A stretch of 64,000 nt of DNA from Octopus vulgaris (Eukaryota). A model generated the notes under the pieces. The model had not been told where the DNA came from. It saw only the letters and a list, made by a program, of their open reading frames with translations, and did not search any database. Where the stretch lies: assembly GCA_951406725.2 (NCBI GenBank), contig OX597834.1, positions 39,246,001 through 39,310,000 of the forward strand, written 5' to 3'. Below, piece after piece: positions 1 to 64,000 of this stretch. Each line of letters opens with the position of its first letter. Position 1 is the first letter of the stretch. Both the position numbers and the translations under genes were made by a program.

Positions 1-814
1 ATACACGTATGCATATATATCCATATATATACATATACATCCACACACACACACACATATATGTTGCGGGGCGCTCTACCTGCATCCGTTGTCTTCTTCA
101 AACTGCAACCAATAAAATGCTTGTGCTGCAGACCACTATTTCCATTGTTCGCTGATCCAGCAGCCGTCCGATTAAGGATGGGGGGCTGGGTAGTAGTAGT
201 AGTAGTAGAGTGGGTCCCGTTATGGGGCTGTCTGCCTCGACCCCCCCCCATTTCACCCCGGCATCCTTTTTTTGTTTCTTTAAACCAGTCAGCCCATAGC
301 ACGCTCGATCGCTCTCTACCTCGGGTGCACCCTTTCGCTTCCACAAACCCCTCTCTCCCTTTATCTCCCTCTACAAACTACCTCAGGCGGAGTTTGTTGA
401 CTCGGACGATGCCAACAGTAGTGGTGGTGGTAGTGGTGGTGGTGGTGGTGGTTGTGCTCGTCATTGTCATCGTCGTCGTCCTGTAGTGGAAGTAGTTGTG
501 GTGGTAGGAGATGTGACATAGCTATCAAAAATAAAAAAAGTGGGAGGAGAATGTAAAAATATCAACCAATGAGACAGCAAGAAATTTGTGACGACATTAA
601 ACTTCCCCCACCGCCATCTCTTTTGAAATTTTTGTAGAGTTTTAATGGCGACGAAGCAACGAAGAGAATAGCTTGCAGTGACCTATAACATTCTGTGTTC
701 AAATCCTATCTGAGCACACTTTCTACTTCATCCTGTAACTATGACATAAAATCAGTACCAGCTATATACTGGTACTTATATCAGTTAAATCCACACCACT
801 CAAATCTGTTACTT

Positions 815-1028
815 TATAATAATCCTTTCTACTAAAGGCACAATGCCTGAAATTTTGTGGGAAGAGGACAATCAATGACATCGACCCTAGTGTCTCAGTG
901 GTACTTGATTTATCGACCCCGAAAGGATGAAAGGGAAAGTCGACCTCGGCGGAATTTGAACTCAGAACGCAAAGACGGAAGAAATGCTGCAAAAGATTTT
1001 CAACCGGCGTGCTAACGGTTCTGCCAGC
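815..1028 (-). mobile_element. tRNA-derived SINE, family B (head GGCGGCGAGCTGGCAGAA, Meta-like central domain)
   Basis: The minus strand reads ...GTTCTGAGTTCAAATTCCGCCGAGGTCGACTTTCCCTTTCATCCTTTCGGGGTCGATAAATCAAGTACCA... The same core recurs more than 10 times in the window. Confidence 0.85.
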
Positions 1029-1160
1029 TTTTGTCTTTTATAACACTGGTTCCCAGCCTGTGGTCCGCGGACCCCTGGCGGTTCGCACAGGTAGTACTGG
1101 GGATCCGTGAACTAAATTCAAAAATTGATACATGCATACACACACACACGCACACACATT

Positions 1161-1332
1161 GCCATGATTGACCGCTAGCTACTAAAGGTTTCATTTTTTA
1201 ATTCTCTCTGTTTATTTTCTCGTGTTCCTTTCTGTTGAAGAGCATAGGCTCGAAACGTAAAAGGCTTTCTCACCTTCCCTGTATGTTGTTTACACACTTG
1301 TCTTCTCTTCCTGTTTTTGTCTTCCTATTTTT

Positions 1333-1333
<1 letters not shown>
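1161..1333 (+). mobile_element. short Penelope-pLTR-like repeat with minimal hammerhead motif (family H1)
   Basis: CTTT-CTGTTGA-A-GAGC-ATAG-GCTC-GAAAC-GTA-AAAG at 1228-1263. Homologous copies lie at 26240-26440 (-) and 45165-45330 (+). Confidence 0.7.
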
Positions 1334-1373
<40 letters not shown>

Positions 1374-1378
1374 CCAAC

Positions 1379-1437
<59 letters not shown>

Positions 1438-1602
1438 GGTCGATTCTCAGACCGGGCGTTGTGTGTGTTTATACGAGGCTAGGGGGTGGTGATCCTGCTG
1501 TACTCTTTCACCACAATGGCGGTGCCCCAGCATGGCCACAGCTCAAAAAGCTGAAACTGGAAAAACAAAAACAAAAACAAATATATATATATTAATTATA
1601 TA

Positions 1603-2118
<516 letters not shown>

Positions 2119-2639
2119 TATATACATATATATACATATACACATAAGGATAAGCATATCAAAAGAGGTGTGTGGGAAAACTCATTTAAATAAAAGGGGT
2201 CCCTGGTAGAAAAAAGGTTGGGATCCACTGCTTTGTGATCTCATTACGATTTAATTGCAAGCAAAGAAGTAGAAAGAGAAGATAAAAGGTGGGGATTAAC
2301 CAGCAAAAAATGGAAGGTGAGGGAACAACGGGCCGCACACTCTAGAACAAGTGGCGTGCTCAGCCGCGACCCGCGATCATGACCCCGATGGCGTTGCCGC
2401 GAAAAATGACCCGCGATATTCGTTACAGTAACCACTTCACTTCGCAGGTCTCGTTTCTCAGACGGTTCGCCGTTATCCCGATTTTACTGAGGAAACCGGT
2501 AGTGTGGGGTCCGAGGACAACTGAAGACTCAACTGCTGCCAACACAAACTTATTAATAATAAATGTTTCAGATTTTGACGCATGAACAGTAATCTTAGGA
2601 ATTCGGGGTATTTTTCGATAAAAATTGATCTCCACCTCT

Positions 2640-2783
2640 TCGTTGGTACTCTATTTTATTGCTCTCGGAAAAATGAAAGTCTAGAGTGACCTCGGCGGCA
2701 TTTGAACTCAGCACGCAAAGAGTCGGAAGAAAGGCCCTTAAGCATTTTGTCCGGTGCGGTAATGATTCTGTTAGGTCGCCACC
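2640..2783 (-). mobile_element. SINE family B, degenerate copy
   Basis: GTGACCTCGGCGGCATTTGAACTCAG...GTCGCCACCTT matches the family B reverse complement. Confidence 0.7.
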
Positions 2784-2859
2784 TTTGGTTTCAAATTTTG
2801 GTGAAAGGCCAGCGATTTTAGAGGAGTTAAGTTGAATATAAAGGGTCTTTATATTCTAC

Positions 2860-3049
2860 TTAAGTCCCTTCCCAAGTAACATAGATGCATAGGGCCATAT
2901 AAATTTACCCCTGGACTGGACGTCGGTCAGTCGCAGGATTACTCATTTTTGCCAGATAAATGAAACACAACGCGTTGCCTGGTCCAGGAATCGAAACCAT
3001 AATCTTTCGATCATGAGTCCAATTCCTCTAACCACCAAACCACGCACCT
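2860..3049 (-). mobile_element. tRNA-derived SINE, degenerate
   Basis: Minus-strand head AGGTGCGTGGTTTGGTGGTTAGAGG...GGTTTCGATTCCTGGACC has A/B-box-like motifs. Confidence 0.6.
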
Positions 3050-3185
3050 ACACCGATAGCAATGCGATACATATTGACGATATGGTCCCTTAGAGTAGCG
3101 TCCGGTGTGGGTTATGTTATACTCTTTTCTACAGTTTCTACTATAAGCACAAGGCCTGAAACTTTTGAGGAAGTTATGGTCGTTT

Positions 3186-3424
3186 GAAGGCGGCGAGGGG
3201 CTGGCAGAAACGTTAGCGCACCGGGCGAAATGCCTAGCGGTATTTCGTCTGCCGTTACGTTCTGAGTTCAAATTCCGTCGAGGTCGACTTTGCCTTTCAT
3301 CTTTTCGGGGTCGATTAAATAAGTACCAGTTACGCCCTGGGATCGATATAATCGACTTAATCCGTTTGTCTGTCCTTGTTTGTCCTCTCTGTGTTTAGCC
3401 CCTTGTGGGTAGTAAAGAAATAGG
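3186..3424 (+). mobile_element. young full-length SINE family B with 11-bp target-site duplication
   Basis: Head through tail (…GTAGTAAAGAAATAGG) is flanked by TATGGTCGTTT at 3175-3185 and 3425-3435. It sits inside an older antisense family B copy at about 3135-3570. Confidence 0.9.
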
Positions 3425-3572
3425 TATGGTCGTTTACATTGACCCCGATGTTCAAATGGTACTTATCTCATCGACCGCAAAAAGATCAAAGGTAATGCTG
3501 ACTTCAGCGTGATTTGAATTTAAAAAAATGAAGACGAACGAAATGCCGCTAGGCGGTTTGTCCGGTGTGCTT

Positions 3573-3612
3573 TGTGTCCTAAGGTGAGGATTGAACTCAC
3601 GACCTTCAGATT
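3573..3612 (-). pseudogene. 3' half of a tRNA-Met-like sequence
   Basis: The minus strand reads AATCTGAAGGTCGTGAGTTCAATCCTCACCTTAGGACA, resembling the anticodon-3' / T-arm / acceptor half of metazoan elongator tRNA-Met. No 5' half is present. Confidence 0.55.
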
Positions 3613-3628
3613 CTACAACATACTTTGT

Positions 3629-3965
3629 TTTGTAGTAAAGATTGTTTGCCAACATAGCAAAGCAGTCCTGGTTTAGAACTAATGTTGCTGTAGTTTAGCC
3701 CCAGGAGATGTCGTTTCCAGCTGGCTATACGACACGATCTGTGTCCTTATATTTTCGAACGAGGGAATCCAGCACCCCCACTCAGCTCAAAACAATATCT
3801 GTGTATAGTTGAGCGGGGGTGCTAGATTCCCTTGTTCTAAAATATAAGGACACAGATCATGTCGAAGAGTAAGCTGGAGACGATGTCTCCTGGGGCTAAA
3901 TTGCAGCAACATTCGTCCTAAACCAGGACTGCCATGTTATATTGGCAAACAATCTTTACTACAAA
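3629..3965. repeat. long imperfect inverted repeat (~160-bp arms, ~19-nt spacer)
   Basis: TGTAGTAAAGATTGTTTGCCAAC...CCCCCACTCAGCT pairs with AGTTGAGCGGGGG...TTGGCAAACAATCTTTACTACA. Confidence 0.85.
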
Positions 3966-4397
3966 GTACTTTTGCTGAATATCTCACGTTGTGAGATTTT
4001 AAAAATAGTAATTTTCTAATACTTCGTTGCCGTTGTTTTTGATGTGGTTTAAAGAAATACATCAGGTGTTTCCTGTCTTCGAAACAAAAAAAAAAAGTAT
4101 TTGGTGAGTCTTGGAGAAATATGTAGAGATGAATTGTTGAAGGTTAAACATGGATGTCCATGGCTCATGAAAATATAGAATTTGTGCTAAGAGCCCTTCT
4201 GTTTTATGATCAGGGAAATCTGGGGATTCATCTGGGGTTTCAGGTTCGGACCAATATGGCTGCCTCTCTAATTGGATTAACACAGTAATTTTTTTAATGT
4301 TTTTATTGTCGTCGTTGTTGTTGCTGTTGTTCACACCTGTCTTCCTATATTCGATATTAACATCCAACGTTTCATAATTTGTTCTTATAATGTCACA

Positions 4398-4472
4398 AAT
4401 CATCATCATCGTCATCATCATCGTCGTTTTCTTCGTCGTCGTTGTCATTGTCATCGTCGTCGTCATCACCAC

Positions 4473-4514
<42 letters not shown>

Positions 4515-4692
4515 TACCACCACCACGATCACGACCACCACGATCACCACGACGACGACGACCACCACCACCACCACCACCACCACCATCACCACCATCA
4601 TCATCATCATCATCATCAACATCATCATCATCATAGTCGTCATCGTCGCCTTCGTCGTCATCATCATCACCATTATCGCCATCATCGTCATC

Positions 4693-4724
<32 letters not shown>

Positions 4725-4761
4725 CATCATTACCACCACCATGATCACGACGACGACCACC

Positions 4762-4821
<60 letters not shown>

Positions 4822-4916
4822 GTCATCGTCGTCGTCGTCGTCATCATCATCATCATAATCACCACCACCGCCATTGTCGTCACCGTCATCATCACCATCA
4901 CCATCACCATCATCAT
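4398..4916. repeat. compound trinucleotide microsatellite (ATC/ACC/GTC/ACG)
   Basis: Read directly from the sequence. It explains the poly-I/T/M/V ORFs. Confidence 0.95.
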
Positions 4917-5475
4917 TCCTTTGTTATTTTGTTTCTATCTAGTGTTGTACCATATTCTGTTCTCCATTTTACAAATTTCCTTTTTCTGAAACGAAAAATC
5001 TCTTTCTGTGTCCCCTGCAAATATTTCCCCCTCAGATCAGTCCATTTTGGCCTTTGTCTTCCTTCTTTGTTTTGCTCAAGAACACATCGCATCGCCCGGG
5101 CCCGTGGAATTGTGATCGTGCGTGTAACACACTATCCACTAACGTTAAGGCCCACGAGCCTTGAGATCAGTGAACCGGAACCCAATTGAGGGACCATGTT
5201 TAGTTTGAAAGACCTGTGCTTCCATCCTTGTTTTGCCTATTACCCTGTACTTCAACACTTATAGCCCCTGAATACGTTTTATACATTTCCCCTAATACTT
5301 GAGCCTTAAACTCTGTTCGAATTAGTCCCATTGCTTTATTACTCTTGCTACCCTCTTTCTTCTGGTTAGTTCGCTCCAAATTGCTTCCCAGATCATCATG
5401 GAACAGCCGTCGGTGTTTGGTGAAATATGGATTAAGAATCTCGGCTCTCAGTGTGGTTGTTGTTGTAGTAGTAGC

Positions 5476-5547
<72 letters not shown>

Positions 5548-6375
5548 AGCTGGTTGTCGTCGTTGTCATGATCTTCATCATCATGATCAGAATTATCATC
5601 ATGATCATCGTCATCATGATCAGCATCATCATGATCATCATCATGATCATGATCATCATCACCATCATCACCATCATCATCATCGCTGTCGTCGTCATCA
5701 TCATCATCGTCACCATCACCATCGTCATTATCAGCAACATTGTTGTCATCATCATCATCGCCATGAACATCACCACCACCACCAGAACCACTGCTACCAC
5801 CACCACCACCACCACTACCACCATCATCATCATCATCATCATTATCGCCATCACCACCACCAACAACACCAGAACACTCGCTACCACCACCACCACCACC
5901 ACCTCCACCATCATCATCATCATTATCCTCCATCTCTTTTTTCGTCCACTTCACCCTCCTCATCATTGGCTTCCCTCCTCATCAGTTGCGGCAAGGGGTC
6001 GTTAGGGTCGTGACCAAGCGGCGAGTAAAATCTACCAATATAATAGTAATAATGATAGTAATAATAATAATGAGTAGGTTCAGCCTCAAAGATCAAGGTC
6101 AGTGACCTCCGTACTAGTGACCCTGTTTTTCTCTTGAAGTGAAATAGACTGTAATAACGTTTAGTAGACGGACACATGCACGCACTCACATGCATGCATG
6201 CATATGCACAACACACGTGTAAACGCACTGACGATCACACAGTACTAAATATATAAGCACTCGCAAAGGCACATGAATGCACTCATACACACATACATAC
6301 ACATATATATGGGCATACATATGTGTGTATGTGTATGTATACACGCATACACACGCACATATATGTGTGTGTTTG

Positions 6376-6426
<51 letters not shown>

Positions 6427-7274
6427 ATGTCTATGATATATATATATATATATAAATTTGTGTGTATAAATATATGCATGCATGTATGTGTGTGTATATA
6501 TGTATGTATGTATGTGCGTGTATATGTACGTATGTTTATTTATGTATGTATGTGTGTGTATATGTTTGCATGTGTATGTATGTATGTATGTGTGTATATG
6601 TATGTATGTGTGTGTATGTATGTATGTACGTACGTATGTATGTATATGTGTATACATATATATGTATGTATGTGTGTGTGTGTGTATGTACGCATGTACG
6701 TATGTATGTACGTATGTATGTATGTATGTATGTATATATGTATGTATGTATGTAGTTATATATGTAGGCAAGTATGCGTACGTGTTTATGCACGTGCACG
6801 TTCATCACTAGCACAAGTACAAGAACAACAACAACTGCTACCACTAGTAGTACTGTAACCGCCACTAGGAACAACAATTCCAGCGACAACAAGAACTAAA
6901 ACACAGAAAAATCGATCAATTTATTAAATTCAAAAGGGACGAAACCTCTTGAAATCTTTGAGGCGTAAACGAAGGTAGAAATAACCGTGGCGTTTAATGG
7001 GTGTTTAGGAAATGGCAACACACCCACCCTCGGTGGACGTCCTCCCTGGGGAGTCATCGTTTTACCGAAAGTATTTTAAAATTTACAACAACAGCAACAA
7101 CAACAAAAGCAACCACAATAAGAATAACAAAAGCAGTTTATTGTAGAAAATACAAGGAAAAACAACGACACAAACCGCTTAGAAATATAATGATTTAAAA
7201 TTAAAGGCAAAAACATTAAAATTCATTTGTAAAATGAAAATACGAAAATACATATACATATATATATATGCCTC

Positions 7275-7319
<45 letters not shown>

Positions 7320-7336
7320 GTATGTATATATATATA

Positions 7337-7372
<36 letters not shown>

Positions 7373-8324
7373 TTATTTGATTATACATTTGTATATTGTA
7401 TTTGTTTGTTTATATGCGTGAATGTTAGTGTGTGTGTGTGTGTGTGTATGAGAGAGAGAGGGGGGAGGGAGACAGAGAGAGAAAGAGAGACAGACAGACA
7501 GGAGGAGTGAGAATGGAAGAGCAAGAAAGAAAAGGAGAGAAAGTGGAGAGAAAGTCAAAAGAGGATTCTTTATGTTTGGAAAGAGAAACGATGTTCAAAA
7601 CACGTGCAACGAGAAATCTGTTAAATTGGTAAAAATGTATGTCGAATGTGAGCATGCGCAGTGAGTGGAGTCCTTCGAGGTCTTTCATACTAAGCTTGGT
7701 CACCCCATTTGGTTCCGCTACACTGATCTCAACGCGCGTGGTCCTCTTCGTTATTGGTTTGCGTGTTACATTAAAGATCACAAGATTGTGGTTTCGATTC
7801 CCGGACTGGCCTATGCGTTGTGTTCTTAAGCAAGACACTTCATTTCATGCTGCACCTATTCAATCTACTGTCAATGATTGACCCTAAAACGAGTTGGCGT
7901 TGCATTCAGGACGAATGTTTCTAATCTCAGTCAAAAATGTAGACTGGGTTGAGGGCTCTGTGAGTTTTAGAGCTCAAGATAGTACTGTTCAGAGCTCAGC
8001 CGCGCTAATCGAAAGACGATAACGTGATGCGGTTTCGATTTATTTCGCTTCACACTATTTCCCTTTGCTTCGTAATGCTTCTTCTCTGTGCTCTTGAGAA
8101 AGACATGAAGCTTTCACCGAACAGGTGCAGGCGTGGTTGAGTGGTTAAGAAGCTAGCTTCTCGAATTTGTGATCTTCGGTTTAATGGTTCTGTTTCACGG
8201 TGCGGCATATTGTGCAAGTGTCATCTACTATAACCCCGGGTCGACCAGTTGTTTGTGTATGAATCTGGTAGATTGAAACCTTGTAAGAGCCTGTCACACA
8301 CACACACACACACACATATATGAT

Positions 8325-8510
8325 TTTAAAATAGGATAAAATCTTGATAAGAATTTATTAAGTAGTTAGCATGAAAAACATCATAAGGGAAAAATGTTAT
8401 TAATTATTTTAAATATATTCATTTATATTAACGGCATTTCTATACATAAATGCCTCACGCCAAGAGGGACCTTTAAAGTCAAAACTACTGGTATGTTGAT
8501 TTTTAAATTC
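8325..8510. mobile_element. dispersed AT-rich repeat, Penelope-pLTR-like (family P3)
   Basis: TTAAAATAGGATAAAATC...CCTCACGC...TAAAGTCAAAAC is shared with 47012-47180. Confidence 0.6.
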
Positions 8511-8779
8511 ATGTTTATGTGTCGGGGTCGATTTCTTCACTAGAACACTTTAAGGTGGTGCTCCAGCATGGTCGCATTCGAATGACTGAAACAAGCAAAA
8601 AAAAAAAGACAATATATATACGACGTGCTTCCTTCAGTTTCCGTCAACCAAACCTGGCGCCCACTTGGGTCAGTACGGGATTGTAATAAAAGTCATGTTC
8701 CCCAAGGCACCGAGCTGTAGGATTGAACCCATAACCACTTAGTTGGGATCCCAGCTTCTCAACCATAGTCCATAAAATA

Positions 8780-9277
8780 GTCCATAAAATAGGATTTGAC
8801 AACGCCTCCATTTAGAGCACAGTTTAAGCTATCTTTTCGTGGAAGAAGGTTTATGTTCCTATAACCTGTGTTAATTCTGTAACCCTTTAAAATGGAAGAT
8901 AAGAATGTTCATTTTCGGCAGTTGATGCTTTGGGAACTAGATAAAAATTGCTGCAGCTCGGCTGGGATGTGTTACCCCACCCTCCATATTCACCAGATAT
9001 TGCTCCTTCGGATTTCCGCTTATTCAGGTCTCTGCAGAATAGTCTTAATGGTAAAAATTTCAATTCCTTGGATGACGTAAAAAGATACCTTGATGAATTC
9101 TTTGCCATGAAACCACCTCAATTCTGGGAAGATGGTATTTTCAAGTTAAAGGAAAGATGGAGACGCATTGTGCAACAAAATGGTTCATATTTGGTTGATT
9201 AAAAATGTAATGGCAAGCATTTATTGACCTTCTTCTTTCCTTTAAAACTCGGCACGAACTTGCCGGATAACCCAATA
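8780..9277 (+). mobile_element. internally deleted mariner element (transposase pseudogene)
   Basis: N-terminal MEDKNVHFRQLMLW (8892) is fused to C-terminal LGWDVLPHPPYSPDIAPSDFRLFRSLQN...WRRIVQQNGSYLVD (8948-9202). A 3' TIR-like end reads GGCACGAACTTGCCGGATAACCCAATA. Confidence 0.9.
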
Positions 9278-9969
9278 GATTCAACTTCGCATAAGGAACG
9301 CGGACCGATTCTTTTGAGGCGTTGTCTTTTGGGTAAAAAAGCAAAAAACAAACAAACCGAAAATCTTCTGTTTTATATGCTATTAAACAATGTATGTTCC
9401 ACAGTGATGTATAATCGATAACTGCATAAGAAATTCTTTGATAAACATTGCTATTTTGCATTCCAGTGCAGAAATCTTGTAAAAGAATTGGTTAGGATGA
9501 AGTGTACTGTAAACACCCAACATGTTTTTTACGTATGCTTCTCACTTTCAGTAGGTTGAAACTAAACATGAAAAGAAAACTGTAGCGAAGCCTCAACTAT
9601 ACAATGCTCAACAATTTCTCTGCCTTACTGCAAATCATTCCTATTTCACTCCGTTGGTCTCCCCACCCCCTAGATATTTGACGTTCACAAAATCCTATCA
9701 TATTTTTATAATTAAACGTAACTTGGAATTGTATCAAAAAGAATTGTTAAAATATTTTTGTCTATAGGCGCTGGAATGGCTGTGTGGTAAGCAGCTTGCT
9801 TTACCACACAGATGCTAACGTTTCTGCCAGCTCGCCGCCTTCTTAGTAGCTAATTATTAGGTGTCTATTGGTTGATAATTAATTTACTATTAATTTACTA
9901 AAGTGACCAATTTTGGGAGATAACTAATGAATTTTGATAAATTGTTCTTTTGTATTTTTTGTTTCGTGT

Positions 9970-10165
9970 TTTAATTGTTTCGGTCATTAAATTGAGGCCA
10001 TGCTGGGGCACCGCATTCAAAAACTTTAGTCGAATGAATCGACCCCACCATTTATTATTTTTTTTCCAGCCTGGTACTTATTCTATCGGTCACTTTTGCC
10101 GAACCGCTAATGTTACGGGGACGTAAACACACCTGCCCCGGTTGTCAAGCAGTGACAAGAGGGAG

Positions 10166-10218
<53 letters not shown>

Positions 10219-10372
10219 CAACAGGCTTCTTTCAGTTTCCGTCTAACGAATCCACTCACAAGACTTTAGCCGGCCGGAAGCTACAGTAAAAGACGCTTGC
10301 CAAAGATGCCATGTAGTGGGACCGAACCCGGGGTCATGTGGTTGGGAAGCAAACGTCTTACCACGCAGCCAA
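9970..10372 (-). mobile_element. tRNA-derived SINE family A (internal TA/CA microsatellite)
   Basis: Reverse complement of the family A copy at 29450-29852, including head, internal microsatellite and tail. Confidence 0.85.
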
Positions 10373-10500
10373 GTCACCATTTTGTTAATATTTTGCTAAT
10401 TAGGTAGCTAATATTTAACTATTAACTATTTGTTTAGTTATTAGTTAACTCTTAGTTATTGTTGTGCCATTATCCAGTTACTATCAAGCTACATATCTGG

Positions 10501-10805
10501 TACTCCGTCTGTTACGACGACGAGTGTTGCAACGGAACAGCTTGCTCGTGAAATGAACGTGCAAGTGGCTGAGCAATCCGCAGTAAACGTGTACCTTTAA
10601 CGTAGTTCGCAGGGAAATTGGGCGTGGCACAGAGTGTGACAAGGCTAGACCTTTTAATTACAGGTACTACTCATGTTTGCCAGCTGAGTGGACTGAAGGA
10701 ACGTGAAAAAATGTGTCTTGCTCAAGGACATAACGCGTTGCTGGGAATTGAATTCACGACCTTACGATCGGGAGCCAAATGCCCTAACCACAAAGCCACG
10801 CGCCT
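10501..10805 (-). mobile_element. tRNA-derived SINE family C
   Basis: Reverse complement of 32746-33059 (GTGTCCTTGAGCAAGACAC...CAGTCCACTCAGCTGG domain). Confidence 0.85.
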
Positions 10806-10919
10806 TCACACTATCAAGCTAGTTAGTAACTGTTTGTTAGTTATTGATAAACACTTTGTAATTGTTTTGTTATTTCTTTACTATTTATTTTAATATTCAT
10901 TAATTACAAGACAACAACT

Positions 10920-11183
10920 TGCTTGGCTGTATAGTAAGAAATGTTTTCCTCAAATACATGGTTCTGGGTTCAGTCCCACTGCGTGGCACCTTCGGGCAAG
11001 TGTCTTCTACTATATCTTCGGATCGTCCAAAGCCTCATGAGTGGATTTGTCAAACGGAAACTGAAATAAGCCCGTTATATGCGCGGGGCATAAGTCCTGG
11101 GGTCGATTTGCTCGACTAAAAGCGGTGCTCCAGCATGGCCACAGTCAAATGACTGAAACAAGTAAAAGAGTAAAGAGTAAAGA
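10920..11183 (+). mobile_element. SINE family A, internally deleted
   Basis: Contains GGTTCAGTCCCACTGCGTGGCACC and the tail GGTGCTCCAGCATGGCCACAGTCAAATGACTGAAACAAG. Confidence 0.85.
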
Positions 11184-11470
11184 GTATATATATATATATA
11201 TATATATGTATTCCAAATATGAACTGGTATTGAAAGAAAAGCAGGTACAGGAACAATTGTACGTGCTCATTAAAGGTGTATTAAAGTCTTTATTTGTGTT
11301 CTCATTCGGATTTTATTTTGGTCTTCGCCAAACCCACACGAGGGCTTTTGCCGTCGTGGAACCAGGATTTTCTATTTGACTGTAATCCGACAGTGTGGAT
11401 AATCTAACGCCCGGGTTTGAGTTGTGCATTGGAAATATCCTATCTTTCTACCCTACCAGGACCTCAACTC

Positions 11471-11858
11471 TCTATATATAAAGCTGAAGTTGTGTGTGTA
11501 TGGCAGGTTTGGTAGCTTTCAACTAAAACTATCTCCTCCGAGACCCTGCGGCGCAAGTTGACCAAAATTGAGAGTATGATAGAAGAAGGCTTGCTCTTCC
11601 GTCCGTAGAAGAAAAAATTCAAATCGGACCATGTTAACACCAAATATTATTTACATAAAAAAGGTGCTTTTTTTTCTATGAAAATCCCTTTTTTTACGAT
11701 TTTTTGACCACTGTGTCGCCAGTTTTCGGTGTATTTCAACCAGAAAAATGTTCACTTAAAGAGAATAATAAGCTACATAATGCAAAATTTTTACTTTTCA
11801 AAAATTCCAATTCTGAAGGGTCGAAACAAACCCGAGCAATGCCGGGCGATACTGCTAG
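11471..11858 (+). mobile_element. non-autonomous Helitron
   Basis: 5' end TCTATATATAAAG, subterminal GC hairpin CCCGAGCAATGCCGGG (11831-11846), and 3' CTAG followed by T. No TIR or TSD. Confidence 0.75.
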
Positions 11859-12138
11859 TATATATATAAATATATATATGTGCCCGCGTAAGTGTGTGGA
11901 TATGTGTATGTATATGTATGTGAGGTGTGTATGTGTGTGTGTGTGTATGTGTGTCAGTGTCTGTGTATGTACGAACGTGTTAGACGTTGAGGCCTTGATT
12001 TTCAAATATTCATCAGAAATTACCATCTTCGAAACATATTCAGGTCCCTTTCACTTTGATGTAGTTGCTGTTCGTAGTACCGCATAGGTTTAGTATATCT
12101 GTATGCACGTGTGTGTGTGTGTGTTGTGTGTGTGTTAG

Positions 12139-12171
<33 letters not shown>

Positions 12172-12188
12172 TTATGTATGTATATATG

Positions 12189-12258
<70 letters not shown>

Positions 12259-12350
12259 CATAATCACTACATCTGAAGCGATATTCTTGGGCAAATATGG
12301 ATATATATGTAAACACACATTTATATGTATGTATATATGTATGTGCATAA

Positions 12351-12403
<53 letters not shown>

Positions 12404-12413
12404 TATGTATGTG

Positions 12414-12451
<38 letters not shown>

Positions 12452-12834
12452 ATAAAATATATAATTTTTTCTGTATTGATATAAGATAATATATATATAT
12501 ACATGCATGTAAATATATGAATATTATAATATATATATATATATACATGTAGATACATATATATATATCTATAATCATACATGTCTATCTATATGTGTGT
12601 ATAAAGGCATGTATGTGTTTATATGTATGTATGTATGTATGTATATATGTATGCATGTGTATATATATGTATATATACATTTATATATATGTATATGCAT
12701 GTGTATATGTATATGTATGTATGTATGTACGCATTATATTCTTACGCAACATAGTCGTGAACGCACTCACACATACTGATACACGCTTACGTACATGTGT
12801 GTCTACAGCAAAAGAACTACACACGGACGCACGC

Positions 12835-12866
<32 letters not shown>

Positions 12867-13819
12867 CATGTATAAAGTGTGTGAGTACAACCAAACCGCT
12901 TGTGCCCATTAATCCCCAGAGACGTCACTGAACACATGACCCCCAATGACCCAAGTTTGTTACACACAACCCACCTTTGAACTCCCCCCTATAGTTTTGT
13001 GGGATTTTTGGTAAGATGTGTGTAGTTATTGTTGTTGTTGCTGCTATTATTATTGGTGGTGATGGTGGTGATGTTGATGGTTGTAGCGGTGTGTGTATGT
13101 GAGTGTGTGTGTGTGTGTGTATTGGTGTGGGTGTGTTTTTAATTTTTTTTTTTACAGTAAAGTTACTTCAAGCCAACCGCACATATCTTGGCAACTCACG
13201 GTTTTTCAGCGAGAAATAATAATAATAATAATAAAAATAATAATGATAATAATGGTGAAACTATGATAATGGTGATAACGAAGTGAAGTGAAAAAATAAA
13301 TTTTTTTTTTCTAAATTTAATGTTTAAAAAGTAATACAAATATGAAATATATAAAAATAAAATAAATAATCACTTTGCTTGGATATGTTTATTGTTGTTG
13401 TTGTTGCTGTTGTTAACATCAGAACCAAAGACCGCTTGCACTACCACCATCACCACTAACACCATTGCCGCCACCACCATCAGCTCTACCAATAGCGCCA
13501 CCAACATCACCTACAGCAGCAGCAGCAGCAGCAGCAGCAGTAGCAGCGCTATTACCGCCACCATCGTTTCCACCTACATCAGTGACATCACCAGCACCAG
13601 CACCACCAACACCACCACCACCACCACCACCAACCACCAACACCATCGCCTTCTTCACCGCCTGCATCCATTTCTATGCCATCGTCACCACAAAACTTCA
13701 TTCTCCTACCTTTGAACAAGTCTCTTAACTATTGTCTCCCGTAATGTTTTTCAAATGACCTCCTTGAAAAGTCTTTTGAAAATCCATAATGAAAACTAGA
13801 ATAATTTCTATATTTAATA

Positions 13820-14940
13820 GCCCTCCCACTACACACACACACATACACACGCACATATACAGACTAATACACATCTACACACAGAGATGCACATACACTT
13901 AATCAATACTACACATACATACATTACTTTAGTTAGACACAAGCACCAAATATAGTGCACACCAATGGCAACACGAAACCCTCACAACGACCTTTAAACC
14001 GTGTAGCTACAACACACATTATTCACAACATATAACACACTGCGCATAGACCATTACATATCATATACACCTCATATACAGTCTATAATACTACAAACAC
14101 GGCGCACCATCACAACGAAATACACACACACACACAAAACACAATTTCACATCTCAAACACATTTATTGTACAATACAACATGAATTATATGAAATATAC
14201 ACACCGAATAGAACACACAGAACACGTTGCATATACAATACACACACTTCGGTACATAACACATGTGATACATGGACGCACACATTACATACACATACGA
14301 ACGTGTAGAGTATACACAGAATAAACGTTCGTTATATACAAAATATTCTCATCTTATACACGCTGTTACACATACATTACACAGTCATTATACACATTAC
14401 ACACTCCTTAGACACGCATTACATACATATTACACAAATGTTACACACATGACGTACATATAAATTGCACACAAATTACATACAACGCATGCGCATTGCC
14501 CACATTACATACATGCATTTCACACACATAAGTTTACGTGCATCTCTGTGTACAAACGCATACATTTCATACACACATTTCACAGGCAGCCATTTTACAC
14601 AAATTACACATACGCATTTCACACGTTCGTTACACATGTACGTGTGACACATATTGCATACATATTACACACATATTGCATGCACATTACAGACAATACA
14701 CACACATCACACACAATATGCACATATTACACATATTACAAGCAGCAATACACATTACAAACATCGATAATACGCACACATCACACCTATTACGTACATA
14801 TTACATAAACTGTACACAGCCATACTCACTACACACACATTACATGTAAACCTTACACACACAATGCACACACATGACATACACAGATCAGGGATGCATA
14901 TTGCACACAGCGCATACATATTGCATACACGTATTTCACA
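13820..14940. repeat. degenerate CA/ACAT-rich cryptic simple repeat
   Basis: Recurrent ACACATATTACA-like units without a perfect period. Confidence 0.7.
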
Positions 14941-15414
14941 TTAAGGCATGAAAGCCTTCAGGATCCCTAAATTATTTTTTTTACCAACTTCATTACAAAA
15001 ATGATGCAACAGTAAAACTGAATTAGTTTTAATGAGGGGATTAATCAGTCATTAATGGAATGTGTGCGTGTGCGCGCGTATCTAGGTGTGTTTGTATGTG
15101 TTTGGTAGAGGTGTGTGTACAGATGTGCGAGCGTGTAATATTGGTGTGTAGGTGTGTGTAGAATATTGTTGTAAGGTTTGTGGATGTCAATATATCGCTG
15201 TATCTATAGGTGTGTGTGTATGTGTGTGTGTATGTGTGTGTGTGTGTATGTAGAGGTATATGCGTGTGTATGTGAATTTATGTATGTGTAGGTTTGTGTA
15301 AAATATTGTAATAATGTTTTGTGCATTTGGATGTGTAACCTAATGTGCACGTGTGCATGTGTGCGTGTGTATTAGGGATGTGTGAGAATCGTTTGCTATT
15401 ATGTAAGTGTTTGC

Positions 15415-15459
<45 letters not shown>

Positions 15460-16053
15460 CGTGCGTGTGTGCCTATGCATAAGGTTGTGTCTGTATTTGA
15501 ATGAAGACACTATTTCTGAGTGCGCGTATACGTAAGGATGAGGTATTGTATACTGTGTGTGTGTATATATGTGTGTGTGTGTGAGTGCATTACTGTAGTA
15601 TTTAATAAGTAACATTTTACACTGTGTGTGTGTGTGTGTGCGTGTGTGTTCGTCAAGGTGTGTATGTGTGTATATTTATATAAATACACGTGCGGCTATA
15701 TTCATGCATGTTTCTGTCAGTCTGTTTATAGGTATGTTTCTATGCGCGCGTGTGTGTATGTGTATGTGTGTGTGTGTGTGTGTGTGGTTCGCATATGTCT
15801 GTGCAAAATCCTTGCGTAATTATATATGTGTGTGCATGTGTATATGTATGTATTCATCTATATATCAAGGCGCGTGCACGTGTATGTATAAATGTGTGTA
15901 TGTGTGAGAGAGTTCGTCTCCAGGTATGCTTGGATGCATGTATGTTCGTTCGCAAATGTCTGTGCATAATAACTGTAAAATCTTGAGTGATTGCGTAAGT
16001 ATGTGTGAAAGTGTGTGAGTGAGTATGCATGAGGCAGTGTACATATGTGTGTA

Positions 16054-16097
<44 letters not shown>

Positions 16098-16303
16098 CCC
16101 GCGTGCGTTTCATCACAAGTTTATCAAATGTTACCCATAAACTTCAAAAGACGAAATTTTTCCCGTTGTGATGGCCATCATGAGTCGAGAAACGGGTCCC
16201 AGCTAGGAGACAAAACTTAAGACACAACACAGCCTTATACAAACATACACACACATACAACACGTACAAACACACACACACACATACGTATATACATATA
16301 TAT

Positions 16304-16347
<44 letters not shown>

Positions 16348-16423
16348 GTATGTGTGTCAGTGTGTATATATACACATGTATATACACATATATATATATA
16401 CATATATATGTATATATATATAA

Positions 16424-16454
<31 letters not shown>

Positions 16455-16799
16455 AAATTTATATATATATATACATGCATACAAACATACATATATATGC
16501 ACGCGCAGATACGCGTGTCTGTGTGTCACAGTAACAAATTATTATAACCCGCAAAGTGATATGAAATAACAAATATTTATTTATATAATTTAATATTTTA
16601 TTGGAAATTTTGTTAAGTTTTTATTTTTCTTGAAATTTATTTCAAAATTAGTTTCATTTTCTTTCTTTTTTTCTCAGTTTCATATTTTTAACTGCTTTTT
16701 AAAGTAGTTTTTTTTTTTACACCCGAACGCACGCACGTATATGTATGTTTGTATATGTATACATAATATGTATACATATATATATGTGTGTGTGCGTGC

Positions 16800-16843
<44 letters not shown>

Positions 16844-16969
16844 ATTCTTCTGGTCTCTTTTTTTTTTTTTAGAAAATGGGGGTGGTTTAATTTTGTAATC
16901 TTCAAGACGCAGAATTTCAAAAACTAAATAAATATTTTAATAAACAAGCAAATGTATATAATAATGATA

Positions 16970-17015
<46 letters not shown>

Positions 17016-17408
17016 CAACAACAACAACAACAAAAACAACACAAAACAGTTATATCACAAAACAACACCGAAGCGATGACAACAAACACTCCTGCCGCCA
17101 CGGTCAGGCCCACTACCACTACCACCACCACCACCACCACGACCACCACCACCACCACCAATAACAACAACAACAACTTTTATAAGCACCACCATAACAA
17201 CGATAACCACAATAGCTAATGGCCAAACAGCCTCGTAGCCAACCAATGGCTTGAACACATAAAAATAAAATTTTGTTTTGTTTTTTTTTAAATTTCAATA
17301 AATGAATAAATAAATAAATAAAAAGTGTTATAAATGAAGAAATATAGCAATAAATATGAAATAAATAGCAAAAAAATATTATGGTATAAAGAAGTATGAG
17401 AATGCTAA

Positions 17409-17521
<113 letters not shown>

Positions 17522-17714
17522 TATATATATATATACACACATATATGTGAAAACAATAATATTTGAACAAAAGACAATGATAGTTCGCCTCCCGGAAAAA
17601 ATAAATTTAAATAAATGTATTTAAAATATCAAATAAACTATAGAGAGAGAAGAAAATGAAGGAGGAAAAAAAGTCGTAACATTAACAACGGTAGCAACAA
17701 TAACAAAGGAGTAC

Positions 17715-17883
17715 AATAATAATAATAATAATAACAGTAATAATAATAATAATGATAATAACAATAATAATAATAATAATAATAATGATAATAATAATAA
17801 TAATAATGATGATGATGATGATGAGGATGATGACACTAATAATAATAATAATAATAATAATAGTAATAATGATGATGATGATG

Positions 17884-17929
<46 letters not shown>

Positions 17930-18149
17930 TGATAATAATGATAATAATAATAACAATAATGATAATACTACTACTAATAATAATAATAATGATAATAATA
18001 ATAATGATAATAATAATAATGATAATAATAATAATAATAAAAATAATAATAATAATAATGGTGATAATAATGATAATAATAATAATAACAATAACAACAA
18101 TAATAATAATAATAATAACAACAACAATAACAACAACTACAACAACAGC

Positions 18150-18208
<59 letters not shown>

Positions 18209-18240
18209 TGGTGATGATAATGATGATGAGGATGATGATA
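17715..18240. repeat. (TAA)n/(TGA)n microsatellite
   Basis: Read directly from the sequence. Confidence 0.95.
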
Positions 18241-18442
18241 GGAAACTATGGTCTTTGGCTACCACCATTGGGTATTTTGTTGAGAGAGAAACCTCGACGC
18301 GTTTTTAGTGATATGGGAGTTGATGAAACGGGCTGACAGACTGGAGGGGTGGTGCGGGGTGGAAACAAAAAACATCCATCCGTGCATCCATCCATACATG
18401 CATTCTTCTATGCATCCATATTTCCATATGTGTGCATGTGTG

Positions 18443-18499
<57 letters not shown>

Positions 18500-18651
18500 A
18501 TGTTTTTATTACTATCAACATTTTCCTAGAAGTAAGAGGGTGATTCAAGGGGCCGACAGTTTCGTTCGGTAGCATTTATCTGACTTTGGTAAGTGCCAGC
18601 GCGCGCGAAAGTCTCGGTCCTTCAGTCACTCTGTTATTTGTATCAAATTAA

Positions 18652-18693
<42 letters not shown>

Positions 18694-18759
18694 TTCATAT
18701 ATATTCATATATATATCTATATTTATATATACGCACACACATATATATATACGAATTTA

Positions 18760-18805
<46 letters not shown>

Positions 18806-18814
18806 CATTTATAG

Positions 18815-18966
18815 GTGGAGGCGTGGCTATGTGGTAAGAAGCTTGCCTCCCATCCGCATGATTCCAGGTTCAATCCCATTGTGAGGCGCCTTGGGCAAGT
18901 GTCTTCGGGCCGACCAAATCCTTGTGAGTGCATTTGGTAGACCGTAACTTAAAGACGCTCATCGTA

Positions 18967-18999
<33 letters not shown>

Positions 19000-19236
19000 G
19001 TGTATTTGTGTATGTGCATAGCCTCCACAACCACCACCACCACCCGCCCCAACAATCAGAGCTTGACAACCGGTGTTGGCGTGTTTTTATACCCGCGATT
19101 TAGCGATTCGGCAAAAGGAACCGATAGAATAAGTCCTAAGCGTACAAAGAAGTCTTCGGTTCGTTTTCTTCGACTAGTACTCTTTAAAGCAGTGCTCCAG
19201 CATGGCCTAGTCAAATGACTGAAACAAGAAAAAGAA
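18815..19236 (+). mobile_element. SINE family A
   Basis: Head GGCGTGGCTATGTGGTAAGAAGCTTGC and tail GTGCTCCAGCATGGCCTAGTCAAATGACTGAAACAAG. Confidence 0.85.
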
Positions 19237-19321
19237 TAATAAATCTATCTATCTATCAATCAATCAATCAATATATATATATATATATGTACATATGTAT
19301 GTATATATTCTTATGTATGTA

Positions 19322-19354
<33 letters not shown>

Positions 19355-19373
19355 TTATATATATATGTATATA

Positions 19374-19449
<76 letters not shown>

Positions 19450-20018
19450 TGTATGTATATGTATATATACTTATGCTTCGAATTCCATTTTTCCTGTTTG
19501 TATCGGCAAGCCTATATACGTTTATATATGGATTTGTGAGATGTACTGAATGCATGGATGTATGTATATATGTATGTGTATATATATGTGTGTGTGTGTA
19601 GATCTGTATGTGTGTGTGTGTGTGTGTGTAGTCTTTATAAAAAATACTCCTGTAAACCATGTAAACCATTAAAGGAGGAATCGAGCAAATTGGAGAATAA
19701 ACCCCAAATATCCAAAAATAAAAACAACAAACAAAAAACACACACACAAACAGAAGCAAAAACATTAACAAATAACAAAGAAAGGAATAGAAAAAATACT
19801 TTTTCCTTTAGTTGCTTACAACAGTTGTTGATAGTGTGATGATGATAGTGGTGGTGATGAAGATGGTGGTGGTGGTGGTGGTTTTAGTGTTAGTGGTTGT
19901 GGTTATGGTTGTGGTAATGGTGGTCACCTTTTGGTATAATTTGAACTTTCTCACCACACACACATACACATACACACAGACACGCACGCATACACACACA
20001 CACAGATACTTACACTCA

Positions 20019-20052
<34 letters not shown>

Positions 20053-20763
20053 TTCGTACATTTTTATAGCCGCCATCATCCACCAACCTCAAGTCATCAC
20101 CGTGACTATAAACACCACCACCGCCACCGCCGCCGATACCACCACCACCACCACCGCCGCCGTACCACCACCACCACCACCACCACCACCACTACCATCG
20201 TCAGCACTAACTATAACCACTACCCATAACGCCACTGCTACCACTACGACGACCACCACCAACACCACCACCACCACTCTCCACCTCCAATACCACCACA
20301 CAATATAACAATAACAACATCAACGCCCTTCATCATCATCATCATCATCCTCATCATCGTCATTCTCATCATCGCCGTCGTCACCATCATTATCACCAAC
20401 AATACGAAGAATCATCAATTTTTCTTCTGTTATTTCTGTTTTTTACTTTGCTGATTTTTTTGCCCCCTGCTCTCAAATTCTCCCACCCTTTACTCCGGCA
20501 ACCACTCACAGAATACCCGCACCCATACAAACGCTCACCATATTCCTCTGATTCCCCAACCCCAACCCCTCTCTCTCCCTCACTCTCTTTCTCTCTCTTT
20601 ATACACGCATTCGCGCACACCTATATACGTGTATGGATATGCGTGCTCACGTCTCTATATATGTGTATATGTACATGTATACATACATACATAAATGTAA
20701 ATATATACACACATACAGACATATCTACATTTATATATGTTTGTGTGTATATACATAAATATG

Positions 20764-20811
<48 letters not shown>

Positions 20812-21222
20812 ATACACAAACACATACACATATACTTGAAACAAATTTTACACATTAAAACAAAAGAACAAAAATAAAAGAATCCTCTATACAAGTTGAA
20901 ACGCATACAACAGACACACACACACACGCACACACACACACACACAAACACACGCACACACATAAAAGCACAAACCGACACCTACACGCATTGCAAAATT
21001 CCCCACCATCACCACCACCATCGCCACCATCGCCATCATTACCGCCATCACCACCGCCACCCAAATCATAAACAGTAAACAATAAACACAAAAACAACAA
21101 CCAACCAACCAGCCAAACAAACAAACTAACAACAACGAAAACAACATCCATCCCCACCCCACAAACACCCACACACGATACGAAAGTATCGGCCATCGTT
21201 ATGACTTTTATATTTCTTCGCC

Positions 21223-21228
21223 ATTACT

Positions 21229-21260
<32 letters not shown>

Positions 21261-21268
21261 TATCATAA

Positions 21269-21306
<38 letters not shown>

Positions 21307-21315
21307 GTTATTATT

Positions 21316-21365
<50 letters not shown>

Positions 21366-21447
21366 ATATTATTATTATTATTATTATCATCATTATTATT
21401 ATTATTATTGTCATTATTATTATTATTATTATTATTATTAATATTAA

Positions 21448-21489
<42 letters not shown>

Positions 21490-21546
21490 CATATTATTAT
21501 TATTATTATTATCATTATTATTATTATTAATATATTATTATTATTA

Positions 21547-21580
<34 letters not shown>

Positions 21581-21594
21581 CATTATTATTATTA

Positions 21595-21637
<43 letters not shown>

Positions 21638-21651
21638 CATTATTATTATTA

Positions 21652-21716
<65 letters not shown>

Positions 21717-21762
21717 ATTATTATTGTTGTTGTTGTTGCTGTTGTTATTATTATTATTATTA
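21223..21762. repeat. (TTA)n/(ATC)n microsatellite
   Basis: Read directly from the sequence. Confidence 0.95.
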
Positions 21763-21908
21763 TTTGCTTCTCCTCCTGTTTTGTTGCCGCCATTGGTACA
21801 CACACAGGTTACATATTAATTTTTGATAGTTTGTCGCAATTTACAAAGGAAGAGGGAGGGGAAGAGGAGGGGGAAAAAGTTCTTTTATTTTGTTCGTTGT
21901 CTCTCTCT

Positions 21909-21960
<52 letters not shown>

Positions 21961-22588
21961 CATCCCTGAAGACAGAAACTAACAAACGAAGTCGAAACAA
22001 CAATAGAGAAAAAAACCCAAAAAATCTAACAAAACAAACACAAAACAAAAAAGGTTATTTCTTTGTTTTTTTTCTCCCCCTTATTTATTTATTTAATTAT
22101 TTTATTAATTTTAAATGTCCCTTTCGTTTCAAATTTTCTTGTATCGTCTGTCTTCGTTTTCTGCTTTTTATTTGGTCTTTTTTTTTATGCTGTCGTTGTT
22201 TGAGTATTTGTGTATTTGTTTGTTTGTTTGTTGTTGTTGTTACGTTATTGTGAAGGTAGAGTAGGAGGGAAACGGGAGGGAGAGAGAGGTGGGAGGTGGA
22301 GGACGAGGAGAATTCCCTTGAAGTGGCCTCCATACATTGGCACCGTGTTGTCATGTTGGAGGCAGCAGACGTATGAAAATCGAGGAATGATGAAAATACG
22401 CAAACGCACACACACACACACGCATACACACACACACACACATGTATGCATACATACATACACACACACATACATACATACATACATACATACATACATA
22501 CATACATACATACGCACAAGCACATAAACACACACACACATGCAAAAACAAGTAGAAACTCGCCTGCACTAGGCCACACACATACATG

Positions 22589-22630
<42 letters not shown>

Positions 22631-22694
22631 CACACACATGCACACACGCACATACACACACACACACATATATGGAGAGAGAAAAATAAAGAAG

Positions 22695-22726
<32 letters not shown>

Positions 22727-23161
22727 TCGAAGAGCAGGAAAAGTTGCATTCTCCCAAACTGACACAAACATGCGACTGCACACACCAAAATGCACACACG
22801 TAAAGGTGTGTGTGTATACATACACACACACATATATATATACATATATAATACATAATATGTATGCACATATACAGTTGCAAATATATACATATTCATA
22901 CATATACTTATAAATACATACACAAACATACGCATACACATGCATACACACACAATTGTACATACACACCCATATCCTTTAGTACTTTATACATCTATTG
23001 TTACTCTATTTTATTGTTGTTGTTGTTGCTGTCTATTATTATTGTTATTATTGTCGTTGTTATAGTTTGTTCTTAATTTTCTTGTCATTTTTTTTTGTTA
23101 TATTTAAAAATTTCTATTTAAATATTTCTATATTTCTATTATTATTATTATCATTTTCATT

Positions 23162-23300
23162 AAGGCGGCGTGCTGGCAGAACCGTTAGCACGCCGGGCGA
23201 AATGCGTAGCCATATTTCGTCTGCCCCTACGTTCTGAGTTCAAATTCCGCCGATGTCGACTTTGCCGTTCATCCATTCGGAGTCGATAAATTAAGAACCA
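23162..23300 (+). mobile_element. SINE family B, 5' part
   Basis: AAGGCGGCGTGCTGGCAGAACCGTTAGCACGCCGGGCGAAATGC...GTCGATAAATTAAGAACCA. Confidence 0.85.
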
Positions 23301-23304
23301 GTCA

Positions 23305-23568
23305 CGTGACCGACCAGGCTATCGGGTGTTACTACACATCGCTGGTCGACGCCACACCGCTGGCCAAGCGAGCAGGCCAACAGAAGGAAAAGTGAGAGAA
23401 AGTTGTGTCGAAAGAGTACAGCAGGGATCGCCCCCACCCCCTGCCGGAACCTCGTGGAGTTTTAGGTGTTTTCGCTTAATAAACAAATACAACGCCCGGT
23501 CTGGGAATCGAAACTGCGATCCTACGACCGCGAGTCCGCTGCCCCAACCACTGGGCCATTGCGGCTCC
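23305..23568 (-). mobile_element. tRNA(Arg-like)-derived SINE family E
   Basis: Minus-strand head GGAGCCGCAATGGCCCAGTGGTTGGGGCAGCGGACTCGCGG...GTTTCGATTCCCAGACCGGGCG. A partial copy lies at 1436-1515. Confidence 0.75.
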
Positions 23569-23572
23569 ACAT

Positions 23573-23609
<37 letters not shown>

Positions 23610-23613
23610 CATG

Positions 23614-23660
<47 letters not shown>

Positions 23661-23709
23661 GTGTGTGTGTGTGTATGTATGTATATATATATATGTGTGT
23701 GTGTGTGTG

Positions 23710-23744
<35 letters not shown>

Positions 23745-24260
23745 GTATGTATGTATGTGTGTTTCTTTTATTAGTTCAAGCTTGAGAGCTGCGGCCATGC
23801 CGAGGCACCGCCGTTAAGTTTGTTACACTGTCACTACTTAAACCCTCCTCCTGATATGTGGCATTTGGTGAACGAGGCAGTTTCATGTCGCTGCCCTCTT
23901 CTGCTAATCCTGCTGTGAGGTAGGTTCATCCTGGACTCTTGACAGGTGGAGATTCAGTTTTACTTTGAAGACCTCTACATCCACTCCATGTAGGTCTCTC
24001 AGGCTTTTGGGGGCGATTTTGATGAGCTGCTAAAACAAAAAGGGGCAAATAGGAGTAAGAATAGGCTATATATGTTGAGAAATAGTAAAATAGTACGAGC
24101 AGTAAATATACACAGACATGCAGGAAGTAAAAAGACGCCTTCAATTTTCAAGATTTCAGATCTAAAGGTCTTAATATGATTTCAGCGGTGTAGAATTTAC
24201 AATGTACTTATTCTTTTTCATTCCAGGCGCCATTATATTAAACATTTGCGAAGAGTAACC

Positions 24261-24525
24261 ATCCCACGTACAAAAAATTCAGCAGAACTGTCAGATTTTC
24301 AAAGAGGTCGTATTGTTGGGCAATCTGAGGCTGGTCTTAGCCAGTAAAAAATTGACGAAAATCTTCAAATTCCTCTTGCTACTGTTAATAGAATTATAGT
24401 GCAATTCAAAAGCCAAGGAAAAGAATTGACAGATTCTCGTCCCGGCCGACCTGAGCCCTCAGAAAGGAAGCTTCGCTGTTTGAAGAGAATTGTGGAAAAC
24501 AAACCCCGTTCGAAGGTTTCTTATA
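24261..24525 (+). pseudogene. Tc1-like transposase N-terminal HTH fragment
   Basis: Translates as (I/M)[62 protein letters not shown]..., a paired-like HTH with the GRP linker. The start codon is lost and there is an in-frame stop. Confidence 0.8.
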
Positions 24526-25045
24526 TGGAACCAGCAAGAATTATATGGATCTCGGTTGAGATCCGCAGGATTAATTCCATCAAGGTGGTGCCCCAGAATA
24601 GCTGCAGTCCAACAAGCGGAACAAATAAAACGCTAAAAGATTTGTGCAGACGAAGTCGTGACTAATCGCGAGGGCTTTTAAAGATTCTGGTAGCAATAAT
24701 GAAGTAAAGATTCTATTAGCAACAAAGAAATAAGGATGGTGCCATAAAATATCGTCTTTTATTTGGCTCCACTCAGCATAAAGCAAAAAGAAGAAAAAAT
24801 GCTATCAGCTAAATATATTTGTTTTAAGAAACACCCAGATGCTTACAGAGATTCTATCAGGGTGAAATGAAAACAATCAGACTCGAATAAAGAGAGTAGA
24901 AAACACTTAGATCATTTTATCCGGTGCTTACGCACATAAACACTTGCTCACTGCGTACACATCTGCACACAGAGAACAGATATATGCATATATAGCCACA
25001 TAGCTTCATATGTATGCACATGGAGACCCATAAGCATACACACAC

Positions 25046-25104
<59 letters not shown>

Positions 25105-25623
25105 CATCTATCTATCTATCGATCTATCTATCTATCTACATATATACGGTCACACATATATGTGTGTATGTATATCTATATCAATATATATCTATATATA
25201 TATATAGTCACACATATATGTGTGTGTATGTATATCTATATCAATATATATATACACATACATTGTGTGTGTGTATATGTATATGTATATATAAATATAT
25301 TTATATATAGTGTGTATATATGTATATATACATATATAAACATACAGACACCCACCCACATGCATGTACTAACACTAACCTACACATACATACATACATG
25401 CATACATGCATAAATACTTACGTACGTACATATGTACCTATGTATGTACGTACGTCTGTATATATGTATGTACGTACGTACATATGCTCTTATACGTACA
25501 CAAAAAGAGAAAAAGAAAAACGACGAAAAGTAAAAATAGTTTACGATTAATTAAATATTTATAAAGATTTGTTCTAACAAACAACTGTAGCAAAGAAAAC
25601 AACATACGCCGAAAGAAAAATGT

Positions 25624-25700
<77 letters not shown>

Positions 25701-25720
25701 TAACAATAACAATAACAATG

Positions 25721-25766
<46 letters not shown>

Positions 25767-25789
25767 CAATAACAATAACAATAACAATG

Positions 25790-25847
<58 letters not shown>

Positions 25848-26197
25848 AGATGATGATGATGATGATGATGATGATAGCAGTGACAATTAGAATGCACCAC
25901 CCTAAACTTGATGCAGGAAGATTATGATTACCATCAATAGAGTAAAGGTCGCAGCTTTGACTTAGTAAAACGGTGTTAAGAAATATGGAATACCAAGCGA
26001 AACACACTACAACTGTTTCTGGAATGGAATAAAAGGAGGAACTAATAGGAAGGATGGACAGACAGAAGCAAATGTAGGAAGAAAACATTCGGTTTAGTTC
26101 CATTTCGTGGGACTGAACAAGGGACTTGTACTCTAACCTCGGACCTACCAAAGGATTCTGGGTGGATTTCGTGGACAGAAACTGAAAGAAGCCCGTC

Positions 26198-26239
<42 letters not shown>

Positions 26240-26244
<5 letters not shown>

Positions 26245-26440
26245 AGGAGAGTTTACGAAAAAAAAAAAAACAAAAGACGAAGACAGGTGGTGTACAAAAC
26301 AAACAGATGTATTAGTATAACGCTCAGGAATAGAAAAAGTCTTTTACGTTTCGAGCCTACGCTCTTCAACAGAAAGGGACACAGTAAAAAACAAGGAGAG
26401 AAAAAAACGTGTCTAGTGGCTACAGATCTATCATGGCGAC
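26240..26440 (-). mobile_element. family H1 repeat with minimal hammerhead motif
   Basis: The minus strand at 26341-26376 reads CTTT-CTGTTGA-A-GAGC-GTAG-GCTC-GAAAC-GTA-AAAG. Confidence 0.7.
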
Positions 26441-26539
26441 TCATATATATATATATACATAAATACAAATATATATATACATATATACATACATACATGC
26501 ATACATACACACACACATATATATATATACATATAATAA

Positions 26540-26916
26540 TAATATTAGGGAGTAAATCCAAACTTACAGGGAAAAATTAGATTTGGGATTAAATCTAATT
26601 TTACAGTATAAATATAAATTAAATTAGAGATAAAACCATTATTAGGCAAATCAAACAGTGAAAAACATAAACCAAAACATAAAAATAAAATTAATTAATA
26701 TAATATACAAAATATATAAAATATAAAATTCAAAATTTAAATGATTTAGATTTAAAGTTAAAAATTAAAAATTAAAAATTTTTAACTTTAAATTTAAATA
26801 ATTTTATATCTTATATATTTTGTACATTATATTAATTAATTTTATTTCTATGTTTTGGTTTATGTTTTTCACTGTTTGATTTGCCTAATAGTGGTTTTAT
26901 CTCTAATTTAATTTAT
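26540..26916 (-). mobile_element. Penelope-pLTR-like remnant with AT-rich palindrome
   Basis: 26540-26645 is homologous to the reverse complement of 1910-2017. An inverted repeat spans about 26613-26916. Confidence 0.65.
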
Positions 26917-27134
26917 ACATACATATATATAATACTGTACCAAGAACTTAGTTTTTCTCATTTTACACACACACGCCCATATGCGCAAGTACACACGCAA
27001 ACACACACACGCATGCACACACGCACACAGAATCACGCACACATGCGCACACACACTCACACACAGCATGCATGTACACACACACACACGCGTGCGCACA
27101 CACACACACACGCATACACACACATACATATAGC

Positions 27135-27325
27135 AACGTGCTGTTGGCGAATATCTTTTCCTTCTTGGGATTTTTACCGTTTCTTCTTTCCGATGAAGAG
27201 CTATGTTCGAAACGTCAAACTCTCCCTTTCCACCCTGCCTGAAGATAATACATTTCTTGCGTACGTTGTTATTCATGAATTTTTTTCTCGTTTATTTCAA
27301 TTGACTGTTTGCTTGAATTGACTTT
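27135..27325 (+). mobile_element. family H1-related repeat with hammerhead-like motif
   Basis: TTT-CCGATGA-A-GAGC-TAT-GTTC-GAAAC-GTC-AAA at 27187-27219. A related copy lies at 50000-50175. Confidence 0.6.
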
Positions 27326-27348
27326 GTATGTGTGTGTGTCTCTGTGTT

Positions 27349-27379
<31 letters not shown>

Positions 27380-27381
27380 GA

Positions 27382-28030
27382 AGAAGCTACCAGGCCAACA
27401 TATTATAGAACGGCAGCTACCCAACATGTCACGTATGTCAACAATATAATGAAACCATTGATCATGTTGTCTCCAAGTGCAGTCTTCTTGCGCCTACAGA
27501 GTATCTCAACAGGCATGATAGAGCAGCACAATATATTCACTGGGTAATTTGCATAAACATAGACCTGCTCCATGATAAAAACTGGTGGGAACACAAACCA
27601 CTTCCAGGGCTTGAAAATGATCACATTTCACTCCTCTGGAACTTCACCATTCAAACTGACATTATATTGAAGAACTTTAGACAAAAATGAAGTCACCTCA
27701 TTGATATGATTGTCCCAATCGATATAAACGTATCTGTCAAGACCTACCAAAAACTGAGCAAATATAAAGATCTTGAAATAGAAATTGGGAAAACGTGGAA
27801 CCTCAAGACTAAACCTCAAGACTTGTTGTCATAGGTGCCCTAGCAATGTTAGCAAAGGGAGCTGATTGCTACCTAGCTCAGATACCGGGAAACCCCAAAA
27901 TGGTAGAAATTCAACAGATAGTGCTCATGGGAACTGCCCATATCCTACGTAAAATACTGTCTAGGTAGCAAGCCCACTACGTATGTAAGACTCCATGAGC
28001 TCCAACAAAACCCGTGATAAAGAGAAATAA
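27382..28030 (+). mobile_element. 5'-truncated RLE-type non-LTR retrotransposon (R4/Dong-like), decayed ORF plus 3' UTR
   Basis: Translates to CHVCQQYNETIDHVVSKC (CCHC knuckle), RHD, LLWNFTIQTD, LIDM, KLSKYKDL, VVIGAL and MGTAHILRKILSR* (stop 27966-27968). It has stops and a frameshift and runs into (TAA)n. Confidence 0.9.
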
Positions 28031-28038
28031 CAATGATG

Positions 28039-28150
<112 letters not shown>

Positions 28151-28202
28151 TAATAATAACAACAACAACAATAATAATAATGATAATAATAAAAATAATA
28201 AC

Positions 28203-28255
<53 letters not shown>

Positions 28256-28282
28256 TAGTGATAATAATAACAACAACAACAA

Positions 28283-28358
<76 letters not shown>

Positions 28359-28373
28359 TGATGATAATAATAA

Positions 28374-28930
28374 AATGCCCTGAGGCAGTACCTGACAGTG
28401 GCTCTATAATGGCTCCTGATCTTAACTGATTGGTAGTGTTATCATGTTATTTTGTCTTGGTATAAAAGATGGGCCACAGCAAATACTCTGCTCAATACCA
28501 CAGATTGTCAGTTGTTTGACCTTAACCAGTTGAGCATATCCCTTGGTGGCTGACGATATGGTCATCTCTGATCACGAGCAGACGTAGTGGAGGAGCATCG
28601 TGTTGAAAGGAATTCATTGGGATTTGAATAATTCCCCTCTGGAAACATGGGGTGTTTCGTTTAGCGTCTTTAAACGACCCTTCTTCAGGGACTTTTTGAG
28701 CGGTATGGACTACTCGACCAAAGAAAATTCTAATAGGGCCCCACCTGCAAGACCATGCACTGTTTATCTTGATATCAGATCACTTTTTCGCGCACATATC
28801 ATTGTGATGCCTGTGCCTGGTGAACCCTTATCAGACGGGTAGTCATCATAATGGGTATATTGGACTTAGTATATTTGCACTCCAGTGTCATTTTGATGGT
28901 ACGAGCTGCTCTCTCACTCCATAATAATAA
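28374..28930 (+). mobile_element. ~550-bp TAA-tailed dispersed repeat (family D)
   Basis: A second copy lies inverted at 47664-48133. Both end CTCTCTCACTC(C/A)ATAATAA. Confidence 0.8.
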
Positions 28931-29329
28931 TCTTTTGTACTAGAGGCACATAGCCAGGAATTTGGTGGTAGGGAAGTAGTCGATTACATCGACACCAGTG
29001 TTTCACTCGTACTTGATTTATCGACCTCAAAAAGTTGAAAGACAAAGTCAACCTCGGCGGAATTTGAACTGAGAACGTAACAGTAGACGAAATGCTTATT
29101 TCTTTACTACCCACAAGGGGCTAAACGCAGAGAGGACAAACAAGGACAGACAAACGGATTAAGTCGATTATATCGACCCCAGTGCGTAACTGGTATTTAT
29201 TTAATCGACCCCAAAAGGATGAAAGGCAAAGTCGACCTCGGCGGAATTTGAACTCAGGACGTAGCGGCAGACGAAATATCGCAAAGCATTTTTCCCGGCG
29301 TGCTAACGATTCTGCCAGATCGCCACCTT
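28930..29329 (-). mobile_element. dimeric SINE family B
   Basis: Two tandem cores (…GACCTCGGCGGAATTTGAACT…) at about 29050 and 29235, with the head at 29329. Confidence 0.85.
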
Positions 29330-29449
29330 AATAATAATAATATCAATAATAACAGTAATAATAATCATAATAATAATCTGTTATCTTTTACTTGTTTCAG
29401 TCATTAGACTGTGGCCATGCAAAATAAATAAATGAAATAAATAAATACT

Positions 29450-29853
29450 AGGCGCAGGAGTGGCTGTGTGGTATGTAGCTTGCTAACCAACCACATGGTT
29501 CCGGGTTCAGTCCCACTGCGTGGCACCTTGGGCAAGTGTCTTCTGCTATAGCCCCGGGCCGACCAATGCCTTGTGAGTGGATTTGGTAGACGGAAACTGA
29601 AAGAAGCCTGTCGTATATATGTATATATATATATATATGTGTGTGTGTATGTGTTTGTCCCCCTAGCATTGCTTGACAACCGACGCTGGTGTGTTTACGT
29701 CCCCGTCTCTTAGCGGTTCGGCAAAAGAGACCGATAGAATAAGTACTGGGCTTACAAAAAGAATAAGTCCCGGGGTCGATTTGCTCGACTAAAGGCGGTG
29801 CTCCAGCATGGCCGCAGTCAAATGACTGAAACAAGTAAAAGAGTAAAAGAGAG

Positions 29854-29917
<64 letters not shown>

Positions 29918-30100
29918 TCCCCCAAGCATTGCTTGACAACCGACGCTGGTGTGTTTACGTCCCCGTTACTTAGCGGTTCGGCAAAAGGGACCGATAGAAT
30001 AAGTACTGGGCTTACAAAAAGAATAAGTCCCGGGGTCGATTTGCTCGACTAAAAGGCGGTGCTCCAGCATGGCCACAGTCAAATGACTGAAACAAGTAAA
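29450..30100 (+). mobile_element. full-length SINE family A with tandemly duplicated 3' half
   Basis: tRNA-like head GGCGCAGGAGTGGCTGTGTGG...GGTTCAGTCCC. The 3' half at 29650-29850 is repeated almost identically at 29905-30100. Confidence 0.9.
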
Positions 30101-30328
30101 AAAAAAAGAAAAAAAAGAGAGTAAATAAACCATAGTAATTCTCGATCCCATTGTGGCTGGGTGTCGATGGTGAGATCGACTGAGTTTAGCTTTGTTAACG
30201 GGAAACGAAAGAACAAGAGGCGAGTCAAAATGGCGTGTTACGGTTGCAGCAGATTGGTTAAATATGGCTGACGAATCAGCACAGTCTGACAAACGCCATT
30301 AACGATACTCTCTCACCTTCTCTCTCTT

Positions 30329-30363
<35 letters not shown>

Positions 30364-30612
30364 GCTCGCTGTCTCTTGCTGTCTCTCTTGCTCACTCTCT
30401 ACCCCGCGCCCCCATTGTCTCTTTTTTTTTCATAGCTATTAATTTATATTCACTCATTGATAAAGTTGCCAAATTAATTAACTTTTCTGTATGCGCATGT
30501 GTATCATTGTCTATGAGAGTGTGTATGCATATATGTGTGCTTACATACATACGTACGTACATACATACATATACATACATATATATATATATATATATAC
30601 ACACATACATAA

Positions 30613-30726
<114 letters not shown>

Positions 30727-31084
30727 TAAACATCAGAAGGAAAAAGACCGTATGCATATATACATATATATACGCGTTCACGCATGTTTGTATATATATG
30801 TATATATATATATATATGTATGTATGTATGTGTGTGAGTATATATGTATGCGTGTGGGTGGGTGGGTTTACACATAAGTATATACATGCAAGCGTACATA
30901 CATATATGATTGTATATGCAGGTTTGTATGCATATGTGTATTATGTGTGTGCGTAGGCGCATGGACACATAACTTCATACCCGCTAAACAGGCTACCATA
31001 TGCCTTTTGTGCACAGCTTTCTATGTTCATATGTTCGGATACGAAATGCATGTATTTGTATCTAAGTTTAACTAAGTTTCGCTA

Positions 31085-31292
31085 ACAAAGAAGGCACAAG
31101 CCCCGGAATTTTGTGGGAGGTGGCTGATAGGTTACATCGACCTCAGCGCTTAACTGGTACTTATTCCATAGATCCCCCCACCCCACCCGAATGGACGAAA
31201 GGCAAAGGACCTTCGCAGCATTGAACTCGGAACAGAGAGACGGACAAAATACGGGAAAGCATTTTGTCTGACGTGCTACTGATTCTGCCAGC
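31085..31292 (-). mobile_element. SINE family B, degenerate
   Basis: AGGCACAAGCCCCGGAATTTTG...GTGCTACTGATTCTGCCAGC. Confidence 0.65.
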
Positions 31293-31820
31293 GAGTGTAG
31301 GGTGTTACTCGACCCCAGTACATGACGGGTATCTCGTTTTATCGTCGCCGGACAGAAGAAAAGCAAAGTTAACTTCGGTGGGAAAAGAATTCAGAATGAA
31401 AATATCAAAAAACCAAGGAAGAATCAATGGTCCTTCCCGATCTATAATCCGGTTTCCAGGATTCCGTAGCGTCTATATTTCCCGCACCCTGGACGGGACG
31501 ACAAATTTTTTCCCCACGAGAGTTCCGGACCCCTGTAATGAACTCATTTGCATACAGCCAATCAGAGCTCACCTTGAAAAATCCGCATACTGTGTACTGC
31601 TCCTGTACAGCCAGGCAAGCATAGAATGGTGTATGTCACTTTGTGAGTACAGCATAGCGCCACATTCCCCGCTACCGCTACCATCCTCATTGATCAATTG
31701 AACACCATCTCTACATGGAGCTAACATTAGGTACCTATGCTCACACTGAGATTAGTCATACTGCCTGTAGTCATTGATATATGCAAGGAGGACGCAGACA
31801 CGCGTCTCATACCAAAATCT

Positions 31821-32310
31821 TTAGTGACAATGTACTGAACTGAAACTTAAATAATCTGTACAACCCTCTGATAACTCACGGATGGTGGTTCGACAATTTT
31901 CCCTCACAGCTGCACGTACATCTGCGAGATTTTTCTCACTTCTGCTGCTTGCCAGTGTCTCAGAACGTTCGTTAATATCGACATTTTTTCGGCCATTTTG
32001 GAAACATTTGAACCCCTCGTACACTTGTGTGCGGCTCATACATCCCCCTCCATAACACTTTTTGCAATTTTGCTAGGCCTCTGAGTAGGTATAAACATGA
32101 CGACTTTGTCATGATCAATTCGACAAACACACGCTACACACCTTCATTCCAAGCACTGCTGCAAAAAGCGGAAGTGAGCTAGAACGTTAAAATTCAGTGC
32201 GCATGCACAGCACAGTTCAAAGTCAATCTTTGCCAAGCAGCTTCATTCGGCGTGCTTTAGTTTCGTTACTATTGCAACAATCCGGATATTTATTGAACAG
32301 ACTAGGTGTA
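31821..32310 (-). mobile_element. 5' part of a mariner element with transposase N-terminal fragment
   Basis: MSRTQVYEGFKCFQNGRKNVDINERS...VRAAVRENCRTTIRELSE is mariner HTH-like. A TIR-like end reads TACACCTAGTCTGTTCAATAAATATCCGGATT on the minus strand at 32279-32310. Confidence 0.75.
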
Positions 32311-32327
32311 CATACACATATATATAT

Positions 32328-32525
32328 TACTTGTTTCAGTCATTTGACTGCGGCCATGCTGGGGCATCGTCTTGATGAAATTTAGTCGAACCAATCGATC
32401 CCAGTATTAATTTAATTCAATTCTGTAATGTCTAGTACTTAGTCTATCGATCTTTTCTGCCGCACCAACGCCAGATGTGAAACTGGTTGTGGGAGACAAA
32501 ATCACACACATACACACACACACAC

Positions 32526-32588
<63 letters not shown>

Positions 32589-32740
32589 GACGCACACGAC
32601 GAGTTTTTTTCAGTTTCCATCAACCAAATCCGCTCACAAGGCTTTGTTCGGCCCGAGCCTATAGTAGTAAAAACTTGTCCAAGTTGCCACACAGTGGAAC
32701 CGAACCCGGGACCATATGATTGGAAAGTAAACTTCTTAAT
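32328..32740 (-). mobile_element. SINE family A
   Basis: Reverse-complement tail ACTTGTTTCAGTCATTTGACTGCGGCCATGCTGG, with head remnants near 32700. Confidence 0.8.
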
Positions 32741-32745
32741 CCGCA

Positions 32746-33059
32746 GGCTTAGTGGTTAGGGCATTCGACTCTTAATTGTAAGGTCGCGAGTTCAATTCCC
32801 GGCGACGCGTTGTGTCCTTGAGCAAGACACTTTATTTCCCGTTGCTCTAGTCCACTCAGCTAGCAAAAACGTATAGTTCCTGTATTTCAGAAGGGTCAGC
32901 CTTGTCACACTCTGTGTCACGCTGAATCTCCTTGAGAACTACTTTAAGGGTACACGAGTCTGTGGAGTGCTCAGCCACTTGCAAGTTAATTTCACAAGCA
33001 AACTGTTCCGTTGATCGTATCAGCTAGGACCCTCATCGTCGTAACTTACGGAGTGCTCC
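32746..33059 (+). mobile_element. full-length SINE family C
   Basis: A box GGCTTAGTGGTTAGG and B box GAGTTCAATTCC. Homologous to 10501-10805. Confidence 0.9.
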
Positions 33060-33082
33060 TATATATATATATATATATATAC

Positions 33083-33175
<93 letters not shown>

Positions 33176-33324
33176 CATATATGCATGTATATATATGTAT
33201 ATACTGCCAGTGTGCGTATGTATGTATCTATCTATATGTATATATGTATATATATATATATATATGTATATATATGTGAGTGTGTGTATACGTGCCAGTA
33301 TCTGTATGTATATATGTATCTAAC

Positions 33325-33391
<67 letters not shown>

Positions 33392-33838
33392 GTGTGTGTG
33401 TGTGTGTATGTATATATGTATGTACGTACGCGCACACTCTGCCAAGGAATGTGCAGCGCCAAGTAGCACTAGATATATATATATATCTAGACATATATAT
33501 ACACACATATACACTCTCTGACATTTATAGAACAACCTCCACTGTTGTTTTCAGGAGAGAGGAAAGTGTGTGTTTGAGGGTTGTGGGGGTGGGGGGATTG
33601 CTTCTAATTTTATTTTTGTCTTTTTTTTTCTTTTGTATTTATTTTATTTCCTTTTGATTTTATTTAAAAATCTTTTATCTGATCTTCGTCTCTTTTTTCG
33701 AATAGTGCGATTGACCTTTATTGCATAGGACCACACGCATACTCACACCCACCTTACAGCGGACCACACATCTATACAAATAGCTCCTTGAGAAACGACC
33801 CTATATATATATAATATATAATATATATATATATTATA

Positions 33839-33876
<38 letters not shown>

Positions 33877-33938
33877 AATATATGTACGTATGTATCCAAT
33901 GTTTTTATGTGTGGTCCTTTCTAAGGGAGGTGTACGTG

Positions 33939-33973
<35 letters not shown>

Positions 33974-34069
33974 ATATATATGCATGTATATACTTATATA
34001 CATGCATATACTGATAGTTATGCTTGTAAGTATATTTGTCTTTATCTGATACAAGTGTGGGTGTTTGTG

Positions 34070-34101
<32 letters not shown>

Positions 34102-34187
34102 TGTATGTATGTATGTATGTATGTATATATATATATATATATATATATACTCATATATACATACATACATCCATGCACACACACAAA

Positions 34188-34241
<54 letters not shown>

Positions 34242-34571
34242 CATTCATACATATATTTACATGCAAGCAGACACACCACCCACACTTAAGATTAGACAAA
34301 TATATACATAGAAACATATTTCGTAGAATAGTCTGCTTCTATTAAATCCACCTCTTTTCAAGAGGAACTACACATATGAATTTGTCATGTTTCGAAAGAA
34401 CAAACGAAATACACATAGAGATTATCAAAACTGAGAACACACAGGCACATGCGTATACAGAGAGAGAGAGAGTGTGTGTCTGTGTGTGAGAGAGAGGGAG
34501 AGAGACAGACAGAGGGAGAGAGAGAGGGAGACAGTTCGTTTGTTATCATCCTGTTGAAAAAATGCACAATT

Positions 34572-34988
34572 TATAGTGCAATACACTGTAATACTTTAGC
34601 CCTTGAGGTATGTCTGGTACTTTATTTGTCCCTGATAGGTGAAAAACTTCCGGCTTCGTCGGCAGGATTCGAACTCACTATGATAGAGGACGAAAGTAGA
34701 TACTAAATAACGTTTCTCATTGCACACAATAGGATTTCATATTGATGGATTGATGGACCCTGTATATTCAGCTCCGTCCGTAAAAGAAAATCGCTGTGGA
34801 AAAACAAAACGTTATGCTAAGTAGCAAAGAGGTTTCCATTCATAAGGATTGATAAGGTCGCATATTTTTACAGATATCATAGTGAGTTCGAATCCTGCCG
34901 ACGTAGCCGTAGGTTTTTCACCTATCACGGACAAATAAAGTACCAGACATACCTCAGGGGCTAATGCATTACAGTGTATTGCACTATA
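34572..34988. mobile_element. MITE-like element with 114-bp inverted arms resembling SINE core
   Basis: 34572-34685 and 34875-34988 are reverse complements with about 7 mismatches by eye. The ends are TATAGTGC...GCACTATA. Confidence 0.75.
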
Positions 34989-35029
34989 TATATATTTTTT
35001 ATAGTATCTAATTCTCTCACCCTTATTAA

Positions 35030-35105
<76 letters not shown>

Positions 35106-35278
35106 GTGTGTGTGTGTGTACAGATAAATTCTCTATTTACATAATATCGAGGTCTCTTTCATTCTTTTGCTGTCTTACCATTTTTATTAGTGATTAGGGC
35201 ATTCGGTTCACGATCGTAAAGTCATAAGTTCAATTCCCGGCGACGCGCTGTGTCCTTGAACAAGACACTTTATTTCAC

Positions 35279-35863
35279 CACCAGCCGAGTATACGTGTGG
35301 AGACAGCCAAAAGAAGCATTTGACCTAGACTGCCTTCTTCCAACTGTTAAACATGGAGGAGGACCTGTGATTATCTGGGCGGCTATATCTTGGAAATCCG
35401 CCGGCCCAATGGTTTCCCGTCATGGCAGAATTAATAGTGAAGACTATTTAAGTATTTTATCTGATCAAATTCATCCTATGGTTGTGGAATTGTTTCCTGA
35501 AAGAAACGCAGTCTTTCAGGATGACAATGCACCAATTCACACAGCTAAAGTTTTTAGTGAATGGCACGATGAACATTCTAGTGAAGTCGAACATCTTATC
35601 TGGCCACCACAGTCCTGAGATCTCAATATTTTTGAATATTTATGGTGCATTTTAGAAAGAACAAGTAAGGGGTCGATATCCTCCACCATCATCACTACAA
35701 GAACTGGAAACTGTTTTAGCTGAAGAACGGACTAAAATTCTTTTGGACAAGTCCATAACTCGTAGAATTCAAGCTGTAATTACTCCTAAAGGCGGTCCTA
35801 CGCCATATTAAAATAAATTTGCTTGAAATTTTAAGGTGTCTTCATTATTTTATCCAACCCTTA
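35279..35863 (+). mobile_element. Tc1-like transposase 3' half (pseudogene) with 3' TIR
   Basis: Motifs TVKHGGG..IIWAAI, FQDDNAPIH, WPPQS*DLNIFEYLW and RRIQAVITPKGGPTPY*. The terminus reads GGTGTCTTCATTATTTTATCCAACCC. A SINE C head precedes it at 35190-35278. Confidence 0.9.
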
Positions 35864-35867
35864 TATA

Positions 35868-35929
<62 letters not shown>

Positions 35930-36335
35930 TATTTCTTTACTGCTCACAATGGGCTAAACATAGATGAGACAAACAAGGACAGACAAACGGATTAAGTCGA
36001 TTACATCAACTCCAGTACGAAACTGGTACTTTATTTATCGACCCCGAAAGGATGAAAGACAAAGTCGACCTTGGCGGAATTTGAACGTCGACCTCGGCGG
36101 AATTTCAACGTAACGGCAGCCGAAATTCATTGGGGCTAAACACAGAGAGGACAAACAAGGACAGACAAACGGATTAAGTCGACTATATAGACCCCAGTGC
36201 GTAACTGGTACTTTATTTATCGACCCCGCAAGGATGAAAGGCAAAGTTGACCTCGGCGGAATTTGAACCTCAGAACGTAACGGCAGACGAAATACCGCTA
36301 AGCATTTCGCCCGGCGTGCTACCGATTCTACAAGC
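35930..36335 (-). mobile_element. composite/dimeric SINE family B
   Basis: Two tail+core units plus a local duplication of GTCGACCTYGGCGGAATTT. Confidence 0.85.
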
Positions 36336-36993
36336 TCACAGCATTCTTCATAATGGTAATATTATGATGTTGTCCCTGATAGTTCTCTTGTTCTGAGCAT
36401 GAATGTTTTTTGTTGTTGTTGTATATTTGTCTTTTTATTGTCATACAACAGAGCTCTCCGATTGGCTGAATCGAAAGTAAATTTGGTCCACTTCCGGTTC
36501 ACATACACTCCTCGATGACACATTTCTTTCGCGTCGTCTTTGTTGTTGTTGTTGTTGTTGTATCTTCGGTTTTCTTTGAGTCTCATTATTCCTGATTTTT
36601 TTCTTACTGCTGCTACTACTGCTGCTGCTGCTGCTGCTACCGTTGCTATTTTTCTAAAGGTTCTTGTCACTCTTATTGTTGCTGTTGTTATCGTTGTTGT
36701 TATTGTTGTTGTTATTGTTGTTGTTGCTGCTCTTCTTCTTATTGTTGTTGTTGTTGTTGTTGTTGTTGATTATTGTTTCAGATGTTTTTGTAAACCGTTT
36801 GGTGCAGTTGAAATAGCAATTGCTGACGTTGGCACCGGCGCAAAACTTTCGCAACAAACTGCTAAGGATTGCTGCCAGTAGTAGTAGTAGTAGTAGTAGT
36901 AGTAGGAGGAGGAGGAGGAGGAGGAGGAGGAGGAGGAGGAGGAGGCGGAGTGGGAGGGGGAGGGGGGGAGAGGGGGAGAAGGAGGAAGAGGAG

Positions 36994-37345
36994 GAGTTCC
37001 TGCAGCAGCAATAGTAGTAGTTGTTGTCATCGTCGTCGTCGTAGTAGTAGGAGTAGTAGTAGTAGGAGGAGGAGGAGGAGGGAGGAGAAGGAGGAAGTGG
37101 AGGAGGAAAAAAGAAGAGGAAGAGGAGGCGGAGGAGTAGGAGTTCCTGCAGCAGCAATAGTAGTAGTTGTTGTCATCGTCGTCGTAGTAGTAGTAGGAGT
37201 AGTAGTAGTAGGAGGAGGAGGAGGAGGAGGGAGGAGAAGGAGGAAGTGGAGGTGGAAAAAAGAAGAGGAAGAGGAGGCGGAGGAGTAGGAGTTCCTGCAG
37301 CAGCAATAGTAGCAGTTGTTGGCATCGTCGTCGTCGACGTAGTAG
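36994..37345. repeat. higher-order tandem repeat (~146-149-bp period, 2.4 copies) built from GTA/GTC/GGA triplets
   Basis: Anchor GAGTTCCTGCAGCAGCAATAGTAG at 36994, 37140 and 37289. Confidence 0.9.
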
Positions 37346-37680
37346 TAGCAGTAGTATTGGTAGCTGTTGTTGGTATTGGTGTTGTGCAGCCGCGGGATCA
37401 GCTGCAGTGGAATGCTATCTCGGGTCACAAAGTCGGTCGAAAGGTTCCAACCCTACAGATTCGTCGGACCAGATTCTAACCCCCGGGGCTTGGCATAGAA
37501 CGCTACAATATCCCATGATACACACCCTCCCCCACCGTACTGTATTACAGTATGACCTGATTGTGGTGTAGTACGATGTGGGGTCGTGTGGCTGAGATGG
37601 AGGGCACTGTATAGTACATTGCTGTGTGGTACTACAATGTAGATGTTACAGGGTGGTGTGATGATGATGATGATGATGGC

Positions 37681-37720
<40 letters not shown>

Positions 37721-37795
37721 TTGATGATGATGGTGGTGGTGGTGGTGGTGGTGGTGGTGGTGTGGTGGTGGTGGTTGTGGTGGTGGTTGTGGTGG

Positions 37796-37829
<34 letters not shown>

Positions 37830-38100
37830 AGTGACGATGATGTGATGATGTTGATTGCGATGACCACGAAGGTTATGATGACAACGACGACGACGACGAT
37901 GATGATGATGATGATAATCACGACTATGATAATGGTGGTGATGATGGTGCTGCTGTTGATGATGATGATGATGATCATGAGGAGGAGGAGGAGGAGGAGT
38001 AGAGGAAGAAGAAGAGAAGGAGGGGGATTGTGCTACTCCTGTTGATGATGATGATGATGGTGGCAGTGATGATGATGATAATGATGATAATGATGGTGAA

Positions 38101-38139
<39 letters not shown>

Positions 38140-38150
38140 AATGATGATGA

Positions 38151-38184
<34 letters not shown>

Positions 38185-38586
38185 GGTGGTGGTGATGATG
38201 ATATTATAGGTGTCGATGGAAAAGTCTCTACTGATGTGGCTATAAAGATCTCGCTGCTGCTGCGGCTTCTGCTGTAACTGTGGGAGCTAATATTGTTGTT
38301 GTTATTGTTGTTATTGTTTTTGTTGTTGTTACTGTTGCTTCTAATTATTTCACTATTTCTTTCGCCGGCGCCATTTTGTGTATTGTTCTTGATGTTGTTG
38401 TTGTTGTTGTTGGTGAGCTTCTTGGTGTATTTGGTTATTGTCATTGATATTGAGCTGATTTGACAAAAAACTTGTTACTTATACACACACATACATAAGG
38501 CATACATGAATATATACATATACATAAACACACACACACACACACATATATATACATACGTGACTACACAGATATACATACACACA

Positions 38587-38627
<41 letters not shown>

Positions 38628-38636
38628 ACATATGTA

Positions 38637-38671
<35 letters not shown>

Positions 38672-38871
38672 TATACATATATAAGCATTTATATACACAC
38701 GCACCCACACACTCACACACACATATATGAACTTACATACATACCTACATACATATATGCATGTATATATGCATCGTGTGTTTATGCATGTGTATGTGTG
38801 CATATACAATGGTGGCAATCGTGAGGAGGATGAGTGCAATAATTGTGAATATTGTTACCATAATGGTGATG

Positions 38872-38912
<41 letters not shown>

Positions 38913-38973
38913 GATAATCGTATATCAATAACAGCAACAACGAAGTAATAATGTCTTTTAGTAGTCGTTGTAC

Positions 38974-39036
<63 letters not shown>

Positions 39037-39178
39037 CAGTAGTAGTAGTAGTAGTAGTAGTAGCAGCAGCAGTAGTAGTAATAGCAGCAGCAGCAATAGT
39101 AGTAGTAGTAGTAGTAGTAGGAGGAGGAGGAGGAGGAGGAGGTGCAGCAGCTGCAGCAGCAGCAGTAGCAGCAGCAGC

Positions 39179-39224
<46 letters not shown>

Positions 39225-39275
39225 AAAAAGAGAGAAGACGACAACGACGATGACGACGACGACGACGACGACGAC

Positions 39276-39387
39276 GAAGAAGAAGAAGAAGAAGAAGAAG
39301 AAGAAGAAGAAGAAGAAGAAGAAGAAGAAGAAGAAGAAGAAGAAGAAGAAGAAGAAGAAGAAGAAGAAGAAGAAGAAGAAGAAGAAG

Positions 39388-39417
<30 letters not shown>
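39276..39417. repeat. pure (GAA)n tract
   Basis: About 140 bp of uninterrupted GAA following (GAC)n and (TAG)n. Confidence 0.95.
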
Positions 39418-39418
<1 letters not shown>

Positions 39419-39938
39419 TAGAAGAAGAAGAAGAGGGAGCGAGGAGGCAGGTGTATGAGGGAGGTAAGATAAATAAAAAAAAGGAAGGAGCCGAGAGGAA
39501 AGAAATGCATAAATAAATAATGACATTAAACGACAATGCCAGTGATTATCCCCGATGTGTGAAAGCGGATTTGTTCGGATCATATCAAAGGAGAGCTTGT
39601 TATGTCACCGGTGTTGAGAGAGAGGAAGGAGTCGCGGGGACAATGGCGAATGTTTAACACTTACACACACACACATCGCTATTATCAACTCTGATTGTTA
39701 TCATTGCTTTATCTATCATCACACACACACACAAACACACACAAGCACACAAGCAGAAACACAAACGCACCACACGCACACATAAACACATAGACACAGA
39801 CACAAATATATAAACAAATGTACTCATATACTATATATATATATATATATACACACACACATATATATATATAAATATGCACACATAGATTATATATAAT
39901 ACACATATGCCTATATAATCATACACATACATATGTGC

Positions 39939-40033
<95 letters not shown>

Positions 40034-40243
40034 TATTTATATCGATATATCTCTCTCTCACTCTCTCTCTAAATATGTACATGTGTGTATGTGTGTGTAT
40101 ATGCATATAAGCATATATATACACGCATGCATCATATTATGTACATGCAAGCATACGTGTCAGTGAGAAAAAGAGCAATTCGGGATACGCATATCTGTAT
40201 ATATGTAAGCATGGGTGTATGTGTGTGTGTGTGTATGTGTGTA

Positions 40244-40293
<50 letters not shown>

Positions 40294-40499
40294 TGTGCGC
40301 ATCTGTGACTGCCATCATTAAACAAACAGTTTTTGGTCAGTACTGGCCCAGATGTCGTTCGCCTTATATTTTAGAACTCCATAACCCACGACTATCATAA
40401 GTTTCGATTTGACCCAAACACATCCATATGTTTTATAATTCTTGGAGGAACATTTCCAGGCACCGTTGCAGAACGGAATTAAGAAAAGTAAGTTTAGTA

Positions 40500-40641
40500 T
40501 AAGTACAAAAAGAAAAAAATCTAAAACATTCGGGTTCAGTCTCACTGCGTGGAACCTTGGGCAAGTGTCTACTACTATAGCCACGGGTTGATCAAAAGCT
40601 TGTGATTAGATTTGGTAGATGGAAACCGAAAGAAGCCCGTC

Positions 40642-40677
<36 letters not shown>

Positions 40678-40810
40678 TTCGGCAAAAGAGGACGATAGAA
40701 TAAATATTACGCTTACAAAGAATTAGTGCTGGTATCGATTTACTCGACTAAAGGTGGTGTTCCAGCATGGCCGCAGTCAAATAATTGAAACAAGTAAAAG
40801 AATAAAAGAA
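40500..40810 (+). mobile_element. SINE family A
   Basis: GGGTTCAGTCTCACTGCGTGGAACCTTGGGCAAG...CCAGCATGGCCGCAGTCAAAT. Confidence 0.8.
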
Positions 40811-40949
40811 TATATTTAGCTTTCAATTGTTAGTTACAGCGTGCTCAATTTCGGTAGAGGGCGAATAGCTTGGGGTTTTTAATTTGAGGGTCTTTTAAAC
40901 TCGGTGCTGACATCCTTCAGACCATCTGAACGCAGAATCGTATTAAAAT

Positions 40950-41578
40950 TATTACTGACCCCTGAGAAAATCGTTGTACTGGGCCCTATATTAATTATTT
41001 ATTGATAACAAGATACGACATAGATAAATCAGAATTGGACCCCTAAACCTGAGGAGACCCTGAGAAAATGAATATACAGGGCGCTTTTGTACTTATGTAT
41101 TTATTTATAGACAGCAAACCGCAGCATACAGAGATCAGAACTGGGCCTTTGATCTATGAGGTTCCTCGGTAAATCAATGCCTTAACCCGATAGTATTTAT
41201 TTATGGACAGCAAGCCACAGCCTACATAGATTCAAAATGGACCCCTAAACTTGTGAGGCCCCTGAACAGTCAATTCAGTGATCCCTTCAGTATTTGTTTA
41301 TTACCAGGAAACTACAGCATGCATAGATCCTAAATGGGCTCTCAGACCTGTGAAGCTCCCAAGCAAATCAATACACTAACCCCTATTGTATTTATCTATT
41401 GACAGAAATCCACAACATACAAACATAAGCATTTAGCTCCTAGACCTTTGAGCTCCCTGGGTAAATCAATGCACGGGCTCTATGACAACAACCACCACAT
41501 ATATAGACCAGAATTAAATCTCCAAACCTGTGAGGCCCAAGGCATCTGCCCAATGTGACCATCTTTAAGAAGGCACTG
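40950..41578. repeat. degenerate ~95-100-bp tandem array, about 6 units, probably inside an old DNA transposon
   Basis: Recurring ACCTGTGAGGCCC / AAATCAAT / GTATTTATTTAT / GACAG-AAACCACAGCATACA motifs. The right end GGCCCAAGGCATCTGCCC...AGGCACTG resembles a CAGTG-type TIR. Confidence 0.7.
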
Positions 41579-42114
41579 CCTTAATAATATATTTTCCATA
41601 TTGTATTAATAATTTAGTGCTCATTTGGAGAAAGTTTGTGTACGACCGTTTTGGCGCTGCCTATTTGGCGTCGCTGATTCGATGCTAACTTATTTCACAA
41701 TCAGTCGTCTATGCTTCTCTCATTCTCCCCGTTCCCGTCTCCCTTTGAGTTTTTCTTTCTTAATATTTCTCTCTGTCTCTCTCACTCTTTCAATCTGCAT
41801 GTATATGTTTATGGTTGAGTGCGTATGTGTGTGCGTATGTGTGCACGCAAGTGCGTGTGAACGCGAGTGCGTGTGCACACGAGTGCGTGTATGTGTCTGT
41901 GTGTGTGTGTTTCTCTTTTGTGCCAAAAAGTTATGTCACAAAAAACAGTTTGAATGTCCAGCCATCTGTCACAAATCATCCACACCCAAACGGCTGTGCC
42001 ACGTCGTCTCCTTACCAACATTCCAGTTGGAACCAAGTACACGTAGAGGATAGAATACCCATGTCGGGTGGAAAGCTGACAATCCTAGCAGTTCGTCTTT
42101 TCAGTAGAAATAGG

Positions 42115-42260
42115 GATTTCGTCCGTCTTTGTGCTCTGAGTTCAAATTCCGCCGAGGTCGACTTTGCCTTTAATCCTTTCAGTTGCGTACTGGGGTCGGG
42201 CGACTTAAACCTCCGCCCCACCTCCCGCCAATCTGCCGCCCTTGCGCCAAAATTTGGAAC
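42115..42260 (+). mobile_element. SINE family B fragment
   Basis: CTGAGTTCAAATTCCGCCGAGGTCGACTTTGCCTTT. Confidence 0.8.
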
Positions 42261-43196
42261 CTATATGCGGGGACTGTGGAAGAACAAGACGCACAAATTC
42301 TAATTCTTGGTGCCCTCACCCGGTTTTGGAAAATTCTTTAAATTTTAAATAAGAGATGAATGCTTCGATGCCATGTTCCACCGGAATCTATGAATGCGAG
42401 GGGGTACAGGGAGTTGCAGAGGGAGGATGGTGGGTATGAGGTTATGGGGGGTAATGTGGGAGAGTGGAAGAGTGGGGTAGAGTCGAGTTAAGTAGGGGGT
42501 TCCCTGTTGGTAGGTCATGGGCAGGTGTGTGTGTGTGTGTGTGTGTCTGTTTGTGTCTCTGTTAGACGATAGAAAAGCAACAGTAGGTTAACATCATCAT
42601 CATCATCGACATCATCGCCAACATCACTGTCGTCGCCAACATCACCGTCGTCGTCATCATCGTCAGCATTCTCGTCGTCGTCGTCGTTGTCATCGCTCTC
42701 ATCGCTTCCATCATTATCATCATCACCATCAACGTCGTCGCCGTCGTAGACCACCATCACAACCACCACCACAACCACCACCACCCCATCACCACCACCA
42801 CCACCACATCATCATCATCACCATCGTCATCGTCGTCATCACCATCATTATCATCATTATCAGCTGAAAGCCGTCGTCTGTCCCGCTGACATTATTAACA
42901 GCCCTAATCGCCTCGCTTAATGGTAGTCATGAAAAAAGAAGATATGCATTAATGAACAGTGTCACCAGGTGGCGGCAGGTAGCACAGATAGCATATTAAT
43001 AAGACAAGACACAAACACAAACACAGACACAAACAAAACATTATATATATACATATATATAATAGTAAGCTGTGACGTATACATGACCCTGGCCTTCTCT
43101 CTTTCTCTCTATTATTAACTCTTTCATAATATATGTATCTACTAATGACTTATGCTCAAACGAGAACACACACACACACACACACACACATACACA

Positions 43197-43235
<39 letters not shown>

Positions 43236-43288
43236 GTCCACGCTCACAAATATGTACGAGTAGACACTGAGACATTTGCAAGTATGCT

Positions 43289-43349
<61 letters not shown>

Positions 43350-43362
43350 ATATATATATACA

Positions 43363-43424
<62 letters not shown>

Positions 43425-44125
43425 TGTACGTAGACATATTTAACAAACAAACTGAGAAACAGAGAGGCCCAATTATCGTGGAATAGTACCAGAACATCAA
43501 AGAACTTCAAAGATTGCTGCTAATTATGTAATACACATAAACACACACACACACACACGTATATGTGTATATATATACATATATATATATATAGCTGAAT
43601 AGATAGAGACATACATAGATACATGTATATAAATGTACACACACATACACACATATATATATATGTATGCATATATATATGTATATATATGCATATATAT
43701 AAATATATACATGCATATATATAAATATATATATGATGCATATATATATATACATATATATATGTATGTATGCATATATATATATATATGTATGCATGTA
43801 TATATATATATATATGTATATATACATGTGTATGTGTGTGAGTGTGTTTGTGTATATGTATGTATATTCGTGTGTGCGCACGTGTGCATACACACACACG
43901 CACACACATACACACATACAGACACACATATCTGTGCACGAATAGTATGAACCGATATACATCCACACACGTACCAGTGTGCCTGTATGTGTGTATTAAT
44001 TTCCCAATTTAACAATGTCTTTGCCTTCCATATTGCTAAGTTCTCTTCTGCGAGCAAGCATTAATGTGTGTGTGTGTGTGTATGCAAGTGTATGCATATG
44101 CGCATGTGTGCACGTATAGCTGTAT

Positions 44126-44161
<36 letters not shown>

Positions 44162-44163
<2 letters not shown>

Positions 44164-44316
44164 CAATTGCAGCGTGGAAGGTGTTTATAAGCCATTTAAG
44201 AAACACACAAAACCGTTAGATTCACTTCATCATTTAAATTTAATTTGTCAAAATATTATCGTCGCTTTGAGACCGCGACCTGTTCACTGACAAAACTTCG
44301 TGCAGCACGAAGTTTT
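44162..44316 (-). mobile_element. Penelope-pLTR-like fragment with divergent hammerhead-like fold
   Basis: The minus strand reads TTTGTCA-GTGAACA-GGTCGC..GCGAC-GATA-ATATTT-TGACAAA. A terminal hairpin reads AAAACTTCGTGC-A-GCACGAAGTTTT. Confidence 0.45.
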
Positions 44317-44414
44317 CGTTCCAGCACACACGATCTCCGATCAAGTCACTCCCTATGCAAGTACATCTCCGTAAATATATACATACATATATATAAATAT
44401 ATATATATATATTT

Positions 44415-44773
44415 ATTTACTTGTTTTTGTCATTTGACTGTGGCCATGCTGGAGCAACGCCTTTAGACGAAGAAATCGACCCCAGGACTTATTCTTTGTA
44501 AGCCTAGTACTTATTCTATCGGTTTCTTTTTGTCGAACAGCTAGGTTACGGGGACGTAAACACACCAACATCGGTTGTCAAGCGATGTTGGGGGGGGGGG
44601 GACAAACAGAACACACAAACATACACACACACACGTCTTACAAATCCACTCACAAGGCTTTGGTCGGCCCGAGGCTATAGTAGAAGACATTTGCCCAAGG
44701 TGCCACGCAGTAGGACTGAACCCGGAACCACGTGGTTCGTAAGCAAGCTACTTACCACACAGCCACTCCTACG

Positions 44774-44777
<4 letters not shown>
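44415..44777 (-). mobile_element. SINE family A
   Basis: Near-complete reverse complement of the 29450 copy. Confidence 0.9.
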
Positions 44778-44822
<45 letters not shown>

Positions 44823-44931
44823 ACGAGGGTAATTTCAAAAGTAAGGTCTTGAAAGCGCTAAGGAAACTGTGCGTCGGATACTTTTTTAGAATATATAGAT
44901 ATACATAAGTACATACATACATGCATATATA

Positions 44932-45055
44932 GGTTAGATAAAATGAGACGACAAAGCCAAGGCAGTGTGAAATTTCTAGGACATTTTGTGAAGATGAAGG
45001 TAGTTTTACAGCTGTTTCAGGGATATAAAAGATATTCCATAATCACAGACGGTTT
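44932..45055 (-). mobile_element. Penelope-pLTR-like fragment with degenerate minimal hammerhead
   Basis: The minus strand reads GTCT-GTGATTA-TGGAATAT..ATATCCCT-GAAAC-AGCT-GTA. Its downstream part (44932-44994) recurs at 55939-55992. Confidence 0.55.
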
Positions 45056-45060
45056 ATATA

Positions 45061-45130
<70 letters not shown>

Positions 45131-45164
45131 AAGAGAGAGACATTTATATATATATATATATAGA

Positions 45165-45330
45165 TAGATCGCTAGCCACTAAACGTCTTGTATTTTCTCT
45201 CCTTGTTTAATTCTGTGTTCCTTTATGTCAAAGAACGTAGGCTCGAAACGTAAAAGACTCTCACTTCCCGAGCGTTAAACTAATACATCTGTTTCTTGTT
45301 TATACATCCGTCTTCGTCTTTTGTTTTTAT
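45165..45330 (+). mobile_element. family H1 repeat, decayed hammerhead motif
   Basis: CTTTATGTCAAAGAACGTAGGCTCGAAACGTAAAAG at 45221-45256. Confidence 0.7.
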
Positions 45331-45428
45331 ATATATATATATACCCGAGGAAGCACATAAATGTGAAACAGGGTGGGTTAGAATAGTACTCGAATACCGA
45401 AGGTAGAGTTATATGCTTTATTATTAAA

Positions 45429-45498
<70 letters not shown>

Positions 45499-45677
45499 CA
45501 GTGTACACTGTTTTTTTACCAAAATGGAAAACTATAATCGTCACTAAATATGACTAAGGTGTTAAGACACCTACATTGCTAGAAATAAGAGCTAAAATGC
45601 TCTAATGCTCTAGTTAAAGCACATAATTGTATACATATGTACTGACAAGGACTAATCGCTCGAAAGCATCGATCGAA

Positions 45678-45783
<106 letters not shown>

Positions 45784-46742
45784 TGATAGACAGATAAATA
45801 GACAGATAGACTGATCGATAGATAGATAGTAGAATATATACTCATAAATATATATACATACATATATACATATATGCATATATACACTTATACACATATG
45901 TATAGGTGTTTTAGAGTGTATATATATGTATATAAGTGTTTGTCTGTATGCTCAGCCATCATCATATCGATAATGATACCAAATAATTGTTCCCAACGGA
46001 GATATTAATCTGGTGTGATATTGAACTGAGGTTAAGTATTATGAGCTCTAGCCCCATCCAGTGATTAGCGTTGATGCACTTGCCCGTCTCCATATATTAT
46101 GTACATACATATAAGTATATATATATGTGTGTATGTCTGTGAGTATATAGATGTACATACATACATACATACATACATACATACATACACACGTACACAT
46201 ATTTATGCATATTGATAAGGATGGACGAGAATATGAAAATAGATGTGTCTGCGCCTTTGTATGTGTATGTACATGTATACATATATATACGTAGTTCCAT
46301 ACACACGCATATATATATATATGCATGTAGGTCAGTGTGTTTATATGTGTATACATACATATGTATGTACGTATGTGTGCATGTATATATTTATGTATAC
46401 GGAGTGTATGTGTCTGCGTCTGTGTGTGTGTATGTATGTGTATCTATGTATGTGTGTGTGTGAGGATGTATTCTATATAGACCATTTTACTTCATTTCAG
46501 CGAGATGTTTAATCATGCGTATATTTTATACATGGATGCATACGTGATGCATTATGTCTGTTTTTGAAAGAGACTCCAAGACTCATGGCTCCTACTAATA
46601 TTCCTGTTCAGCTTGACCGAGGCCCCAGTAACCCTAGGGCCGACCCTTCCAGTACCTCCTATGTTTCTATGTCTCAATGTCCCGTTTATATATAAATATG
46701 TATGTATATGTATATGTATGTGTATGTATATATATATATACA

Positions 46743-46974
46743 CACGAGTGGGTGCTGAAAAGATTTGGGCTTTAAGGTATGGCAAAATGCCTGATTTGAG
46801 GCCCAACCTTTCGGGATCTTTTACGGTTTACGGGGCTTACAAAAACTGAAGGACCGCTGTAGTATGTGTGTGAATATAATATGAAAGGGGAAGATGTTTA
46901 ATTAAAATCATATTAACCGATCCTCCTGTATTTTCATTTACCCAAAGCCAGGAACTTTTCAGTACTCTGTCGTG
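46743..46974 (+). mobile_element. mariner-derived MITE
   Basis: Imperfect TIRs CACGAGTGGGTGCTGAAAAGATTTGGGCTTT and AAAGCCAGGAACTTTTCAGTACTCTGTCGTG. An internal remnant resembles the transposase C-terminus (DRCSMCVN..KGEDV*). Confidence 0.7.
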
Positions 46975-46982
46975 TGCATATA

Positions 46983-47011
<29 letters not shown>

Positions 47012-47013
<2 letters not shown>

Positions 47014-47268
47014 TAAAATAGGATAAAATCTTTATAAGAATTTATCAAGAAGTCAGCGTGAAAAAACCTCAGAAGGGGAAAAATTATAATTTTTCCGATT
47101 AAATATATCTATTTATATGAAGGGCATTTCTACACAGAAATGTCTCACGCTATAAGGGACTCTTAAAGTCAAAACAACCGATATAAATACGGTAGTGCTG
47201 ACTTTAAGAGTCCTTCATAATATGAGGCATTTATGTGTAGTAATGTCCTTCATATAAATAAATATATA
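47012..47268. mobile_element. family P3 repeat with inverted tail
   Basis: Homologous to 8325-8510. About 47104-47180 pairs with 47189-47268 around the spacer ATATAAAT. Confidence 0.65.
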
Positions 47269-47663
47269 TATATACACACACATATGAGCTTGGAGGGATA
47301 TATTATCCGGGCGGATACCGTATTAGCTCTCAGTGGATTTCCAGTTGACGGTTAACCACAACGATCAGTATCCAACATCTGTGTCTACAATTAGTGGTTA
47401 ATCACTCCGTGAATCACTCCCATGGCTAGTTCTGTGTGCACGACACCAATCTCTAACAGAACACTAACTAAGAAAAACTTACTTCAGTCATTTCACTTCG
47501 AGAACGACCAAATGAACAGACCCTCAAGATGCTGCACCGAAAATATTACAAGGTTGAATTTGCAACATTAAGTAGTCGCTGTAACGGAAACACGTGTAGG
47601 TCATTACAATATGTTGTATATAACTACCAAATAAATTTTGTGGATGCACATGTCTCCATACTC

Positions 47664-48133
47664 ATTATTATTGAGTGAGAGAGCAGTGCATGCCATCAAG
47701 GTGACACTGGGATAAAATATACGAAGCCTAGTATACACAGCATGACTACCCGTCTGATAAGAGTACACCAGGCACATGCATCACAACCATATGTGCACGA
47801 CACGGTGATCTCATATCAAAATAAACAGCGCATGACCTTGCAGGTGGGACCCAGTTAGAATTTTCTTCAGGTCGAGTAGCCCATCCCACTCAAAAGGTCC
47901 CCGAATAACGGTTGTTTTAAGGACGATGAACGAAACATCCGTGTTTCCACACGTGAATTATCCAAACCCCAAAGAATTCTTCTCAACACATGGCTACGCT
48001 GCTCCATAACTATTTCTGTTCGTGATCAGAGATGCACAAATCATCAGCCACCAAGGGAAATACTCAACTGGTTAATGTCAAACAACTGATATGCAAATCT
48101 GTGGTATTGAGCAGAATATTTGCTGTAGCCCAT
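47664..48133 (-). mobile_element. family D repeat, 5'-truncated
   Basis: Reverse complement of 28468-28930. Confidence 0.85.
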
Positions 48134-48204
48134 ATATTCGAACTCACTCATATATATATGTATGTATGTGCGTGTTATATATATATATAGATATATATAT
48201 ATGA

Positions 48205-48365
48205 TGGACTTCTTTCAGTTTCCGTCTACCAAATCCACTCACAAGGCATTGGTCGGCCCGAGACTATAGTAGAAGACACATGCCCAAGGTGCCAATCAGT
48301 GAGACTGAACCCGAAACCATGTGGTTGGTAAGCAAGTTACTTACCAAACATCCACTCCTGCGCCT

Positions 48366-48366
<1 letters not shown>
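48205..48366 (-). mobile_element. SINE family A, 5' half
   Basis: TTCAGTTTCCGTCTACCAAATCCACTCACAAGG...CCACTCCTGCGCCTA. Confidence 0.85.
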
Positions 48367-48422
<56 letters not shown>

Positions 48423-48571
48423 CATACATAAATGCATACATACATACATATATACTCACATTCACGCACACACACATACTCACACACACACATATATATA
48501 TTTATATAGATATATATATATATATATATACAGAAAGAGAGGAACAGACAAACAGACAAAGACAGACAGAC

Positions 48572-48639
<68 letters not shown>

Positions 48640-49468
48640 TGATAGAAAAATTGATAGATGGACATGTATGTATGTATACAGACGCATAATACATACATAC
48701 ATATATACATACAGGCATACTTAGATTCATGCATACATACGTGCGTACATACATAAATATTTATATACTGGCGTAGGAGAATAACTATGATTATTCTCCT
48801 TTGCTGACATTGGAGTCTAATCGTGAACAACTGCTTTGAAAATCGCTAACGTCGCTACCTTGATTATAAATTCACAGTTAGAACAACAATGATTATTGGA
48901 GCACCAGGTTATGTTAGTTAATATTTATGTAACAATCTGGAAAAGCTTGGCTTTCGGACAAAGAAAATGATGAGCCAACACTTGTTTTACAAATGGAGTC
49001 CGTTGGTGTTAGAGTAAAAGCGGAGATGATTTGTAAAACACGTCAGGTGACTTGAACGCGTAGAACTTATCGATGTGGCGATCGAGACTTCATCAATGAA
49101 GGATGTAGTTTCTTTGTGAGAATGCAGGACTTTCTCTTTACGTCGAATTGAAATAATTTGAATAGAAATGGGGATGAGAAGCACCCTTAAAGATGTGAAT
49201 TCATATGTTTTATCTTTTGTAAAGCCTTTTGCCGAATCACTAAGTTTTAAATATATTTATGTATGTACGCACGCATGTATGTATGTGTGTATGTATGTAT
49301 GTACGTACACACGTATGTATGTATACATACATGCCCATTTATCTGCCAATTTTTTTAGCTATTTATCTATCTATCTATCTATCTGTCTGTCTGTCTTTGT
49401 CTGTATTGATAATGCAGTGGGACTGAACCCGGAACTATGTGGTTCATAAGTAAGCTACTTACCACACA

Positions 49469-49524
<56 letters not shown>

Positions 49525-49896
49525 ATCATTATAAGATTTTATCGTGTATATATTGACAATAGAAAATAGTCTAATAGTGAGTCATATAAACCCACGACAG
49601 AAAAAAATGGGTATTAGTCCGAGTGAGAATCGAACCCACGCCTCTTATTTTCGGCGTACATATATATAATTAAATAAAGGCATAGACAAGCAGAATACCA
49701 TATCAGGTCAGACTATGATATTTATTCTGCTAAACCTGTATCAGCTCCATTGAAACCGCTTGGACTCAATGTTCATTATGCAGCTATGACATTTCCGCAA
49801 CGTTAGTTACCGTTCAAGTTGGAGTCTAAACAGGAAGTCATTCTCATCACTCATTGTCTAAACCCATTTACATGGCGCCATCAGACATAATATTAG

Positions 49897-49954
<58 letters not shown>

Positions 49955-50176
49955 ATGTATATTTGCAATTTCAGCTATGTGACCACACGCGTGGTTTTTG
50001 CTGGACTATTTTTTCCTCCTCCGGAACTTTCCTTTCTCTCTTCTTCTGAGGAAGAACCATGCACGAAACATTAAAAGCCTACCAGCTTTTCTGAGTGTCA
50101 AGTTAATACATTCCATGTTTACGTCCGTTTTGACTTTTGTTGTTTTGTTATTTGGTATTTTTAATGTTCGACTTGA

Positions 50177-50333
<157 letters not shown>

Positions 50334-50818
50334 TGTGTGTGTGTATGTGTGTGTGTATGTATGTATGTATTCTTATACTTGTTTCAGTCATTAGACTGCG
50401 GCCATGCCGGAGAACCACCTTCAAGAATTTCAGTCGAATTTTTTGACCCCAGTAATTATTATGTTTTATCGTTTGTAAAGCCTTTTGCCGAACCGCCAAG
50501 TTTCGGGGATGTAAACACACCAACACCGGCGTCGACCTAAACGTCTCATCCCCCACCTCTCCCAAGCTGCCCTTGTGACAAAAAAATTTGAAATAATAAT
50601 AATTATTAATATCATTTGCTTTTAATTTGCATGTTTGTTACAATCACTCACCGAGACACACCCAACGTCCTAAGGCGAGTGAAGGATAAAAAATGCTACA
50701 GTATGAATGAAAGCTTGGGGAGGGGAAGTGGCAGGGGCAGGAGTGAAATATCTTCATGTAATACATCACAGACATTCAAATTGAAAGTTAATATTAATTT
50801 TAAATTTATAATAATAAT

Positions 50819-50961
50819 CATTATTATTTATTGTCTATGCACACAGCTTCTAACACTGGAGATGTACCACGGGCTAGCTGTCCACTACCGGTGAACTAAG
50901 GTAGCACTCCTTATTTTTCGAGAACCACCCGGAGTATTCGAGCGGTTCCAGGCAGTGCTGA
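50819..50961 (-). mobile_element. extreme 3' end of an R4/Dong-like RLE LINE inserted in (TAA)n
   Basis: The minus strand at 50961-50911 encodes SALPGTARILRVVLEK*, matching the GTA(R/H)ILR C-terminal motif also seen at 27930. About 80 nt of UTR follow, then AATAAATAATAA. Confidence 0.75.
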
Positions 50962-50964
50962 TTG

Positions 50965-51032
<68 letters not shown>

Positions 51033-51109
51033 GTTGTTGTTGTTGTTGTTATTGTTATTATTATTATCATTATTATTATTATTATCATCATCATCATCAT
51101 CATCATCAT

Positions 51110-51186
<77 letters not shown>

Positions 51187-51523
51187 ATTATCATCAAGGT
51201 ACTAGTAGAAGAATTTTCGACGCGCCGGAGAAAAAATCTTGCTTTATTTTATTACATTCATTTGAATCGTGAGTTCAAATCCTCTTGTAGTCCACTTTGC
51301 CACTTGTCCATCCGGGGGTCAATGTAATAACGCACCCAGTCAAGTGTTGGCTGGGAGGGAACGGGGTGGGGTAGGGTGGGGTGGCGCTTTCATTTCATCG
51401 CATATCGCCCTCTTTCCCCCTCCCCCACCAAACAATATTCCCGGTCACGTGCCTACATCAGATATTAATATTGCCAGTGGCAGCATTGCTGTCGTCGTCG
51501 CCGTCACCATGATCATCATCATC

Positions 51524-51556
<33 letters not shown>

Positions 51557-51961
51557 ATTTTAAACTGCTTCGTCGTTGTTGCCTTCAGCAGTAGCAAACA
51601 CCACTACCACCACCATCACCACCACCACCACCACTACCACCCACCACCATCACCATCACCATCACCACCACCACCACCACTACCAAAACCACCACCACCA
51701 CCACCACCACCACCACCACCACCACCACTACCAAAACCACCACCATCACCACCACCATCACCACCACCACCACCACTACCAAAACCACCACCACCACCAC
51801 CACCACCACCACCACCACCACCACCACCACCACCACCACCACCATCACACCTACTTTAACTGCAATCCTTATCACTACCATCGTCATCATCATCATAGTC
51901 TTCATTAATCATTACAAGCATCAGTACCATCATCTTCCCCTTCTTCTTCCGCCTCCTTTTT

Positions 51962-51993
<32 letters not shown>

Positions 51994-52336
51994 TGTCATC
52001 AGCATTACTGTCATCATCTTCATCGACATCATTGTCATCATCATCATCATTAACCTGAAGGCATCCCCTCTCTCTGGCAGACCCAAAACGAATGTCAATC
52101 CATCTGTGACCATACCTTCTCATATTTCCCCCCCCCCCCCCCTACACCGCCAGTACCAGTAATAACCTGCGGTCGATTCAATCGAATTTACTCTCGTCTC
52201 TTTACAAATTTACCCGCCATTTTGTGAGACAAACATTAAAAAGAAGAAAAAAAACAATTTATTACTATTAACTATATTATTATCATTATTGTCAATATCA
52301 TCATTATTATTACTATTATCATTATTATTATTATTA

Positions 52337-52371
<35 letters not shown>

Positions 52372-52557
52372 GCTTTTATCATTTTTGTTGCTATTGTTGC
52401 TGAAGTCATTGTTACAATTACTGTTCTTGTTGTTGCCGCCTCCGCCGCCGAGTCGCCGCCATCATCGTCGTTATTATTTTTATTATTATTATTATTGTTG
52501 TCGTTGATGTTGTTACTATTTTTGTTGTTGTTGTTGTTGTAGCTCTGGTTATTGTTT

Positions 52558-52595
<38 letters not shown>

Positions 52596-52851
52596 GCTGC
52601 TGTTCTCGTTGTAGTTATTGTTATCCAATAGGTGACTGTTATAGTTAATAATGTGAGAATAATTGCAGATAAGATGGCGTCGGTGGAAAGCGAATAAAAC
52701 TCTGTCACGCCACGTTTTAAACTATTCTCTGGTGAACAACAGAGGAGAAGAGGGCGGACAGTGGAGAGTGGGGGGGGGGGGGAGATCGGTTTTATTGAAA
52801 TATTGTGAGATTTCGGTTAACACAGCTATCAGCTTTTCTACTTTATTTCAT

Positions 52852-52918
<67 letters not shown>

Positions 52919-53049
52919 AATATACATGTTTCTACACGCATACAGACAAACACATATACACATCTTCTGCATGTTCTTTTGCTTGTTTTTTTATATATTT
53001 TCTTTTTTTTTTTTTTGGCTAGATCTTTTTATATTCTTTTTATTAAATA

Positions 53050-53625
53050 TGCTACAGAGCGGTAGCTTGACAGTGGAGGGGCAGTAGAGGGACTTTAAGA
53101 ACAGGCGATAAACTGGCAGTAGAACTGACAGTAGAAATGCAGTAGAGATGTAGGAGAGAGACATCAGACCAGGTAATAGAGTGCCAGCTGGAAGACAGTA
53201 GAGAAACACACAGTAGAGAAACAGTAGGAAACACACTAGAGATGCAGGCTGAAAAGGGAGAGAGAGGGGGGAGAGAGGGAGACAGACAGACAGAGAAAGA
53301 AAAGGAGAGACAGACAGACAAAGAGAAAGAGTAGAGCAGGTAATGGAGTGGCAGTAGGAAAACAGTGCGAAGGCAGTAGAGAAACAGTGGGAAGAACAGC
53401 AAAGACACAGCTTCAGGCGGATGAGAGACCATAGGGTGCGACAGACCAGGTAATAGTTGGCAGTAGAAATTCAGTAGGAATGCAGTAGGGAAACAGTAGA
53501 AAGTGCAATAGAGAGACAGTCCAGGAAATAGGGTTATGGTAGGGAAGGAGAGAGACAGAGAGACAGAAAGGAAAGAGAGAAAAGGAAGAGAGAGAGAGAT
53601 TGAGAGTAAGAAGGCAATAGAAAAG
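53050..53625. repeat. purine-rich degenerate CAGTAG(A/G) repeat region
   Basis: More than 10 CAGTAG motifs. CAGACCAGGTAATAG occurs twice (about 53165 and 53442). Confidence 0.7.
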
Positions 53626-54233
53626 GTAACGGTCCTGTCGAAATCCAATCATCTCAGTTTCCATCTTAAACCCTCATCGGTCACAGAACTACCAGTCATA
53701 CACGGCGGTCGATTTGATGCAAATTTTATGAAGCATAATGAAGAAATGATATTTGTTCCATAATGGTTCAATAAATATTAGTTTAGTTTAAATAGAGTTA
53801 AATATAGTTTAAATTAGTTTGCACAAAACCTAATTAAATCTGGTTTAAATTACAGCAATTATTGCTAAATACAGCGGAAATAGATTCCGATCATGATTCT
53901 ATATATATATACATTCATCCATCCATCGATATATACATACGTGCAACCATATATATATCAATCAATCTATCTATTTATCTATCTCCCCCCTCTTTCTCTC
54001 TCTCTCTCTCTCTCCCTCTCAAAATATATACATATATGTATATATATATATATATATAAACATACACACAGAGGTATACATATATATATATATCAATTTA
54101 TTTAACTATCTGTCTACCTATCTATCAATCTATTTATCAATCTATCTATCTATCTATCTATCTACCTACCTACCTATCTATCTACTATATCTATCTATCT
54201 ATCTCTCTATCTATATATATATATATATATATG

Positions 54234-54291
<58 letters not shown>

Positions 54292-54337
54292 CATATATAT
54301 ATAATATATATATATACATATAGATATAGGTAGATAG

Positions 54338-54375
<38 letters not shown>

Positions 54376-54886
54376 TTATCGTATACACACACACACACGC
54401 AAACTCGCAAATGATGAGCTGTCATAACCATCACTTAATATACGACAGCAATTAAAACACATTTCACATAAGCAGTTATGGCTCTTTCCTAATCATTAAT
54501 ATAAAAAACAAAAACAAACAACACACAACAAAACAGACTCACATTATCCAAACCCGTTAGCATATATCACATATAACAGCTATTATACATGCTTACAGTG
54601 TTTGTTATCAATCCTAATGACTGTATGATACGCATATACAGGATAATGCCATGATTGACAGTGTTGTATTACTGTGTGGTGTATCTACATTTCGGTGTAT
54701 TCAAGACGGGGTAATCACCGTTTACCGAACTAACCACGGTACAAGAATAAACACACGTACACGAGATGTTGGAGATAAAACGTTGATAAGGCGACACTCT
54801 TCCAATGAGACACTATTTGTTTAATACAAACTTTCTACACATCACCATCATCGCTATATATCAATATATATATATACATATTCATA

Positions 54887-54933
<47 letters not shown>

Positions 54934-54937
<4 letters not shown>

Positions 54938-55142
54938 ACAAAATCTGTTACTCTGAGTTTCTCGTTGCCGTTCATCAGACAGTTTTTTCTAGCAAAAACT
55001 GTCTGATGAACGGCAACGAGAAACTCAGAGTAACAGATTTTGTTGATTTTTCTGCTGCTTAAAAATAAAGCATATTACTCTACCACTGGTATTTGAGTAC
55101 TCTTTTTTCCACCTTGTTTCACATTTATGTGTTTACTCCGTC
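54934..55142 (+). mobile_element. Penelope-pLTR/retrozyme-like insert with perfect 54-bp inverted repeat
   Basis: 54934-54987 is the exact reverse complement of 54994-55047. The tail at 55060-55140 is homologous to the reverse complement of 45344-45429. Confidence 0.8.
54999..55036 (+). ncRNA. type I hammerhead ribozyme with intact catalytic core
   Basis: Stem I CTGT/ACAG, core CTGATGA, short stem II (CG-GCAA-CG), GAAA, stem III ACT-CAG-AGT and GTA cleavage triplet. An identical copy lies on the minus strand at 54945-54982. Confidence 0.75.
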
Positions 55143-55256
55143 TATATATATATATATATATTTATGTATATATACATATATATACATACATCTACATGTA
55201 CATATATATATATTCTACACATCACCATCATCGTTATATATCAATATATATACATA

Positions 55257-55312
<56 letters not shown>

Positions 55313-55424
55313 CATATTCATATACATATTCATATATATACATATATTCATATATATATATTTACTCAAACAGACACAAACATACATATATGCACACATA
55401 TATATATACATATATGTATTTATG

Positions 55425-55460
<36 letters not shown>

Positions 55461-55835
55461 TATGTAGATACAAACATATAAATATGCAAAGATGCATGTG
55501 TGTGTGTGTGTGTGTGTATGCATGTATGTATATGCATGGATACATATGTTAACGTTTATTTTGAAGTTATACTGGAAATAATTTTACATTCAATTCAAGA
55601 ATTACTCATTATTTCATAGAATAGAAATTTATTCTACTTCAACAAGAACGGTATTGACAGTAAATACGAAGTCATCATGGAATTAATACACATGCACACA
55701 CGCACCACAGCCAACCATAGAGATTGATAGATAGATAGAGACCAGAGCTCATGTGTGTATATATACATATATACAGATATGGATGTATATATATATATAT
55801 ACACATATATATGAGTATACATACATATATATATG

Positions 55836-55901
<66 letters not shown>

Positions 55902-56016
55902 CATATATGCATATATATATATATTTATATATATACATGTTAAATAAATTGAAACAACAAAGCCAAGGCAGTGTCAAATTTCTAGGACATTTATATAGAG
56001 AAAAATGTGTATATAC

Positions 56017-56085
<69 letters not shown>

Positions 56086-56224
56086 GTATGTATATGCATT
56101 CAAGTGTATGTATGTGTATTTTATGCATATGTATTATGAGTCTATGATGTAAAAATTAGAAAGAAATTGAATGAAGAACAAATTTATATATATAGGGATG
56201 ATATATATATATGTATATATATAT

Positions 56225-56255
<31 letters not shown>

Positions 56256-56276
56256 TAAATATATACGCATACATAC

Positions 56277-56356
<80 letters not shown>

Positions 56357-57534
56357 ATACATATATATATATATCAATGTATATATATAAAATCATACAT
56401 ATCTATAAATATTGTGTGTGTATGTACAGTACAATGCATATACATATTTATATAACAATATAATATATTTCTCTTTCTCTCTCTCTCTCTCTCCCACACA
56501 CAGACACTTTATCTACACACACACACACATGTACATATATGTAGATATGATTACATATTCAAACGAATTTAACAAAAACTTCGTAGTATAGTTATACACC
56601 ATAATATTTATACACTAAAAATATACATCAGGATTAATAGTCTTATATATATGTATGTGTGTGTGTGTGTTTATGCATGTATATATATATTAATACATAT
56701 ATATATGCATATATATATATATGTACACATACATGTATAAGCATATATATATCTATATATACATATATAAAGATATATATTTATATATATACGCATACAT
56801 ATATATATATATGTGTGTGTTTGTGCGTGTCTATGTGTGTATATCTATACATACATGCAAGCATACACTCAAACATACACACACACGCATACACAGCACA
56901 CACAAATGTGCAAACTGTGTGTAAATCATAATAAAAATACGGAATGAACATTTTCGGTATCCGAGTGTTTATTTCTGTATTAATATTGCAAGTGACGTTT
57001 GCAGACTTTGATCTCGGTGTGTTCTGATTCGAGTTCAAATAGCAGCTATGTTAATTCCGAATTTCATCCGTCCAGGGACGACAAAGTAAGGTCCTAACCT
57101 AGCATTGGAATCGATGTTATCAACTAGCCACAAAAGACCCGCCAAATTGCTTGGGTTGCACCCGATTCAGAAAACACTGCACTAACATTCATGCAAAAAG
57201 CGTCATTATACACACATACATACATACAAACATATATAATTCATATATGAATATATGTATATATATATATATATGAAGGTATATCTACACACACACACAT
57301 TCATGTATATATATATATATATATATATGGATATGTATGTACGCACACATGTATATAGATAGTCACCGTTAGTCATACTTAGGGACCATTGAATTTTTCC
57401 TTATAATTTTGTGGATATATACATATGTAATTAAGAAATATGTATATATATATGAATATATTAGTACATATATATATATATATGTGTATCTATCTATATT
57501 TGATTATATATGTATATATACGTATGAATATATG

Positions 57535-57579
<45 letters not shown>

Positions 57580-57584
57580 GTATG

Positions 57585-57675
<91 letters not shown>

Positions 57676-57986
57676 TTTGATACTTTGATACTTTGATAGG
57701 TCTCGGCCATTATTGGCCCAGGCCATGTTTAACTTAGTAGCAACACATAAACATATACATATATATAAGTATATTAATGTATGTGTATGTATAACAGATA
57801 TACACATACATATATATTGATGCGTGTGCGTGTGGTCTGCTGTCCTGTAGACATGCAATGTGTTTTAGTTGCTGTGCATATTGCATGTATTATATTTGAA
57901 CGTAGAATAGATGCACACATCAGCGCACACACGTACACACATACGCTGCATGCGTGTGGCTTTGTGCAATTGAAATATATGTATAC

Positions 57987-58031
<45 letters not shown>

Positions 58032-58143
58032 TGTATATACACATATACATATATATACATACATACATATATATATGTATACATATATATATTTATATAT
58101 ATATATTATATATATATATATGAGTCTGTGTGTATACATGTAT

Positions 58144-58204
<61 letters not shown>

Positions 58205-58351
58205 GACACACACATGTGTCTGTATACATTTATAAATGTATATATGTATATATGTACACACACCCACACAAACACATATATAAATACATACATATATATA
58301 TATACATACATACATATATATATATATATAAACGCACATATGTATATATGA

Positions 58352-58404
<53 letters not shown>

Positions 58405-58487
58405 CATATATATACATAGACATATGCATACACGCTTACATAGATTTATGCATAAATTCATTTATAAATTGATAGTTAAACAGATAG

Positions 58488-58549
<62 letters not shown>

Positions 58550-58783
58550 GTTGGAAGATGTTCGTTCCTCTGTAGAGACTACTCAAGTGTTTAAACTTTA
58601 TAACTATATGTCGTTGCACATATAATACAAAGTCTGATAATGGTTGCAGTTTTGGTAATTTTTTTTCCGATTCACTACAACAAGAATAATACGAAAAAAA
58701 TGCGTATACGTTCACTGAAATAGTTGTACACACACACACACACATAAACACACAAAGGTTCGTGCATGTAGCTGTGTATATAC

Positions 58784-58830
<47 letters not shown>

Positions 58831-59040
58831 GTGTGTGCGTATGTGTGTATATACGCACACAGATGTATGTATATATATATATATACATACATAGACATAT
58901 AAGTATATACATATACATGTACATACAAACGCATATATATATATATGTGTGTGTGTATGTATGCCTCTATATATAAGTATATATATACATATAGATATAT
59001 GTATATATGTGTATATGTATATCTGTATCTCTCTCTCTCT

Positions 59041-59096
<56 letters not shown>

Positions 59097-59178
59097 CTGT
59101 ATATATAAGTTCTCTCTCTCTCCCTATATATATATATATATATATATGTATTTATATGTATGTATGTGTGTGTATGTG

Positions 59179-59308
<130 letters not shown>

Positions 59309-59424
59309 TGGTTTGTGGAATTTATACGATGACTTGGTGGGGAGGCAGAATCTCATGGATTGGCAATTAAAAAGTTTGGTAACTTTGTAACTTTTGCTAG
59401 AGAAAAATAATAAGAATTTTTTCA

Positions 59425-59602
59425 ATTATAGGCACAAGGCCAGAAATTTTGGTGGAGCGGGTTGGTCGATTATGGCAGGGCGTAACTGCTACTTACTTCA
59501 TCGACCCCGAAAGGATGAAAAGCAAAGTTAACCTCGGCAAAGTTTGAACTCAGAATGTGAAGGCGGACTAAATGATGCTTAGCATTTCCTCCGAAGTGCT
59601 AA
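59425..59602 (-). mobile_element. SINE family B
   Basis: ATCGACCCCGAAAGGATGAAAAGCAAAGTTAACCTCGGC...TTTGAACTCAGAA. Confidence 0.8.
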
Positions 59603-59622
59603 ATAAGGCTTATCCTCTTAAT

Positions 59623-59711
<89 letters not shown>

Positions 59712-59830
59712 TAATAATAATAATTATAAAGACAATGATGATGATAACACACCTCGGTAATGCAGACGTGTGGCAGGTGATGCAGTAAAAATCTCACTGT
59801 AACATATACATATGTCAATATGTATATGTT

Positions 59831-59883
<53 letters not shown>

Positions 59884-60140
59884 TATATATACTATATATA
59901 TAATATATATAATCTATATAAATTATATATATATTATATATATATATACTATACATATGTACATGATATATAATATATATATACTATATATAATATATAA
60001 TATATATACACTATATTATATATTATGTACATATGTAATATATATATATATACTATATATATAATATGTATACTATAGACATTATATATAATATACAATA
60101 TATATATACTAATATATAATGTATATATTATACGTATACA

Positions 60141-60214
<74 letters not shown>

Positions 60215-60985
60215 CTATACATATATATACTATAATATGTGTGTGTGTTTTAGAAACACACATATTATTCACACCTTTATGCTATTACATGTGTTATTGA
60301 AGTAGCTTCTAATGGATACATGGTATCGCTCTAAACTTTATTTCGCTACGAATACTTACATTGGTATCAGGTTATTTTAGTATAATATAAATGCATGTAT
60401 ATATGTCTAAATGTATGTATATATCTGTATATGTATATTAATAATAGTTATATATAACATATATATATATATATATATCAGATATCAAATATATCTCTTT
60501 ATGCTTATATATATATGCATATATGTATAAATATACATGTATATATATATATATATATACACGTATGTATGAGTGCATATAAACTTGCATATATGGCAAA
60601 GCAGAAATTGTGTTTGAAATTCGCTGCATTTTTTTTTTATTATATGATTAATTCTGCGAGTGGCGTGAATATTAATTTGAATAAAGATTAAATATACTTT
60701 GCCCTCAATAACTCGTTTGACTACTACAACTACTGCACCACATCGTCTGATACTACCAATCAACCAACAACAACAACAACAACAGCAACATCTAAACCAA
60801 CAGGGATAAGATGCTTTCTATAATATATTCTTGGATAAAGTTCCTTGTTTATAGTTCAATGTGGGACACGACTCATCGACTAAGGACCAGCGAAAACAGA
60901 GAAGCCCGATTTGAAACTAATAAATATTGCTCATCATTACTAGACATTATGATTGTTATTACAATTACAATTATTATTATTATTA

Positions 60986-61026
<41 letters not shown>

Positions 61027-61027
61027 G

Positions 61028-61104
<77 letters not shown>

Positions 61105-61836
61105 GTTATTATTATTATTATTGTTATTGTTATTATTATTATTATTATTATTAGTAGTAGTAGTAGTAGTAGTATTAGTATTGTTATTAGTATCATTATT
61201 ATCATCATTATCTTCGTCACAAGTACATTTATGCATTATAAAAAGGGGTTTGTAGAATTGAAATATATTGAAAATTTGAAAGACATTGTGTAAGTGCTGG
61301 TACACACGCACACACATACACAGACATACACGCGCACAAACATAAACAAACATATACAGGCTCACATGTACATGCAGTGCTATATATACATACATCTATA
61401 CGTGTGTGTGTGTGCGTGTGTGCACGTGTGTGTGGTTGTATGCATCTATCTAGCTATCTGTCTGTCTATCTATCCATCTATCTACCTATATCAATATCTA
61501 TCTATCAATCTATCTATCTTTTTCTCTCTGTCTGTCTCTCTCTATATATATGTGAGTGTGTCTGTGTGTATATATGTATATATATGTGTGTGTCTGTGTA
61601 TATATACTCGTTTGTGTAAATGTGTGAGACTGTTTCGGTATAAATATTCATCCTATAAACGGTATTTTGTCGATGCATATCGAAATATCTACTTTTTTAT
61701 CTTCATCTAAACATCACTTTATATAAAACTTCACACTTTATATATGGACGGAAATTTCTTCACCCATAAAAACCATGCTTACATCTGCTCGTCCATTCGT
61801 AGATACACACAAACATACGCACGTATATATACATAT

Positions 61837-61882
<46 letters not shown>

Positions 61883-62032
61883 CTGTGTGTGTATGTATGC
61901 ATATTTACAAGTACGTATATACAGTTATAGAGATAGATAGATAAACATACTTGTTCCCGTATTTATATAGATATATATACGTATGTATATATGCATATAT
62001 ATAAATATATATACACATGTACATACATATAC

Positions 62033-62086
<54 letters not shown>

Positions 62087-62211
62087 GACTGCATACACAG
62101 AAATCTATGAATATATACATATATATGTATATATTTATATATATCATTACACTTATGTATATACATATGAATGGGTATATATGTATCTCTGTGTAAAGAA
62201 ATAAATATATT

Positions 62212-62295
<84 letters not shown>

Positions 62296-62699
62296 TATAT
62301 ATATATGTATATATATATATGTGTGTATATATATATGCATGTATGTTTGTATGCATATGAAAGTGTATATATGTGCAAAAAATTGTATTACCTGAATATG
62401 CAATTTTCTTTTTGCAAAATTTAATTATAAAACCTTCTACAATACATGTTAGAAATATCAGAAACGTGCGATTGAAAACCACGAACAATTGTTTACAAGT
62501 TTTTTTAAAACTTTCATTTCAATGTTTAAAATCCCTTCTTTTTGAAAAGGGATTTTAAACTCGAAATATAGAAATGTAAGCAGGAATGGTTTGAAATATA
62601 ATTGTTTCAATTCCCTTTTGTTAGAACTTCTCTATTTTCATCATTTGTTGTGGCTGGAGAGAACAATGCAATTTATATTTCATAACGCCTTGATTAAAC

Positions 62700-62751
<52 letters not shown>

Positions 62752-62995
62752 CATATATTATATATTGCTTTTATTGATTGTAGCTGTTCAGTGATGTTAT
62801 TATGTAACGTATACTATTGTTAATAATGTGACAATTGAGGGAAGGAAATTTTTAATGGAAATATAAATATTGTACTGGCAATATGGTTTACAAGCAGAAA
62901 TGTAAATGGGAATGTTTTTCTGTGCTAGAATATATATACACACACATACATACATATATGTATATATATATTTATAATTATTTAAAAAACCCAAC

Positions 62996-63031
<36 letters not shown>

Positions 63032-63142
63032 TAACATACATATATATATATAACTTTATATATGCATACCCATCTATATATATATATATATATGTGTGTA
63101 AACAAATATATATATATATGTAAACAAATATATATATATGTA

Positions 63143-63219
<77 letters not shown>

Positions 63220-63411
63220 TCTAGCTGAATGACGTAATTATTCAATGCCCTTATTGTAATTTTATATATATATATATATATGAATTTATAGGTATATATA
63301 CATACATAAATATATATGTAATATATACATTCGTGTTTGTATATATGTATGTTTGTGTGTATACGTATATATATATATATATATAGATAGATAGATATAA
63401 TTATTTATACA

Positions 63412-63493
<82 letters not shown>

Positions 63494-63619
63494 CATATAC
63501 ACATCATATATATAACACAATCCTGGATTTTTACAGTATATTTTCTAATCAATTATTCACCTTAGTTATATATATATGTATACATAATTACATTTAAATA
63601 TATATATATTTCTGTATAT

Positions 63620-63663
<44 letters not shown>

Positions 63664-64000
63664 ATTTATATATACATACATAAGTATATATGTATGTATG
63701 TATATGTTCTTTTCCTGCAACTCTACTCTCTACATTCACCAGCCTTCTTTGTTATGTATACAACCGATTTCACTTTGATCCATATTATCCGTTATACACC
63801 CATTTCTCATAATTCTGCAATGCATTTTATGTTCGTGTCTTTTATATAAAATTTACTTAATCCGCTCCATTTTGCATTTTTCGCACTCATCTCCCTTTTT
63901 GCTTCAATCCATTCTCTAAACTTTTTAAACTATTTATTCTTACGTAATGTACTGAGACTTCAAATTACTGTCGTTAGCACTTTATACACCCTCCTACACT

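What the first reader, a model, noticed from the sequence alone, without database searches (positions are those of the whole stretch)
54934..55047. Perfect palindrome placing an intact hammerhead ribozyme on both strands
Seen: two 54-bp arms are exact reverse complements around TCTAGC. Each carries CTGT-CTGATGA-ACGGCAACGA-GAAAC-TCAGA-GTA-ACAG, which has all conserved hammerhead core bases, stems I and III, and a 2-bp stem II capped by GCAA with an A-A opposition at its base. Predicted cleavage is after A55032. Known: Penelope-like elements carry minimal type I hammerheads in their pseudo-LTRs and often have inverted terminal duplications. Inference: this is a recent non-autonomous insert. Any read-through transcript meets the antisense copy first, so the long hairpin could mask the ribozyme and provide dsRNA for ADAR or Dicer.
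Basis: partly seen in the sequence, partly recalled or inferred. Interest (0 to 1): 0.8.

Follow-up and report, generated by a model that had tools for sequence, protein, structure and literature searches.

The report
Fold-back stump of Penelope-like retroelement
The mirror-image hammerhead ribozyme is real, but it is most likely the ordinary folded-back stump left when a very abundant Penelope-like jumping gene inserts into an AT repeat; only the ribozyme's unusually weak second stem is worth testing.

Summary
Observation confirmed: 54/54-bp arms around a 6-nt loop, each with a type I hammerhead core; cleavage predicted after 55032. The unit is larger than reported. A 5'-truncated sense copy runs from about 54987 to 55142 and ends in (TA)n; the left arm is its inverted copy. 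Thousands of contigs from three of four laid runs match. They show a fixed 3' end in (TA)n, and 9 of 15 listed joints are head-to-head inversions with other breakpoints. The window holds a non-inverted stump of the family and a second, unrelated hammerhead palindrome. Papers describe this layout for Penelope-like elements (PMC3846280, PMC8557442, PMC4209133). No RT/endonuclease ORF was found, so membership is inferred. The ribozyme is predicted to be masked by the hairpin on either strand, and to fold correctly only as a dimer. One oddity: stem II has 2 bp closed by A-A or A-G in the family, and U4C is common. 'Recent', 'non-autonomous family', cleavage and ADAR/Dicer use are not shown. The scan reported the same kind of structure on two other genomes.

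The parts
54934..54987 (-). Inverted (fold-back) copy of 54994-55047; carries the hammerhead on the minus strand; joins the (TA)n tract with an AT microhomology
   Evidence: 54/54; junction read
54987..55142 (+). 5'-truncated sense copy of a high-copy repeat family (pseudo-LTR-like end with hammerhead and tail)
   Evidence: thousands of contigs cover it; loose ends at 55138-55140 continue into (TA)n; second copy in window at 45347-45427, 83% over 81 nt
54988..54993 (+). Loop of the palindrome; 54989-54993 is family sequence upstream of the ribozyme, not filler
   Evidence: the T>G row at 54988 (23 and 31 contigs) is what family contigs laid on the mirror arm would show; X4 depth 450,719 at 54990-54997
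54990..55045 (+). Type I hammerhead domain: stem I 54999-55002/55033-55036 plus an 8-bp extension 54990-54997/55038-55045; core 55003-55009 and 55020-55023; stem II 55011-55012/55017-55018; cleavage predicted after 55032
   Evidence: extension pair probabilities 0.61-1.0
55023..55031 (+). Helix III region: interrupted palindrome (4 bp, one central mismatch, 4 bp between two copies), the predicted dimer interface; in the monomer 55025-55029 instead pairs with 55002-55006
   Evidence: duplex -7.4 kcal/mol; dimer fold; decoy pair probability 0.975
55048..55142 (+). Family tail, not duplicated in the inverted arm; contains AATAAA at 55064-55069; ends at the family's 3' boundary
54833..54933 (+). 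Left copy of a ~100-nt flanking direct repeat, ending in the (TA)n target; candidate long target-site duplication
   Evidence: aligns to 55213-55309 with 3 substitutions and a 4-nt gap; its unique 21-mer occurs only at 54833 and 55213 in the window
55143..55212 (+). TA-rich 70-nt stretch between the element's 3' end and the right direct repeat; not duplicated; origin unresolved
55213..55309 (+). Right copy of the flanking direct repeat

Best explanation
This is a dead-end, 5'-truncated insertion of the hammerhead-bearing end of a very high-copy Penelope-like retroelement family, with the inverted 5' copy that such elements often make on landing. Shown: the family, its fixed 3' end in (TA)n, variable 5' ends, varied inversion breakpoints, and the hammerhead anatomy. 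Inferred: an endonuclease nicked the (TA)n tract and reverse transcription started at the family's 3' end. It ran about 155 nt and stopped just past the base of extended stem I. The new strand folded back on its own T run, copied itself for 54 nt, and was joined to the target through an AT microhomology. In the parent element the ribozyme most likely cleaves only as a dimer through the helix III palindrome. At this locus it is most likely inert, because any transcript crossing it forms the 54-bp hairpin.
For:: 5263, 4548 and 471 contigs laid in runs X2, X4 and X9. Loose ends at 55138-55140 run into (TA)n in all three. 9 of 15 listed joints (17 in all) join the inverted orientation to the sense copy at other breakpoints; one (54969 to 55008) is in both X2 and X4. 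One head-to-tail partial tandem (55137 back to 55067) is in both; a same-family 81-nt stump at 45347-45427 with the same 3' end, (TA)n on both sides, no ribozyme and no inversion; an unrelated hammerhead family forms the same head-to-head layout at 1588-1955 (95%) and, without the ribozyme, at 26613-26917; the two-copy fold is the double hammerhead (-26.6 against 2 x -12.2 kcal/mol). Papers: head-to-head inversions with palindromes at the junction, read as self-priming (PMC3846280); inverted 5'-truncated copies and microsatellite bias (PMC8557442); hammerhead pairs on opposite strands 100-700 bp apart and short palindromic helix III (PMC4209133); AT-rich cleavage and internal RT start downstream of the ribozyme (PMC11167929).
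Against: No RT or GIY-YIG ORF was linked to the family: 0 of 144 window ORFs reached a Pfam cut-off, no genome is held, and collection scans found no relative. Stem II misses the published G10.1-C11.1 consensus; all 44 rows seen have at least 3 bp. The ~100-nt direct repeat is far longer than the 8-10 bp duplications in PMC3846280, and 70 nt between element and repeat are unexplained. This locus's own junction was not seen bridged in the listed contigs. Some joints end in T runs, each rests on one contig per run, and could be mis-joins at 80% likeness. Run X15 gave 0 contigs.
Confidence: 0.8

Rival explanations
1. The family is a short non-autonomous element (retrozyme- or SINE-like) that borrows a PLE enzyme in trans, and this locus is one of its fold-back insertions. 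The mechanism of the palindrome is the same; only the parent differs.
For: No ORF is linked; depth falls off sharply upstream of about 54990 (depth at 54988 is 30,522 in X4 against 450,719 at 54990-54997). A 2026 preprint derives animal retrozymes from PLE ends (10.64898/2026.07.22.740005; abstract, introduction and part of methods read).
Against: Retrozymes are defined there as head-to-tail tandem units each with a hammerhead; this locus is head-to-head. Loose ends at 54987 show further family sequence upstream. The drop in depth may reflect subfamily divergence or contig breaks.
Confidence: 0.1
2. The palindrome itself is the mobile or functional unit: a tiny two-strand ribozyme element, or a host-used hairpin that feeds ADAR or Dicer.
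For: The arms are perfect and cover almost exactly the ribozyme domain (54994-55047 against 54990-55045). A direct repeat flanks the insert. Family sequence is present in a run guessed to be RNA (471 contigs in X9).
Against: Inversion breakpoints vary among loci. A family stump without inversion exists. The hairpin buries both cores. The RNA label of X9 is a guess, and contigs cannot assign expression to this locus. No host gene was found.
Confidence: 0.05
3. Assembly or library artefact (fold-back chimera), or a later local inverted duplication unrelated to integration.
For: The arms are 100% identical and this junction was not seen bridged in the 24 listed pieces. The locus abuts a long (TA)n tract.
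Against: The arm is short, stops at a microhomology and is embedded between ordinary flanks. Other palindromes in the window have diverged arms (95%, 87%, 85%), so they predate sequencing. Short-read contigs of two studies hold comparable inversions.
Confidence: 0.05

Closest known systems
Inverted pseudo-LTR insertion units of endonuclease-positive Penelope-like elements (Arkhipova et al. 2013, PMC3846280; Craig et al. 2021, PMC8557442)
   Same: Head-to-head inverted, shorter 5' copy with a palindrome at the junction; extension present on one side only; strong 5' truncation; partial tandems; AT-rich or microsatellite targets.
   Different: Only about 210 nt remain; no ORF seen; the candidate duplication is ~100 nt rather than 8-10 bp; the family is far more abundant than in the rotifer.
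PLE hammerhead variants with small palindromic helix III (Cervera and de la Pena 2014, PMC4209133; shrimp, mosquito and fly rows of its Fig. S3)
   Same: Type I topology, 4-bp proximal stem I, full core, short palindromic helix III predicted to work as a dimer, AU-rich sequence downstream; pairs of motifs on opposite strands are reported there.
   Different: Stem II has 2 bp and no Watson-Crick pair at 10.1-11.1 (A-A, or A-G in part of the family); U4C is frequent; a predicted decoy helix pairs the core with loop III.
Poseidon element of Anolis (Frangieh et al. 2024, PMC11167929)
   Same: Insertion 3' end about 90-110 nt downstream of the ribozyme cut site; AT-rich target; ribozyme poorly active alone (protein-assisted there, predicted misfolded here).
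   Different: There the ORF starts within the ribozyme; here the ATG at 55006 opens only 18 codons (frame ends at 55059).
Animal non-LTR retrozymes (10.64898/2026.07.22.740005)
   Same: Non-coding, type I hammerhead, PLE-derived, many dispersed monomers.
   Different: Defined by head-to-tail tandem units; this locus is head-to-head with unequal arms.

Membership tests
Penelope-like element (EN+) | ORF with telomerase-like RT and GIY-YIG endonuclease | tested here: inconclusive
   0 of 144 window ORFs (60 aa or more, low-complexity ones filtered out) reached a Pfam cut-off; no genome held. A stump would lack the ORF, so membership is inferred.
Penelope-like element (EN+) | Type I hammerhead near the element's 3' end | tested here: met
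   Core 55003-55032 lies about 110 nt upstream of the family 3' end.
Penelope-like element (EN+) | Fixed 3' end with variable 5' truncation | tested here: met
   Loose ends at 55138-55140 in 3 of 4 runs; 81-nt stump with the same 3' end.
Penelope-like element (EN+) | Adjacent inverted 5'-truncated copy (head-to-head) and partial tandems | tested here: met
   This locus; 9 of 15 listed joints inverted, 1 of 15 a partial tandem.
Penelope-like element (EN+) | AT-rich or microsatellite target | tested here: met
   (TA)n on both sides here and at 45347-45427; (TA)n loose ends.
Penelope-like element (EN+) | Target-site duplication | tested here: inconclusive
   ~100-nt direct repeat with 70 nt of non-duplicated TA-rich sequence inside; no empty-site allele available.
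Hammerhead ribozyme, type I | Conserved core CUGANGA, GAAA, NUH with stems I and III | tested here: met
Hammerhead ribozyme, type I | Self-cleavage at the NUH site | not testable with these tools
   Needs an in vitro assay; folding predicts dimer dependence.
Hammerhead ribozyme, type I | Covariation in stems among copies | tested here: inconclusive
   One search lists single-site variants without haplotypes: 3 of 4 variable sites in the motif are at N7, loop II (GCAA to GGAA) and 11.1; 1 is core U4. No two-sided change could be read.
Hammerhead ribozyme, type I | Match to an Rfam hammerhead model | tested here: not met
   the control at 1200-1290 also gave none, so the models do not cover these variants.
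Metazoan PLE minimal hammerhead consensus (PMC4209133) | G10.1-C11.1 pair, extra base after A9, long helix II | tested here: not met
   2-bp stem II closed by A-A; no variant row at 55010 and only A>G at 55019 at the 3% threshold; 44 rows of Fig. S3 seen, all with 3 bp or more.
Metazoan PLE minimal hammerhead consensus (PMC4209133) | Palindromic helix III allowing a dimer | tested here: met
   55023-55031 self-duplex of -7.4 kcal/mol; dimer fold; a subfamily changes only the central base of the palindrome (loose ends at 55049).
Non-LTR retrozyme | Head-to-tail tandem units each with a hammerhead | tested here: not met
   Head-to-head pair only at this locus.
MITE or fold-back DNA transposon | Terminal inverted repeats at constant element ends | tested here: not met
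   The inverted arm matches an internal segment, the 95-nt tail is unpaired, and breakpoints vary.
microRNA precursor (MIR395 and others) | Rfam gathering score | tested here: not met
   Best hit over the palindrome 55.1 bits against 56; many unrelated miRNA models score on any perfect hairpin.

The most novel reading that the evidence does not exclude
The family's ribozyme is an undescribed, active, dimer-gated hammerhead variant. It has a 2-bp stem II closed by a purine-purine opposition. In the monomer a decoy helix between the core and loop III locks it off, and pairing with a second copy through the same loop unlocks it; the common U4C subfamily loosens the lock. Such a variant, kept in on the order of 10^4 copies, would widen the hammerhead consensus. 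The many fold-back insertions would also form a genome-wide source of perfect dsRNA hairpins that can silence their own family.
Probability: 0.2. Interest if true: 0.45.

Novelty: new member of a known kind. Interest (0 to 1): 0.2.

Why it matters
As a locus it matters little: it is one more instance of a structure already described for Penelope-like elements. It does give a clean junction for the unresolved question of how these inversions form. If the family's odd ribozyme cleaves, hammerhead descriptors that require a 10.1-11.1 pair and a longer stem II miss whole high-copy families.

Tried and rejected
Own-genome search: no genome held. Rfam: no hammerhead hit at E up to 10 on 54992-55075, none at gathering score in the window; miRNA hits rejected as generic hairpin matches. 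Pattern scans: 6 metagenome loci, all rejected as chance matches in bacterial-type coding DNA without stems I or III or the tail; 0 in viral contigs; 0 in bacterial and archaeal genomes. Pfam on 144 ORFs: 9 weak matches, none at cut-off; the two Lactamase_B matches fall on translated simple repeats. A candidate core at 28688 (-) failed the structural scans. The ATG inside the core opens only 18 codons. The Lunse et al. paper on dimeric PLE hammerheads is not held; I saw only its title in a reference list and the review's summary, so it may already cover such short-stem variants. A search for 10.1-11.1 mismatch data gave 0 papers; a search with guessed host taxa gave nothing relevant. File 1 of the PMC4209133 supplements could not be searched, and only part 2 of 3 of file 2 was read. 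No covariance model was built, as only two identical copies were at hand.

Full report
Observation. The arms 54934-54987 and 54994-55047 are exact reverse complements (54 of 54) around a 6-nt spacer, and they do not extend further. Each carries a type I hammerhead: stem I of 4 bp, CUGAUGA, a 2-bp stem II with a GCAA loop flanked by A55010 and A55019, GAAA, and GUA with the cut after 55032. A structural descriptor found 2 hits in the window, both here, and none in 200 of 200 shuffles; it was written after seeing the motif. Rfam found no hammerhead here or at a textbook-like minimal hammerhead at 1232 used as a control. The window is AT-rich eukaryote-type DNA full of simple repeats. The host is not known to me.

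Ribozyme anatomy. Stem I extends by 8 more pairs (54990-54997 with 55038-55045) after one mismatch. Positions 55023-55031 form an interrupted palindrome (self-duplex -7.4 kcal/mol). In a single copy the best fold pairs the core with loop III (pair probability 0.975), and the active fold has a weight of about 1e-4 to 1e-5. Two copies fold as the double hammerhead, -26.6 against 2 x -12.2 kcal/mol. The margin is about 2 kcal/mol and equally good dimer folds with a mispaired core appear for some variants, so this is a prediction only. On either strand of the locus the antisense arm comes first and the 54-bp hairpin (-92.7 kcal/mol) takes up the whole motif.

The family. No genome is held, so I used sequencing runs. 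Of 24 runs listed I laid 4 on 54934-55145 at 80% likeness. X2 gave 5263 contigs, X4 4548, X9 471 and X15 0. Summed depth was of order 10^5 to 10^6 in the two DNA runs, while the 16 listed pieces from them had depths of 19-108. That suggests on the order of 10^4 copies; the tool warns that this is no copy number. Loose ends at 55138-55140 continue into (TA)n in all three positive runs, which fixes the 3' end. Contigs also show that 54989-54993 in the loop is family sequence. Of 15 listed joints (17 in all), 9 join the inverted orientation to the sense copy at other breakpoints, 2 switch strands, 3 are internal deletions and 1 is a head-to-tail partial tandem. Each rests on one contig per run; two recur in both X2 and X4. 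None of the 24 listed pieces (10,308 not shown) cleanly bridges this locus's own centre.

Variation in the motif (rows from 3% of depth). U4C at 55004 is 62% in X2 and 35% in X4 (mirror position 46% and 44%). N7 T>C is 26% and 6%. Loop II GCAA to GGAA is about 11%, seen on the mirror arm only. Position 11.1 A>G is 36% and 33% on the right arm; its mirror is not listed, so the family share is lower. No row restores a Watson-Crick pair at 10.1-11.1, so the purine-purine opposition is a family trait, not decay of this copy. A divergent subfamily changes only the central base of the helix III palindrome and the unpaired base of stem I (loose ends at 55049, agreement 0.73-0.79). This is suggestive of selection on the structure but not a covariation test. 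In silico U4C removes the decoy pair (0.975 to 0.008) but also weakens stem II (0.81 to 0.15). PMC3088659 (passages) notes 2-bp stems II, a U-U mismatch at 10.1-11.1, and that U4C lowers activity yet supports a viroid in vivo.

Context in the window. A second family copy at 45347-45427 (minus strand, 83% over 81 nt) has the same 3' end, (TA)n on both sides, no ribozyme and no inversion. An unrelated hammerhead family forms a head-to-head palindrome at 1588-1955 (95%) and, truncated below its ribozyme, at 26613-26917. A third family with a minimal hammerhead lies at 1232, 26372 and, decayed, near 45195-45269. Inversion is thus a repeated outcome across families. A direct repeat of about 100 nt (54833-54933 and 55213-55309; 3 substitutions, one 4-nt gap) flanks the insert, with 70 non-duplicated TA-rich bases inside. 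Whether it is a long target-site duplication is open. None of 144 ORFs reached a Pfam cut-off: no RT, no GIY-YIG, no host gene.

Mechanism. Shown: family, ends, target and varied breakpoints. Inferred: nicking of (TA)n, reverse transcription from the fixed 3' end, arrest after about 155 nt, fold-back of the new strand on its own T run with about one base of overlap at 54987, 54 nt of self-copying, and joining through AT microhomology. The two breakpoints lie within 4 nt of the ends of the extended stem I. That may reflect pausing at structure, but it is a single case.

Comparison with the literature. PMC3846280 (passages and Discussion read) describes inverted pseudo-LTRs that are shorter than the direct copy, palindromes at the inverted junction, the head-to-head arrangement as the most frequent, and self-priming as the likely cause. 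PMC8557442 (passages) gives the inverted 5'-truncated copy and microsatellite bias as general features. PMC4209133 (parts 1-2 of 4 and part 2 of supplement 2) reports paired minimal hammerheads on opposite strands, short palindromic helix III, and low, dimer-dependent cleavage. Its consensus has G10.1-C11.1, and all 44 alignment rows I saw have at least 3 bp in helix II, which this motif does not meet. PMC11167929 (parts 1-2 of 4) shows AT-rich cleavage, RT start downstream of the ribozyme, and a protein-assisted ribozyme that is dispensable for insertion in vitro. PMC6765202 (passages) summarises dimer cleavage. I do not claim the stem II variant is absent from print: one search found nothing, and the most relevant paper is not held.

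Earlier scan notes. Two findings on other genomes reach the same reading. I had stated mine before seeing them. They are unchecked and not counted as support. None was found for this genome or its relatives.

Verdict. A real feature and a known kind of structure: works like, and probably is, a truncated fold-back PLE insertion (0.8), with membership inferred because no ORF was reached. Interest 0.2. The residual interest lies in the family's atypical ribozyme.

Noticed in passing
window 1588-1955: Older head-to-head palindrome (95% arms) of another family, with a hammerhead on each strand (cores at 1807 + and 1739 -), 5-bp stem II, and C instead of U at 16.1 on both arms; tail runs to about 2030 into (TTA)n(TA)n.
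   Followed up: partly
window 26541-26917: Second inverted pair of the 1588-1955 family (87% arms), truncated below the ribozyme, between simple repeats.
   Followed up: partly
window 1227-1268 (+), near 26333-26407 (-), 45195-45269 (+): Third repeat family with a minimal hammerhead (extra A after A9, G10.1-C11.1, 4-bp stem II, no loop III) but U at core position 6 in the two intact copies.
   Followed up: partly
window 45347-45427 (-): 81-nt stump of the same family as the finding, between (TA)n tracts, next to a copy of the third family in opposite orientation.
   Followed up: yes
window 3629-3965, 47100-47270, 34569-34991: Three more diverged inverted repeats (85%, 81%, 93%) with no hammerhead core in the scans; origin not studied.
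   Followed up: no
window 27409-27687 and 35220-35615 (+): Weak Pfam matches below cut-off to zf-RVT and DDE_3; look like relics of a LINE and of a Tc1/mariner-type transposase.
   Followed up: no
window 28560-28760 and 47830-48034: Two copies (78%) of another dispersed repeat; holds a CUGAAGA...GAAAC string at 28688 (-) that fails the hammerhead stems.
   Followed up: partly
window 54833-54933 and 55213-55309: ~100-nt direct repeat around the insert, with 70 non-duplicated TA-rich bases inside; unexplained.
   Followed up: partly
window 55064-55069: AATAAA downstream of the ribozyme, kept in the second family copy; possible polyadenylation signal.
   Followed up: no
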